Source: Scenedesmus sp. PABB004
Lineage: Eukaryota
DNA: 64,000 nt
Direction: 5' to 3'
Assembly: GCA_014905635.1 (NCBI GenBank)
Contig: JABVCE010000008.1
Coordinates: 186,001-250,000 of the forward strand
Part shown: piece after piece, positions 1 to 64,000 of the stretch
Position numbering within the stretch: position 1 is the first letter of the stretch
Layout of the letters: the number at the start of each line of letters is the position of its first letter
Notes under the pieces: generated by a model
What the model was told of the DNA's origin: nothing
Databases searched by the model: none
What the model saw: the letters and a program-made list of their open reading frames with translations, nothing else
Position numbers and translations under genes: made by a program

Positions 1-177
1 GGTGGCGTCGGCGTGGAGGCTGCGGACGAGATGTGCGGCGGCCTGGGGCGCGGGGCGCGCTAGCCGGCCGGCGGCGTGCGAACGGCGGGCGTCGTCGTCG
101 CTGCCGTTCAAGCCAGACAAATCAAGAAGGGCCGCCGCCGCGAGCGCAGTTAGTCTTCCCGCAGAGACGGAGCGGCC

Positions 178-3100
178 ATGGACGGCGCGGCGGCGGCGGC
201 GGCGGCCGCGGCCGCGGCGGCAGCGCTGCTGCCGGACGGCGTGTCGCTGCCCGGCCCGGAGCTGCCGCTGTGGGAGCCGCCCTCGCCCGGTGCGTGCGGG
301 CCCGGGGGATGCCGGTGCCGCAGCGGCCTGCCCGATCGGCGGCGCCAACCGACGCGCTGCGCCGGCGCGCCGCTGCTGTCGCCGCAGGCCCGCTGCTGCG
401 GCCGCAGCGATGCCCCTACGACGCCTGCTTCCTGGCGGGGCGCGCCATCGTCATAGACAACGGCTCCCACACCCTGCGCGCGGGGTGCGCGCGGGGGGGG
501 GGGGGGGGCTGCAGCGGGAGCGCGGCGCGGCAGCGCCGACGCGAGACGCCGCGGCCCACCGCCCGCCGCGCCGCCGCCGCGCCGCCGCCGCAGGTGGGCG
601 GGCGCGGACACGCCGTCGGTGGTCTTCCGGTCGCTGATCTGCAAGCCGCGGCCGCGCCAGGGCCCCGCGGCACGCGCGGTCGTGGGGCAGTGGGGCCCCG
701 GGCTCAGCGGCTGGGACTTTGGCCGCCACACGCACAGGCGCGCGCGCACACGCACAGCGCCAGGGCCTGCCCCGCCCTGCCACTGCCGCCGGCGGGCGCC
801 CGGCGACCAGGTTGCCCTGCACCGCCCGGCCCCGCCCCGCCCCGCGCCGGGTTGCCAGGTCCTGCTTTGACGGCGACGTGCCGATCAACCTGGAGGCCCA
901 GGAGGCGCTGCTGGACTGGGCGCTGGACCGGCTGGGCGTGGAGGGCGGTGAGCGTGCGGCCCCGGGCCGAGGCCAGACGAGGCCAGACGGGGGGGCGCGG
1001 GCGCGGGCGCCGCCGGCGCGCCGAGCGCGCACCGCCCGCCGCGCCGCCCGCAGAGCGCTGCGTGCCGCACCCGCTCCTGCTCACCGAGGCGCCGCTGGCG
1101 CCGGCGGGCGCGCGCGCGCAGCTGGCGCAGCTCGTATTCGAGGCGTACGGCGTGCCCAGCCTCGCATTTGTGGCGGCCGCGCCAGCGGCCTTTTTCCACC
1201 ACTACCACGCCGCACGCCACCACCACGGCGGCAGCGGCGGCGCCGGCAGCAGCGGCGGCGGCGGCGGCGGCGGCGGCGGTGGCGCGCCGCCGCGCGTGGC
1301 GCAGCAGCTCGCGGGCATCGTCGGCGCGGCCGGCGCGCCGGCGGCGCGCGGGCTCGCGCTGGACGGCGCGGCGCTCAACAACGGCGTGCTCGGCGGCGGC
1401 GGGGGGTTTTGCGGCGCGAGCAGCGCGCTCGTGGTGTGCAGCGGCCACGCGTTCACGTACGTCGTCCCGGTGTTCAAGGTGCGGCGGCGGCGCGGGCCGC
1501 CGCGCAGCGCCGGAGGCTCGCGCGAGCCCGCGGAGCGGGGCCGCGCGGCGCCCCGCGCGCGGCGGCGCGGCACGGGCGCGCCGACCGCCCGGACCTGTGC
1601 GTTCGCGCGCGCGCCCGCGCAGGGCCAGCCACAGTGGGGCGCCGCGGTGCGCTGCTGGGCGGCGGGCGGCTCGGCGACGGCGCACCTGCAGTCGGTGCTG
1701 AGCGTGCGGCACCCCTCGCACGCGAGCGGCGCGCTCGCCAGCTGGCAGCTGGTGGAGGGCGTGAAGGAGGGGCTCTGCTGCGCGGCGGCTGACTACGGCG
1801 CGTCGCTCAAGGCGGCGGCGGCCGACCCCGACACCGCGGGTGCGCGGCCACGCCGCTGGGCGCGCGGGCGCCGGCGGCGGAGGCGCCGCGGTGGCTGCGC
1901 GCGCGCCCACGCCGCTGCGTGCGCTGCGCCCGCGCACAGGCGGGCTAGCGGTGCGCGTGCAGCTGCCGTTCCGGCAGGAGGCGCAGCAGGCGCAGGCTGA
2001 CGGCGACGGCGAGCAGCCGGCCGGCCGGCGAAACCGGTGCGCTGCCGCGGCGGCACGCAGGCAGCGACGCGGCGGCGGGCGCGCCCCCGCGGCGCTGGGG
2101 GCTCGCCCCACCCCCGCACGCGCCGCGTGCGCGCAGGCCGGGGCCCAAGCAGCGCGCGCTGCTCGCCGCGGAGCGGAAGCGGGTCAAGGCCCTGGAGGAG
2201 AAGGAGCAGCAGCTGGCGGTGCTGCTGGAGATCCAGGCCGGGGTGAGCCGGCGGCCGGCGCGCGCCGCCGGGGCTCGGCGCTGCCGCGGCTGAGCGCGCG
2301 TGGCCGGCGGCGCGGACGGCGCGCGCGGACGATGCGCGCGCGCGGTCGCATGCGCACACTCGCCGCCGCCGCCGCCGCCGCCAGGCGGCCGACCCGCACA
2401 GCGCTGCGGCCGCTGCCGGTGGCGTCGACGCAGAGGACCTGGCGCGGCAGATCGCGGCGCTGCAGGAGGCGGTGGAGCGGTGAGCGGGGGCGGCCGCCGG
2501 CGCCGGGCCGCCTGTGGGGCCGGCGGCACGCGCGCTGACCGCGCACGCCTGCCCGCCCGCCTCGCAGGCTGCAGCGCCAGGCGTCGCGCGCCGCGAGCGC
2601 GCAGCCCGGCGAGGCGGGCACGCCCGCCGCGGACACCCCGGCCGCGGACACCCCGGCCGTGTGGACGCCGGCGGCGGACATGTCGGCGGAGCCGGAGCTG
2701 GAGCCGGAGCCCAGCGCAGGGCAGCCGCAGCAGGGAGCGCAGCCGATGCAGGTTGACGGCAGCGAGGCAGCTGGCGGTGGCGGGGGCGCGCCGGCGCCGC
2801 CGGCGACGCGCCCCGGCGGCGCCGGCAGCGAGGCGGACGACGGCGCGGCCCAGGGCGACGAGCCGACGGAGACCGAAACTGAGCCGGAGGGACCTGCGGC
2901 GCCGGCGCCGGGCCCGCCGGCGACCGCGGCGGCAGCGGACGCCCCTGCGACGGCGCGCGGCAGCGAGGCCGCGCCGTCCCGCGCCGCGAGCGGCGCCGGC
3001 GACGACGACGCGCACAGCAGCAGCACGGTGACGGACGAGGGCATGTGCGCGCAGGAGGAGCTGATGCAGGAGGTGCTGCAGCGGGTTAAGGCCATAACCT

Positions 3101-5668
3101 CCAAGCGCCGCGCGGGCGCCAAGCAGCAGCCCGAGCAGGACGGCGGCGCGGCGCAGGCAGACCGCGCCGCGGCGGCGGCGGCGCCGGTGGGGGCGGCCCA
3201 GCAGCAGCAGCAGCAGCAGCAGCCTGAGGACATCAACTATTTGGGCATCCCTGACGCCATGCTCACCGGTGCGCCGGGCGCTGGCGCGGCGGGCCGCCTG
3301 CGGCGGGCGCGCGCAGCAGCACCGGCGCCGCGCGGCCCCACGCTGCCCGCGGCGCCGCGCTGACGGGCACGCCGCGCCCCGCGCCCGCAGCGGAGCAGAT
3401 CAAGCTGAAGCGCCGCCAGCAGCTGCTGCACGCGGGCCGCATCGGCCGCGAGCGCGCGGCGGCGCGGCGCGCGCAGCAGGCCGCGGAGCGCGCGGCGCTG
3501 CAGCGCGCCGAGGACGAGCAGCTGGCGGCAAATCCCTTCGCCTACCTGGCCAGCCTGCAGGTGCGCGCCGTGCTGTGTGCGCCTTGTTGCCAGCTGCGCG
3601 GCGCGCCGCCCGGCCGCCAGCGCCCGGCCCGGCTGACACTGCGCGGCCGCGCCGCCGCCGCCGCCCCCGCCGCCGCCGCCGCCCGCCCGCCCGCCAGACG
3701 CGCGTGGCGAGCGCGAGCGCGCGTGTGGAGTCGCGCAAGCGCCGCCGCCTCGGCAGCAGCCTGGCGGGCCCCGGCGAGGGCGAGGGCGAGGGCGTGGAGA
3801 CGCTCAACACGGGGCGCCGCCGCGACGAGCGCCACAGGTGCGCCCGCGCCCGCGCGCGAGCGCGCGTGCTGGCGCCACACACACACACAGCGCCGCCGTC
3901 CGGCCGCGGCGCGTGCGGCGCTCGCGGCGGCGCCGCCCACGCGCGCCCGTGCGCGCCGCGCCGCGCCGCAGGGAGCGCATGCGCCTGATCGCCCAGGCCG
4001 CGGGGTCGTCACACTACTACGATGAGGAGGGGGGCAGCAAGGGCGGCCGCGGCGCCGGCGGGCGCGGCTCGCGCGGCGGGCGCGGCGGGCGCGGGCGCGG
4101 CCGCGGCGGCGACAAGGGCGGCGGCCCGCGCAAGCTCAAGGCGCGGCACCGCGACCGCCGCGACCGCCTCGCCGCGCTGGGCGGGGAGGACGACAGCGAC
4201 GAGGGCTTTGGCGACGACGGCGCGGCGTGGGAGGTGTATCGATACATCGACAAGCGCGACAGCGACTCGGGTGCGCACCGCTGCCGCGCTGCTCGGCGCA
4301 CAGCGCGGCGCGGCGCAGCGGAAGGGCAAGGGGGGGGGGGCGGGGGGCAGCCGCGCGCGCGCGGTTACACCGGCGCCGCGCGCGCGCAGGCGCAGAGGCG
4401 GCCGAGGCGGAGGAGCTGGCGTGGACGACGCAGCGCCTGCAGCAGATCCGCGCCGCGGTCGCGGCGGCGGCGCAGGAGGCGGCGGCGAGCGCGGCGGCCG
4501 CGGCCGGGGCGGCGCGGCAGCGGCAGCCGGCGACGGCGGCGTGGCCGCGCCGGGCGCAGGCGCCGCGGGGCAAGCAGCGGCAGCGCCGCGCGCGCCACCG
4601 GCGGGGGCGCCCAACGCGGCCAACAATGCCGCCGCTGGCGAGGCAGGCGCCGCAGGCGGGGCGGGCGCCGGGGGCGAGGCGGGCGCCGCCGCACCCAGCC
4701 TGCTGGACGCGGCGGCCGCGGCCATCGCGGGGCAGCTCTGCACGCTGGCGTACGCGGCGGGCGGCGGCGCCGCGGTCGTGGCGCTCGCGGGCGACGCCGC
4801 CGCCGGCGCCGCCGGCGCCGCCGGCGCCGCCGGCGCGCCCGCCCCCGCCGCGGCCGCCGCCCCGGCCGCGGCGCCCGCCGCGGCCGCCGCGCTCGACCTG
4901 GGCGCGCTGGGCCTCGCGGGGCTGGGCTTTGAGCAGCTGGGGCTGGGCGGCGCGGGCGGCGCCGCCGCCGCGCCGGGCGCGCCAGGCGCGCCCGACCGCC
5001 CGCTGAGCGCCGAGGACTTTCGGGTCGTCCTGGGCGTGGAGCGGCTGCGCCCGGCGGAGCTGCTCATGCAGCCCGCCGCGCTCGCGGGCGTGGACCAGGC
5101 GGGCCTGCCCGAGGCCGTCGGCATCGCGCTGCGCCGGCTGCCGCCGCATGTCGCCGACGCCGTCGCGGCGGGCGGCGTGGTCGTGACCGGCGGGAACGCA
5201 CTCTTCCCAGGTGCGCGCCCGCCCCCGCCCGCCCCCGCACGCGCGCGCGCGCGGCCCCCGGCCCGGCGTGCGCGCTGGCCGCCGCTGACGGCCGCCCCCC
5301 GGCGCCCCGCAGGGCTGCTGCCGCGGCTGGAGGCGGAGCTGGCGGCGCTGCGGCCGCCCGGGCGGCCGATGCGGCTGTGGGTGTCGCCCGAGCCGCTGCT
5401 GGACACCTGGCGCGGCGCGGCGGCGCTCGCGGCGGCGACGGGGTGCGACCCCGTCGCGCTCGCGGCGCGCGGCGGCGGCGGCGGCGCGTGGCCGGGCGGC
5501 GGGCTGGGCTGGTGCGGCGCGTGCGGCGGCGGCGCCGCGCTGTTTGGCGACCCCTTTGCCGAGGCGGCGGGCGGCTGCGCGATGACCCGCGCCGCCTACG
5601 AGGAGGCGGGCCTGGATTACCTGCGGGAGCACGCGGCGCGCGGGTTCGCTTGGCCCCACCTCACGTGA
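178..5668 (+). CDS. ARP5: Actin-related protein 5 (INO80 complex subunit), multi-exon
   Basis: Spliced exons give the actin-fold motifs AIVIDNGSHTLRAG|WAG, HPLLLTEAPL, QLVFEAYGVPSLAF, LVVCSGHAFTYVVPVF, ERLRPAELLMQP, VVVTGGNALFPG and LLDTWRGAA. A central charged coiled-coil insert (EQIKLKRRQQLL, ERMRLIAQAA, DEGFGDD..WEVYRYI) is typical of ARP5. ATG 178, TGA 5666-5668. One apparent frameshift near 4510. Confidence 0.88.
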
Positions 5669-5947
5669 GCGGTGTTTCTGCGCCGCTTGCGCCCTGGTCG
5701 GCGAACCGCGGCCCCTGCTCAACCCGCCCTCCCGCCCTCCGGCCCTCCTGGCAGCGCTAATTGCGTTCGCTCGCACGTCTCCGCACGCGCGGAGGCCCGG
5801 GCGCCGCGCGGCGCGCCGCGGCAGCGGCAGCGACGGCAGCAGCGCACGGCGCACCGCCGCAGCGATGGAGGAGCGCGCGGCGGGCCAGCCCCGCGCGACG
5901 GGATTGCAGTGACCGTGCTCCGCGACCAGGCTGGCCACGGGTGTGAG

Positions 5948-8755
5948 ATGCAGCAGCCCCTGGGCTATTTCGGGAGCATCACCGCAGTCACCGCCGTCGC
6001 CACGGCGCCGTCGGGCCGCGAGCTGCTCCTGGCGGGTGCGCGTCCGACGCGCCGACGCGCCTGGCCTCTCTTGTGCTGGCCAGGCTGTGCCAGCGCGCAG
6101 CTGCGCGGTGCGGCTGTGCCAGGCGGGCAGCAGCAGCGACGCACGCCGCTGTGCCGGCCCCGTGCTCGCAGGCTGCGGCGGCTGGCTGACCGTCACGGAT
6201 GTGGCGAGCCGGAAGCTGCTGGGCCGGCTGCGCCCCCTCGATGACGGCGCGCGGCTGCACGGCCTGGCCGCGTGGGCCAGCCCCGGCGTCGCCGACGGCT
6301 GCGCGGCCGGCGGCGAGCTCCTGGTCGTCGCCGCGTGGGGCGGCGGTGAGCTCAAGCTGCTCTGGCTGGCCGTGGGGAGCAGCAGCGTGGCGGTGCGCGC
6401 GGCGGCGGGGGCAGCGCTGCCCGCGGCGAGCTGGGTGCTGGACGCGCTGGTGCTGCCGCTGGGCGGCGGCGGCGAGCAGCCGCTGCCGGGCGGGCTTCCG
6501 GGCGTGACGCTGCTGGCGCTGCTGATGAGCAACCGCCTCTACGCCTGGGAAGCCCAGCCGCAGCCACGCGGCGGGCCGGGCGGCGCGGTGGCCGCGGCGG
6601 CGGCGCCGCGGCTGACGCGCACGCTGCGCGCCGCGTGCGCCAGCCGCGCGAGCCTCTACTCCGGCGCGCTGCTCGTGACGCCGGCGGCAAAAGCAGCCGG
6701 CGGCGCGGCGACGGTGTGGGTCGCCGCGGGCACGGCGTTTGGGCTCGTTCTGGTGTGGCGCGCCGCGCTCGGCGCTGGCTGCCCCGGCGACGGCTGTGAC
6801 TGCGCGGCTGAGCCGGACCCGGCGCCGGTGCTGTACAAGCTCAGCGGGCATGAGGGATCCATCCACCGCGTGCGCTGGGCGCCGCCCGAGGCGGCTGCAG
6901 ACGGTGCCGGCGGTGCGGAGGCCTTGCTCGGGAGCTGCTCCGACGACCGCACGGCGCGCCTGTGGGTGGTGCCGCTGGGGGAGCCGCCGAGCGTGGCGGG
7001 CGGCGGCGGCAGCGCAGCGCCGGGGCGCTCCGGCCTGCGCTTTGGCGGCGACGGCAGCGGCGCGCCGGACGCCGCCGTGCTGGTGCCGCTCGCGACGCTG
7101 GCGGGCCACGCCGCGCGCGTGTGGGACGTGGCGCTGCTGCCGGCGGTCTCGGCAGCTGCGGGGCGCATGCTGGCGGCGACCGCGGCCGAGGACGGCAGCG
7201 CGCGGCTGTGGGACGCGGCGGCGGGGCAGCAGCTGGCTGCGCTTCAGGTGGGCCGGAGCCTGGGCGTGCGGCGCGCTCGGTCGGGGGGCGTCCGCTGCCG
7301 ACTGCGCCCGCCACTGCGCCGCTGGGCGCAGGGCCACGCTGGTCGCGGCGTTTGGCGCTGCTGCTTCACGCCGGCCAGCCACTGCCTCGTCACAGCGGGC
7401 GCGGACGCGGCGCTGAAGCTGTGGCCCCTGCGGCAGTGGCTGGAGGCGCGGCAGCCGGAGCAGCAGCATCAGGGGAAGGCGCAGCCGGCGCCGCTGCCGG
7501 GCAGGCTGGCCCAGCCGGCGCAGCTGGCGCCGGCGGTGCGGCAGCTGCGCCTCGACGTGCCCTGGCACGGCGCCGGGCCGCACGCCGACAGCAGGAGCGA
7601 GGGCGTGCGCGCGCTCGCGCTGCCGCACCCCCGCTGGCTGCTCGTCGCGTCCAACCGCGGCGCGCTGCACGCGGTCGCGCTGGGCGCGCGCGGCGGCGCC
7701 GGGGCATGGCACCAGCTGCACGCCTGTGCGTGCGGCGGACCCTACATGACCATGGCCCTGCTGCCCACCCCTGACCGCGGCGGCGGCGGCGGCGGCGGCG
7801 GCTGCGATGTTGGCGGCGGCGGGGGCTGGGCGCGCGTGGCGCTCGGCCACCTGCGCGGCCTGGTGGAGGTCGTGGACGTTGCCCTGCCGGGCGGCGCGGT
7901 GCCGTCGGCCGCGGTGCTGGCGTCCTGGCAGGCGCACGAGCCGGGCGCGCCGGTGTGCGGCGTGTTTGCAGCCGGCGCGGCGGGCGGCGAGGGGCTGCTC
8001 ATCACGGCGGCGGCGGGCGGCGCCGGCGGCGCCCCGGGCCGCCCCGTGGCGCGGCTGTGGCGCCTGCCGCCGCGGGCGGCGGCTGCTGAGCCGCCGGCGC
8101 TGCTGGGCGAGGCGGCGCTGCCGAGCAAGGCCCGCGTGACCGCCGCCGGCGTCGTGGCGCCGGCGGGCGGCGAGGGCGAGGCGGTGCTGGTGCTGGGCAC
8201 CGAGCAGGGCAGCGTGCTGGTGTTTGCGCTACCCAGCGACTGCTGGGCGGCGCGCGGCGCCGGACGCGACGGCGGCGCGCAGCAGCTGCAGGAGCCGGCG
8301 CAGCTGCAGCTACTGCAGCGATTTGCGGGCGCGCACGGCACCAGCCACGTGAGCCTGATACAGCAGACGCAGACCCACGACGACGCCGCGGCGGCGGCCA
8401 GCTTCGTCAGCGCCGGCAGGGACGGCTGCCTGGCGAGCTACACGCTGCACGCAGCGCCGGCGGGGCGCAGCGCCGCGTGCGGCGGCGAGCAGCAGCCGCG
8501 ACCGCGCGTGGCGCTTGCAGTGACGCAGAAGCTCCGCGGTGTCGGCACGCTGCTGCACCGGGTGCGCCTTGGCGGCCCGGAGGGCGGCGCGGTGCTGCTG
8601 GGGTTTAGGGCGACGCACTGCGTCGCGTGGGACGAGGCCTCGTCCGCAGCGCTGTGGCAGCTCGAGTGCGGCGGCATGCGCCGACCGCACGCTTTTTGGT
8701 TTCGGGGCGGCGCCGAGCAGGAGCAGCAGCAGCAGGGGCAGCAGCAGCAGCAGGA

Positions 8756-8786
<31 letters not shown>

Positions 8787-10430
8787 GTGTGGCAGCAGCA
8801 GCAGCAGGGGCAGCAGCAGCAGCAGCAGGAGCAGCAGGAGCAGCTGGAGCAGGAGCAGCCGGGGCACGAGCAGCAGCACGAGGAGCGGCAGCAGCAGCAG
8901 GCGCCAGGCGAGCCGCTGCTGGCGTTTGCCTGGGCCGCTGCTGACGATGCACTGCACGTCGCCAGCCTCGGCCTGGAGCCGGCGGTGGCAGCGCTGGCGG
9001 CGGCGGCCGAGCCGCCGCGCGTCCCCGCCAGCTTGCCAGCCAGCAGTGGCCACCCTGCAGGCGGCCACCACGGCAAGGAGGTGCTGGCTGTCGTCCTGCT
9101 GCCAGGCCCGCACGGCGCCGGCGCCGGGCCGCTGGCGGTGCTGACAGCCTCGGAGGATGCCACGGTGCGCGCGGTGGTGCTGCACCGCCTGGCACCGCCC
9201 GCAGCAGGCGCGGGTGCGGGCGGCCCCACCTGCGACGCAGGCCTGGACGCGGAGGTTTGCCTGCTGGGCGCCCACGCCGCTGGCGGCGCCGCGCGGTGCC
9301 TGGACGCCGCGCGCTTGCCAGGCATCGAGCAGGCCTGGCTGGTGGTCGCCGGCTGCGCCAAGCAGGTGCTCCTCACGTGGCGCGTGTGGTGGCAGCGCCA
9401 GGAGGGCGCCGCGAGCAGAGGCCCCGCGCTGCGGCGGCGCTGGGCGCTGCGCTGGGAGGCGCTGTGCACGATGGAGCCGCCGCGCGGGCTGCGCCCGCTG
9501 TCGCGCGCGCGCGGAGCCGCCGCCGCCGCCGCCGCCGCCGCTGCCGCGGCCACTGCCAGTGGCGAGGCTCGCTTCATGGCGGTCGCGCTGCTCGACGTGC
9601 GCCCGGCGCGTGATGAGGGCGGTGGCAGTGGCTGCCCCTCTTCTGCCACTGGCTTCACCGCGCTCGCGGCGGCCGCGCTCTCGGACGGCTCACTGCAGCT
9701 GCTCACGCTGGCGCAGCCCGGCGGCGCGTGGCGGCGCGCGGCGGTGCTGTGCCACGGCGGCGGCGGCGAGGAGTTTGCTCACCCGGTGCTCTCGCTGGCA
9801 GCGCTGCGCCTGGGCGGGCACAGCGCGTGGCTGCTCGCCGCGGGCTGCACCGACGGCGGTGTGCTGCTGTACGGGCTGGGCGGCGCCGAGCTGCCGCCGC
9901 GCGACGGCGAGCCGCCGCGGCTCGCGCCGGCGCTGACGCTGCCTGGCACGCACCAGTCGGGCGTGACGGCGCTGGTGCTGGCGCCGGCGCCGGGCCCGGC
10001 CACCGCCGCCGGGTCGGCCGAGGCGTGCGGGCTGCTGCTGCTGACCGCCGGTGACGACCAGGCGCTGACGGCGACGCCGCTCGCCGCGGCGACGGCGCCG
10101 TGCGGCGCGCTGCGCGTGCTGCCCGCCGGCGCGCCGGCGCGGGCGCGCAACGCGCACGCGTCGGCCGTGCGCGGCATGGCCTACTGCCCCGAGCGCGCCC
10201 GCGCCGTCAGCGTGGGGCTGGACGAGTGCCTGCGCGGCTGGGCCGTGGCCGCGCCTGCGGGCGGCGGCCTCGAGCTGCGCGCCCTGGACGCGTGCCGCCT
10301 CGAGGTCCCGGAGCCCGCGGCGCTGGCGGTCGGCGGGGGCGTGCTGGCGGTGGCGGGGCGTGGCCTGCAGCTGCTGGCGGAGCTGTGTGAGGAGGGCGAG
10401 GACGAGGAGGCGGCGACGGCGGGCCGGTAA
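5948..10430 (+). CDS. WDR6: WD40-repeat protein, WDR6/Trm734-like (partner of the Trm7 tRNA 2'-O-methyltransferase)
   Basis: N-terminal YFGSITAV..LLLAG|CGG, then LSGHEGSIHRVRW, SCSDDRTARLW, GHAARVWDV, AEDGSARLW, GHAGRGVW, TAGADAALKLW, ECGGMRRPH, HGKEV, HQSGV, TAGDDQAL and AHASAV, in the order seen in WDR6. Introns at about 6036-6170 and 7248-7331. The start could instead be ATG 5865. Confidence 0.85.
8716..8900 (+). repeat. (CAG)n/(GAG) coding repeat, poly-Q/E insert in the WDR6-like protein
   Basis: Imperfect CAG trinucleotide tract read directly; translates as EQEQQQQGQQQQQEEQQQ... Confidence 0.9.
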
Positions 10431-10591
10431 ACGCCGACGCGTGCCGCTGCGGCGCGGGTGTCTTTGTGGGGGTTGCCTCTCTCTCTGCTGCTGCGCGCCG
10501 CGACCAAAAACGTGTGCCCGCCCTCGGCAAAAGTGTGGGCCGCCCGCGCCCGCGCGCCTGGTCCCGAGGCGCGCCGCGCGCCGGCGCCCCC

Positions 10592-10637
10592 TCCTGCGCC
10601 CTCCCTCCATTCCTGCGCCCTCCCTCCATTCCTGCGC
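10592..10637 (+). repeat. 19-bp tandem repeat (TCCTGCGCCCTCCCTCCAT, about 2.4 copies)
   Basis: Seen directly in the region downstream of the WDR6 stop codon. Confidence 0.75.
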
Positions 10638-11069
10638 AGCGCGGCGCGCGGCCGCGCGCCCGAGGCGCCATGCTGTAGCACGCACGCCCGCGGCGGTGGC
10701 CGCCGCCGGCCCAAACCCAAGCACAAAACCCTGGACCGCCTCCCTTCCCCCGCCAGTCTACTCAACGCGCCCCGCTCGCCTGAGTCCCTGCCTCCCCCTT
10801 GCGGGCAATGTGAGAGCCAGTGCGCGGCCGACAGCACGCGTTGGGTGCTGGCAGTGCTCAGCCGCCGGGCAGTGCGCGCCGCCGGTGGCAGGGCGGGCTC
10901 CTTTCATTGCCGCGCGGGCGCCGAGTGGTGCCATGCCCGACTCTGCCGATGGTGCACGTCCGCTGTGTGCCCAGAGCCGCCGCGGCCGCCGCACGCCGCG
11001 GCCGCCCTAGCGAGCGCCCTCCGCCCGCCTAGCCCCCCCCCCCAATCTGCGTCGTCAGTGGCGCGCAGC

Positions 11070-12799
11070 TCACGCGCTCACGGTGGCGGTGTTGCGCAGT
11101 CTGCTGCCGGGCAGGCCACCCGTCTCCGCGTCCACGGCTGCGATGGCTGCCGCCGCCACGTCGGCCGGCCACTCGGTCGACACCGAGCGCCGGTCGGTCC
11201 TGCGCGGCGCGGGCGCGGCGGCGCGCGCGCTCGCATGCGGCCGCACGCCCGGCCGCCCCCGCGCCGCGCCGCGCCACGCCGCGCGCGAGCGCGCGCCGCC
11301 GCCCGCCCGCGCGCCGCGCGCGCGCGCCCGCCGCCCGCCCTGCTTAACCCTCTGCCGCACCTGAACGTCATCTCGATGCTGAACCCCGGCTCGCCCGGGG
11401 CGTGGGCGGCCTTCATGACGATGTGGCTCGTCTCCCACTGCGCGGCGACGCGGCGGGGCGCGGGCACGCGCGGCGCGGGAGGTGGGCGCGGCGCGGGAGG
11501 TGTGCGCGAGCAGGCGACCGTGCGCGGCGCGGAGCGGCAGGCGCGGCGGGCGGCGGCGCGCGCGCGCCTTGACGCGCGACGCAGGGCGGTCGGCCGTCGC
11601 GCCGTGCCACTGGCCCTGCGCCGCGAGGTTGGCCACCATGAGCCGCAGCTGACTCAGCATGCCCACAAAGTCACAGAGCTCGCCCGGCTTGAGCGGCACG
11701 CTCCAGCAGGGCCCCGACACCTGCGCCGTGTACGGCGAGCCGCCGTCCTCGTCGTCGCTGTCGGGCCTGCGCGGGGCGCGCGTCGGCGCGCGTCGGCGCG
11801 CGTCGGCGCGGGCGCGGACGCAGGGCGGCGCCGCCGCGGGCCTCCCGGGCGCGCGCGCCGCTGCCGCCGCCGGCCCCCTCCCTCCCTGCATCTCCGCCCC
11901 CCGGCGCTCCGCGCGCTCACTCTGCAAGCATGCCGATGCTCCAGTTGGGCCCCTGGAGCAGCCGGCTGACGGGCGGCGGCCCCGCCGACGCGTCGCTGTC
12001 GTCCGGCAGCACCAGCACGCAGCCGCTCTCGTCGCACACGTAGCCCAGGCCCTCCAGCTCATCGATGCTGGCCTGCGCGGCACGGCGGGCCGGCGCGGGC
12101 GCGCGCTCGGCGGCGGCGCCCGGGCGCCCCCGCGGCGCGCGCGCGCCGCCGAGCACGCCCGGCGCCGCCGCGGCCCGCGCGCGCCGCGCGCGGCCGCGGG
12201 GCCGCCGCCGCGCCCGGCTGTCGCGCGCACCTGCAGCAGCGACGGCGGCGTCTGGCCGGACGTGAGGTTGTCCAGCAGGGCGTTGGCGGCGGCGAGCACG
12301 TCGTCCACGCTCTTGGCGCCCTCCTGCGAGAGCAGTGCGCGGCATCGCGGCGTCGCGCCGTCAGCGGCGCAGCAGCGAGCGGGGTGCCGCCCGCCAGGCG
12401 CAGCGCGGCCGCGCGTCCCGCGCGCGGCGCCGCCGCGCGCAGCGGCAGCGGCAGCGGCGCCCCGCTGCCGCCGCGCGCGGCGCCGCCGCCGGGCCGCCCG
12501 CGGCGCTGCGCGGGCGCGCGACACGGGGACCCCTGAGCCGGCGCCCCGGGGCCGGGGCGGCCCCCCGAATGGCGCCCCCCAGGCGCGGTGCGGGCGCGCA
12601 TCGCCGTGCTGCTGCTGCCGCGCCCGCGCCCGCGGCGCGCGTCCCGGACGCGCATTGGACTCCGCCGCACCTTGCTGTCGGCCGCGGCCACGCGGCGGCC
12701 GCTGGGGCCCGCGCGGCGCGGCGCTGCACAGCTGCGAAGCCCGGGCGCCGGGCGCGCGCAGGCCGCGCTCGAGGGCGCGAGCCGCTGCATCGTCGCCAC
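11070..12799 (-). CDS. DUF1818-like protein (cyanobacterial-type family) with putative plastid transit peptide
   Basis: Spliced: MATMQRLAPSSAACARP.. |EGAKSVDDVL.. |ASIDELEGLGYVCDESGCVL..RLLQGPNWSIG |..PYTAQVSGPCWSVPLKPGELCDFVGMLSQLRLMV |WETSHIVMKA..FSIEMTFR |TDRRSVSTEWPADVA. This resembles the DUF1818 pattern as I recall it (EG.GWRLG..VG...WA.EL...E..DF..LL.QL..R..EG.W). Confidence 0.6.
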
Positions 12800-13814
12800 G
12801 AGACGAGGAGCGGCGAGGAGGGCGGGCGCGCGCGCTCACGATGGACCGGTGCAACGCTCGCGATCGGCGCTCGGGCGCGCTCCGCCGTGCGTGGGGCGCT
12901 GCTCTCTGTCGTGTCCGCGAGGGAGCGGGCCGGGGAGCGCAGGACGCGAGCCGCTGGCCGCAGGGCGCAGCGCGCCGGAGCCCTCGCACGCCGCCGCGCG
13001 CGCCCTCGCACGCGCCGCCGCGGGGTGCGCGCGCGCGGCGGCGGACGGCGCGCGCGCGTTCGACGAGAGCGGCGCGAAGGAGACAGCGGCTGCCGGCGGC
13101 TTACACGCACCCCGGGCCCGCTCTCAGCGCGGGCGCGCCCGGCTGCACAGCCGCGCGCCCGCAGTGCGGCCCCGCACACGGCCAGACCTGGGAACAGTAT
13201 ATGTGAGACAGCAGCAGCAGCACCGACAGGGAGACACCGCGGGGCCCACGCCCGCACGGGCGACGCCGGCACGGGCACGCCCGCGCGGGCGGCGCAGGAA
13301 CCAATGCCGCCGCCCCCTGCACATCGCGTGTGCTGGGCCCCCTTGGCACATGCCGATGCAGCGTTGGTGGCTGAGCAATGCGTCGAATGCCTCCCGTCCC
13401 CCCCAGCCGCGCGTGCTGGGCCCTCGCGCGGCGCGCAGGCGGCGCCGCTGGCGGTGCCGCCGCGGCGCGCACGAGCCCGGCGCCGGCGCCCCAGCAGCTG
13501 GGGGCGCGCGCAGGAGTGCACAGTGCGCCGAGAAGCTGCCGCCCACCCGGCCCCACGCGAGGCTCCAATCGGGGCGCGGCTCCAATCCAATCAGGGGCGC
13601 ATGCCCGCCCGCGCGCCCGGCGCGCGCGCTGCCGTCGCGTCGCGCCCACCGGCTCGCGGCCGCGCGCGGCGCGCCAGCGGGGCGCGCGCCCCGGGACGGG
13701 GCCGCCCCAAGCCGCCACAGCCCAGCCTCCGCAGCCCCGCCTCGCTGCAGCCCCGCCGCCGCCCGCCGCGCCGCGCGCGCGCCGGCGCGCAGCGCGCGCG
13801 GCGCGCGCGCGCGC

Positions 13815-16580
13815 TCACTGCTGCAGCTGCCCCGCGAGCAAGCTGTCGACCGCGGCGGCGGCCATGTTTGGCGCGGCGGCGACGCCGTGCAGCGTCTGCA
13901 GCAGCGGCAGCGTCTGGTTCTGCCCCACCGTGCCCAGGCCGATGAGCGCGCCCTGCTGCACGCCCGCGGCCGCGGCCGCCGCGGCCGCCGCGGCGGCGGT
14001 CGACGGCGCGTTGGGGTTGTGGTCGCTCGCGGGGCAGAGCAGCGGCGCGGCCATGGAGAGCCCGGGCAGGCCCTGGTTGCTCTGCATGTCGGCCAGCGCG
14101 CTGGGCAGGGCCTGGCCCTTGTCGTTCATGTCGGCGATGACAGCGCTCGCCACCGCGAGCGCGTCGGGCACCGCCGGGTAGGCCTGCACCAGCAGGCTGG
14201 CCATCTGGAACGAGTTGAGCACCTGCGCCGGGCGCGGGGCGCGCGGGGTCGGCGGCGGGGCGCGGGGCCGGCGGCGGGGCGTGCGGGCGCGGGCCGGCGG
14301 CGGGGGGGGGCGCGCGCGCGGGCGCGCGGGCGCGCGGCGCGCGCACCCCCTTGAACACGGCGGCGCAGAACTCGATCGTCACGTTGTGCTCGGCGCGCAG
14401 GTTCTCGCGCAGCTTCGCGACCGCCTCGTGCGTCTTGATGTAGGTGATGGCGTTGCGCGTGTGGAACGACTCCTGCGGCGCGACACGACGCGGCGCGGCG
14501 CGCAAGGTCAGGGCGGCGCGCGCGCGGCGCGGCGCGGCGGCGCCCAAGGGTCACTGCTGCGCGCGCGGCGGCCGCCGCCGCCGCCGCCGCCCGCAGCGCC
14601 CGCGGCCCCGCCGCCGCCACCCCGCGGGCGCGTGCGCGCCCGCCGCCGCGCGCGCGCGCCTGCGGGAGGTGCGCCTGGATCTGGACGTTGAGCTTCTTGC
14701 GCTCGTCGACGATCGGCTCGACCTTTTGCATGAAGAGCTGCTTCCAGCGCACGATGTCGAGCTTCTGCTTGTCGTTGAGGTTGATGCTGTTGACCACGCT
14801 CTTCCACATGTCGATCGCCTCCTCCTCGTTGTGCAGGTACTGCCGCGACACGGCGATGAACTTGCGCGTCTCGATCGGCCGCACCACGCTCAGCCGCATC
14901 AGCAGGAACGACTGCGCGGGGCGTGTGAGGGCGTGCGGTGTGTGTGTGTGGGTGTGTTGTGTGCGTGTGGCGGGGCCGGGGGGCGTGTGCGCGGCCGCGA
15001 GCCGCGCAGGCGGCGCCGCGCGGGCGGCGGCAGCGGCGCGCGCGCGGCCGCCCGTCGTCGCCGCGGCGCCCGTCGCCGCCGCGGCGCCCCCGCGCGGCCG
15101 GCCGGCGCTGCCACGCACCACCTCCTTGGTCAGCTTCTCGACCTGCGCCGTGATGTCGTCGCTCGCGCAGCCCTCCTGGTTGAGCTCCACGAGGCGGCTG
15201 GAGAGCTCCTTGATGTAGGTCTGGTAGATCTTGTAGATCTGCTCCGGGGACAGCGCCTGCGGGTACGAGTGCGCGTGCGTGTGCAGCGCGGCGCGGCGCG
15301 GCGGCGGGCGGCGGCGGTGGGCGGCGGTGGGCGGCGGCGGGCGGCGGGCGGCGGCGCGGCGGCGTGCGCCGGGGGCGCGGCGCGGGGGCCGCGACGGAGA
15401 GACAGAAAAGGTGGCAGCGCGCGGCGCGGCCGGGGGCGGGGGGCAGCGGCGCGGGCACCTTGAGCATGTCGGTGGTGAGGCTGATGGACTGCCCGCTCAC
15501 AGCGGTCAGCGTGAGCGGCGGGCCCTCCGTCTGCTCGTCCACCTGCTGCGTGATCTGCGACCGCGCGGGGCGCGCGCGCACGCCGCGCACGCGCCGCTCA
15601 GCGCTGCCGCCTGCACTCGCGTCGCGCCGCGCGCCACCGCGCGCCGCGCCGCGCCGCCGCGCGGCGCCGTGCCGCGGCCGCGCGCCGTGCCGCCGTGCCG
15701 CCGCACCTCCTTGCTCTCCTGCATGACCTGGATCTGCTCGTTGCGCATGTCGAGCACCTTTTCGAGGATGGACGTGCGGCTGTGCAGCGCCGCGTTCTCG
15801 GTCTGCAGCGAGCCGACCTTGTGCGTGAGCTCCTCAATCTGCTGGTGCAGGTCCTGGATCTTGGCCTGCGGCGGTGCAGGGGCGGGCGGGCGCGGCGCCG
15901 CGGGGCGCGGGGTGGGTGACGAGCGGGCGGCGGCTGCGGCGGCGGCCGCGCAGGCGGGCGGGCGCGCGCGACGCGCGCCGCGCGCGGCGCGCGACGCGCG
16001 CCGCGCGCCTTCTGGCGCTCGCGGAAGCGGCGCTGCGCGCGGCGGTTCTTCTCCTGCAGCGCGAGGTGGCGCTTCTCCGCGGCGGTGAGGTCGTCGTCGT
16101 TGCCGCCGATCTCGCGCTTCTTGCGGCTCTTCTGCTCGCCGCTGCTCGCGCTGCCGTCGCTCGACTGCGGGTCCGAGTCGTCGTCGCCGCCGCCGCCCTG
16201 CTTCGACGCCGCCGCCTTCTCGCTCGCGCGCCGCCCGCGCGCGCCGCCCGCCTTGGCCTTGCCGCCCGTGGCGCGGCCGGCCGTCGGCGCGGGCGCCACG
16301 GGGCGGCCTGCATCGGCGGCATCGCCATCTGCAGCCCCGCCATGCCCGGCGCCATGCCCGGCGCGAGCCCCGCGTACATGCCGGCGCCGCCGAGGCCGGC
16401 CTGCATGCCCAGCAGGCCCGCCATGCCGCCCAGGCCGTCGGGCATCATGGGCAGCGCGCCCCCCGGCGCCACCATGCCGCCCGACGCAGGCGCGCTCGGG
16501 TCGCCGTGCAGCTGGGTGAGATAGTTGTCCAGGACATTGTCCAGATCAAGGTCCTCCGGGACGCCCGTGCCGTAGTTCAT
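13815..16580 (-). CDS. bZIP transcription factor (green-algal type with conserved C-terminal helical domain)
   Basis: MNYGTGVPEDLDLDNVLDNYL start, basic region LQEKNRRAQRRFRERQK, zipper AKIQDLHQQIEELTHKVGSLQTENAALHSRTSILEKVL, C-terminal LNSFQMASLLVQAYPAVPDALAV. About six introns. Apparent 1-nt frameshift near 16300. Confidence 0.88.
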
Positions 16581-17165
16581 GGCGGTCCCCGTCCGGCGCG
16601 GCGCCGGGGCCTGCGGGCGGCGCGCGCGCGGGGGCGCGGGGGACTCGGATGATGGGCGATGGCCATGCAGCACGCCCTCGCCCCGACGCCCCTCCGCGCG
16701 CCGCTCCGGCGCCGCCTGCCGATGCCGGCACCCCGCCCCGCATCGTGTGGCCCCGCGCCACACCGCCGCGGCGCCCGTGCGCGCGGGGGCGGGTGGCCGC
16801 GCTGGCCGCTGCTGCCGCTGCTGCCGCGCCGGCCCGGGCGCGCCCGAGCCGCACCGCGCGCTGTCAGGACCCGCGCCCGACGATCAGGCGCGTGTGGCGG
16901 CCGCGGCGATGGCGCGGCGCGCGCCGGCAGCAGCAGCGGTGGCCGGGGAGCGCGGAGGCGCCAGGAGTGGCGCGCGGGCTGCGTGGGCGCGCTGGCGGCG
17001 CCTTGGTGCTGTGACGGGAGAGTGCGCGAGCCTCCAAAAGCTGGACCCAGGGCCCCGGCCCGAGGCTTCGAAGGCGCCGGGCCCTGGAAGAAGTTCTCAG
17101 CGAGAGCTCCCTGGCCCGCTCCACACTCTCCCGCCATCGCCCGCCCACCAGCATCCGATCGCACG

Positions 17166-20100
17166 ATGCCGGCGCCGCCCGGCGGCCCCGCGCCGCTGCC
17201 GCGCGCCGCGCTGCTTTTGGACGCCGACGCCGCCAGGCCGTGGTGGGCTGCGGCCGCCGCCGGCGCCGGCGACGACGGCACGGAAGACGAGCCCGACGCG
17301 GGCGCCGGCCTGGCGGCGCTGCGCGCCTGGGCCGACGGCGGCGCGGCCCCGCCGCAGCGCGCGCTGCAATCGCTCGTGCGCGCGCTGCACGGCGCGGCCG
17401 ACGGCGGCGGCGGCCCGCCCGGCGGCCTGCTGGCGCCGCTGGAGGCGCTGGCGGCCGCGTGCGCGCGCGCCTGGGCCGCCGCCGCCTCGCCGTCGGCGGG
17501 CGCGCTCGGCACGGCGGGCGCCTCTGCGGCGCCGCCTGCGCCGCGAGACGGCGCGGAGCCGCTGAAGCAGCTCGTTTTCTGGACCTGCCACCTCACCATG
17601 GCCGCGCACGCGGTGGGCGCTGCTGGGCGGCACGGCGGCGCGCGCTGCCGCCGCGCGCCGCCGCGCGGCCGCCTCACCACCGCCCGCCGCCGCCGCCGCC
17701 GCGGCGCGCAGTGCTACGGCGCCCAGGCCCTCGCCGCCGCCCCGGCCAGCCCCAGCGCCGGCGGCGGGCGGGGCAAGAGGGCGGCGCCGCCGGCGGCGCC
17801 GCGCGAGCCGCAGGCGTGGCTGCAGCACACGCTGCCGGCGCTGCTCGAGCGCCTGCTGGTCTGCCACCGCCTGCTCCCGACGCAGCAGCCGGGCGTGCTG
17901 TCGGTCAAAGACCAGGTGGCCGCAGACAAGGTGCGGAGCGGAGTGTGTGTGTGTGTGTGGTGGGGGACAGGGGGGGGGGGCAAGCTGCCGGGGCCGGGTC
18001 GGTTTGCTTGCGCGGCGCAGGCGCTGCCGGGCCGCGGCGTGCGCCGCAGCCCCACATGTGCTGCCGGCCTCGAGGTTGCCCCATCCTCACGCGCCGCCCT
18101 TCCGTGCCGCCCCGCGCCGCGCAGCTGCTGCTGACGACCTGCCTGTCGCTGCTCGGGTCGGGAGGCGGCGCCGCGCCCCGTGCCGCCAAGCACCGCCCGG
18201 GCGGCGGGGACGGCCTGCCGGCGCGCGCCGCGCGCCTGTGCGGCTCGCTGCTGTGCTGCCACCTGCTGGGGCGGCACGCGGCGCTGTCGCGGCGCCAGGG
18301 CAGCGGCGAGCAGCTGGCGCACGCGCTGGCCGGCCTGGCGGCGCACGTGGCCACGAAGGACGCGCTCGTGCACGCGCTCGGCGGCCTGCTGCACGGCGCC
18401 GACACCGCGCAGCGCGGCGGCCAGCTGCTGTGCGTGCTAGCGGACGCGGCGTGCCCGCCGCCTGCGAGCGCGGGGGCGGCGGGCAGCGCCGGGCGTGCGG
18501 CGGCGCCGCGCCGCTCAGCGACCCCCGGGGCCTGCTGCTGCTGGAGCTGCTGGCGGGTGTGCTGCAGCTGGATGCGGGCGGTGCAAGCACCGACGGCCAG
18601 GCGCGCCACCTGCTCGCAGCAGCGATTCTGCCCCGGCTGGCGCCGGCGGCCGCCGCGTCGCCGAGCGCGGCCACGCGCAAGCTGTGGCTGTCCCTGGCGG
18701 GCTCGGCGGCGCAGGCCGGGGCGGCGGGGCCGCCCGCGCTCGACGCGCACGCGGCCGGCGCCGCGGCGCTGGCCGCGGCCGCGGCGGGCGACAGGGACGC
18801 CAACGTGCGCAGCAAGGCGCTGGCCCTGCTGGAGGAGGCGGCGCCGCGCCTGTGGCAGCACCTGGCCGCCGCGGAGCAGCACCCGTGCGGCGGGGGCGGC
18901 AGCGCCAGGCTGCGCGCCTGCCTCGCCAGCATCACCGGCGCACTGCTCGGCCAGCTGCGCGGCGGCGGCAAGCTCTGCCGTGTCAAGGCGCTCGCGCTGC
19001 TGCACGCCCTGCTCGAGCCACCGGCCGGCCGCGCGGCGGCCGCCAGCGCGCGCGCGCCGCAGCAGGAGCTCGCGGCCGCGGCGTTCCCGCCCCTCGTCGC
19101 GCTGCTGGCGGCGGCGCCCGACAGCGCGCAGCACTGCGCCGCGAGCCAGGCGGCGGCGCGGGCGGCGCTGCCGCGCATCGCGGCGGCGCTCGAGCCTCGC
19201 CAAGCGCTGCAGCTCGCGCTGGCCTGCAGCGACGACTCCGGCGCCGGCGCGGCGGGGGACCTGCTGGCGAGTCTGTCGCAGTGCAGCGAGGCCGGCCTGC
19301 TGGCTGTGCTGGCGCAGCTGCTGCAGGACTCCTTTGACGCGCCGGCGGCGCCGCCCGACCGCGAGGCCCTGCGCCAGCGCCGCCGCCTGCTGCAGCGCCT
19401 CGCGCGGCTGCTGGGCGGGCGCGTGTGCGGCGAGGCGCTGCGGCGGCAGGCATTCGCCGAGGCGTGCCGCTGCCTGACCGAGGCGGTGACCGCCACGCCC
19501 GTGGCCGGCGAGCCGCCATGCGAGCCGGCGGCGGGCGCCCCCGCAGGTGGGCCCGCGTCGCTGGGCGAGTGCCAGCGCTTGCTGCTGCTCGCGCTGCAGC
19601 TGCTGGAGCTGGCCGGCGGCTGCGGCGCGGGGGGCGCAGGCGCGGCGGCGCAGGCCGACCTGGCGGCTGAGCTGACCATACTCGCGGACGCCCTGGACCT
19701 GGTTTGCACCTGGCTGCAGCGCACCGCGCCCGCGGCGGATGCACCCGCGGCGGGCGCGGGCGCCGAGGAGGCCGAGGCTGTTGTGTGCCACGAGGCACTG
19801 GCCAGCCTGGTGAGCATCCTGGCGGCGGCGGCAGCGGCGGCGGCGGCGGCGGCGGCAGACCAGGACGACGGGGGGAGCAACGACGACGAAGCCCCGGAGG
19901 GCGGCGGCGGCAGCGCTGCGCTGCCGCGCGCGTGGCTGGGCGTCAGCTCGACGCTGCTCCGCCACGTGGAGCTGGTGGTGGCCTGCGCGGCGCCGGCCGC
20001 GCGGCCGCCGCTGCCAGCGGCGGCGCTGAGTGCATACCTCGGCGCACTGTGCGCGTCGGCGCAGACCCGGCCGCTGGTGCTGCACGAGCTGCTGCTGGCG

Positions 20101-21872
20101 TGGTACAGGCAGCTGGGGGGCCCCCACGCGTCGGCGGGGCTGGAGCTCGGCGGCGCCCACACACCCGCCTTCCTGCTGCTGCTGCAGCACCTCGGCGCCC
20201 GCTGCGCCGCGGCGCAGCGCCGCTTCGAGCAGCGCCTGCTGGCCTCCCTGCGCGCCGCGGCGCCGCCCGGCGGCGACGACGCGGGCGGCGCGCCGACCCG
20301 CGTGCGGCCGGGCGAGCGCCCCGCGCCCGGCGCGCCGCCGGGCGCACAGCAGCGCGGTGGCGGCGTGGGGCCGGCGGCGGACTACATGACCGGAGAGGCG
20401 CGGCGCGACGCGGTCGCGGCCGCGAGCCGGCGCTTCACTGCGACGCTGCTGGCCGAGACCGCGCCGGGCTGCTTCGCGCCGGCGCTGGCGCGGCTGCTGC
20501 AGGCCCGAGGCGCGCCGCCCGCGCTGCGCGTGCTGGCGCTGCAGGCGCTGCAGCCGCTGCTGCTGTGCTCGCCCGAGCTCGCGGACGCGCACGCCCCGCT
20601 GCTGGCGGGACTGCTCGCGGACGGCGGCGCGCCGCCAGCGCTTGCGCAGCAGGCGGTGGCCACGGCTGGCGGCCTCATCGACGCGCGCCCCGCGCAGAGC
20701 CAGGGGCTCGTGTCGAGCCTGGAGGCGCTGCTGCTGCGAGGCCTGGCGCCGGGCGCCGGCGCCGGGCCGACACCCGCGGCGCGGCCCCAGGCGGGGGCCG
20801 CTGTGCACGTGCTCGCCTCGGCGGGTAGCGTGTACGGGGGTCTGCTGCTGCGTGAGCGCCTGCTGCTGGCGGCCGCGAGCTGGGCCGTGCTGGGGGCGGG
20901 GCTGCTCGCGCCGCCGGGCCTCGAGGTGCGGCGGCTGCAGCCAGCTGGCGCAGGCGCGCCGCCCGCCGCGGCACCGGCGCCCGCTCACCCCTCGCCGCCC
21001 GCGCCGGCATGCGCACGGTGTGCAATGCTGCAGGCGGTGGCGGCTGTCATGAGGCGCCTGCTGGCCGCGCTCCTGGCGCAGCACCGCACGACGCGCGTGC
21101 GCGCCGCGCTGGGGCTGCTGACGCACCTGCCGCGCGAGCACGGCGGCGGTGGCGACGGTGGCGCGCTGCGCCTGGTGCGCGAGGACCTTCTGCCGCTGCT
21201 GGCGCCGGGGGACCTGGGGTCAGAGGAGCTCATGCTGCCCCTGCTGCAGGCCCTGGCCCAGGAGGCGGGCGGCGGCTGGGGCGCGCGCGTGGAGCCGCCC
21301 GCGGCGCTGCTGGCGGCCTGCCGCCCCACGGCGCGCTGCCTCGACGCCCTGCTGGCCACGCTGCAGGTGCGGCGCGGCGCTGCGGGCCGGCAGCGACTGC
21401 AGGCGCGGCCGCGCCCGCCGCCCCCGGGGCCGCGGGCCCGCGCTCGGCCGAGCGCCGCCGCCGGCCGCAGGCCAACGTGCACGGCATCGCGCTGGCCCCC
21501 AGCCCGCGCGTGCTGGCAGACCTGGCGACCTTCTCGGCCGGCTACCGAGCCAGGGCCGCCGACGCCGGGGCGGGCGAGGGCTCGCCCGAGGCCGGCGGCA
21601 AGGCCGGCCGGCGCAGGGCGGCGCCGCGCGCGAGCTCCGCCGCGCCCGGCACCGCCGCTGCAGGCGTGCAGGCGCGCGTGGCGGAACTGCTGGCCGCCGC
21701 GGCGGCAGCGGCCTGCGGCGGCGCGCAGGCCGGCGGCAGCAAGCGCCGCGGCGGCGCGGGCGCGCAGCCTGGCGCGGACGGCAACGGCGATGCGGCGGCG
21801 CTGGAGCTGCTCGCGGCGCAGCGGCGGCGCCAGATCGCGCGGTTCAGGAGCGCCACGCGCGGCGGCGCGTGA
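17166..21872 (+). CDS. HEAT/ARM-repeat protein with Cnd1-like (condensin non-SMC subunit) C-terminal region
   Basis: Leu/Ala-rich helical repeats (DRDANVRSKALALL, RVKALALLHAL). LRVLALQALQPLLLCSPELADAHAPLLAGLL..AVATAGGLI resembles the Cnd1 domain. GT-AG introns near 17613, 17931, 20926 and 21367. Apparent frameshift near 18505. Confidence 0.55.
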
Positions 21873-22401
21873 GATTAGGCGTGAGGTTACCCACGTGAGA
21901 TAGGCGTGAGATTACTCTGTCCGAGCTTCGCGCGCCAGCCAGCCAGCGCTGGGCCCGCGCGGCCGCCAGCAGCAGCGGTGCGGGGCGCAGCGCTCGCTCA
22001 TGTGCACGGTCATGCGGGGTGGTGTGAGCAGGCGTGCGTGCAATGGACCCGAGTGCCCAGGCGGGTGTCCGCGCCCGCCGCTGCGCGGCGCGGGCCCCAT
22101 CCATCCTCCCCCCACCTGCCGTCGCCGGCAGCAACGCAGCCCCGTACGGAGCCAATGTGCGCGTCGCTGTTGAGGTTTGATCAAACCAGGAGCCAGGCAG
22201 CGCCGCGCCGACGCGGGGCGCGCCACGGGTCGGTCGGCGGCCGCCGCGCAGCCCCCGCTCGGCAGCGCAGGGCACACATCATACACATACACGCGGCGCC
22301 CGCGCCGAGGTGGTGTACAGCAGCGCCGAGGGCGCCGCCGCCGGTGCGCGCCGGGCGCGCGGGGCGGGGGGCGTCTCGTCGGGACGCGCGGGTCTGGGGC
22401 C

Positions 22402-24438
22402 TCAGATCTTGACGTGGCCGGGCTTGTTGAGCCCGTGGTCGTAGTTGTACGCCGAGCCGCCGTGCTTGGAGACGTCGAGCCCGGCCTGCTCCTCCTCGGG
22501 GCTGATGCGCAGCCGCTTGAGCAGGCGCAGCACGAAGAAGAGCGCGCCGGTGAGCACGCACACCCAGCCGGTGATCGCGAGGATGCCGACGACCTGGCAC
22601 GCGAGCAGGTGGCCGCCGCCGCCCATGAAGGCGCCAAACTTGCCGTTGAGGTAGGCCTGGCCGACGTACTTCTCGGTCGCAAAGAAACCGGCAAAGAGCA
22701 CGCCCCACATGCCGCAGATGCCGTGCATGGGGCTGGCCGAGAGCGGGTCGTCGATGCGGAGGCGCAGCCAGAGCCAGCAGGTCGCGTCAAAGATCAGCGA
22801 GCCGATGCAGCCCGCGATGAGCGCAGCCCACGGCTCGACGACGGCGCAGGAGCCGGTGATGGAGACGAACCCGACGAGCGCGCCGTTGCAGACGGAGATG
22901 AGGTCCCACGCCTTGTGGCGCACAAAGGTGGTGATGAGCGCGGTGATGACGCCCGCGCCGCCGGAGAGCGTCGTTGTCACGGCCGCGCGGCCGCTCGTCT
23001 CGTACAGCCACGAGCTGTTCTTGCCCGCGAGGTTGACGATGTTGAGCGTCGACCCGGGGTTGAAGCCATACCAGCCAAACCAGAGCAGCGTGGTCCCGAG
23101 CACGACGAGCGTGGCCGAGTGGCCGGGCATGTCGACGGGCTTGCCGTTGGAGTCAAAGCGCCCGAGGCGGGGGCCGACGAGCACGCAGCCCATGAGGCCG
23201 GCCAGGCCGCCGACCATGTGCACGACGCCGGAGCCGGCAAAGTCGATCATGCCGCTGCCAAAGAGCGGTGCCTCGGTGTTGAACGCGGAGAGCCAGCCCT
23301 TGGGCGACCAGACCCAGTGCACCACGATCGGGTAGACCCAGGCGCTGATGAAGATGGTGTAGCCTGGGGGGGGGGGGGGGGGGGGGGGGGGGGAGGGAGC
23401 AGGGAGGGAGCAGGGAGGGCGCGCAGGGGTGAGCGGCGCGGCGCAGCGGGGGCGCGCGCGGGGCGGGCGCTGGCCCCGCGGCGCGCGGGCCGCTGGCGCG
23501 CGCGGGCCCGAGGGGGTGCGCGCGCGCGGCGCGGCCGCGCGGCGCGCAGCGCCGCGCCGCGCGCCGCGGCGGCAGCGGGCGGGCAGCTGGCGCGCGGGGC
23601 CTGCTCACCGAGGTAGGCGTTGAAGTTGAAGCGCTCCGCGACGGCGCCGGCGGGGATGGTGGTCGCGGTCGCGGCGAAGGCCCACTGGAAGAACCAGTCG
23701 GACCAGCGCCCCACGCCAAAGGAGGGGGTGGTGATGTTGGACCAGTCCTTCATCGCGTAGCCCGCGGGCGTGGACAGGAAGGGGTTGCCCTGGTTGGCGT
23801 CGCCCCAGGCGAGGCCGTAGCTGCGCGCGGCGCGGGCGGGCGGGCGGGCGCGCGTGCGCGCGGGCGGGCGCGCGTGGGCACGGCGCGCGCGGCCGGGGGC
23901 GGCGCGCGCGGCGCGGCGGGCGCGCGAGAGGGGCCGCGCACGGGGCGCGGCGGGCGCGCGAGAGGAGGCGCGGCGCGGGCGCAGCGCGCGCGGTGGCGCT
24001 CACCCGACCAGGTACCAGGCGATCGCCGACACGGCGGCGTCGAGGATGGTCTGCAGCAGGATGTTCATTGTGTTCTTGCTGCGGATCGCGCCCGCGCACA
24101 GCTGCGGCGGGCGGCAGCGCGGCGGGGGTGAGCAGGGGCCGCGGCGCGCGGCGCGGCGGCGCGCGCGCGCCAAGCGCGAAGCGGCGTGCGCGGCGGCGCA
24201 CCATCGCAAAGCCGGCGTGCATGACGAACACCAGGGCGCCCATGATGGTCAGGAAGAAGGTGTTGACGCCCTCCTCGATGCCCGCCATGCGCCCGGCGAT
24301 CGAGTACTCGGGGTCATTGACATTGCTCACCGCCGACAGCTTCTCGCAGAACGCGCTCGCGGCCGTGGCGTTGCCCTTGAACAGGGACTTGAGCGCCGCG
24401 AGCTCCCCGGGGTCGCAGAAGGTGGCGACGTCCGCCAT
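22402..24438 (-). CDS. AMT1: Ammonium transporter, AMT1 family
   Basis: GALVFVMHAGFAM|LCAGAIRSKNTMNIL, FFQWAFAATATTIPAGAVAER, YPIVVHWVWS, IDFAGSGVVH, GPRLGRF, LLWFGWYGFNPGS, DDPLSASPMHG and GLDVSKHGGSAY. Both pore histidines are present. Confidence 0.97.
23366..23393 (-). repeat. G28 homopolymer (C28 on the coding strand) directly upstream of an AMT1 intron acceptor
   Basis: 28 consecutive G on +, abutting the AG acceptor on - at 23364-23365. Confidence 0.85.
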
Positions 24439-25353
24439 CGCGCCGGGAGGAGCCTGCAGCGCGGGCGAAGGGCGGAGCAGGTGAGCCGAACGCCCCTCGC
24501 CGCGCGCCCAGGCGCCAGGGGCGGCACGAACCGCTGCCCGGGCGGCGCGCCGCATCGCCCAGCGCCCCCCGCGCGGCGCAGCTGGGGGCCGCGATGGCTC
24601 GCCGGGGGCCGGCGCCGGCCGGCGGCGCGAGGGCCGCCCTGGCGCACGCGGTGCACGCATGGGCGGCCACTGCACGCGCCGGGACGGCCGCCCGCCCGCC
24701 TGGTGGCCCCTGCAGGCCTCGCCGGCAGCTGCGCTCGGCCGCCCACTCGCGCGCGTCGGGCCCCGCAGCCGCCGGCACGCCCGCTGGGGCGTCTCCCCGC
24801 GCACCTGTAGTGCCGAGACGCGGCAATTGGGGGGGTGAAGCGGCCCGGGGGGCGGCTAGGGCTTGGTGGGGGTGGTGGTGGGCGCGCCGGTCGGGCGACC
24901 GTGCGGCGGGGGGGCGGCGGCTCTGAGCGAGGCTGCCGAGTGCGCGGGCGGCGCGAGGGGATGGGGCGGCGGTGCACGTGGGCGACAGATGGGCGCCGCG
25001 GTTTTGGCCCGAAGCGGCGCCGTGTTGCGGGCGCAATTCCAGGCGCTGCCCTGCCCCGGACGCGCTGCGGCACCGGCGCCATGTTTTGAGCTCCGGCGAC
25101 CGACCGCCCGCGCGCAGCCGAGCAAACCCTAGTGGGCGGCGCGCGCGCGCGGCGCCGCTTGAATCGCAGCCCTGCCCAGCGCGCGTCCGAGCACCTGCGG
25201 CCGCTCCTCGAGCCGCGCGGTCGTCCGCGGCGGCGGCGGGGGCGCTGCGGCACGGGAGCACTGGAAATTGCCGCCAGCGCCACTCGCGCCGCCACCCGAC
25301 CACGCGCGCAGCTTCTCCAGCAGGCCACACCTTGGCTGCGCCGCGCACGCAGC

Positions 25354-27396
25354 TCACCAGCCCGTGGCGTCGCGCCTCGCCGCCGACTCGTCGAGCGTGC
25401 GGCGCTGCAGGTCGCGGAACGTCGCGCGCCCGCCGCCACGCCGCGCCGCCGCCTGCTTGCCGCCCGCCTTGCGCTGCTGCTGCTGCGTCTTGGCCGCGCC
25501 GCCCGACGCGGCCGCCATCCTGCCGCCCGGCCCGCGCACCGTGCTGGCGCCGGCGCGCTTGGCCGGTGTGGCCGCCGGCTGCCCCGCGTCGCCGCCGCCG
25601 TCGCAGCCTTCACCCTCGCCCTCGCCCTCGCCGCCCGCCGCGGCGCCCGTGGGACCGACTGGCGCGTCGATTGGCTGCCGGTACTCCGGCTTGGTGAAGA
25701 CCACCGCCGCGCCGCCGTCGTGGCGCAGCGTGCAGCCCTGCGCGAGCGGCACGGCGCGAGTGTGTGCGGTGCGCGCGTCGCTGCCGCGCCCGCGCGCTCG
25801 CCTCGGCCGCTGCGGCGGCCGCCGCGCGCCGGTGCGCCGCACCCGCGGCACCGGCACCAGGTCGTAGCCGCGCGCGTCCGCGAGCCCCGCCTCGGCCGCG
25901 CCGGCGCGCGCGGCGCGGATGGCGCGCACGTTGACCGCGCGCAGCGCCGCCAGGTCGCTGCCCACGACCCGGTGGGGGTAGGTTTGCCCCAGCTCGACCC
26001 CCGCGGCGGCGAGCGCCTCGGGCGGCGCCTCCCACGGCGCGTGCACGTGCGCGGGCGGCAGGCGCGCGAGCTCGGGCACCCAGCGCCGGATGTACGCGCC
26101 GGTCGGGTCCTGCGGGCCGCGGCGCCGCCGCCGCGTCGGCGCCGCGCCGCCGCCGCCCGCCCGCACGGGGCCACCCCCGCATGAACCTGGCGCCTGCGCT
26201 GCCCTGCTGCGCGCCGCGCCGCGCCGCGCCGCGCCGCGCCGCGCCTGCGCCTTGCTGGTGGGCAGCAGCGTGAAGCCCCACTGGTCCAGCCCGCTCTTGC
26301 CGGCGCTCTGCCACATCATGCTGTTGATCGCGGGGTCGGCGTCCACCAGCGTGTCGTGGAACCACCGCGCGCCTGCGCACGCGGGGGGCACGCAGCGACA
26401 CATGTGTGTGTGTGTTTGGGTGTGCGCACGCGCGCGGCGTCGGACGCGGGCGGCGCCCACGCGGCGTGCGCGGCGGCGGCGGCCAGCCCGGCGCCGCGCC
26501 GCGCCGCACCGTGCACCCAGGGCAGGTGCATGTACTCGGTCAGGCAGGCGGCCGCGACCATGCGCACGCTCTGCGGCATCCAGCCGGTCGCCCAGAGCTG
26601 GCGCATGCCTGCGGCGCCGCGGCGGGGGGGCGTGGGCGGCGCCGGGCGCGCGCGCGCACGACCCCGGGGCCGGCGGGGCCGCGGCGGCGTGGCGGCGGCG
26701 CGGCGCGCCCACCCGCGTCGACGAGCGGGAAGCCGGTGCGGCCCGCGCGCCACGCGGCGAGGCGCGCCGATGCCTCGGGCTCGGGGCACCACTCGACGCG
26801 GCTGCGGCGCGGCGTGGTGTGCGCGGCGCGCGGGGTCAGCCGCCGGCACCCAGGGTGCGGCGCGCGCGGGCGGGCGCCGGCGCGCTCGGCGCCCTGCTGC
26901 TGCACGCCCTGCGGCACCCCTATGGGTAGGGCTCACCCATAGAGCTCACGCACGGGCTGCGACGCGAGGGCGGGCCAGTGCGCCAGCTGCCAGTACGCCA
27001 GGTCGCGCCACACGAGGCGGCGGACAAAGGTCTTGGACACAGACTCGGCCCTGCGCAGCGACGCGGCCGGGCGCGTGACGGCGCAGCCCCCAGCACGGCC
27101 CTGCGGCGCCGCGCCCGCGGCGGCGGCCGGGCCGCGCGCTGCGGCGTCCGCCGCCGCGCCGCACCTCGCCGCGCGCAGGCGCTGCCACACCAGCCGCGCG
27201 CTGAGCAGGCCCCAGCGCAGGTATGGCGAGAGTCGCGACACCGCGCGCCCGTCGGCAAAGCTCCGCTGTGCCTCATACGCCGCCAGGCCGCCGCCGGGGC
27301 GCAGGAAGGACTCCAGCAGCGCCAGGCCGCCGCGCTCGCTGATTTCCCACGCGCCGCGCACGGGCGCGCCCCAGTCGACCAGCTCTCCAGGCTGCC

Positions 27397-27443
<47 letters not shown>

Positions 27444-29881
27444 TGCTGCTCCCCCTGCTGCTCCTGCTCCTGCTCTTGCTGCTGCTCCCCCGCCGCTGCG
27501 GGGGGTCCGAGGTTGGGCGTGCGTCCGCCGCCGCCGCGCCGCCGCCGGGGCGCCGCGTACATGCCCAGCTGCTGCAGCGTCAGGCTCGCGGCGCGCGCCG
27601 CGCCGCCCTGCGGCGCCACGGGCAGCGCCTTGGGCTCCGGCAGCGGCCCCGGCGGCGGCTTGAGCCGGCGCCACGCGCGGTGAAAGGGACTGAACGACCC
27701 AAAGTGCCCAACGAAGGGGCCGTCCAGGTCGAGCTGCACATCGGCCGGCTCCTGCAGCAGCGCGCCGGGGAAGCCCTGCACGTGCAGGCCGTCCGCCGCG
27801 AGCGCGGCCGCCACGGCGCCGTCGGCGGCGGCCGCCGCTGGCTCGTAGCGTCGGTTGTAGAAGACAGCGCCAGCGCCGACCGCCCCTGCGACCTGCGGCG
27901 CCGCGGCGGCGCAGCAGGCGCAGCAGCGCGGGCGTCGGCGGCGCGCGGCGATGCCGCAGCGCGGGCGTCGGCGGCGCGGCGACACTGCAGCACGGGCGGC
28001 AGCGCGCTGACCGGCCGCGCGGCCGCGGCGCGCAGCCCTCACCTCGCGCAGCGCGTCAGCGTACGGCCCCCGGCGCAGCACGAGGCCCGCGCCCGTGCCG
28101 TAGCGGGCGACCAGGTCGGAGCTCAGCGAGCCCAGCGCGGCCGACGCCCACAGGAGCGACGCGCCGCCGGGGCGCCAGCTGCGCGCGGCACGGCGAGGGC
28201 GCGGCGTGGGTGATGCGGGCGGCGGCGCCGCGGCCGCGCGCCGCCGCGACGCGGCGCCGGCCCGCGCACCTGCTGCCGCCGCTGCCGTCCGAGGGCGCGT
28301 GCGGGTCGTCGCCATCCTCGTCAGGCGAGTGCACGAAGACGCAAGTCACACCGCCGCCGCGCCGCGCCGCCCACTTGGCGGCCGCGTGCAGCGCCGGGTT
28401 GTCGTGGATGCGCAGGTCGGACCGGAACCACATCAGCGCGTTGGCCGGCGCGGCGCCGCCGGCCTCCGCCGCCGCCGCCGCGGCCGCCGCGGCGGCGCGC
28501 TTCTTGCCCACGACCTTCTTGGCCGGCCGCGCGCCGCGGCTGTTCGGGCTCAGCCCGTCCTCCAGGCCCAGGCCGGCCAGCGCGCTCTTGCGGCTCGTCG
28601 GGCGCTTGGCCGCCGCCGCCGCCGCGAGCTCGGCTGCGCTCGGCACGCTCACGCTGCCCGCGAGCCGCAGCAGGCGCGACCTGTCCAGCGCCTCCCAGCC
28701 CTTGAACTCGCGCAGCTCGCCGCCGCCGCCGCCGCCCTCGCCCTCCTCGTCCTCGCCCTCCTCAAACTCCTCCTCGTCCTCAAAACCCTCGTCCTCCTCC
28801 TCCTCGTCCTCATCCAGCTCCTCCTCCTCCTCGCCCAGCTCCTCCTCCTCCTCCTCCTCGGCCTCCTCCTGCTGCTCGCCCGCCTCCGCCAGCTCCGCCC
28901 CGCGCGCCGCTGCAGCTGGCACCGCCGACGCCGGCGGCACCAGCGGGGCGTCCGGCAGCACCCAGGGCTGCGCGGCGGCGCGGGCGGGCCGGCGAGCTCA
29001 GCGGCGCCAGCACGGGCGGCGCGGCGGCTGCAGTGTGCACGCGCCGGCCAAAGATCCGCCGCGACGGCGGCGGCTCACGTCGCGCGCGTGGCGCAGCAGC
29101 GCGAGCCGGGCCGCCGGCGCGGGCACCACCAGGGCCATCTGCACAAACAGCTCGTCCGCGACGCGGCGCGGCGCGGCGGCGAGGAGACCGAAGAAGCGGT
29201 CAGCAAACTCCGCCGCGTCGATGGACCCCGCCCTGCGCGCGGCGCGGCGGTGACACGCGGCGCGCCCCGCTCGGCTGCGCAGCCAGGCGCCGCGCGCCGC
29301 GCGGCCCGAGCGCAGCAGCGGCCGGCAGCTGGTGCAGCAGCTGGTGCAGTGGCGGGGCTCACATGAAGTCCCGCCCGTCCGCCTTGACCAGGTCAAACGC
29401 CACCGGGTCACCGCCGGGGCCGGCCAGCACCGACCGCAGGCGCGCCTGCAGCGCTCTGTTGCAGCCGCCGACGGTGGCAGGCAGCAGCGGCGACCACGCG
29501 CAGGCGATCAGCGCCACGTCGCGCGGCGCCAGGCTCGCGGCGGGGCGCCCCGCGGCGGCGGCCGCCGCGAGCGCGCGCGCGGCGGCCTCCGGCGGAATTG
29601 GCCACGTGGGCTGCTGCGGCGCGCCGGCGCCGCCGCTGCCGGCGGCTGCCAGGGCGACGCGCGGCCGCCGCGCCGCCTGCGCAGCCTGGCGGCAGCGAGC
29701 GGTTGTGAGGCCGCCGCGTGAGCGGCGGCGCCGCCCCCAGAGCGAGCGGCGACGCTCGCGGCGCAGTCCCCACCTGGCCAGGAAGGCGACAGGGCACGGG
29801 CGGGGCGCAGAGCCGCGCGACTGCCGCGCGGGCGGCGCCGCCGCTGCCGGCCCCGCGGTGCTGCTGCCGCTGCAGCAGCAT
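25354..29881 (-). CDS. Cryptochrome/photolyase family protein (plant-CRY-like/CryP-type) with N-terminal extension
   Basis: ALMWFRSDLRIHDNPAL, VFYNRRYEP, SRLSPYLRWGLLSAR, FVRRLVWRDLAYW, WRAGRTGFPLVDA|GMRQLWATGWM, WFHDTLVDADPAINSMMWQSAGKSGLDQW and DPTGAYIRRWVPEL. Upstream exons (29881-29773, 29685-29362, 29232-29078) splice in frame. E-rich tract at about 28740-28880. Confidence 0.9.
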
Positions 29882-30630
29882 GGCGGCTCGCTCGCTGGGG
29901 GCGCTGGCTGAGCCGCGCTGTGTGCGCACGGGGCCTCGCGGGCTGCGCTGGGACGGCGCGCCAGCGGGACGGGCGCGAGCAGCGGCGCCGGCGAGTGCGC
30001 GCGCCTGCCTGCGCGCTCAATCGGCCGCGCGGGCGAGACCTCCGCCTGCCGTCTAGCCGCCGAACACCGTCTGTTGCAGGCCACGCGGCCCACGCGCCGC
30101 CAGGGCGCACGATGAACCCGCCTGCGCGCCTTCCCGCGCCTGCGCGGCGCTCCAGCTTCGCTCGACACGCACGACACACACACACTCGGCACACACGAAA
30201 ACCGCACCAATCGAAGGCAGCAGCAGCAGTCCGAGAGTGCAGCGAGTGATGCCCCCGCTGGGCAGTGCAGAGTGCTGGCGCGTGCGGGCGTCGGCGGCGC
30301 CCTGTGTCCGTGTGCGCCTGCGCGGCGCACGTGGAACCTCTCTCTCAGTGTGAGTGCAGCGCGCGAGCGCGGCCGTCCAGGGACGGCACGTGCGGGGGGC
30401 GCACGCCCCCCGAGCATGAACGACCGAGAGTGCAGGGTGTCGGCAGGGTGTCAGTGCGCAGGACGGCGGCCGCGCCCCCATCCCTCCCTCGCGCGGGCCA
30501 AGTTGGGTTGACGTGCTCGAGGCGATGCGACCGGCCAAGCAGCGCGGGGGGCAAACCACACAGTGCGCAGCTGCCCAGCTCGAGAGGCGGGGGCGCCGCC
30601 GCACCCCTCGCTCCCCACACCAAACAGCGC

Positions 30631-31945
30631 CTAGGCGCCCGCGCCGCCGAGCGCGCGCGCGAGCATCGGCAGCAGCCGCTCCGGGCGCAGCCGCACGTGT
30701 GCGTTGTACAGCCACCAGCGCCGCGCGGCGGGCGGCCAGCGCGGGTGCCACACGCCGGGCCACACCTCCACCTCGTACTGAGAAGGGTCCTCATAGGGCA
30801 CCTCGTAGCGCTCAAAGGTCAGCCAAGAGAGCGGGAACCAGCGGTCGAGCTCATGGAAGCTCGTCCAGTCGGTGCGGCCGGGGGCCTGCGGCGAGCCGAC
30901 GACCACCGCCGTCGCGCCGGGGGGGAGGAAGATCAGGCGGAACGCACTGCTGCCCTGCGTGGACACAAACACGCGCGCGGCGCCCAGCAGCTCGAGCTGC
31001 TCTCGGAACGTTGGAAGGTCCCGCAGGCGCGCCGCGACGACGCGCGCGCGCGGCAGCGCGGCGCTGATGTTGGCCGCGAGGTCGTCGACGTCGAGAATCA
31101 TGCGCCGGTCGCGCGCGGGGCCGGCGCCGTGGCGCTTGTCGTTCAGCAGCACCAGCGGCGCGCCGCTGGCGCCGGGCGGGGCCCCGCGCAGCGCCGCGGG
31201 CAGCACGCCGCCGCGGCGCGGCGGGTCCGGCTCGGGCAGGCCGTTGAGCTGCGGCGGGCGGGCGGGCGGTCAGCGCAGCGCGGCAAGGGGCGGGGCGCGC
31301 GGCGGCGCCCCGCCCGCGCCGCCGCCGGCGCGCCGCGCGCCTCACCTGCAGCACGTGCCGCCGAAACGCCCACCAGTTGGCCGAGCTGAAGAAGCTGGCG
31401 CCTGCCTGGTACGCCCGCGCCTGGGGCTGCTCGCTGTTGGCCAGGCTCGCGCGGCTCGCGGCCTGGTACCCGCCGTCACCGAGCAGCACGGCGTCAAAGC
31501 ACACGCCGTGCGCGCCCGCGCCGGCGGCGCCGGCCAGCGCCTCGGCCAGCAGCGCGACGCGCGGCGCGACCATCTCTGACAGCACGCGCGGGAGCACCGG
31601 CTCCGTCCAGCGCCGCGCTGCGAGGATGGAGAGGCTGGCGGGCAGGCCGTCAGGGAAGTGGTCCTGCGGCGGCGAGGACGTTGGCGGCGGCGAGCGGCGA
31701 GCGGCGGCCGCGCGGCTCGCACGTCGGCGCCGGGGCGCGTGCCCGCACGCGCGCTTGTGCCGCACCTGCAGGGCCATGAAGAGCGGAAAGGCCTCGTTGA
31801 CGAGCGCGTGACCAAAGCTCCCCTGGTTCGACTCCACCACGCGCCACAGCACGGTCAGCGCGCGCTCGCGCAGGAAGCCGCCGGCGTCGGCGTCGGCGGC
31901 GGCGGTGGTGATCACGCGCGCGGCGCTGCTCGCGGCCAGGCCGCC

Positions 31946-31976
<31 letters not shown>

Positions 31977-32699
31977 GCGGCGTCGCCGCCGTGGCGGCCG
32001 CCGCGGCCGCGGCCGTCGTCGCCGCTCCCGTCGTCGCCAGCAACCTCCAGCGGCGAGAACATGACCTTTTGAAACATGCCCTCCGCCAGCCGCTCCACGT
32101 GCGTGCGCAGCAGCGCGTCGTGCTCGCCCGGCGCCGCGCGGGGCGGGCGCCACCACACGTGCAGCTGCAGCGCCTCGCCGCGGCTGCTCGCGGTGGCGAG
32201 GCCGAGGCACAGGTTGGTGATCACGCACGTCTGCTTGCTGATGGTGGCCGCCGCACAGGCCGCGGCCGAGCGCGGCAGCGCGCGCGGGTCGGCGTCGGCC
32301 GCGCCGCCGAGGCGCGCCGCCCAGTCCGGCACGGCGCCGCTGCCGCCCTCCGCCGCCGCGCGCGCGGCCCACTCGGTGACGGTGCCTGCGGCAGCGGCAG
32401 GGGTGTCGTGTCTCGCGTTTTGCGCGGGGGGGGGGGTCAGGCGGCTGGTGCGGCGGCAGCAGCGACCGCCGATGCCGCGCACCCGCCGCCGCCGCCTGCA
32501 GCCCGCGCCGGCCGGCGGCGGCCGCAGGGCCGACCGCGAGACCCTCAGCTCCCCAGCAGCCCGCGCACGCGCCCAGCAGGATGGCCGTGACGAGGACGGC
32601 GTGCGCCGACAGCTGGCTTCTCGCCCGCCCGCAGCTCCCTCTGCGCCCGCCGAGCGCGCCGGCCGCCCCGCCGGCCCGCGGTGAGGAGACGATCGCCAT
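30631..32699 (-). CDS. Glycosyltransferase family 61 (DUF563) protein
   Basis: N-terminal hydrophobic anchor (AHAVLVTAILLGACAG), QTCVITNLC, FGHALVNEAFPLF, VCFDAVLLG and FREQLELLGAARVFVSTQGSSAFRLIFLPPGATAV (GT61 signature, EQ...VG.HGA variant). Three GT-AG introns. Confidence 0.8.
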
Positions 32700-33092
32700 G
32701 GCGGTCGTGAGGCGCGATCCGCGGGGTGCCGGCAGCCGGTAGCGGCCGCCGAATCAAACGGCCGCGGCGTGAGGGCGCGCTGCTGCTGCCCTCACGCCGC
32801 TGTGCTGGAGGAGAGCGGGCCTGGCGGGGGGACGCGCAGGTGCGGGCGGGCTTGAGAGGAGCAGCACGATCGGACTGCGTTACGCGCGGCGCCCGCCCGG
32901 GGTTGAAGCGCTTGACGTCAGCCCCGCGCTCGCCGCCGCCTGGCCACCCGCACGGCGGCGCCTCGCAGCCCCAGCTCCCTCACCGCTCAGCTCGCCGCCC
33001 CTGCGCGCACAATCAGACAAGCGCACGGGCTTGGTCACGCTGCATCGGTCCGCGCGGCGCGGTGCCGTGCGCGCAGCACCGCGCCAGCATGC

Positions 33093-34224
33093 TCAGGCGG
33101 CGACCACCTGCACCGCGACGCTGCCCTTCACGCCACCGAACGCCGCCGTCACGCGCGCCGCGCCCGCCGTGCGCCCGGTGCAGCGCACCGTGGCGACGCC
33201 CGCGCGGCTGAGCCGCGGCGCGGCGGGCAGGCAGCGCAGCGCCGCGCGGGGCGCCACCGACAGCAGCACCGTCCGCGAGGCCGCGTCGGCCGGGAGCTGC
33301 ACCCCGGTCGCGCGCAGGGTGAGGACGACGACCGCGTTGACGGCCACGGTCGGCGCGGCCGCCTTCACCGTGAGCGCCGCCGTCGGCGGCGGGCCTGCGC
33401 GCGGTCGCGGCGGCGGCGGGCGCAGGCGCCGTCAGCAGCGCGCGCCGCGCGGGGCGCTGCCGGGGGCCCCACCACCCGCCCGTCTGTGCAGGCGCCCGCG
33501 GCGGCGCCGCGCGCGTGGCGCTGCTGCTCACACAGGCTCGTGTCGCACGCGCTGCCGAGGGGCATCGTCGTCGTCGCGGTGCGCACGGGGACGCCAAAGT
33601 AATTGGGTCCGATGTACGCGGCGCTGAACTTCACGGGGGCCGTGGTCCCGCAGCGCACCACAAACGCGTGCGACGTCGTGTTGCCGTTGGCGTCGCTCGC
33701 GCAGCCGGGCAGGCCGCTCAACTTGCAGTGGCACGCGCGGCCCTTGCAGCCCGGCGACGACGCACAAGGGGTCGCGAAGTCGGCCCCGGACGCGACCACG
33801 AGATGGTGGCTGCCGGGGGCAGGGAAGGCCAGCTCGACGACGGCGGGGGCGCCGGGGCAGAGCGACGTCGCGAGCGCGCCGTCGGGCGTGCGGAAGGAAA
33901 AGCCCAGCGCGCCGCTGAGCCGGGCGGCATGCGGCGGCGGCGGCGGCGGCGGCGGCGTCAGCAGGGCACCTCAGCCGCCCGGCTGCGCTGCGTGCGCGCG
34001 GCGGCGCCCGCGCACCCGTCGTCGACGGGCGGCTGGTTGTGCGGCGCAAACTGCATGTCTGCCGCTGTCGGCAGCCGCTCACAGTCCTTGGGGCCGGCGT
34101 GGATGCCGGCCCACAAGGCCGGGTAGGCCGCCGCCGGCGCTGCGGCGAGGGCGAGCAGCAGCAGCGCCGCCGCCGGTGCCGCCAGCACGGCGCCGGCCGG
34201 CGGGGCGCGTTGGCGAGGCGCCAT
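33093..34224 (-). CDS. Secreted protein: signal peptide, Cys-rich domain, C-terminal bacterial Ig-like domain
   Basis: Signal peptide ..AALLLLALAAAPAAA-YP. Exon 2 is Cys-rich (CPG..C..C..CHC..C..C..C..C). Exon 3 reads LTVKAAAPTVAVNAVVVLTL...GVATVRCTGRTAGAARVTAAFGGVKGSVAVQV, which is Big_1/Big_2-like. Three exons splice in frame. Confidence 0.65.
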
Positions 34225-34651
34225 GGCGAGGGCTGCTGTGAACGCGCGAGGGCCGGTCCCCGCTGGTGCAGCAGGCGCCCGCGGGTTGGGCACCGCGTTG
34301 GGCGTCCGCCTGAGCTCGCGCGGGTGACAGCGGATCGGGCGGGCGGGCGGCCTGCGAGTGGGTGGAGCGGCGCGGCAGGCGGGCGGGCTGGCCTGCGCGG
34401 CGCGGCGCGCAGAGAGAAGTAGACAGGAAGGCGCGGCGGCGAGTCGCCGGCGGCGAGGGTCCTAATTCACCTGCGGCCGACGTCGCGGAGTGCAGCCCGC
34501 CACGAATTACCCACACTGCGGCCGCCGCGCGCCGCCGCGGGGCGGCGTCACCGCCGCGACCGCCGCCGTCGCCGCGGGGCAGGCGCGCGGGCGCCAGCGC
34601 ACGTCCGCAGGTTCACACCCATCGCGCCACCAGCACCAACTCGCCGTCCCC

Positions 34652-37600
34652 TCACGCGGCGGCAGCGTCGATGGCGACGTGCACGGCGGCGTGGACGAGG
34701 TCAAGCAGCCAACTCCCTTCAAAGCCGCGCGCCGCGGCCCACGCGCCGCGCTCGCCGCCGCCGCCGCCGCGCTCGCCCGCGCTGCCGGCGCCGGCCGCGG
34801 CGCGCACCGCCGCCGCCGCCGCGAGCGCCGCGCTCGCCGCGCGGGGGGACTCGAACCGCGCCACGAGGCGCCCGTCGGGCGCGACGCTGCGCAGCTGCGC
34901 GGGCGCGCGCGCGTCGGGCGCGGCGAGCTCGGCGTCGACGCTCGCCTCAACGTCCAGATGCAGCCGCCAGCTGTGGCGGGCCTGCAGCTCGAGCAGCGCC
35001 GTGAAGGTGGCGGCGCCCCCGCGCTCAAACCGCGTCTGCGCGCCGGCGGCGGCCGCGTCGGCGGCGGTCAGCGCACGCCCCCTGGCTCGCGCCCCGTGGC
35101 TCGCGGCCGACCCACCTTGGTGCCGCCGTCGGCGGCCCTGTCGCCGAGCGTGACCGTCGTCACGCCGCCGACGAGCGGGCGGAGCTCCGGGTTCTTGAGC
35201 AGCTGGCCCAGGCTCGCCCCGTGCGCGGTGCCGATCAGGATCACGCCGCGCTGCGAGATCGTGCGCGCGGCCGCCACCTCCTGCGTGTGCGAGGCATGCC
35301 GGCGGCCGCGGTCAGCCATCGGCAGGCCGCAGGCAGCTGCAGCGCCAGGCCCGGTGCGCGCACCTCCTTGGTGCCGATCTCGTCGACGATGATGACGTCG
35401 GGCGTGTGGTTCTGCACCGCCTCCACCAGCACCGCCGCCTGCTCCTCGCGGCGGCGCACCATCAGGCGCCGCGCGTGGCCGACGCAGGGGTGGCGCTGCT
35501 CCGCGTCGCCTGGGGGGCAGCGGGCGCGGGGGCAGCAGGTCGGGCGGGCCGACGGCAGCCTGCGCGGCTGCCACCTGCCAGGCTGCCGCCGCTCAAGCGA
35601 GCTCTCTCTGGCCCCTGTCGGCGCGCACCCGCGATCTCGTTGCTCGTGTCCACGATGACCACCGCCAGCCCGAGGCCGCCCTCCTCCGGCGGCAGGCTCA
35701 GCAGGCGCGCGCAGTCGCGCAGCAGTGTGGTCTTGCCGGTGCCTGCGGCGCGCGGCCGGCGGCGCGCGGAGTCGGGCCCGCCGGCCCCACAGCGCCGCCC
35801 GCGAGCAGGTCACCGCGGCCGCACGCGCGCCCAGCGGCGCGCCTGGGCGACCGAGCAGGAGCAGGCTCTGCTGGCGCTCGGCGGCGCCGCTGAGCGAGGC
35901 CTTGAGCCAGCTCAGCACGTCGGCCAGGAGCGAGGCGACGCCCGGGACGTGGCGCCCGACGCGGAAGGTCAGCCCGGTGATGCCGCCGCCGCGGTCGCGC
36001 ATGGCGCTGATGCGGTGCAGCTGCCCCGGCACGCCCAGCCGGTTGTCGCTGCCCCAGGGGAGGTCCCACTGCTGCTCCCCCGCGCCGTCGCCCGCCGCAC
36101 CGTCGCCCGCCGCGCCGTCGCCCGCCGCGCCGTCGCCCGCCGCGCCGTCGCCCGCGGCCCACCGCTGGCGCGCCTGCGCCAGGCAGGCGAGCGCCTCGCC
36201 GACGCCCACGTCGGTGGCCAGCCGCACGCTGCTGCGGTCGGCGCGCCGCAGCGTGACCGGCTCGCCGTGGTCAATGATGACCTCCACCAGCTGCGGCTCC
36301 ACGGCGGCGTTCAGGTACGGCACAAGGTCGGCGGCGAGCCTGCGCGGCGGGCCGAGGCGGCAGCGCGTGTGATCAGCCGGGTCAGCTGGTGTGCGACGGG
36401 GAGCTCGGGAGCCGCGGCGCGTGACGTCCTGGCCTCCGGCTGCACGCTGATGGGCGAGCGCCACACGCGCGCGCACCTCGGGGGCAGCAGCTCGGCCATG
36501 CTGGCCACCGCGCCGTCGACGTTGCCGGCCGCAGGCAGCGCCAGCGCCGCCGCCGCCGCCTCGCCGCCGCCGTCGCCCGCCGCGGCCAGCAGCGCGGCGC
36601 TGCCCGACACGCCCCCGAGCGCGCAGCCACCAACGGCCTCGCCGCCACCGCCCGCCACGCCGCCGCCGCTGGGGGCGTGGTCGTCGCTGAGGAGTACCAC
36701 CAGGTCACCCGCGAACCAGCCCGGCCGCGGCGCCGACAGCCGCAGCTCAAACGCCAGGCTCGTCAGCCCCGGCCGCGCCGGCGCCGGCGCGTCGCCCACG
36801 GGCGTGAGCAGCGGGGCGTAGCCCCGCACCAGCCCCGGGCGCAGCTCGAGCCCGTCCCCGACGCGCTGCGTGAGCAGCGCCTGCACGTCCCCCAGGCGCA
36901 GCAGCGCGGCCGGCAGCTGGCGCAGCAGCGCGCCCGCGAGCGGCAGGAGCCAGCGCACGTCGTCGGCGGCGTAGCCCACCGCCTCGGGCGGCAGCGGCCG
37001 CGCCCGCCAGAGCCTGCGGCGGCGCACGGGCGGCGGCGGCGGTGTGAGCTCGGGGCGCGCGGCGCGCGCGGCACGCGCCCAGCCAGCGGCGGCCGCCGCG
37101 CGCGCGCCGCGCCGGCAGACCTCGGGTTTGCCACAAAGCTGGCGGCCATGTTCGCCTTGCTGTCGTGCGGGAAGCCGTGCGCGGCGAGCAGCCGCCCCAG
37201 GCCGGCGCGCGCGCAGGAGCGGCCGGCGCCGCCCTCGCCGGCCGCCGCGCCGAGCGCGGCGAGGCCGGCCAGGAGCTGCGTGTCGAGCACGCCGCGCAGG
37301 GAGACGCCGGCGTCGGCGAGCAGGCAGCTGTCGCGCCGCGCGTCGTGCATGACCTTGACCAGGGCGCCGTCCGACAGCTTGCCCGCGAGCTCCGACAGCG
37401 CGGCCGCCGCCGCGGCGCCGCGGCCGGCCGGGAGTTCGACCAGGTAGATCGACGCGGCCCAGCCGGGCGCGGCCGAGCCCGCGGCGGCCGGCGCGGCCGG
37501 CACAAAGAGCTGGAGCAGCGCAAGCTCGTCGTCGCGCGCGCCGGCGACGGCGCCGGCGGCCTGCGCAAACTCGGCGTCCAGGCCCACCACCGTGACCGCG

Positions 37601-38327
37601 TCCAGGTGGCGCGCCAGGCGCGCGCGCGCCGTGGCGTCGGCCTCGCCGACCACCACCGTTGGCGCGCAGGCGCAGTCGGCCGCCGTCAGCTCCGCCAGCA
37701 GGCCCAGGCCCTCGGGCAGCGGCAGCGCGCTCGGCGCCGCCGCCGCCGGAGGGCTGCCGCCGCTGCCGCCGGCGGGCGCGGCCCCGCCCGCCTCCTTGGG
37801 CATGTTGGAGGCCGCCGACGCCTCAAACAGCGTGGTCGCTGCCGCCGATGCAGCCGTCGCCGAGGAGGTGGACGAGGCGCAGGCCGTGCCTGGCTTGGCT
37901 GTCTTGGCGGCAAGCGCGGCGTTAAACGTCGCTAACAGCGATACGGCCCCGCCCGCCTTGGGCGTCTTGGTCGCAGCCCTCGCCTCAAGCAGCGCGTCTG
38001 CCGCCTCCTCCGCCGCTGCCTCCGCCGCGGCATCTGCTGTAGCCTCCGAGGCCGCCGCGTCACGCAGCAGGAGCGCGATGTCGAGGCGCACGTGCTGCGC
38101 CGGCCCGAACATAAATGTGCTGAGCCAGCGGTCGCCCGCGAGCGCCGCCGCGATGCTGCCATAGGGCTTGGGCGCGTGCGGTCCGCGTCCCTTGCGCCAA
38201 GCCTGCAGCATCGTCTCGCCTGCGGCAGCGACGGGCGAGGCGGGCGGGCCGCGCGTCACGCGCAGCGCGGTCGATTGGACGCCTGGGCAGGCGGCGCTGC
38301 CGCCACCGGCAGCGCCGGCACCAGGCG

Positions 38328-38358
<31 letters not shown>

Positions 38359-38908
38359 GCGCACCCGCGGCGGCGCTGTTGAGGGTGTAGGCAGCGGCGT
38401 CCGAGTTGACGGGGCCATTGTCGCCGACGCGCGCCGCGTCGTTGGCGTCCGCCAGCATGCGCAGCACCAGCGCGCGCCGCACCAGCCTCAAGTCCTGGCG
38501 GCACCCTGCCCAGGCCTTGCTGCTGCCCACAAAGCGCCGCAGCGCGCCGTAGCTGACGGGCGCTGCCGGCGGGCTGGTGCCCAGCTGGAGCTGGGCGCTC
38601 AGCCGCAGGACCTCGTCGCAGTCAAGCGTCACCGTCGCCTCAGAGTTTCCAAAGCGTGCCAGAAGGGCAATGCGGATGCAGCCGTGCGGGTCGCTGGCCA
38701 GCACCTCGTTGAAGCTCTTGGTGATGCCACAATCCCGCACGGTGCCGCCCAGCACCGCCTTGACGCGGTGCGCCAGGCTCGACCTGGATAGGGCCTGAAC
38801 AGCCAGCAGCCGTGCGGCGGCGTTGAGCACGCGCGTCACGGCGTCGGCGGAGCCGGGCGGCCACAGGGCGTCGATGGCTCGCAGCAGCTTGGCATCTGCG
38901 GGCGCCAT
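34652..38908 (-). CDS. Fusion protein: two winged-helix-like repeats, DEDDy 3'-5' exonuclease and Ycf45/SpoIIIAA-type AAA ATPase
   Basis: Eight exons splice in frame. Exonuclease: VVGLDAEF, ALLQL, KVMHDARRD, VLDTQL, WRARPL, YAADDV. Ycf45: DNRLGVPGQLHRISAMRDR..ITGLTFRVGR, SLLLLGRPG|TGKTTLLRD, VIVDTSNEIA|GD, EAVQNHTPDVIIVDEIG, GVILIGTAHG, LVGGVTTVTLGD. Confidence 0.88.
36084..36156 (-). repeat. 15-bp coding tandem repeat encoding (GDGAA)n inside the Ycf45 domain
   Basis: GCCGTCGCCCGCCGC units repeated four to five times; translates AAGDGAAGDGAAGDGAAGDGAG. Confidence 0.85.
38330..38358. repeat. (CA)n microsatellite in intron 1 of the exonuclease-Ycf45 gene
   Basis: About 14 CA units read directly. 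Confidence 0.9.
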
Positions 38909-39341
38909 CGCGGACGCGCGCCGCACGCGCCGCGCGCCGGCGGCCGGCTGCGCCGGCAGCGCTGGCGCGCGCTCGAGCAAGGAAGCGGTGGATGGCTGGT
39001 GCGGTGTGCTGGCTGAGCGTCCAGGCCCCTTCTGCGGGAATGGGGCGGCGGAGTTGCTCAGGCGAGGTGCCCAGCCGCCGCCGGGTGTTACGCCGCCGCC
39101 GGCCAAGCCGTGCCTCCCCCGCAGTCGGCGGCTGCACCTCAGCGCGTCCTGCAAGCGCCCTGGCAAAGATCGCACCCTGATCTGAATGATAGGATGCAGC
39201 AGGCGGGCGATGAGGCACCGAGCAACCGGGCAGGGACCTTTGTCAACCCTAGGGTCCCTTGAGACGCTGGCGGCGCGTAAGGTTGGCCCCGGCCGACCAA
39301 CGGCGGTACAGCAACGCCCAGCACGCAGCAGGGGCCACAGC

Positions 39342-41161
39342 TCAACCGCAGGTGCCCGCCGGCGGCACCGGCAGGCCGGGGTCGTGCAGGGACAGCCAGC
39401 GCGGCTGCGCCTCGTCGCCCGGGCCGCCCGCGTCGACGACGGCCGTGCCCCACGCCGCGCTCAGCGCCGCCAGGCGCTCCGCCACCCAGGCGCGGTCGGC
39501 GCCGCGCGCGACGTCCACCTGCGCGCGCGCCCCGCGCGGCCGGGCGATCGGGCCCGGCAGCCAGCGCTCGCCGCGCCGCGCGCGCGTGCGCGCGCTGCCG
39601 CGCCGCGCGGCCCAGCAGCAAACCAACTCACCGTCGACCAGTACGGCGGCGACTCCCCCGCGGGCCCCCACTCGTGCCGGATCGCGAGCGGCAGCGCGCG
39701 CAGCGCCGCCAGCCGCAGCCGCCCGGCGCCCGCGCCCCCGCCCGCACCCGAGGGGCGCCGCTCATAGTCGGCGGCCCAGAGCGCGCCGAGGTCATTGCGG
39801 AAGGCCGGCCTTCCGGAAGGCGCCTGGTCGGTGGCATAGTCATCGATGAACCCGCCAGCGCCGTACACGACCGCGCCGCCGCCAGGAAACAGCTGCACGC
39901 CCTGCGCGGCCGGCCGCGGCGCCGGCGTGGCGCGCGCGTGCGACGCGGCCGCAGCGCGGGGCAGTGCTGGCGCGCGCCGCGGCGCGCCTGGATGTGGTGC
40001 GCGCTGTGGCCGAACACCAGGTCCGCGCCCGCCGCCAGGAACGAAGCGCCGAGCTCCTGCGCGGGCAGCGTGGTTGCGCGGCGGGGTGGGCTCTCTCGGT
40101 CCCCAGCGCCGCGGCTGCCCCCGCGGGCGGCGCGCCCCGCGCGCGCGCCACGACCGCGCGCCTGCAGCTGCGCGTCGGGCTCCCACCGCCAGTTGGGTCC
40201 CCAGTGCACTGACGCGACGACCAGCTCGGCGCCGCCGGCGCGCGCGGCCGCCACGTCGCGGCGCAGGCGCGCGGGGTCGGCCCTGCGCCCGGCGGCGGTC
40301 GCCGGCAGTCTCAAGGCATGACCGATCACTCACCAGCCGCTGGCAGCGGCCGCCCCGCACGCGCTCGAGCTCGCGCCGCGCCTGCCTCTGCCCTTGGCGC
40401 CCCCCACCCCCCCTGCTTGCCTGGCCGGGTTGATGAAATTGATGCCGGGCGAGGCCGCGCCCGCCGCCCAGTCGGCGTAGTGGTCGGCATACGCGAGCAA
40501 GCCGACCTGCGCACATGTGGGCCGGGAGGGGGAGCTCAGGGGCGCAGGACCGTCAAGGGCGGGGCGGGCCGAGGCGGCCCGCGCGTGCGCTCCGGCCGCG
40601 CACGCTGGCGCGCACCGTGACGCCGCCGCGCGACACGAGCACGGGCGCGGCCGCGGCGGCGGCGTCCTCGCCCGACCCCGCGTGCGCCACGCGCGCGGCG
40701 TCGAGCGCGCGCCACGTGTCGCGCGCCCCAGGGACGCCGTAGTCCAGGACGTGGTTGTTCGCGGTGCTCACGACGCCCAGCCGCAGCTCCGCCAGCGCGC
40801 CCGCGGCGGCGTCGGCGGGGAGCCTGAAGTTGAAGGCCTTGGGCGTGGGCGTGTCGTGCGACGTGACTGCGGCCGCGCGCGGCGGCGGCGGACCGTCGCA
40901 CGGGTACCCGCGCGCTGCCGGCGCGGGCGCCGCCGCCGCAGCAACGGGCTATCTTGCGGCCGCCAGCCACCCACTCGCGGTCTCGAGGTTGCCGACGACC
41001 AGCGTGCGCTCCGGGTGCGCGTGCAGCACCGGCAGCACGCCGGCGAACGCGGCGCGAGCGCGGCGCTGCTGGCTGAGCTGCTCCCCGACGAGTCGCCCCA
41101 GCATGATGTCGCCCAGCAGCAGGAGCCGAACACTGCTGGCGGGCGGGCAGGGCAGCGCCAT
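39342..41161 (-). CDS. CapA/PGA_cap-family metallophosphoesterase
   Basis: VRLLLLGDIMLGRLV, VGNLETA|VT, PKAFNFR, STANNHVLDYG, AHAGSG, ADHYADWAA, VASVHWGPNW, ADLVFGHSAHHIQ|GV, VYGAGGFIDDY and FRNDLG. About six introns. Confidence 0.88.
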
Positions 41162-41313
41162 TGGCGCCGCAGCGGCGGCGCGAGCGGCAGCGCGGCGCGG
41201 CGATGCGAGCAAAGCGCGAGCGGGCCTCCGACACGGTCGGGAGGGTGGCCTGGCCAATGTTGCGAGTGTCGAGCGGGGCTGCGGGACAGTTGCAGGCCCC
41301 GTCGCCGCGCGCG

Positions 41314-44300
41314 TCACACCGCCGGCTGCAGCACGCGGCGCAGCGGCGGCGTGTTCGCCAACAGGCCGGCATACTCGGGCGACCCCGCCCAGTCCGCCAG
41401 CTCTGCCACGCGCAGCAGCAGCACGTCGTCGTCGCCCAGCGCAGCCGCCTCGCCGTCGCGCTCGCACCCGCCCGCCCGGCCGCCGCCGGGCTCCCCGTTC
41501 GTGCCCCCGGCGAGGCGGTCGTGCTGTGGCAGCAGCTGCGCCACGCGCGGCAGCCCGCCCGGCGCGGCGCGCCGCTCCTCGACGCGCCGCAGCCAGGCCT
41601 CTGCCAGGCCGGCGCCCGCGCCGTGCCCGGGCTCGGGCTCGCCGGCCCCGCCCGCGCGCAGCAGCGCGGCCAGCGCCACGCCGAGGTCCTGCGCCGCGAG
41701 CAGGCCCGCGCGGTCCCCCGCGGCCGCGACCGCGCGCTGGGCAGCCGCCAGCGCCGCCGCGAGCGCGCCGCCCATCGCGTGCATCTCGGCCGGCAGCCGG
41801 CCAAGGAGGAACGCCGGCTGCAGCGCCAGCAGCGACGCGAGCGTCGCGAGGTCGGGCAGGCCGCCCGCGCGCGCCGCCAGCGGCGCGAGCGCCGCCGCCA
41901 TCGCCGCCTGCAGCTCGCCGGGCGGCAGCTGCAGCGCGCCCCTGCTCAGCACCAGCATCGCCTCGCGCTGGCTGCTGGGCGCCTGCGGCGGCGCGCCGCC
42001 GCCGTCCGCCCGGTTGCCTGGCGCCACCGCCACCGGCAGCAGCAGAAGGTGTGCGGCCGGCGCCGCCGCCCGCACGACCTGCACCCGCGGCAGGCTGGGC
42101 AGGCCCAGGATGTCGGCCGCCTCCAGCAGCAGGAAGTGCACGTGCGGCGCCTGCGCGCGCGGCGCGGGGCCGGCTGGGCGGGACGGCCGCCGCGCGCCGC
42201 GCGCCGCGCGCTGCGCGCTGCGCGCCCCCGCCCCGCCCGCCCCCGCCCCGTCGCGGCGCTCGCCAGCTCGTGCCCCCCCCCCCCCCCCCACACACACACA
42301 CCTGCACGTCCATGAGGACTGCACCGAGGTCTCCCTCGCGCAGGCCACCCAAGAAGTGGCCGTCCGCGACCCAGCGCAGCAGCGGGGCCATGCCCGGCCA
42401 CGCCGCCATGCGCGCCAGCACGGCGTCGAGCCCCGGCGGCAGCAGCGTCGCGGCGTCGTCGTCAAACGCGGGCCGCCGCTTGCCGCTGTCCAGGCGCACC
42501 TCGCCCCAGCTGCCCTTGACGACAGCAGCGGCACAGGGGCCGGCGGCGGCGCCGGCGCCGCCGGCAGCGGCGCTTGCCGGGCGGGAGCGCGGCCGCCAGG
42601 CCTCGCCGGCGCTGGCGCCCTGCTGCGCCGCGTCGGCGGCGGCCTCCTCGGCCCGGCTCGCCAGCAATGCGGCGTGGAACGCGGCAATGTCCCTGTTGGC
42701 CCCCGCGTGCTCCCGCGCGCTGGCCAGCAGCTGCGCCAGCGCGGCCGCCGCACCGCCGCCGGGCGGCGCGGCGCCGCCGCCCGCACGCGCCGCTGCGCCG
42801 CGCAGCGCGCGCGCGCTGTGCGTGCGCTGCAGGTGCCCCACCGCAAAGCCCCACAGCCCCGGCGGCGCGTGGTGGCGCTTGAGCGCGGCAGCGTCAGCGG
42901 CCGCCTTTGCGGACAGCAGCGCGGCGATCGCCGCCAGCGTGGCCGGCGCTGTGAGCGGCGCCACGCCGCCCGCCGCCAGCAGCGCGTCGGCGGCCGATGC
43001 GAGCGCCGCCGCGCCAGAGCCGCGACGCTCGGCCGCCGCGGGCGCCGGCTCGAGACCCGCGCCGCCGCCGTGCTGGGCGAAGGCCGGCTGCTTGCGCGGC
43101 ACGCCGCCGCCCGCCGAGCTGCTGCCCGGCAGCAGCGCGCGCGGGCTGCTGGCGCAGGCCGACATGCCCGCACCGGGATCGTCGAGCGGCGGCAGCGCCG
43201 GCCGCCGCCCCACGCCAGCACTGGCAGGGCTGGCCAGCTCCAGCGCGCCACTGCCGCCGCTGCGCAGCCGGGCGCCGCCCGGCGCGGGCGCGGGCTGAGC
43301 AGCCTCCGTCGGCGCCTGGGCGTGCTGGGCCTGCTGCTGTGCGGCCTGCTGCTGCCCCGCCGCCCAGAGCTCCCCATAGTGCGTCTGGATGCCGCGGTCG
43401 GACCGCCCGAGCGGCACCAGCAGCGGCTGGCCCCACGTCGCAGCGCGCCGGCGCGCCGTGTCGAGCCGCCACTCGGCCTCCTGCAGCCGGCCAAAGAGGT
43501 CTGCCACGTAGCGGTCCTTCAGCAGCCCGCTGCGCATGAGGTCCTTGGCCACCAGCGCGCGGTGCGCCTCGGTCAGCGACGCGTGGTCGCAGCGCAGCTC
43601 CTCCAGCTGCCCGTGCAGCTGCCCCAGCGCGCCGCGGAGCGCGCCCGTGCGCGCTACCGCCTCCTGCGAGTGCGGACGGCGGGCGACGGGCGGGCGTTGG
43701 CGGCGGCGGGGCAGGGGAGAGCGGCGCAGCGCAGCGCGCAGCACGGCCGCGCGCACGCTCCCGCCTGCCGCTGCCGCCCGCCGCTCACCTGGCGCTCCTG
43801 CGCCAGCTGCTGCTGCGCGCTGTCCGCGTCCGCGTGCGCCTCGCGCAGCTGTACCGCCAGCTGCCCGACCTGGCCGTGCAGGGCGGCCACGGCCTGCATC
43901 TGCTCCTGATACGTCGCGAGGCTCACGACGCCCGACAGGAAGCCGCCGCTGGGCGCGCCGCCGCCCGACGGGCTGCCCGGCGGTTCCGACGCCGCGGTGA
44001 CAGCACTGGCCGTCCAGAGGTGCTGGCCATCCCCATGGGCCAGCCCCAGCGGCGTCCCGCAGCCCGTTGCAGGCCCAGGTGCGGCCGTCAGCAGGGGCGG
44101 CGCACTGCTGCCGCCGTCCGGCAGGCCGCCTGCTGGCTCGGGCGGCCAGCCGCCAGCGGCATTGTAGCCAGCACCCGGCTGGCCGGGCAGGGGCCCATCG
44201 CCGGCCCAGGCTCCATCGCCGCTGAAGCTCGCCACCACGTCCAGCTGCTGCTGCTGATGATGATGGCAGCTGCTGCTGCTGCTGCTGCGCACAAAGCTGC

Positions 44301-47300
44301 CGCCATCGCCGGTGCTGCGATCAACAGCCCCCGAGCTTGCGGCAAGTGAGGTGACGGTCGTGGTGGTGGTGGTGGCCAGCTGGGAGAAGCTGGTCTGCTG
44401 CACCAGCGCCAGCGCCCCATGGTGCTGAGCCAGCGTGTGCTGCTGCTCCTGCTGCGCCTGCTGCTCCTGCTGCGCCTGCTGAGGTGGCGGTCGCTGCCGC
44501 GCCAGCTGCTGCGGTCCTTGCGCCTGCGGCTGCGGTGCCAGCTGCTGCCGCTGCTGCACCGCCGCCTGGCACCCCTGCACTGCCGTCGCGGCTGCCACGC
44601 CTTGCGCCCGCAGCTCCTGCTGCAGCAGGTTGTGCCGCTGCAGGAGCTGCTGGTGCTGCCGGAGCAGCGCCTGATGCGCCTGCGGCGGCGCCTGCTCGCT
44701 CGGCGGCTGCCACACCTGCTGGTGCTGCTGCTGGTGCTGCTGGTGCTGCTGGTGCTGCTGCTGCTGCTGCAGCAGCGGTGGCGACGTCGGCGGCGGCGAC
44801 AACGGCGGCCGCCCCTGGGCCTGTGGCCGCTCGCCTGACTCCGCAGGCCACACCGCACTGGTGCCAGCGAGCGCCGCCGCGCCTGCCAGCCCCGCCGGGC
44901 TGGGTGGCCCGGCAGCACCTGCAGCGCTGCACAGCTCAGCTGCCACGGTTGACGCAGGCGTGGTGCCGCAGCTGCGCCCGCCAGGCTCCTCTGCGACGGC
45001 AGGCAGCAGCACCGCGCCGAGCTGCGGCTGGGGTGGTGCACTGCCCGGGCTGCCGGCGGCCCCCGAGTCTGCGCCCTGCTCTGCTGCCGCGGGCCCAGAT
45101 GGCGGCAGCTCCACCGGACCCTGCCAGCTGCAAGGCGGCGGCTCGCTCTGCCTTTCAGACAGTGGCGGCTCCAGCTGCCCTGCTGGCTGCTGCTCCGCCG
45201 GCGGCTCCGGCGCCTCGCCTGCAAGCTGCTGCGCGCCAGGCGGCGCGCAACCGATGACCGGCTCTGCTGCGGCCAGCGGCACCGCCGCATTGCCACCTGT
45301 GCTGCCGCCCGAGCTCCCGGCAGCCACGCCTGCGGTGACCAGGTGCCGGTGCGCCGCCGCCTGCGCCGCCAGGCTGTGCTTCCAACCGGCTGCCGCGCGT
45401 GCCGCTGCGCGCACTGCGCGCTTGGCGCTCGCGCTCGCAAGTGCGTCGCTCCACCGCGCCTGCGCCGCCTGCGCGCGCTCCTCGACCCTGGCGGACAGCG
45501 CCTGCGCAGCGGCGGCGGCGGAGCTGGCGGGTCGGCGGCGGCCACCCAAGGGCCGCGCAGCCACCTGAGACCGACTCGTTGCCGCACCGTGAGCGCGTCG
45601 CCAAACGACGCCTGGTGCTTGCGCGCCTCCGCTGTCATCAGCTGCTGCAGCCCCGCCATCTGGTCCAGCACACCTGCGGTCACGACGGCAGCCTCCCCAG
45701 GCGCGGTGGCGCCGCCGCTGCTGCTGCTGCCGGCCGCCGCCGCGCCGTCGCCCGCAGCGTTGCCCGCTGCGACCTGGTCACTGAGCTGCTGCATCGCGCC
45801 CTGCACGGCCGCCGCGCGGCCGGCCAGCCGGCGCGACGCAGCCTCGCTCGCCGCGGTCCACTCCTGCAGCTTGCCAAAGGCCTCCTGGTACGACGACAGC
45901 CAGCCGTCACGCTGCGCCGCGAGCGCCTGCCGGTCGGTGTCGGCCGCGTCCAGCGCGGCCTGCACGCCCTCCAGCTCGCGCTCCAGCGCCACCAGCTGCT
46001 GCGCCGTCCCGTCGCCGGCCGAGGTGGCCGCAAACAGCTGGCGCGCGCGGCGGTCGGGGGCAGGTCAGCGGCGGCGTCGGCGCAGGCTGCCAGCCGCGTC
46101 GCGTCGCCCGGCATGCTGGACGTGACGCACCGCCTCACCTCACGCTGGAGCGATGCGCTCTGCTGCTCCGCCTGCGTCAGCTGGTCGCCCAGCAGCTGCA
46201 GCTGCGCCGCCGAGGCGTGGCCGGCTGCCTCCGACTCGCCCAGCTGCGCCGTGACGGCGTCCAGCTGCTCTGACAGAGCCGCCGCGCGCGCCTGCAGCCC
46301 GCCGTGCTCCGCCTGCAGCGCCTCCAGCTGCCCCGCGGTCAGCACCAGCTGTCGTGCCTTGGCGCTCAGCTCCTGTCGCGGCGGCGCGCGGCGCCGGTCT
46401 CAGGCGCCGGCCAGCAGGCGGCGCTGGCCAGGCGCCGCTGCCGCCCCGCTCCGCCCGCCCCCTTGCACCAGGTTGTCAGCCTCCAGCGCCTCCAGCTTGC
46501 CGGCCGCCGCCTCGTGCTCGACCGTGAGCGCCGCGAGCGCCGCCTCCGCCGCTGTCACCTCCGCGACGCGCTCCCTGAGCCGCCCCGCCTCGGCCGCCGC
46601 CGCGGCCCGCCCCGCCAGCTCCACGTCATAGCTCTGCTGCAGCTGGCCCAGCTCCGACGCCGTGGCCTGCCACGGCGACAGGGGCGAGGACGGCCGTGGG
46701 CGCTGCGCCCGCCGCGGGGGCCTCGCGCCGCAGCGCAGCCGCGCACCTCGAGCCGCGTGCGCGCCTCCGCCAGCTGCTCCTCGAGGTCGGCGGTCGCGTC
46801 GTTGGCCTTGCCGAGCTGGCCCTGCAGCGCCTTCACGCGCGCCTCGGCGACCTCTTGCCGGCTCGTCGCTTCGCCAGCCTGGCGGCGGAGCAGGAAGGCC
46901 CGGGCGGGCAGGGAGAGTGAGCCGCCGCCGCACCCCACCCCTCCCCGCACCCCTCCCTGAGCCGCACCCCTCCCCGCGCCGTCTGCGAGCGCACCTGCGC
47001 ACGCGCCGCGTCCAGCGCCACGCCCAGGCCCGCGCACTTTTCCTGCTCAATCTGCGCGGCGGCGCGGCAGCAGCGGGCCCGAGCTGGGCTCGGCCCTGTG
47101 TGGTGCGCAGCACACACGCGCCGACTGGCAACCGGCGCCTGGCGGCGCCGGCGGGCGCGCGCGTGTCAGGGCCCTGTCTGCTCCACTCACCTCCAGGTCG
47201 GACATGAGCTGCTTGAGGTGGCCCCGCCCCGCCGTCAGCTGCGCGTTGGCGCCCTCCAGATCCATGCCCCGCAGGCGCAGCTGCTCCTCCGCCGCCGCCA

Positions 47301-48249
47301 GCGCGCCGCCCTTGGCCTCCGCGTCGCCCTGCGCGCCCTGCAGCCGGCCCGCCAGGCCGCAGACGAGCGCCGCGGCGCGCGCGCGCGCCTCCACCGCCTC
47401 CAGGCGCGAGCGCTCCAGCGCGACCCGCAGCCGCGACGCCTCGCCTGGCGGCCGGCACGCGCGGCGGGGTGGGCGCGCGTGGGCGGCCGGGCAGCCCCTC
47501 GCACGCCCCCGTACGCGCTCCCGCCGGCGCGCTCCCGCCGCGCTGCGCACCACTGCTCGCCTCCAGCCGCGCCGTGGTGCGCGCCAGCTCCTCCTCCAGC
47601 TGGCGCACCGTCGCCTGCATCGCGCCGGCCATGCCCTCCGCGTTGTCGGCGCGGCCGTCGCTGCGCGCGACCTGGCGCCGCCAGCCCTCCTCCTCCGCGG
47701 CGGCCCGGTCGGCCGCCGCCGTCGCGCGGGTGAGCTCCACCGCGAGCCGGCTCGCCCGGCCTAGCTCCTCGTTGTAGAGTAGGCGCAGCGCGTCCGCCTG
47801 CCGCCCCGCCTCCGCCAGCGCCGCTGCGGCGCCGCCCGCCGCGGCGAGGTCCTGCGCGGCGGCGGCGGCGCACGCGCGCGTGTGCGGCGTCGCACGGGGG
47901 CACGGGCAACGGCGGCGGCGGCGCGCACGCGGGGCGCAGCCCGCACGCACCGCCTGCAGCGCTTCCACCGCCGCGCGGTGCTGCTCCTCCGCGCCCTGCC
48001 GCTCCTGCGCCGCGGCCGCCATGCTCGCGGTGTGGTGCTGCTGCAGCGCCAGGTGCGCGGCGTGGCTGGCCGCGAGGTCGGCCTGCAGCGCCGCGATCTG
48101 CGCCTGCAGCTGGCCCGCCTCGTCGCGCTGCTCGGCGGCGCGCCTGGGCGGTGGTGGTGGCGGCAGCGGTGCCGGCGGCGGCTCAGCTGGTGGGCGCTGC
48201 TGCGGCCCCGGCCACCGCCCCGCAGCGCCGCGCGCTATGGCGGCGTGCT

Positions 48250-48289
<40 letters not shown>

Positions 48290-49263
48290 GCCTGTTGGCG
48301 ACGTCGAGCGCCGCACCGCCGTCGCGCAGGCCGGCCTCCGCCGCCGCGAGCTTGGCGGCGAGGAAGTCGCCGCGGCGCTGCTCGTGGCGCAGGCGCACCT
48401 CCATGCTCTCCTTCATCGCAGCATACGCCTCAGCATAGTCCGCCACCAGCTCCGAGGGGCTCGGGCCCAGCCCCGCGCCGCCCGCCGCGGCGGCGGCGGC
48501 CGCGGCCGCGGCCGCCGCGGCCGCCGCGGCGAGCGGCGCGCGCGCCGCTGCATCGCCGCCGTCGCTGACGGGCGCGCCGGGCGCCGCCGCGGCGGCGACG
48601 GGGCCGGCCAGCAGGTCGACCGTGCCGGCGAGCGCGGCGCTGGCCTGCTGCGCGAGCAGGGAGCGCAGCTGCTGCACCTCGCCGCGCACGAGCTTGCGGA
48701 ACCCGCCTGCGCGCCGCGCGGCGGGCGCGGCGCGCCGTCGGGGCGCCGCGGCCGCCGCCGCTCCAGGGGCAGGGCTGTCCGCGCGCGCGGGGCCTGCGTG
48801 CGCTGTCGCGCTGCGGGCACAGCGCACCCGCTTGCGCGGCCAGGGCGCGGTAGAGGGCGTTGATGCTGTGCTGCGGCAGCCCGCTCGCCAGCAGCGCGCC
48901 GCGGTCCAGCCCCAGCCCCGCCATGCCGCCGCCTGCGAGCGCGGCGGCGCGCGGCGGCCGTGGGCACGGTGGGCGCCTGAAAGCGCGCGCGCGCCGGCCC
49001 CCTGCCGCCGCCGCACCGCCCGGTCCGCCGCCCAGCGCGGGCAGCAGCTGCGCCAGGAACGCGTCGACATCGCCCAGGTCGGCGCCGCTGCTGACGTCCA
49101 GCCCGGGCGCCCTGCGGCGGGGGCGGCGGCGCGTCTCACGTGAGACGCCGCGTGCACGCGGCGGCGGCGTGCGAGCGCAGCACGCGGCGCACGCGAGCGC
49201 AGCGGCGCCGCACCCGCACGGCGCCGCCCCCGTCGCCGCCGGCGGCTGCACGGGCGCCGCCAT
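41314..49263 (-). CDS. Large coiled-coil protein of unknown function (could be more than one gene)
   Basis: Successive GT-AG-bounded exons with heptad-rich A/E/Q/L sequence (about 43400-48200). N-terminal GLGLDRGALLASGLPQHSINALYRAL..GGFRKLV and C-terminal Leu-rich helical exon ending LRRVLQPAV*. Apparent frameshift near 48290. Confidence 0.55.
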
Positions 49264-49703
49264 GGCCGCTCAGCCGTCACGCCGCGCCGCCGGCGCCGGC
49301 CGGCGCGGCCCGCAGGCGCCGCCGCATGCGCGGCGCCGCCGGCGCTGCTGCGCCGCCGCGCCGGACACGATCAGGCGCTGCGGCCCTGCCCGCCCGGCGA
49401 TGGCTCTCGGTGCTATCTCGCGTCAGCCGGGTCTTCCAGCTGGCCGGCCGCCGCGCGAGCGAGCCGCGAGGCGGCGGAGCTCGCTGCCGCGCCGCTGCGC
49501 GCGCAAGAATGGGCCCCCGATGTCGCGTGCGAGCGTGGCAGTGGGAGAAGGTCGCGAGGGCGCGCGCGATGGGTGGCGCGGTTTGGGGCTGGGCGGGCGC
49601 GACGGCGGTCAATGCGCAGAGTTTGAGCTGCCGCGCCGTCCGCACCTCTGCGCAGCGCAGAGCCAGCGCTGTTCCACCCCCACCTGCTCTTCCCTCCCCC
49701 GGG

Positions 49704-50689
49704 ATGGCGCGTCGCGCCAACTGCGCCGCAGGAGCGGCGGTGGCGCTGCGCGTGCTCGTGTGCTTTGGCTTCGCCGCCGCACTCTGCCTGCTGGTCTTTG
49801 GCACCACCGTGGAGCGCCCCATCAACAGCTTTCCGCCGGTGGCGATGATCCTGATGTCGCTGCTGTCCGCCGCGTCTGCGGTCGTGGGGCTCGTCGGCGG
49901 CAGCAAGTGGGCGTGCTGCCTCGACGCTTTCCTCGTGCTCCACGGCATCTCCACGGTGCGGCATGCCGCCGAGCGACGCACGGCACCGGCGTACACGCCC
50001 ACGGCGCCGACGCCGGTCGGGGCCGGCCGCCGCGCATCTGCGCGCACTCGCGTGCCGCGCAGGCGTGCCTGCTCGCCCTGACGGTCGCGCTGTGGACCAA
50101 CTTTGACGGCGTCGTCGCCGCCATCGACCCGCGGCACTCGGGGCCCTACGACGCGGCGCGTGTGCATCAGGTCCTGCTGGCCGCGAAGTGGCTGGTGCTG
50201 CTCTTCCTCCTGGCCGCCAGCGCGGCGCTCGTGCTGTCGCTGCTGCTGCGTTTCGTGCTCGAACCGCCCTCGACCGCGTACGACAACTTTGACGAGGTGC
50301 CGCGCCGGCCCGCCTGCCTGCCTGCCCGAACGCTGGCAGCAGGGCCACGCCGCCGCCGCCGCCCGGCGGCCCCACGCCGCCGCCGCCGCCGCCGCCCGCC
50401 GCAGGCCAACCTGCAGAGCAAGGCGCGCGGCGCGGCCGCGCTGCGCGTGGACGTCGAGGCCGGCGGCGCGCGCAACAGCAGCTCCAACAACAGCGTCTAC
50501 AACAAGGCAAGGCACTGGCCACGGCCGCGCGGCCAGACACGCCGGCGGTGGCGCCGCGCCGCGCCGCCGCTGCGGGCCTCGAGCGCCCGTACGCCCGCCC
50601 GCACCCCGCAGCTGCGCAGCAAGATGGCGAGCAAGTATGGCGCGTTCAGCCATGGCATCAAGTGGAAGAAGGGCTTCTTTGGCTTCTGA
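49704..50689 (+). CDS. Four-TM tetraspanin-like protein (TOM2A-like)
   Basis: Four hydrophobic segments, a ..WACCLDAF.. motif after TM2 and C-terminal LRSKMASKYG (compare MREKYG in TOM2A-type proteins). Four exons. Confidence 0.65.
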
Positions 50690-50825
50690 TCAACGCCCAA
50701 AGAGAGCTGTGGGTGGATGGGGCGGCAGCCAGCTGGCGGCCGGTCTGGTGGGCAGCTGGCTGCGGTGGCCGGGGGAGCGGTGTCGAGAGGTTACTCGGGC
50801 GCCGAGCCGCTGCTGTCGCGCGCGG

Positions 50826-52328
50826 TCACGCCGCCGCGACCGCCGGCGCCTCCGCCGTCAGCCCCGCCGGGTCGGCCGCCGGCTGCTGCGCCTCCGCGCC
50901 CGCCGCGGCCTGGCTGGCGGCGAGCTTCTGCTTGATCTGCGCGCCCACCGCGTGCGCCAGGGCCTTGGCCATGAGCTCCGCCCGCGTCGTGTGGTGCTCG
51001 GCCCGTAGCCACTTTGTCGCCGCCAGCTTTTCGCCGCGCGTGACAGGGCACGAAGCGTGCAGGGAGCGCTGCTCCAGCTCGCCCGACGGCGTCAGGCTGT
51101 GGAACAGCAGCGCTGCCAGGCGGCGGCGGCGGTGGCGGCGGTGGCGGGTGTCGCGCGTGCGGAGCGGCCCCCCGCCCCGCGCGCAGCCGCCGCGCGCCGG
51201 CGCGCGCCGCGCGCGCCGCGCCGCGCGCACCCGCGCCGCGCTGCGGCCTGACCGCCAGCGCTTTGCGCGCACAGTCGGAGAAGGCGTCAGCAGGGTTGTC
51301 GCCGCCGGGCGCGGGGATCAGCGGGAAGACCTGCGGGCGCGCGGCGGCGCAGGCGCCGGGGCCGGCGCGTGGGCGGGGGCCCGCTGCGCCACGGCAAGGC
51401 GCGGCTGCGGCAGGGGCCTGTGCGTGTGTGTCATGCACACACATGGACACACGCTGCACGCACGCCCCGCCTCGCCGCTTCCCGCGACCGCGCACCGTCT
51501 CCCCGCCGCCGCCGGGCGGGAGGTCATTGAGGTAGAGGATCACCGTCGCGACGCGCTGGCCGCCGTTGGCGGTGGAGTTGACGTCGGTGAACGAGTCCCA
51601 GTGCGCCGCGTAGCTCTGGCCCGGCTCGTAGCGGAGCACGCTGAGGCCCTCGCCGTTGCCCGCGGGCAGCAGCGCCCAGCGCGCGATGCGCGCCTCGACG
51701 CCCCGCACGACCGCGTCGGCGGCGCGCGGGAGCGACGCGTCGCTGCTCGTGCGCACGCGGTGCAGCGCGGCGGCGCCCTGCCCGCTCGACGAGGTCGTCA
51801 CCACGCGGCTGGGGCGCATGCCGGGCGCTGCGAGCGCGGCGATGTGGTCGCACTCCTCGGGGGTCAGGAAGTCGCGCCAGTGGAAGATGCGCGCGTCCTC
51901 GTGGAGCACCTCGGGCTGCGCAGCGCGGCGGCGGCCGCGTCGGCGGCGGCAGGCCCGCGGCGGGCGCAGGCAGGCGGCCCGGCCCGGCGGCCCGGCCAGG
52001 CGGCAGCCAGCGCCACCGCACCTGGCTGCAGGCCGCCGCACACGCCGCGCCGCTGCCGCCAGTCGTCGATGCGGTCGGGGAGCTGGATAAGGATCCTGAG
52101 AGCGCTTTGGGCGGTGTTTCATGAGCGTGGGCAGGCACTGCGGCTGCTGCCGGCAGCTCGCTGCTGGCGCCACCGCGCGCACCAGGCCGCACCTGGCGCC
52201 GCGAGCTCGACGCGCTCGGCATTTTCGTGATCTGCGACAGCTGCCTGCGAGCTCACTGCCAGCGCAAGGGCCACGGCGACCAGCAGTGCGCGCGCAAACG
52301 CGCGGGGTGCTCGCGCCCCGCGCATCAT
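50826..52328 (-). CDS. P4H: Prolyl 4-hydroxylase (2OG-Fe(II) dioxygenase)
   Basis: Signal anchor, RIFHWRDFLTPEECDHI, VRTSS, GEGLSVLRYEPGQSYAAHWDSF (HxD), GGQRVATVILYLND..GGGGET|VFP, ALLFHSL and SLHASCPVTRGEKLAATKWLR (distal His and Lys). Confidence 0.95.
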
Positions 52329-52632
52329 CGGAGGGCGCGGAGCTGCTCCCCGAGCTGGTGGGGGTCAAGAACGCAGCCTGACGTGCAGAGGTGGGCGGCG
52401 GGCGGGCCGGGCGAGCTCCCGCGGCGGCGGCGGTTGCGCGGCGCCGGGCACTGCGAAGCGCTGCACGAGTGCGGTGCGTTGCCAGCACGCGCTGCCAGCC
52501 CGCTCAGGGTCCACAGTCCTCCCTGCACCGCTCACACGCACACGGCGGCGATGCCTGCAAAACCGCCCGCGCCCCGCAGTCATCCTGCGCCGTCCCTGCG
52601 CTGGCTGCTGCTGCCTGCCCCCTGCGAGAGCG

Positions 52633-55600
52633 TCACTCCACGCGCAGCAGCTCCTCCACCGCGCCGGGCGTGCCCAGCGCGTCGCGCCAGCGCCGCGCCA
52701 TGCCGCGCACGTGCGCGCTGCCGACGACGGCGACGACGGCCGCGGGCGCGGGCAGCGGCGCAAACGCGCCGTCGCCGGCGCCGGCGGGCGCGCTGCGCGC
52801 CGTGCAGCCCTCGGGCACCATGTAGCGCCAGATCATCTGCCCGCCCTCGTCCTGCGAGCCGGGCGGCGCGGGCCGCCGCGCTCAGCGCGGCGGCGCCCGT
52901 GGCACCCGCGCGCGGCCCGCGCCGCCGCACAGGGCGGAAGCGTGGCGCTGCGCGGCCGCCGGCGCACCGTGTCGGCGACGTAGGCCGGGACGCTGGCGCT
53001 CGCGCCGCCCGCCGCCGCGGCGGCGACGCGCGCCATGAATGCGTCGCGCTCGTCGATGAGCGGCGGCAGCGCGCCCGGCCAGCGCAGCAGCGCGTCCTCG
53101 CCCCACACAAAGAACGGCTCGTCCAGGCGCTCCTGCGCCCGGCGCCGCGGGACAAGGCGCGGCGCGGCGCGGGGTCAACTGGCGGCGGCACGCGGCGCCC
53201 CCGCGCGCGGCGCTCCCGCGCGCGGCGCTCCCGCCCCGCGCCCCGCGCGTGCCTTGAGCGGCTGCTTGATGGCCACCACGTCCTCCACCTCCTCGCCGCT
53301 GAGCTGGCTGAAGCGCCAGACCTCGACAAACGGCGACAGCACGGGCCACGCGAGCGCGAGCGCGGCCGCCGCCGCGGCGCCGACGATGCCGGCGTCGGCC
53401 GCCGCGCCGCTGCCGAGCGCCGCCGCGGCGGCGGCCTCGGCCTCGGGCAGCGCGTGGCCGGCGGCCGCGGCGACGCCGGCGAGCAGCAGGCCCAGCGCCG
53501 CGGCGAGGCGGCCGCCGCTCGCGGCTACGATCGAGTCGGCCAGGCGGCGCTGGCTGACGTCGGTGGGGCGGTCCGCGAGCAGCACCTGCTGCGCGCCGAC
53601 CTCGCACGCCGCCTCGAGCGCGGCGCGCCACGCCGCGCCCGACGACACGCCCGCTGCCTCGCCTGCGCGCGTGTCCGGCGTGGGGCGCGTGGGCGGGCCG
53701 CGGCCGCTGCTCGCCGCGTGCGGCGCGCGCGGCGAGTGCGGCGCGGCGCTCACCCGCGGCGGCCTGCAGGCGTGAATAAAGGCCGGTCATGGCCCGGGCG
53801 AACGCGTCGGCCACGGGGCTGGACGGCAGCGCCGGTGCGGGCTCGGCAGCGACCTCGGCCTGGCTCCACAGGCGGTACTGCGTCCTGCGGGCAGCGGCGG
53901 CCGCGGCGGCGGCGGCGATGCGGTCGGCACGCGGCGCGGCCGGAGCAGGGCGCCGGCGCCAGCGCGCCGCCGTGCCCCCGCGCGCGTCAGGCGCTCGCCG
54001 CGGCGCGGCACGCGCACCGCCGCTTCCAGCCCGGCGGCGGCGGCAGCAGGCGCTCCGCCTGCCGCGCCGCGCGCGCCGCGGCGAGGCGCTCCGCCGCCTC
54101 CGCCGGCAGCATCATGCCGGGGCTGAGCTGCACGCTCGCGCGCTGCGGCTTGAACGCGTCGATGCCCAGCCCCTCGCCGTCGGCCGCGCTGCCCTCCAGG
54201 CCAGACACGTACGGCGCGTCGGCGGCGCGCCGCGCGCGCACGAGCGCCTCGACCCGCCCCGACTCGACGCCCGAGAAGGTCACCACGACGCCGCCCGCGT
54301 CGGGGAATGCGCCTGCGAGCGTGGCGCGCAGGCGGAGGTACAGGCGCAGGCTGCCCTGCAGCGCCGGCGCCGGCGCCGCGCCGTCGTCGCCGTCCTTGGC
54401 GCCGCCGTCCTCCTTGGCGCCCGCCGCCGCGCGCGCCGCCGCGTCCTCTGCGAGCAGCTCGCCCGCGAGCGCCTGCAGCGCGCCGACCGCCACGCCCGCG
54501 TCGCGCAGGCTGCTGTCGAGCCGGACCTCCAGGCTGGTGACCAGCGGCAGCACGCGCGGCTCGACCACAAACTTCAGGCTCCCCAGCGGCGGCACGAGCT
54601 GCAGCCCCGCCTCGCCATCGCCGGCGTCGGCGGCGTCACCGTCGCTGTCGCCGTCCGGCTCGGGGCGCACCGCGCCAAACTGCGGCGCCTCGCCGCGGCC
54701 CGCGTTCTCCGCGAGCGGCCGGGCCTTGCCGAACAGCCCCGTCGCGAGCAGGCGCGACACGTCGGCCTCGATGTCCTGCGCGCGCGGCAGCACGGCGGCG
54801 GCGGCGGCGCCGTGGGCCGCTTGCTCGCGGGCGGCGCCGCGCACGCGGCGCCGCGCAGACGCGTGCCAGCCAGCGCGCCTGCCCCCCCCCCCCCGTTGCG
54901 GCGCGCGCCTGCGTGGTGACCGCGGCGCCGATGCGGCTCGACACGAGCGCCAGCAGCTGCTCCGCGGTCGGCCACAGCGCGGCGTCATCAGTGGGCAGAC
55001 CCTCGACGCTGACCTTCCTGCGCGGCGCACCCGGGGGCTGAGCGCGGCGCCGGCGCCGAGCCGAGCCGGGCGCTCGCGGGCGGCCGCGGCCGCCGCCGCC
55101 GCCACCACAATCAACCGCGCGCGCGCGCCGCGCCGCGCCTGCAGTGCCACGTCTCCGCGCGGCGGTCGGGGTTGTCGGGGTCGACCAGCAGCGCGACGCG
55201 CTCCTTGCAGAGCTCGACCAGCACCACCTCCGGCCGCACCGCGCGCACGAGCGCCTTGGTCTGCTCGCAGGACACCTGCGCAGGCAGCGCGGCGCGGGCG
55301 GTCGGCGGCGGGCCGCGCCGCGGCGGCGCTGGGCCGCGCAGCGCGCCGGCCGCGGCGGCGCGCCTGGGAGACGTGGGAGACGCCGAGCACGAAGACGCGG
55401 CTCACGCCGCCCGACGCGGCCGCGTTGGGCGCCTCCAGCACGACCGTCGCGTTGCGCAGGTCGGCGGGGAGCTCCTCCCAGGAGCTCACGCGCGGCGCCG
55501 CGGGCGCGGCGGGCGCCGCGACCTGCGCAGCGGCAGCGGCGTCGGCGCGCGGTCGCAGCGCGCCGCCGCTGGCGCCGCCGGCGCTGCAGCGCGCCGGCGC

Positions 55601-55716
55601 ACCTTGTCAGGGCTCGCCACGCGCGCCGGGGTGCGCCCCAGGGGGCGCCCAGGCCGTGCGGGCGCGCCCGTGCCGGCGAGCTGCGGCGCGCGCGTGCGCT
55701 GGCGCGACAGCTGCAT
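52633..55716 (-). CDS. TraB/PrgY-domain protein with putative transit peptide and POTRA-like insertion
   Basis: VFVLGVSHVSQ|VSCEQTKALVRAVRPEVVLVELCKER, GVSSGAAWRAALEAA..VLLADRP, PLIDERDAFMA and VVAVVGSAHVRGM are TraB motifs. Hydrophobic hairpin at about 53340-53520. Start MQLSRQRTRAPQ is inferred. Confidence 0.82.
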
Positions 55717-56081
55717 CCTGGCGCGATTGGCGGTGTCGCGAGGGGAGGTGCGGCTGCAATGCGCGCGCGTTCGCGGATCTGCTGCTGCTGCCTCGTGCGA
55801 AAGCAGCCGCCTGCGGCCGCGCCCGCTGGATCTGCGTGCAGGAGGTTGCGAGTGCGAGCGAACAAGCGCGCGGCCGGGAGTTTTCGATGCCCATGCGCGG
55901 CGGTTTGGCAGAACAGATGATGTAACATTCGCCGTCGCCGCTGCATACGCACACCGCTGCCGCCTGCCGCACTCGCGAAGACACCGCTGCGCCTGCAGCA
56001 CGTCGCGGGAGACCGCCACCAACCCCCACACGCCCGCACACCGCGCACGCGCCCGCCGCCGCCGCTGCTGTCGCGCGCAGA

Positions 56082-57430
56082 ATGGAGCACCTGGCCAGCG
56101 CGAGCCGGAATGTTGCAGCCTTCGTTCGCAGCAGCGACCAGTTCCAGGCCGCCTGCTCGGCCGCGTTCGATCAGGCGCGCACGCCGCGCGCGCGCATGCA
56201 TGCGGCGCGGCGCGGCGCGGCGCGGCGCGGCGCGGCGCGGCGCGGCGCGCCGCGCGCGTGCATGCGCGGCGCGGCGCGGCGCGGCGCGCGGCGCGCGGCG
56301 CGCGTGCATGCGCCGCCGCCGCTCAGCCGCGCCGTCACCACCACCGCCTCCAGGTCGACGTGCGGGGCACGGGGCGCGTCCCGATCAGCCACGTGGCGCT
56401 GGCGACATGCTACTTCTTCAGGGTGCGCCGCGGGGCGGGCGCGACGCGCGCGCCGGCCGACCGACCGCGGCCTGCCCCGTCACGTTCACAACGCGCCGCT
56501 GCTGCTGCTCCCCCTCCCCCTGCGCAGGACGTGAGCGCGGCCGTGGACGACTACGGCATCAGGATCGCTCAGCCGACGGCGGCGGAGGTGCAGAAGATCC
56601 TCGTGGTGCGGCGCGTGCGACGGGCGCGTGGGGCGGCTCGGCGGCGCAAGCAAAGCCGGAAGCCCGGCGAGGCGCGGCCCGCGCTGACGCGAGCGCGCAC
56701 CGCACGCGTGGCGCGTGGCCGGCCGCGCAGGACAGCGGGTACGACTCGGCGGAGGACGTGAGCCGCGAGGAGTTTGAGGTGTGTGGCCGCGGGACCGTGC
56801 CCACGGCACGCCGTGCGCGGGAGGGGCGGGCGCCCCTGACGCCCGCCGCGCCCGGCAGACGCGCGCCGCGCTGCGCGCTGCGCCCGCGCGTGCCCATCCC
56901 ACCCGCCACGCCTGCGTGGGGCCGCGCGCAGGCGCTGTATGTGGCCATCCTCAAGTTTGCGGCCGTCAAGTTTGCGCACGGCTTCTGCGCAAAGTGAGGC
57001 CGCCGCCGCCACGCGGCCGCGGCATCGCGGCAGCGCGCCGCCAGCGCCGTCACACAGTCACATGGGTGTGACTGTGTGACCCACCTGCCCGCAGGTACGG
57101 CGTCGGCATGGCGGTGGGCTTTGCGGCGACGGTGATCGTCAAGCGCGCGCTGCGCGCGATCCCCATCGTCGGCCCCGTCGCCAGGCCGCTGCTCGGTGCG
57201 CCTGCTTGCGCGGAGCGCCGCCGCCGCCGCCGCGCTCGCGCCGCGCCCCTGCGCTGGTGCCGCGCGCGCCCCGCCGCGCTCACGCGCGCGCCCGCACAGG
57301 CCTGCTGCCCGCGCCGCTGCTTGGCCCGCTGCTCGGCATCCTGGGCGTGTACATCGCTGACCGGGGCGACCTGGCGGACGTGAAGGCCAAGCTCTTCCCA
57401 AAGCGCGGCGGGCAGTTCAAGGCGGGGTGA
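56082..57430 (+). CDS. Small degenerate EF-hand protein with C-terminal membrane segments
   Basis: Seven exons splice in frame: ..CSAAFDQ|VDVRGTGRV..|..PTAAEVQKILV|DSGYDSAEDVSREEFE|ALYVAIL..|YGVGMAVGFAATVIVK..PIVGPVA..|GLLPAPLLGPLLGILGV..KAG*. Confidence 0.7.
56204..56302 (+). repeat. (GCGCG)n pentamer tandem repeat in an intron
   Basis: Two blocks of GCGCG repeats separated by TGCATG. Confidence 0.8.
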
Positions 57431-58218
57431 GGGACGCGCGTGTGGGGAGGGGGGGCTGCGGGAAGGGGGGGCACTGACGTCTGTCGCTGGCGGCACTGAT
57501 CAGTCCATGAACTCAGCGCAAGCGGCGCGCGGGCGGGGTCTTGTCCGGTGAACTGCGGGGGGCGCGCCGCGCGGCCAGCATCCTCTGGCGCGCGCGCGGA
57601 CTGGTGTGCGTCCGGCCTGGAACACGGCCGAGGAGCGGGGCCTGCAGGCCAGCTGGGGCTGACCTGGAACCAACCAACGCAGGTCACCGTCACCTGTCGC
57701 CCCCGTCAGCCCCGTCAGCCCCCGCCGCTGGTGTGCAGCGACGCCCGCCCTTGTCACGCCGGGGCCCGCGCGTCTGCGGCCGTCTGTCTGGCTGCCACGC
57801 CACGCGTGGTCTGATGGTGATGCTGATGTGATGTACAACTGCAACGCCCAGCCCCAAAACTGTGCGTCGTCCTCCCTCTGTGCCGCCTCCGCGACGTTTT
57901 TTCCTGGTACAAGCTGTGCGCGCCAGAGGGCGCGCCGCCGGCGGCCCACGGCGCGGCGCCGCGCACGCGGCGCGCGCGGGCGAAGCAAGCAACAAAGCGA
58001 GTGGACACGCGGGCATGCGCTTGTGCAAAAGAGCCAGCGGCGACGCCGACGGCGGCCGGCCGCCGTGCGCGGCCACCGGCCCCTGCGGACCGATGCACGC
58101 GCCTGTGCGCTGCTGCTGCTGTCCTCTGCGCCCAAGTCAAAAGGGATGCAGTGAGCGGCCCCCAGGATCGAGTGAGCGGCTCCCAGCTGGCTGCGCGTGC
58201 GCTGCGCGCCGTGGCGCG

Positions 58219-61157
58219 TCACGTGCTGCCGGTGCTGCTGCTGCCGCCGCCGCCGCTCGCGGGCCCAGCGGCGAGGCCGTCGCCGGGCGCGCCCGCCCAA
58301 CGCCGGCGGCCCCACTTGCCGCCGTCGCGGCGCCGGCCTCGCTCGCGCGCCTGGTCGACCTGGCTGGCGGCGTCAGGCCGCCCCGCTGCCGTGGCAGGCG
58401 CCACGCTGCCGCCGCCGACACTGCTGCTGCTGCTGCTGCTGGCCGCCGCGCCGCCCCGCGCCTGCTCCTCCTGCGCCTGCTGGCGCCGCGCGCAGTGCCG
58501 GCAGCCGTCCCGGCCGCCCGGCTGCTTGCGGCCGACCGCGTCGTCGCCAGCGTCCGACGCCCCGCGCGGGTCCTGCTCCGGGGCGGCGCCGGCCGCGTGC
58601 TGCTGGCCGGGCGCGCGGCGCACGAGGGCCGCGAGCGCGCGCGAGCAGGTCGCGCACGCGCGCCCCGCCGCCGCGAGGCCGCCCGCCGCGCCGTCGCCGC
58701 CGTCCGAGTCGGAGGAGGCGAGCGGGTCGCGGAAGCGCTCGCTGTAGAAGCGCTCCGCCTCCTCGGCCGCCCGCTCCTCCTCGCCGCAAGGCTCCGGCAC
58801 GCCGGCGGGCCCGGCGGGCCCGGCGCGGCGCGCCGGCGCCTGGGGACCGCCGGCGCCGCCCTGCGCCGCCAGCAGGCGGCGCAGCGCCGCAGCCTCGGCC
58901 TCGGCGGCGGCCGCGGCCTCCTCGGCGGCTGCGAGCGACGCGGCGATGGCCTCGGCCAGGGAGTCAAAGCCCTCGTCCGGCAGGCTGCCCGCGGGGTCGA
59001 GGCCGGCCGCGCCGGGCTCCCACGAGCCCGTGCGCTCCGCCAGCGCGGCGCCTGCCGCGGGCGCGTCGTCCAGCGACAGGCTGAGCGCCCAGGGCGGCGG
59101 CGCCGCGCGGCGCGGCGCGGGCGGGGCGGCGCGCCGGCGGCGGCGCCGCCGCGCCCACCCGCGGCCGCGACGCGCAGCGGCGCGCGGCACACGGGGCAGC
59201 TGAAGCTGGCGCCCGCGGCGTCCTGCCACGCGCGCAGGCAGGGCAGGTGCACGAGGTGCCCGCACGGCAGCTGCTTCGCGCCCGCGGTGAGGCGGTCGCG
59301 GCAGACCACGCACTCCTCGGCCGCCGCGAGCGCGGGCGGCGCGTCGGGGAACGCGCCGTCCAGGCGCGCCGTCGCGGCGGCGTGCGCGCTGTGCGCGCGC
59401 AGGCGGCGCAGCGCGGAGAGCAGCACCGCGCGCGTGTCGAGCAGCAGCAGCGCGTCGAGAAGGTGGAAGCTGAGGCCGTGCTGCAGCCACACGTGCCCGT
59501 GGTGCGCGAGCGTGAGCAGGTGCACCGCCACGTCAGCGCCCAGCTCGGCACGATACATAAAAGCGTCCCGCCCCGCGCCCGCCCAGCCCTCCCACACCGC
59601 GGCCGCGCGTGCGGCGAGCCGCGGCCGCGGCGCCGGCGGCGCCGGCGCCGGCGTCGCGGGCGCCGCCGCGGCCGCGCCGCAGTCGCTGCTGCACCCGCCG
59701 CTGCACCCGCCGCCGTCGGCGTCGGGCGTGGGCGCCGTGGCAAGCAGCTCATCCATGAGCAGCGCGACGCAGCTGCGCAGCAGCGGCGGGCGCGGCAGCG
59801 GCGGCGGCGGCGGTCAGTGGCGGCGGCGGTCGCGGCGCGGCCGCGGCGCAAGGGCCCCCGGCGCGGCTGCGCGGCCGCGCCGCCGCCGCGCGGGCCGCCC
59901 GCCGCGCCGCGCCGTGCCTGAGCGTCGCGCGCGCCGCGTCGACGGCGGTGATGCCCATGTCCAGGCCAAAGAGCAGCGCGACGCTCCAGCTGAGCCGCCC
60001 CAGGTGTGCGGCGAGGAGACCGATGCCGGCGGCGTTTGTCGCGAGCACGAGGCCCAGCAGCGCGAGCGTGCGCACGTGGCGGCCGAGCCCCGCGGCGGGC
60101 GAGACGCTCAGGCCCGCGAGGCGGTCCTTGGAGAGGCCGACAAACATCTTCAGCTCACCGATCACCGCCAGCCTGCGCGGCGGTGCCGCGGCGCGTGACG
60201 TCATGCGTGCGCGCAGGGCGGGAGGGTTCGCAAGCGGCCGGGCCCACCCGCCCGTGCCCGGGCCCCCGCCGCTGCGCGGCGCGGCCGCCGCCGCGTGCGC
60301 ACCAGGGCAGCCAGTGCAGCAGCTCGAGCTGCGTCGGCAGCACGACCATGCCCACGAGCGCGACCTTGATCAGCAGGTACTTGACCAGGCGCTGAGTCAG
60401 CCGCCCCGCCTCGGCCGGCGACAGGCTGCCCAGGAAGAGGCTCTGCGGCGGCGAGCCAGCGGCGCGGCGCAGGCGGTGAGCGGCGGCGCGCGGCGACCGC
60501 GGCTCGCGCGCGCCGCCGCGCGGCGCGCGAGCGCACCGTGGCGGCGATGGAGGTGAGCACGCAGCAGGCGAGGAGGCAGTTGCCAAACACGAAGACGCCG
60601 AGCTGCGTCTTGAGCAGCGCGTCCAGCAGCGCGCGCGCGCCGCCGCCGCCGGCGGGCCTGGCGGGCGGGGGCGAGCGGGTGCGGGTCAGGCGTGGCGTGG
60701 AGCTGCTGACGGCGGGCCGCCGCGGGCCCCCTGCGGCGCGCATGGCTCGGCAGAGCGGGCACCCAACCCCTGCCCGCCCATCCGCGCCCTGCGCGTGCCG
60801 GCACGCCGAGCGAGCAGCCCGGGACGCCCACGACATCAACCACTGACTCTTCCCGCCCGGGAGTCGAGTACTGGCGCGCCTGGCGCCCGGCCCTTGCGGA
60901 ATGGCCTGCTCTCTCTCCTTCCCCCAGCGCGCGCAGGGCCCTTCGCCGCCCCGCCCGCGCGCCACAGCGGCAACAACGAGCGCCCCAGCGGCCCGTGAGG
61001 CCCGGGCAGGCACTCACCGCAGCGACTCCAGGGCCACCACGCCGCCGCTGTGCTCCTGCCAGCCCTTGTGCACGCAGAAGGCGAGCCCCGCGAGGCAGGC
61101 GCCCGCGTAGGCCCGAGCCGCGCCCGCGGGCGACTGTGGGGGTCGCGATCGCGACAT
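58219..61157 (-). CDS. ERAD RING-H2 E3 ubiquitin ligase, RIN2/gp78(AMFR)/HRD1-like
   Basis: Multi-TM N-terminus (SLFLGSLSPAEAGRLTQRLVKYLLIK, LKMFVGLSKDR, HVWLQHGLSFHLLDALLLL) and RING-H2 CVVCRDRL..AKQLPCGHLVHLPCLRAW..SCPVCRAPL. C-terminus uncertain because of an apparent frameshift near 59140. Confidence 0.88.
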
Positions 61158-61400
61158 TCTGCCGGCTGCCCGGGGCCGGCCGGCGCGCCCGCTGCCGCTG
61201 CTGCTGCTGGTGCGGCGGCGCGCCGCGCGGCAGCTCCGCCCTCTGCGCCGCCGGCGTGCTCTGCCCCCGGGCGGCCGCGCTGCGAGTGCCGGGCGCGGTG
61301 GGCGGCGCGCGGGCGCTGGTGCGGCGCGCCGCCCGCGGTTGAGGGTTGTTGTTTGTTGCAGGGTTCATCGGTGCGCCCCGACCCGCCCGCCCGCCCCGCC

Positions 61401-64000
61401 TTAGCGCCCCCAGCCGCCGCCGCCGCCGCCGTAGGGCGAGACGGCGAGCGTGCCCATGACGGCGACGCGGTTGACGTAGTCTTGCTCGCGCAGCCCCGGC
61501 GCGCCCGCGTCGGCCGCCGCGACGGGCTTGCCGAGCACGACTTCAAAGCGGTAGCGCCCCGGCCCGAGCCGCCCCGCCCCGACCTCGCCGCGCCAGAACT
61601 GGCCGCTGGCCATCTCCGGGAGCTGCATGAGCGCCTTGGGCCCGCCCCAGGGCACGTGCGCGAGCTCGGCCGTGCGGCCGAGCAGGCGGCCGGACGCGGC
61701 GTCGTACGCCTCGATGTGCGCCGACGCCACGGGGCGGCTCAGGGGCAGCGCAAAGGTAATCGCGCCGAGCGCGAGCGTCGCGGCGTCGATGGGGACCTCG
61801 GCCCCCGGGCTCATCGCGCAGCCGCCGTCGACGAGCGAGCAGAGGTAGGCCGCGCCCGGCACGAGCACCGCGCCCTCGGGCACGTCGCGCCGCGGCGCCG
61901 CGACGGCGGGGAGGTCGCTGTAGGGCGCCGAAAGGCTCATGTAGGGCACGCTCAGCGCCGGCCACCACCACTCGGCGGCGGCGTCGCCCGCCGGCGCGGC
62001 CGCGGCCTCGACCTCTGCCTCGGCGCCCGCACCGGCATTGAGGCGGTCGGCGAAGGCCGGTGAGATGGGACTGAGGCGGAGGTAGCCGCTGTACACCAGT
62101 GGCGCAGCGCTCAGCGGTTCGGTGAGGGCCACCGACACGCGGAGCCGCTCCGTCGCGCCCGGCGCGAGCACGAGCGCGGCGACGTCGCGCGTGTCGGCGT
62201 TGTTGCGGAAGCCCACGCGCGCCGCCGCGCGCAGCGTGGCCTCCTGGCCGTACCACGCGCCCGCGGTCGACACCGCGAGCGCGGGGTCGTGTCCGAGGCG
62301 GTACGCCACGGGGCGGTCCCCCGTGTTGGTCAGCGACAGGCTCACGGTCGACGACCGGCCGGTCGGCAGCGGCAGGAACGCGGGCGCAACGGTCACGGGG
62401 TTGTCGATGGCGGATCTCACTTGGATGAGCCCTGCGGGGCGCGGCGCAAAGGGGGCGCGTTGGGGAGGGGCGCGCGCGGCGCGAGGCCGCAGCGGCGCCG
62501 CTGCGGCCGGCGAGAGCCGGTCAGAGAGCTAGCGGCCGCGCCGCGCGCCGCCGGGCCCGCCCCTCGGCCCCGCACCCGCGCCCGCCACCACGACGGGGTG
62601 CATCCAGCGCTCGTCGCCCTTGACCGCCACGGGCGCGGCGGTGGAGATGAAGGAAGCCTTGGCCGCGTCGAGCACGGCGCGGCCGCCGGCCAGGCCCCCG
62701 CGCCGCGCCTGCCGCCAGAGCGCGAGCGCGCCCGACGCGTACGGCGTGGCCCTGGCGGGCGCGCGGCGCGGGGCGCGCGGTGCGCGGCGCGCGGCGGTGA
62801 CGCAGCCGCGGCGCCGTGCTCTGCGCGCCGCCGCGCCCCCCGCATGCTTGCCCGCCCTCCTCCTACGCGCGCGCGCGCGCGCGGCTGTCCCCCTGCTCAC
62901 ATGCTGGTGCCCTGATAGAGCGCGAAGTTGCCGCCGGGGATGCTGGACAGGATGCCGCCGCCGGGCGCGGAGAAGGTGGGCAGCATCCTCAGGTCGGCGG
63001 TCGGGCCCCAGCTGCTGAACCACGACGGCGCGTCGGCGTTGGGGTTGCGGAAGCGCTTCGACGCGACGCGCGTCACGCGGATGCGCTCGCCGCGCTCGAG
63101 CGCGCGCGCGAGCGCGAGCCCCGTGTCCAGGTCGATGGCAAACTGGACGGCGCGGCGCGGCGGCGGCGTGCGCGTCGCTCGCCGGCCGGCGGCTGGTCGC
63201 ACGCGCGCCGCTCCCGCGCAGCCCGCTCCCGCGCGCCCGCCGCTCCCGCGCGCCGCGCCGCGGTGCGGTGCGCGCACCATCTGTGGCGCGGTGCGGCCGA
63301 CGCTCTCGTCGATGTTGAGCGCCTGCCTGAAGGCGGGAAAGGGCCGGTTGTCGTAGAACACCACGCCCACAGCGCCCGCGGCGAGCAGGAAGGACGCCTT
63401 GTCGCTCTCGCTGGGCGGTGGGCCGGGTGCGCGGGACGGGAGGGGGGGGGTGAGTGAGAGAGAGGGGCGCGCACCGGGCTGCGAGCGGCGGTGCCGCCCG
63501 CGCGCTGCGAGGCGCCGGCCGGCCAGCCCCTCGGCCAGGCCCCGGGCGGCCCCGCCGCCGCGCGCTCACGCGCAGTCGCCGCTCGGCACGAGCGCGATGC
63601 GCCCCGCCACCGACGCCGCCGACACCGGCGCGCACGCGCTGCGCGGGCTCGGCAGCGCGAGCGCGCTCGGCAGCGGCGGCAGGCGGTTGGCCATGAGGGC
63701 GCGCGCGGGGGCGTCGACCACGCTGGTGGCCTCGCCGCGCACGCGGATCGTCGAGTCGATGGTCAGCGCCGCGCCAAAGCTGAGGCTGTTGTCGGTCGAG
63801 CCCACGCTCACAGCGTCGGCCTCGGACGCGGGCGCACCGTACGACCAGAGCCCGTCGGCCCCCGAGTTGCCCGCGGCGGCGACGACGATCACGCCCTGCC
63901 TGCGGCGCGGCGGCGGCGGCGGAGCGCTCAGCGCGCCGCCCCCCGCGCCGGCTCTGGGGGGCGCTCTGCTGCCCGCACGCCCACGCCCACGCACCGCGCG
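61401..64000 (-). CDS. Subtilisin-like S8 serine protease with PA and Fn3-like domains (5' part lies outside the window)
   Basis: GVIVVAAAGNSG (oxyanion Asn), PA domain (GRIALVPSGDC), SWFSSWGP, APGGGILSS, YQGTSM|ATPYASGALAL (catalytic Ser), GAG|LIQV, then SLSLTNTGDRPVAYRLGH..YSGYL (fn3_5-like). Confidence 0.92.

Follow-up and report, generated by a model that had tools for sequence, protein, structure and literature searches.

The window, a 64,000-nucleotide stretch of a Scenedesmus sp. PABB004 contig, is very GC-rich (75–83% GC) and contains 158 stop-free frames of at least 250 amino acids on its two strands, so open frames by themselves are uninformative here. On the minus strand, from 38908 to 34652, eight exons join in frame, as the initial annotation had proposed. 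The joined frame is 3486 nt long, has a single terminal stop, and encodes a protein of 1161 amino acids. In this frame, every exon has GC3 of 0.88–1.00 versus GC2 of 0.39–0.65, and the codon position with high GC changes frame at the introns. Six of the seven junctions are bridged by gap-free alignments to homologs (for the exon 2/3 join, by an exonuclease profile). The locus is a real gene, and very probably one nuclear gene.

All of the features that follow are on the minus strand. Exon 1 (38908–38365; amino acids 1–181 plus 1 nt) starts with the first in-frame ATG, at 38908, and encodes the N-terminal region; its GC3 is 0.88 and its GC2 is 0.55. Intron 1 (38220–38364, 145 nt, GT-AG) contains a (GT)14 microsatellite (38331–38358). 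The high-GC3 frame shifts at this intron, and reading through it leads to a stop at 38060. The evidence for exon 1 and junction 1 comes entirely from codon-position GC; amino acids 1–260 are matched by no homolog. Exon 2 (38219–37121; amino acids 182–548, with split codons at its ends) encodes an Ala/Ser-rich linker and most of an exonuclease domain, which is split by intron 2 (37014–37120). Exon 3 (37013–36477; amino acids 548–727) encodes the ExoIII motif, a linker module with helices and a beta-hairpin, a segment rich in Gly and Ala, and the beginning of an ATPase's N-domain (MAELLPPR...). Exon 4 (36339–35843; amino acids 727–893) encodes the ATPase's N-terminal domain and the first half of Walker A (GRPG). 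It carries an (AAGDG)5 insert at 36158–36084, where TRF reports a 15-nt repeat with 5.1 copies (36080–36155). The second half of Walker A (TGKT) and the sequence VDTSNEI are in exon 5 (35742–35629; amino acids 893–931), Walker B is in exon 6 (35509–35364; amino acids 931–979), and a GTAHG motif is in exon 7 (35280–35116; amino acids 980–1034). Exon 8 (35035–34652; amino acids 1035–1161) encodes the conserved beta region that follows the ATPase and a short C-terminal tail, and ends with TGA at 34654–34652.

At each of junctions 3 to 7, the alignment to homologs is free of gaps. Intron 4 (35743–35842, 100 nt) has a GC donor (CCAG/GCGCGC), which was overlooked in the initial annotation, and an AG acceptor. 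An alternative GT donor lies 18 nt downstream and in frame, but its use would add six residues inside the P-loop, and no such insert is present in any homolog in alignment A1. Joining at the GC donor gives GRPGTGKT, which aligns without gaps to GPPGAGKT, GRPGSGKT, and GPPGVGKT from homologs. (Across 63 sequences, G621, P623, and K627 of the homolog P0094 are invariant.)

We considered that this model might join two adjacent genes, or be otherwise mis-joined, with an exonuclease gene next to a separate ATPase gene. The model of the locus is built from DNA alone; there is an in-frame methionine at amino acid 720, just ahead of the ATPase's N-domain; and some relatives have an unfused ATPase, such as P0058 (488 amino acids) and P0151 from Balamuthia (508 amino acids). 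However, the two halves are separated by intron 3, a GT-AG intron of just 137 nt (in the 36339–36477 interval), versus intergenic gaps of about 430 nt on each side of the gene. Also, the coding-type GC3 of exon 3 continues to its donor, and the first methionine of exon 4 is not before amino acid 840. Homolog alignments cross the exon 3/4 join (P0008, P0058, and P0038, the last from amino acid 624), and other genomes, as well as a complete transcript ORF, carry this fusion too. Together with the continuous frame, this evidence argues for one gene, and we consider two genes to be very improbable.

The exonuclease domain (amino acids 382–581; 36914–37620) is predicted to be an intact 3'-5' exonuclease of the DEDDy type, with a complete active site. 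All of the DEDDy positions that had been listed from the sequence are present: D396 and E398 of ExoI (37578–37570) within LDAEF (amino acids 395–399), D478 of ExoII (37332–37330) within HDARRD (amino acids 473–478), and Y562 (36973–36971) and D566 (36961–36959) of ExoIII within YAADD (amino acids 562–566). In an alignment with seven fused homologs, these five residues fall in the D-x-E, H-x4-D, and Y-x3-D columns. When the exons were run separately, Pfam's DNA_pol_A_exo1 (PF01612) matched exon 2 with 20.3 bits (profile positions 11–113) and exon 3 with 18.7 bits (profile positions 141–172); these single-exon pieces are collinear, and both are under the gathering score of 23.6. We also compared the joined model to a family profile of the exonuclease domains of the seven fused homologs that pass Pfam, with the window's gene left out. 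The score was 80.1 bits over amino acids 382–581, in an alignment that is gap-free where exons 2 and 3 join, while the best of 500 shuffles reached 0.6 bits.

The C-terminal half, as judged from its sequence and from the model of a homolog, appears to be an ATPase of SpoIIIAA/Ycf45 type that belongs to the PilT/VirB11 class of ring motors and has kept its own N-domain. The ATPase had been described as intact, and indeed, Walker A (GRPGTGKT, amino acids 890–897, with K896 at 35734–35732), Walker B (IIVDEIG, amino acids 970–976, with D973/E974 at 35384–35379), and GTAHG (amino acids 996–1000; 35232–35218) are all present. TIGR02858 (spore_III_AA) matches exon 5 (E = 8.4e-5, profile positions 124–161), with collinear pieces in exon 6 (positions 184–209) and exon 7 (positions 211–247). 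Pfam's Spore_III_AA also matches exon 5 (profile positions 156–189). With exon 4 as the query, 962 library proteins were found at E ≤ 0.001. The joined model aligns to homologs with up to 425.6 bits overall (289.9 bits for the best single ATPase domain), and these alignments extend to amino acids 1104–1136 in exon 8. Over 245 ATPase columns, the window's protein is 60% identical to P0156.

Canonical Ycf45 proteins (Spore_III_AA, a PTPase-like domain PF25516, and R3H) have a homologous ATPase core and N-domain, with Walker A, VDTSNEI, Walker B, and GTAHG in common, and in the ATPase region, their identity to the fused homolog P0097 is 53–58%. Unlike them, the window's protein has a 715-amino-acid N-terminal extension with the exonuclease, belongs to a separate clade, and lacks both PF25516 and R3H. 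The absence of a C-terminal R3H had been noticed from the sequence, and a Pfam scan of the eight exon translations at E ≤ 1 found neither R3H (PF01424) nor PF25516; for exon 8, it found no family at all. (PF25516 is present in P0161 and P0179, and R3H is present in most of the canonical or cyanobacterial relatives listed.)

In the model of P0094, pLDDT is mostly above 90 in the ATPase part, which has a two-domain fold (an N-domain and a RecA-like core) like that of solved secretion ATPases (Foldseek E ~1e-10). Foldseek matches to this model include PilF, PilT, PilU, VirB11, DotB, FlaI, and an archaeal PilT-like Holliday-junction helicase, with E of about 1e-10 to 1e-9. By sequence, P0097 matches PilT with E = 4.8e-6, and Pfam's T2SSE matches several homologs. 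In this fold and in the homologs' Spore_III_AA and T2SSE matches, the ATPase resembles SpoIIIAA and the ring ATPases PilT, PilB, VirB11, DotB, and FlaI. Those motors power pili, secretion, or a sporulation channel and have membrane partners, whereas here we saw no membrane segment or partner, and a nuclease is attached instead.

Motifs, profiles, and fused homologs uphold the proposed single chain of a DEDDy exonuclease and a Ycf45/SpoIIIAA-type ATPase without R3H. The fusion is not unique to this gene. It was also found in a hypothetical protein from the chytrid Synchytrium microbalum (P0097), in a complete transcript-derived ORF from EukProt (P0094), and in Logan contigs; the initial annotation had suspected similar unannotated fusions in other algae, and they occur beyond algae too. 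In a Pfam scan of 26 long hits, PF01612 and PF19568 were found together in four, and two more have PF01612 and end at or just after Walker A. (P0153 has both PF01612 and PF19568.) Our literature searches found no paper describing the fusion, which agrees with the earlier statement that no functional description was known, and by these searches the architecture is not that of an already characterised family. As judged from these homologs, the family is conserved, uncharacterised, and spread over distant eukaryotes.

In a tree of the ATPase domain with 59 rows, the window's protein is in a 33-row clade (SH-aLRT 99) that contains every exonuclease-fused row and is apart from the canonical set, namely cyanobacterial-type Ycf45 (most with R3H) and two plant homologs. 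We asked if the protein might be a chloroplast-imported Ycf45 paralog that works on the maturation of plastid RNA, either alongside canonical Ycf45 or in its place. In favor of this reading, its ATPase core has homologs in the Ycf45 of cyanobacteria and plastids, and it comes from what is probably a green alga, with the nearest named relative being from Nannochloris. However, the clade also includes proteins from the chytrid and from Balamuthia, both of which lack plastids, and the sequence between 38909 and the upstream gene's stop at 39342 shows no coding signal that could supply an added presequence. A plastid role of this kind therefore seems quite unlikely. In a 2009 table, YCF45 homologs are given for Naegleria gruberi and Phytophthora ramorum (PMC3087521); together with the chytrid and Balamuthia proteins in the clade, this favors a non-plastid role.

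The N-terminal half is probably an Egalitarian-like module, with an N-terminal region, the DEDDy exonuclease, and a short helical and beta-hairpin linker. In all three of the fused homologs tested, the exonuclease's best solved match was Drosophila Egalitarian (Egl; PDB 9uju, 9rvy–9rwb), a fly mRNA-transport protein (E = 3.1e-22 for P0094, 9.5e-22 for P0097, and 2.6e-16 for P0153). Egl chains are also the top-ranked Foldseek matches to the model of P0094 (E = 1.9e-12). Trypanosoma brucei RNase D (PDB 7c42–7c4c) and EXD1 (5fiq/5fis) come after Egl in the homolog lists; these and Rrp6/EXOSC10 are the next-closest solved DEDDy domains, but their matches are at least 10 orders of magnitude weaker, and none of them is fused to a ring ATPase. 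(According to the entry titles, RNase D and Rrp6 were crystallised with RNA or nucleotides.) So the earlier pointer to an Egalitarian/EXD1-type exonuclease was apt, with EXD1 lower in the lists. The window's own exonuclease piece from exon 2 matches Egl with E = 0.48 over 36 residues, and its Pfam pieces are below the gathering score, so the kinship with Egl rests on the homologs and on the family profile.

Egl differs from the window's protein in having no ATPase, and to our knowledge, its BicD-binding and dynein-light-chain-binding regions are not expected outside animals. As described in PMC13186709, Egl comprises LOTUS-like winged-helix domains, an exonuclease-homology domain, and a helical adjacent domain; the LOTUS-like domains, ExoHD, and XAD jointly bind RNA; and Egl binds BicD and dynein light chain and is an adaptor for double-stranded RNA localisation signals.

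The initial annotation also proposed two LOTUS-like domains, which Egl has, but we detected none in the window's protein. In exon 1 (181 amino acids) and the first 106 amino acids of exon 2, no Pfam family matched at E ≤ 10, LOTUS/OST-HTH (PF12872) included. An Atlas search with the N-terminal region gave no usable match, a single-sequence AlphaFold model of it has pLDDT of 39, and hhalign against the N-termini of homologs gave probabilities of at most 0.2. The homologs' N-termini gave leads to OST-HTH/LOTUS and WHD_Egal, from Atlas structures and features among others, all of them sub-threshold; one of the four typed N-termini has an OST-HTH score of 22.9 bits, below the threshold of 23.8. 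(The N-terminus of the P0094 model has pLDDT below 50.) The N-terminal region is fast-evolving, and a winged-helix or LOTUS-like fold is possible.

We propose, with about even confidence, that an ATP-driven ring motor is coupled to an Egl-like module for RNA binding and 3' trimming. The ATPase would assemble as a ring, like its structural relatives, and ATP would power it in gripping, threading, or unfolding single-stranded RNA or an RNP. The Egl-like module tethered to the motor would recognise the RNA, and the exonuclease, with its active site intact here, would trim it from the 3' end. The result would be an ATP-dependent machine for RNA 3'-end processing or decay, probably outside the plastid. 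The R3H domain in most of the canonical relatives listed and the RNA-binding domains of Egl point to a nucleic-acid context, which fits this mechanism. On the other hand, the ring motors related to this ATPase mostly drive protein machines (pili, secretion) rather than acting on nucleic acids, which we count against our proposal. ATP-coupled 3'-5' trimming might serve in surveillance, silencing, or defence, as was initially suggested; nothing points specifically to a role in antiviral defence.

The D-x-E, H-x4-D, and Y-x3-D motifs are complete in the window's protein and in seven fused homologs (P0094, P0097, P0075, P0052, P0031, P0150, and P0153). Five other relatives (P0155 from Nannochloris, P0156, P0134, P0101, and P0008) retain a degenerate remnant of the exonuclease fold, with substitutions at ExoII and/or ExoIII positions or with ExoI missing; the exonucleases of the green-algal relatives are degenerate. 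So we also considered that the protein might be an RNA-binding adaptor or remodeller with no nuclease action. The exonuclease fold would be an RNA-recognition surface, as in Egalitarian and EXD1, the ring ATPase would remodel or move bound RNPs, and the catalytic residues would be kept incidentally, or for binding metal or 3' ends. Egl itself is a precedent, as its putative catalytic residues are about 15 Å from the bound RNA, and neither RNA binding in vitro nor function in vivo requires them (PMC13186709). Together with the five degenerate relatives, this weakens trimming as a family-wide rule. However, retention of the full catalytic set across very distant lineages speaks for catalysis being under selection in that subset, and among the solved relatives, the second closest, an RNase D, was crystallised with RNA U12 (according to the entry titles). 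We view a purely binding role as possible but doubtful.

Returning to the proposed trimming machine, WRN offers a functional analogy: it too combines an NTP-driven motor for nucleic acids with a PF01612-type DEDDy exonuclease in one polypeptide. WRN's motor is an SF2 RecQ helicase that acts on DNA, whereas the motor here is of the PilT/SpoIIIAA class. A WRN-like role in DNA repair or recombination, with a PilT-like ring translocase or branch-migration motor and an exonuclease of the proofreading or resection type, would fit some of the evidence. Foldseek places an archaeal "RuvB-like Holliday junction helicase" with a PilT-like fold ninth among the matches to the P0094 model (5f4h, E = 9.1e-11), canonical relatives go by the name "single-stranded DNA-binding protein" in some sources, and the description of PF01612 includes DNA exonucleases. 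But action on DNA seems unlikely: the nearest solved relatives of the exonuclease (Egl, T. brucei RNase D, EXD1, and Rrp6/EXOSC10) all have entry names that associate them with RNA, and the LOTUS/OST-HTH leads in the homologs' N-termini, although sub-threshold, suggest RNA.

Because the window is 75–83% G+C in each 2-kb bin and contains 158 stop-free frames of at least 250 amino acids (counting both strands), an open frame here is no evidence of a gene. Unlike open frames, the GC content of each codon position does carry coding information in this genome. The eight exons that the initial annotation had joined in frame (38908–38365, 38219–37121, 37013–36477, 36339–35843, 35742–35629, 35509–35364, 35280–35116, and 35035–34652, all on the minus strand) were rejoined from the sequence by a script. 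The same model resulted: a frame of 3,486 nt with one stop, at its end, encoding 1,161 amino acids. Within this frame, GC3 is 0.88–1.00 and GC2 is 0.39–0.65 in each exon, and the codon position richest in GC shifts at the introns in line with the model. Between the upstream gene and the start codon (ATG 38908) there is no other in-frame ATG. Reading through intron 1 was ruled out: the GC3 signal disappears and a stop is reached at 38060. (Intron 1 also contains a perfect microsatellite, (CA)14 or (GT)14 by strand, at 38331–38358.)

Six of the introns have GT-AG borders and lengths of 80–145 nt. Intron 4 (35743–35842, minus strand) has a GC donor instead (CCAG/GCGCGC), which the initial annotation did not mention, and interrupts the Walker A codons. 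There is a GT donor in frame 18 nt farther downstream, but we rejected it: its use would insert six residues into the P-loop, and no homolog has them. In our alignment of 63 homologs, G621, P623, and K627 of P0094 (a complete open reading frame from a EukProt transcript) are invariant, and the P-loop has no insert. Across the GC-donor join, SLLLLGRPGTGKTTLLRD of the model aligns without gaps to SLLVLGPPGAGKTTLLRD of the homolog P0058. If the GT donor were used, it would give an isoform with a P-loop insert. Alternatively, the GC may reflect a T-to-C variant or an error at the donor.

The other joins were compared with protein families. With exons run separately, Pfam's exonuclease family DNA_pol_A_exo1 (PF01612) matches exon 2 at profile positions 11–113 (20.3 bits) and, collinearly, exon 3 at positions 141–172 (18.7 bits); both scores fall short of the gathering score (23.6). 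NCBIfam's TIGR02858 (spore_III_AA) is collinear across exons 5, 6, and 7 (positions 124–161, 184–209, and 211–247). A profile built from the exonuclease domains of seven fused homologs, with the studied gene excluded, matches the joined model at 80.1 bits (amino acids 382–581) and has no gap at the join of exons 2 and 3; the best of 500 shuffled controls scored 0.6 bits. Junctions 3 to 7 are spanned by contiguous alignments of the model to the retrieved homologs (phmmer). Exon 1 and junction 1 found no homolog support when amino acids 1–260 of the model were compared to the homologs with phmmer; their basis is codon-position GC alone. The predicted model forms one coding unit, and it seems extremely improbable that these exons belong to two separate genes.

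The exonuclease half contains LDAEF (D396 and E398), HDARRD (D478), and YAADD (Y562 and D566), which fall in the alignment columns that hold D-x-E, H-x4-D, and Y-x3-D in the fused homologs. This is the complete DEDDy catalytic set that the initial annotation described. The ATPase that it considered intact is also complete: GRPGTGKT (Walker A, with K896), VDTSNEI, IIVDEIG (Walker B, with D973 and E974), and GTAHG. Judging from these motifs, both halves of the predicted protein have all of their catalytic residues. Canonical cyanobacterial Ycf45 proteins combine Spore_III_AA with a PTPase-like domain (PF25516) and R3H. In contrast, neither PF25516 nor R3H was found in any exon of the studied gene at E ≤ 1 (Pfam), which bears out the earlier report that R3H is missing. 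Direct searches of PDB sequences with exons 2 and 4 gave only low-complexity noise; in a word-index search, exon 2 had no match at all and P0094 matched only itself. Within the N-domain of the ATPase, a 15-nt unit repeated 5.1 times (96% matches, at 36080–36155) encodes (AAGDG)5, and P0058 also has a low-complexity insert there.

Searching 1.84 billion representative proteins with exon 4 (HMMER) identified 962 proteins at E ≤ 0.001. Four of the 26 long matches have both PF01612 and PF19568 (Pfam): P0097, a hypothetical protein from the chytrid Synchytrium microbalum, as well as P0094, P0075, and P0052. Another two of the 26, P0031 and P0150, have PF01612 and end at or just past Walker A. P0153, which was found by a separate search, also has both families. 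Using a profile that included the studied gene, we found an exonuclease domain, whole or partial, in 18 of 269 retrieved proteins. The exonuclease-ATPase family includes proteins from a chytrid and from green algae; an unfused relative is P0151 from Balamuthia.

We built a quick maximum-likelihood tree of 59 ATPase domains (all 28 rows of the first search that cover at least 225 of the 266 query positions, 6 split rows, 24 of 113 canonical sequences, and the studied protein). The studied protein falls in a 33-row clade (SH-aLRT 99) that contains all of the exonuclease-fused rows and excludes the canonical set. Its place inside this clade is not fixed by the tree; the closest sequence by ATPase identity is P0156, at 60% over 245 columns. 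These sequence comparisons place the predicted protein in a eukaryotic clade of ATPases resembling Ycf45, one that has been repeatedly fused to an exonuclease of the type found in Drosophila Egalitarian (Egl). That it is instead a plastid paralog is very unlikely. YCF45 homologs from Naegleria gruberi and Phytophthora ramorum appear in a 2009 table (PMC3087521). P0003 (1,753 amino acids) accounts for two rows of the tree, P0003a and P0003b, as it contains one Ycf45-like ATPase unit followed by a second that is almost identical; the cause would be either a tandem duplication or the merging of two genes by a gene caller.

By sequence, Egl is the best match among solved structures for all three of the fused homologs tested (E = 3.1e-22, 9.5e-22, and 2.6e-16), followed by RNase D from T. 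brucei (E of about 1e-9 to 1e-11). EXD1 is in the match lists of all three homologs, and Rrp6/EXOSC10 is only in P0094's. The studied gene's own exon 2 piece matches Egl at E = 0.48. An AlphaFold model of P0094, computed with the 63-sequence alignment, has a mean pLDDT of 76.6, with most of the exonuclease and ATPase above 90. When this model was compared to the PDB with Foldseek, Egl chains were at the top (E = 1.9e-12). To our knowledge, the solved Egalitarian complexes contain the Drosophila protein in every case. Below Egl, at E of about 1e-10 to 1e-9, RNase D and Rrp6 are interspersed with PilF, PilT, PilU, VirB11, DotB, and FlaI. As modelled in P0094, the ATPase shows a PilT-class fold. 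A predicted complex of the exonuclease part of P0094 with its ATPase part had a median score of 0.32 (the mark being 0.34), and one control had 0.31, which weighs neither for nor against.

We propose, with about even confidence, that the protein is an ATP-driven ring motor coupled to an Egl-like module that reads RNA and trims its 3′ end. The ATPase would assemble as a ring, after its structural relatives, and would spend ATP on holding, threading, or unfolding RNA. The Egl-like module would read the RNA and, where its active site is intact, as in the studied protein, would trim the 3′ end. The same group of Foldseek matches includes an archaeal PilT-like Holliday-junction helicase (E of about 1e-10 to 1e-9), so we also considered a role in DNA repair or recombination, which seems distinctly unlikely.

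All three exonuclease motifs are kept in eight proteins (the studied protein, P0094, P0097, P0075, P0052, P0031, P0150, and P0153). Another five relatives match the exonuclease profile yet carry substitutions: P0155, a hypothetical protein from the green alga Nannochloris sp. 'desiccata' (HDCRWL and FISHD, with ExoI not aligned), P0156 (HDSRWL and FLAAQ), P0134 (YDAGAV), P0101 (YDVHRL and AAAAN), and P0008 (HG-RQA). In these five, an exonuclease remnant that has lost catalytic residues of ExoII and/or ExoIII lies ahead of the ATPase. P0155 and P0156 are in a starred subclade of the ATPase tree with P0152, P0154, and P0032. Since the motifs are intact in the studied protein and substituted in P0155, the former would be "active-type" and its nearest named relative among green algae "inactive-type." The five remnants parallel Egalitarian and EXD1, which have inactive exonuclease folds. 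In Egl, according to PMC13186709, stem-loop RNA is held by three LOTUS-like winged-helix domains acting together with an exonuclease-homology domain and, next to it, a tetrahelical one; Egl's putative catalytic residues are about 15 Å away from the RNA and are dispensable. Both Egl itself and the relatives with degenerate exonucleases favor another explanation, that the protein is a non-catalytic RNA adaptor or remodeller. We consider this somewhat unlikely for the protein, and prefer the trimming motor.

The initial annotation also described two LOTUS-like domains at the N-terminus, which we could not confirm in the studied protein. At E ≤ 10, no Pfam family matched exon 1 or the initial 106 amino acids of exon 2, an Atlas search with exon 1 gave no usable match, and the single-sequence AlphaFold model of exon 1 was unusable (pLDDT 39.2). 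Comparing the N-terminus to a rough, poor alignment of the homologs' N-terminal repeats with hhalign gave a probability of at most 0.2. Among the homologs, OST-HTH scored 22.9 bits (cut-off 23.8) in one of four typed N-termini, and Atlas matched N-termini to TDRD5, OST-HTH, and WHD_Egal clusters, all below the tool's bar. These signals are only leads. As pLDDT is below 50 at amino acids 1–175 of P0094, its N-terminus says nothing for or against LOTUS domains. 

A broader reading is that the family is an ancient, eukaryote-wide, ATP-driven machine for RNA 3′ ends, a single polypeptide that combines a LOTUS-like reader with an Egl-type DEDDy exonuclease and a PilT-class ring motor, and that animal Egalitarian derives from it, having shed the motor and no longer needing catalysis. 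We think that this is unlikely. If it held, it would offer a first clue to the mechanism of the Ycf45 ATPases, long unexplained, which would be nucleic-acid translocases, and Nannochloris and other lineages whose exonucleases have degenerated would be repeating Egl's route from enzyme to adaptor.

Ycf45 is a conserved open reading frame of cyanobacteria and of plastid genomes, and SPD1 is presumably a homolog of it. The function of SPD1 is described as unknown (PMC6180158), and one 2026 table has Ycf45 as a hypothetical protein with function "?" (PMC13139465). The joining of an Egl-type exonuclease to a Ycf45-type ring ATPase connects Ycf45 and Egalitarian in one family, which suggests that the ATPase would act on nucleic acids and that the Egl module would be far older than animals. 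All of the domains were already known, and the architecture is not unique to this genome. As the initial annotation guessed, similar fusions are in public databases, labelled "hypothetical protein" (including the chytrid's P0097) or "AAA+ ATPase domain-containing protein." It knew of no functional description, and our search of one open-access library likewise found no description of a fusion of an exonuclease with Ycf45/SpoIIIAA. The accessible text of the OST-HTH paper (PMC2848206) does not contain the terms ATPase, Egalitarian, SpoIIIAA, or R3H. Three features are specific to the studied gene: a long N-terminal extension with no recognisable domain, a GC-AG intron that interrupts the P-loop codons, and exonuclease motifs that appear fully intact, where the named relative from its lineage has an apparently dead exonuclease. 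With active-site motifs complete in both halves, the protein offers an enzymatic entry point, as a nuclease that could be assayed with and without ATP, and the green-algal relatives with putatively dead exonucleases are a natural contrast between catalytic and adaptor roles.

On either side of the gene is a spacer of about 430 nt that lacks codon periodicity. Upstream, on the same strand, is a coding frame at 39342–39761 (minus strand), with its stop at 39344–39342. The downstream gene, also on the minus strand, starts at ATG 34224 and encodes a hydrophobic, signal-peptide-like N-terminus. The neighbouring frames have no Pfam family at E ≤ 1e-5 and gave nothing bearing on the studied gene's function. 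Elsewhere in the window, a long open frame at 5913–10427 (plus strand) encodes WD40 repeats (Pfam WD40, E = 3.4e-19) and probably belongs to a WD-repeat gene with several exons.
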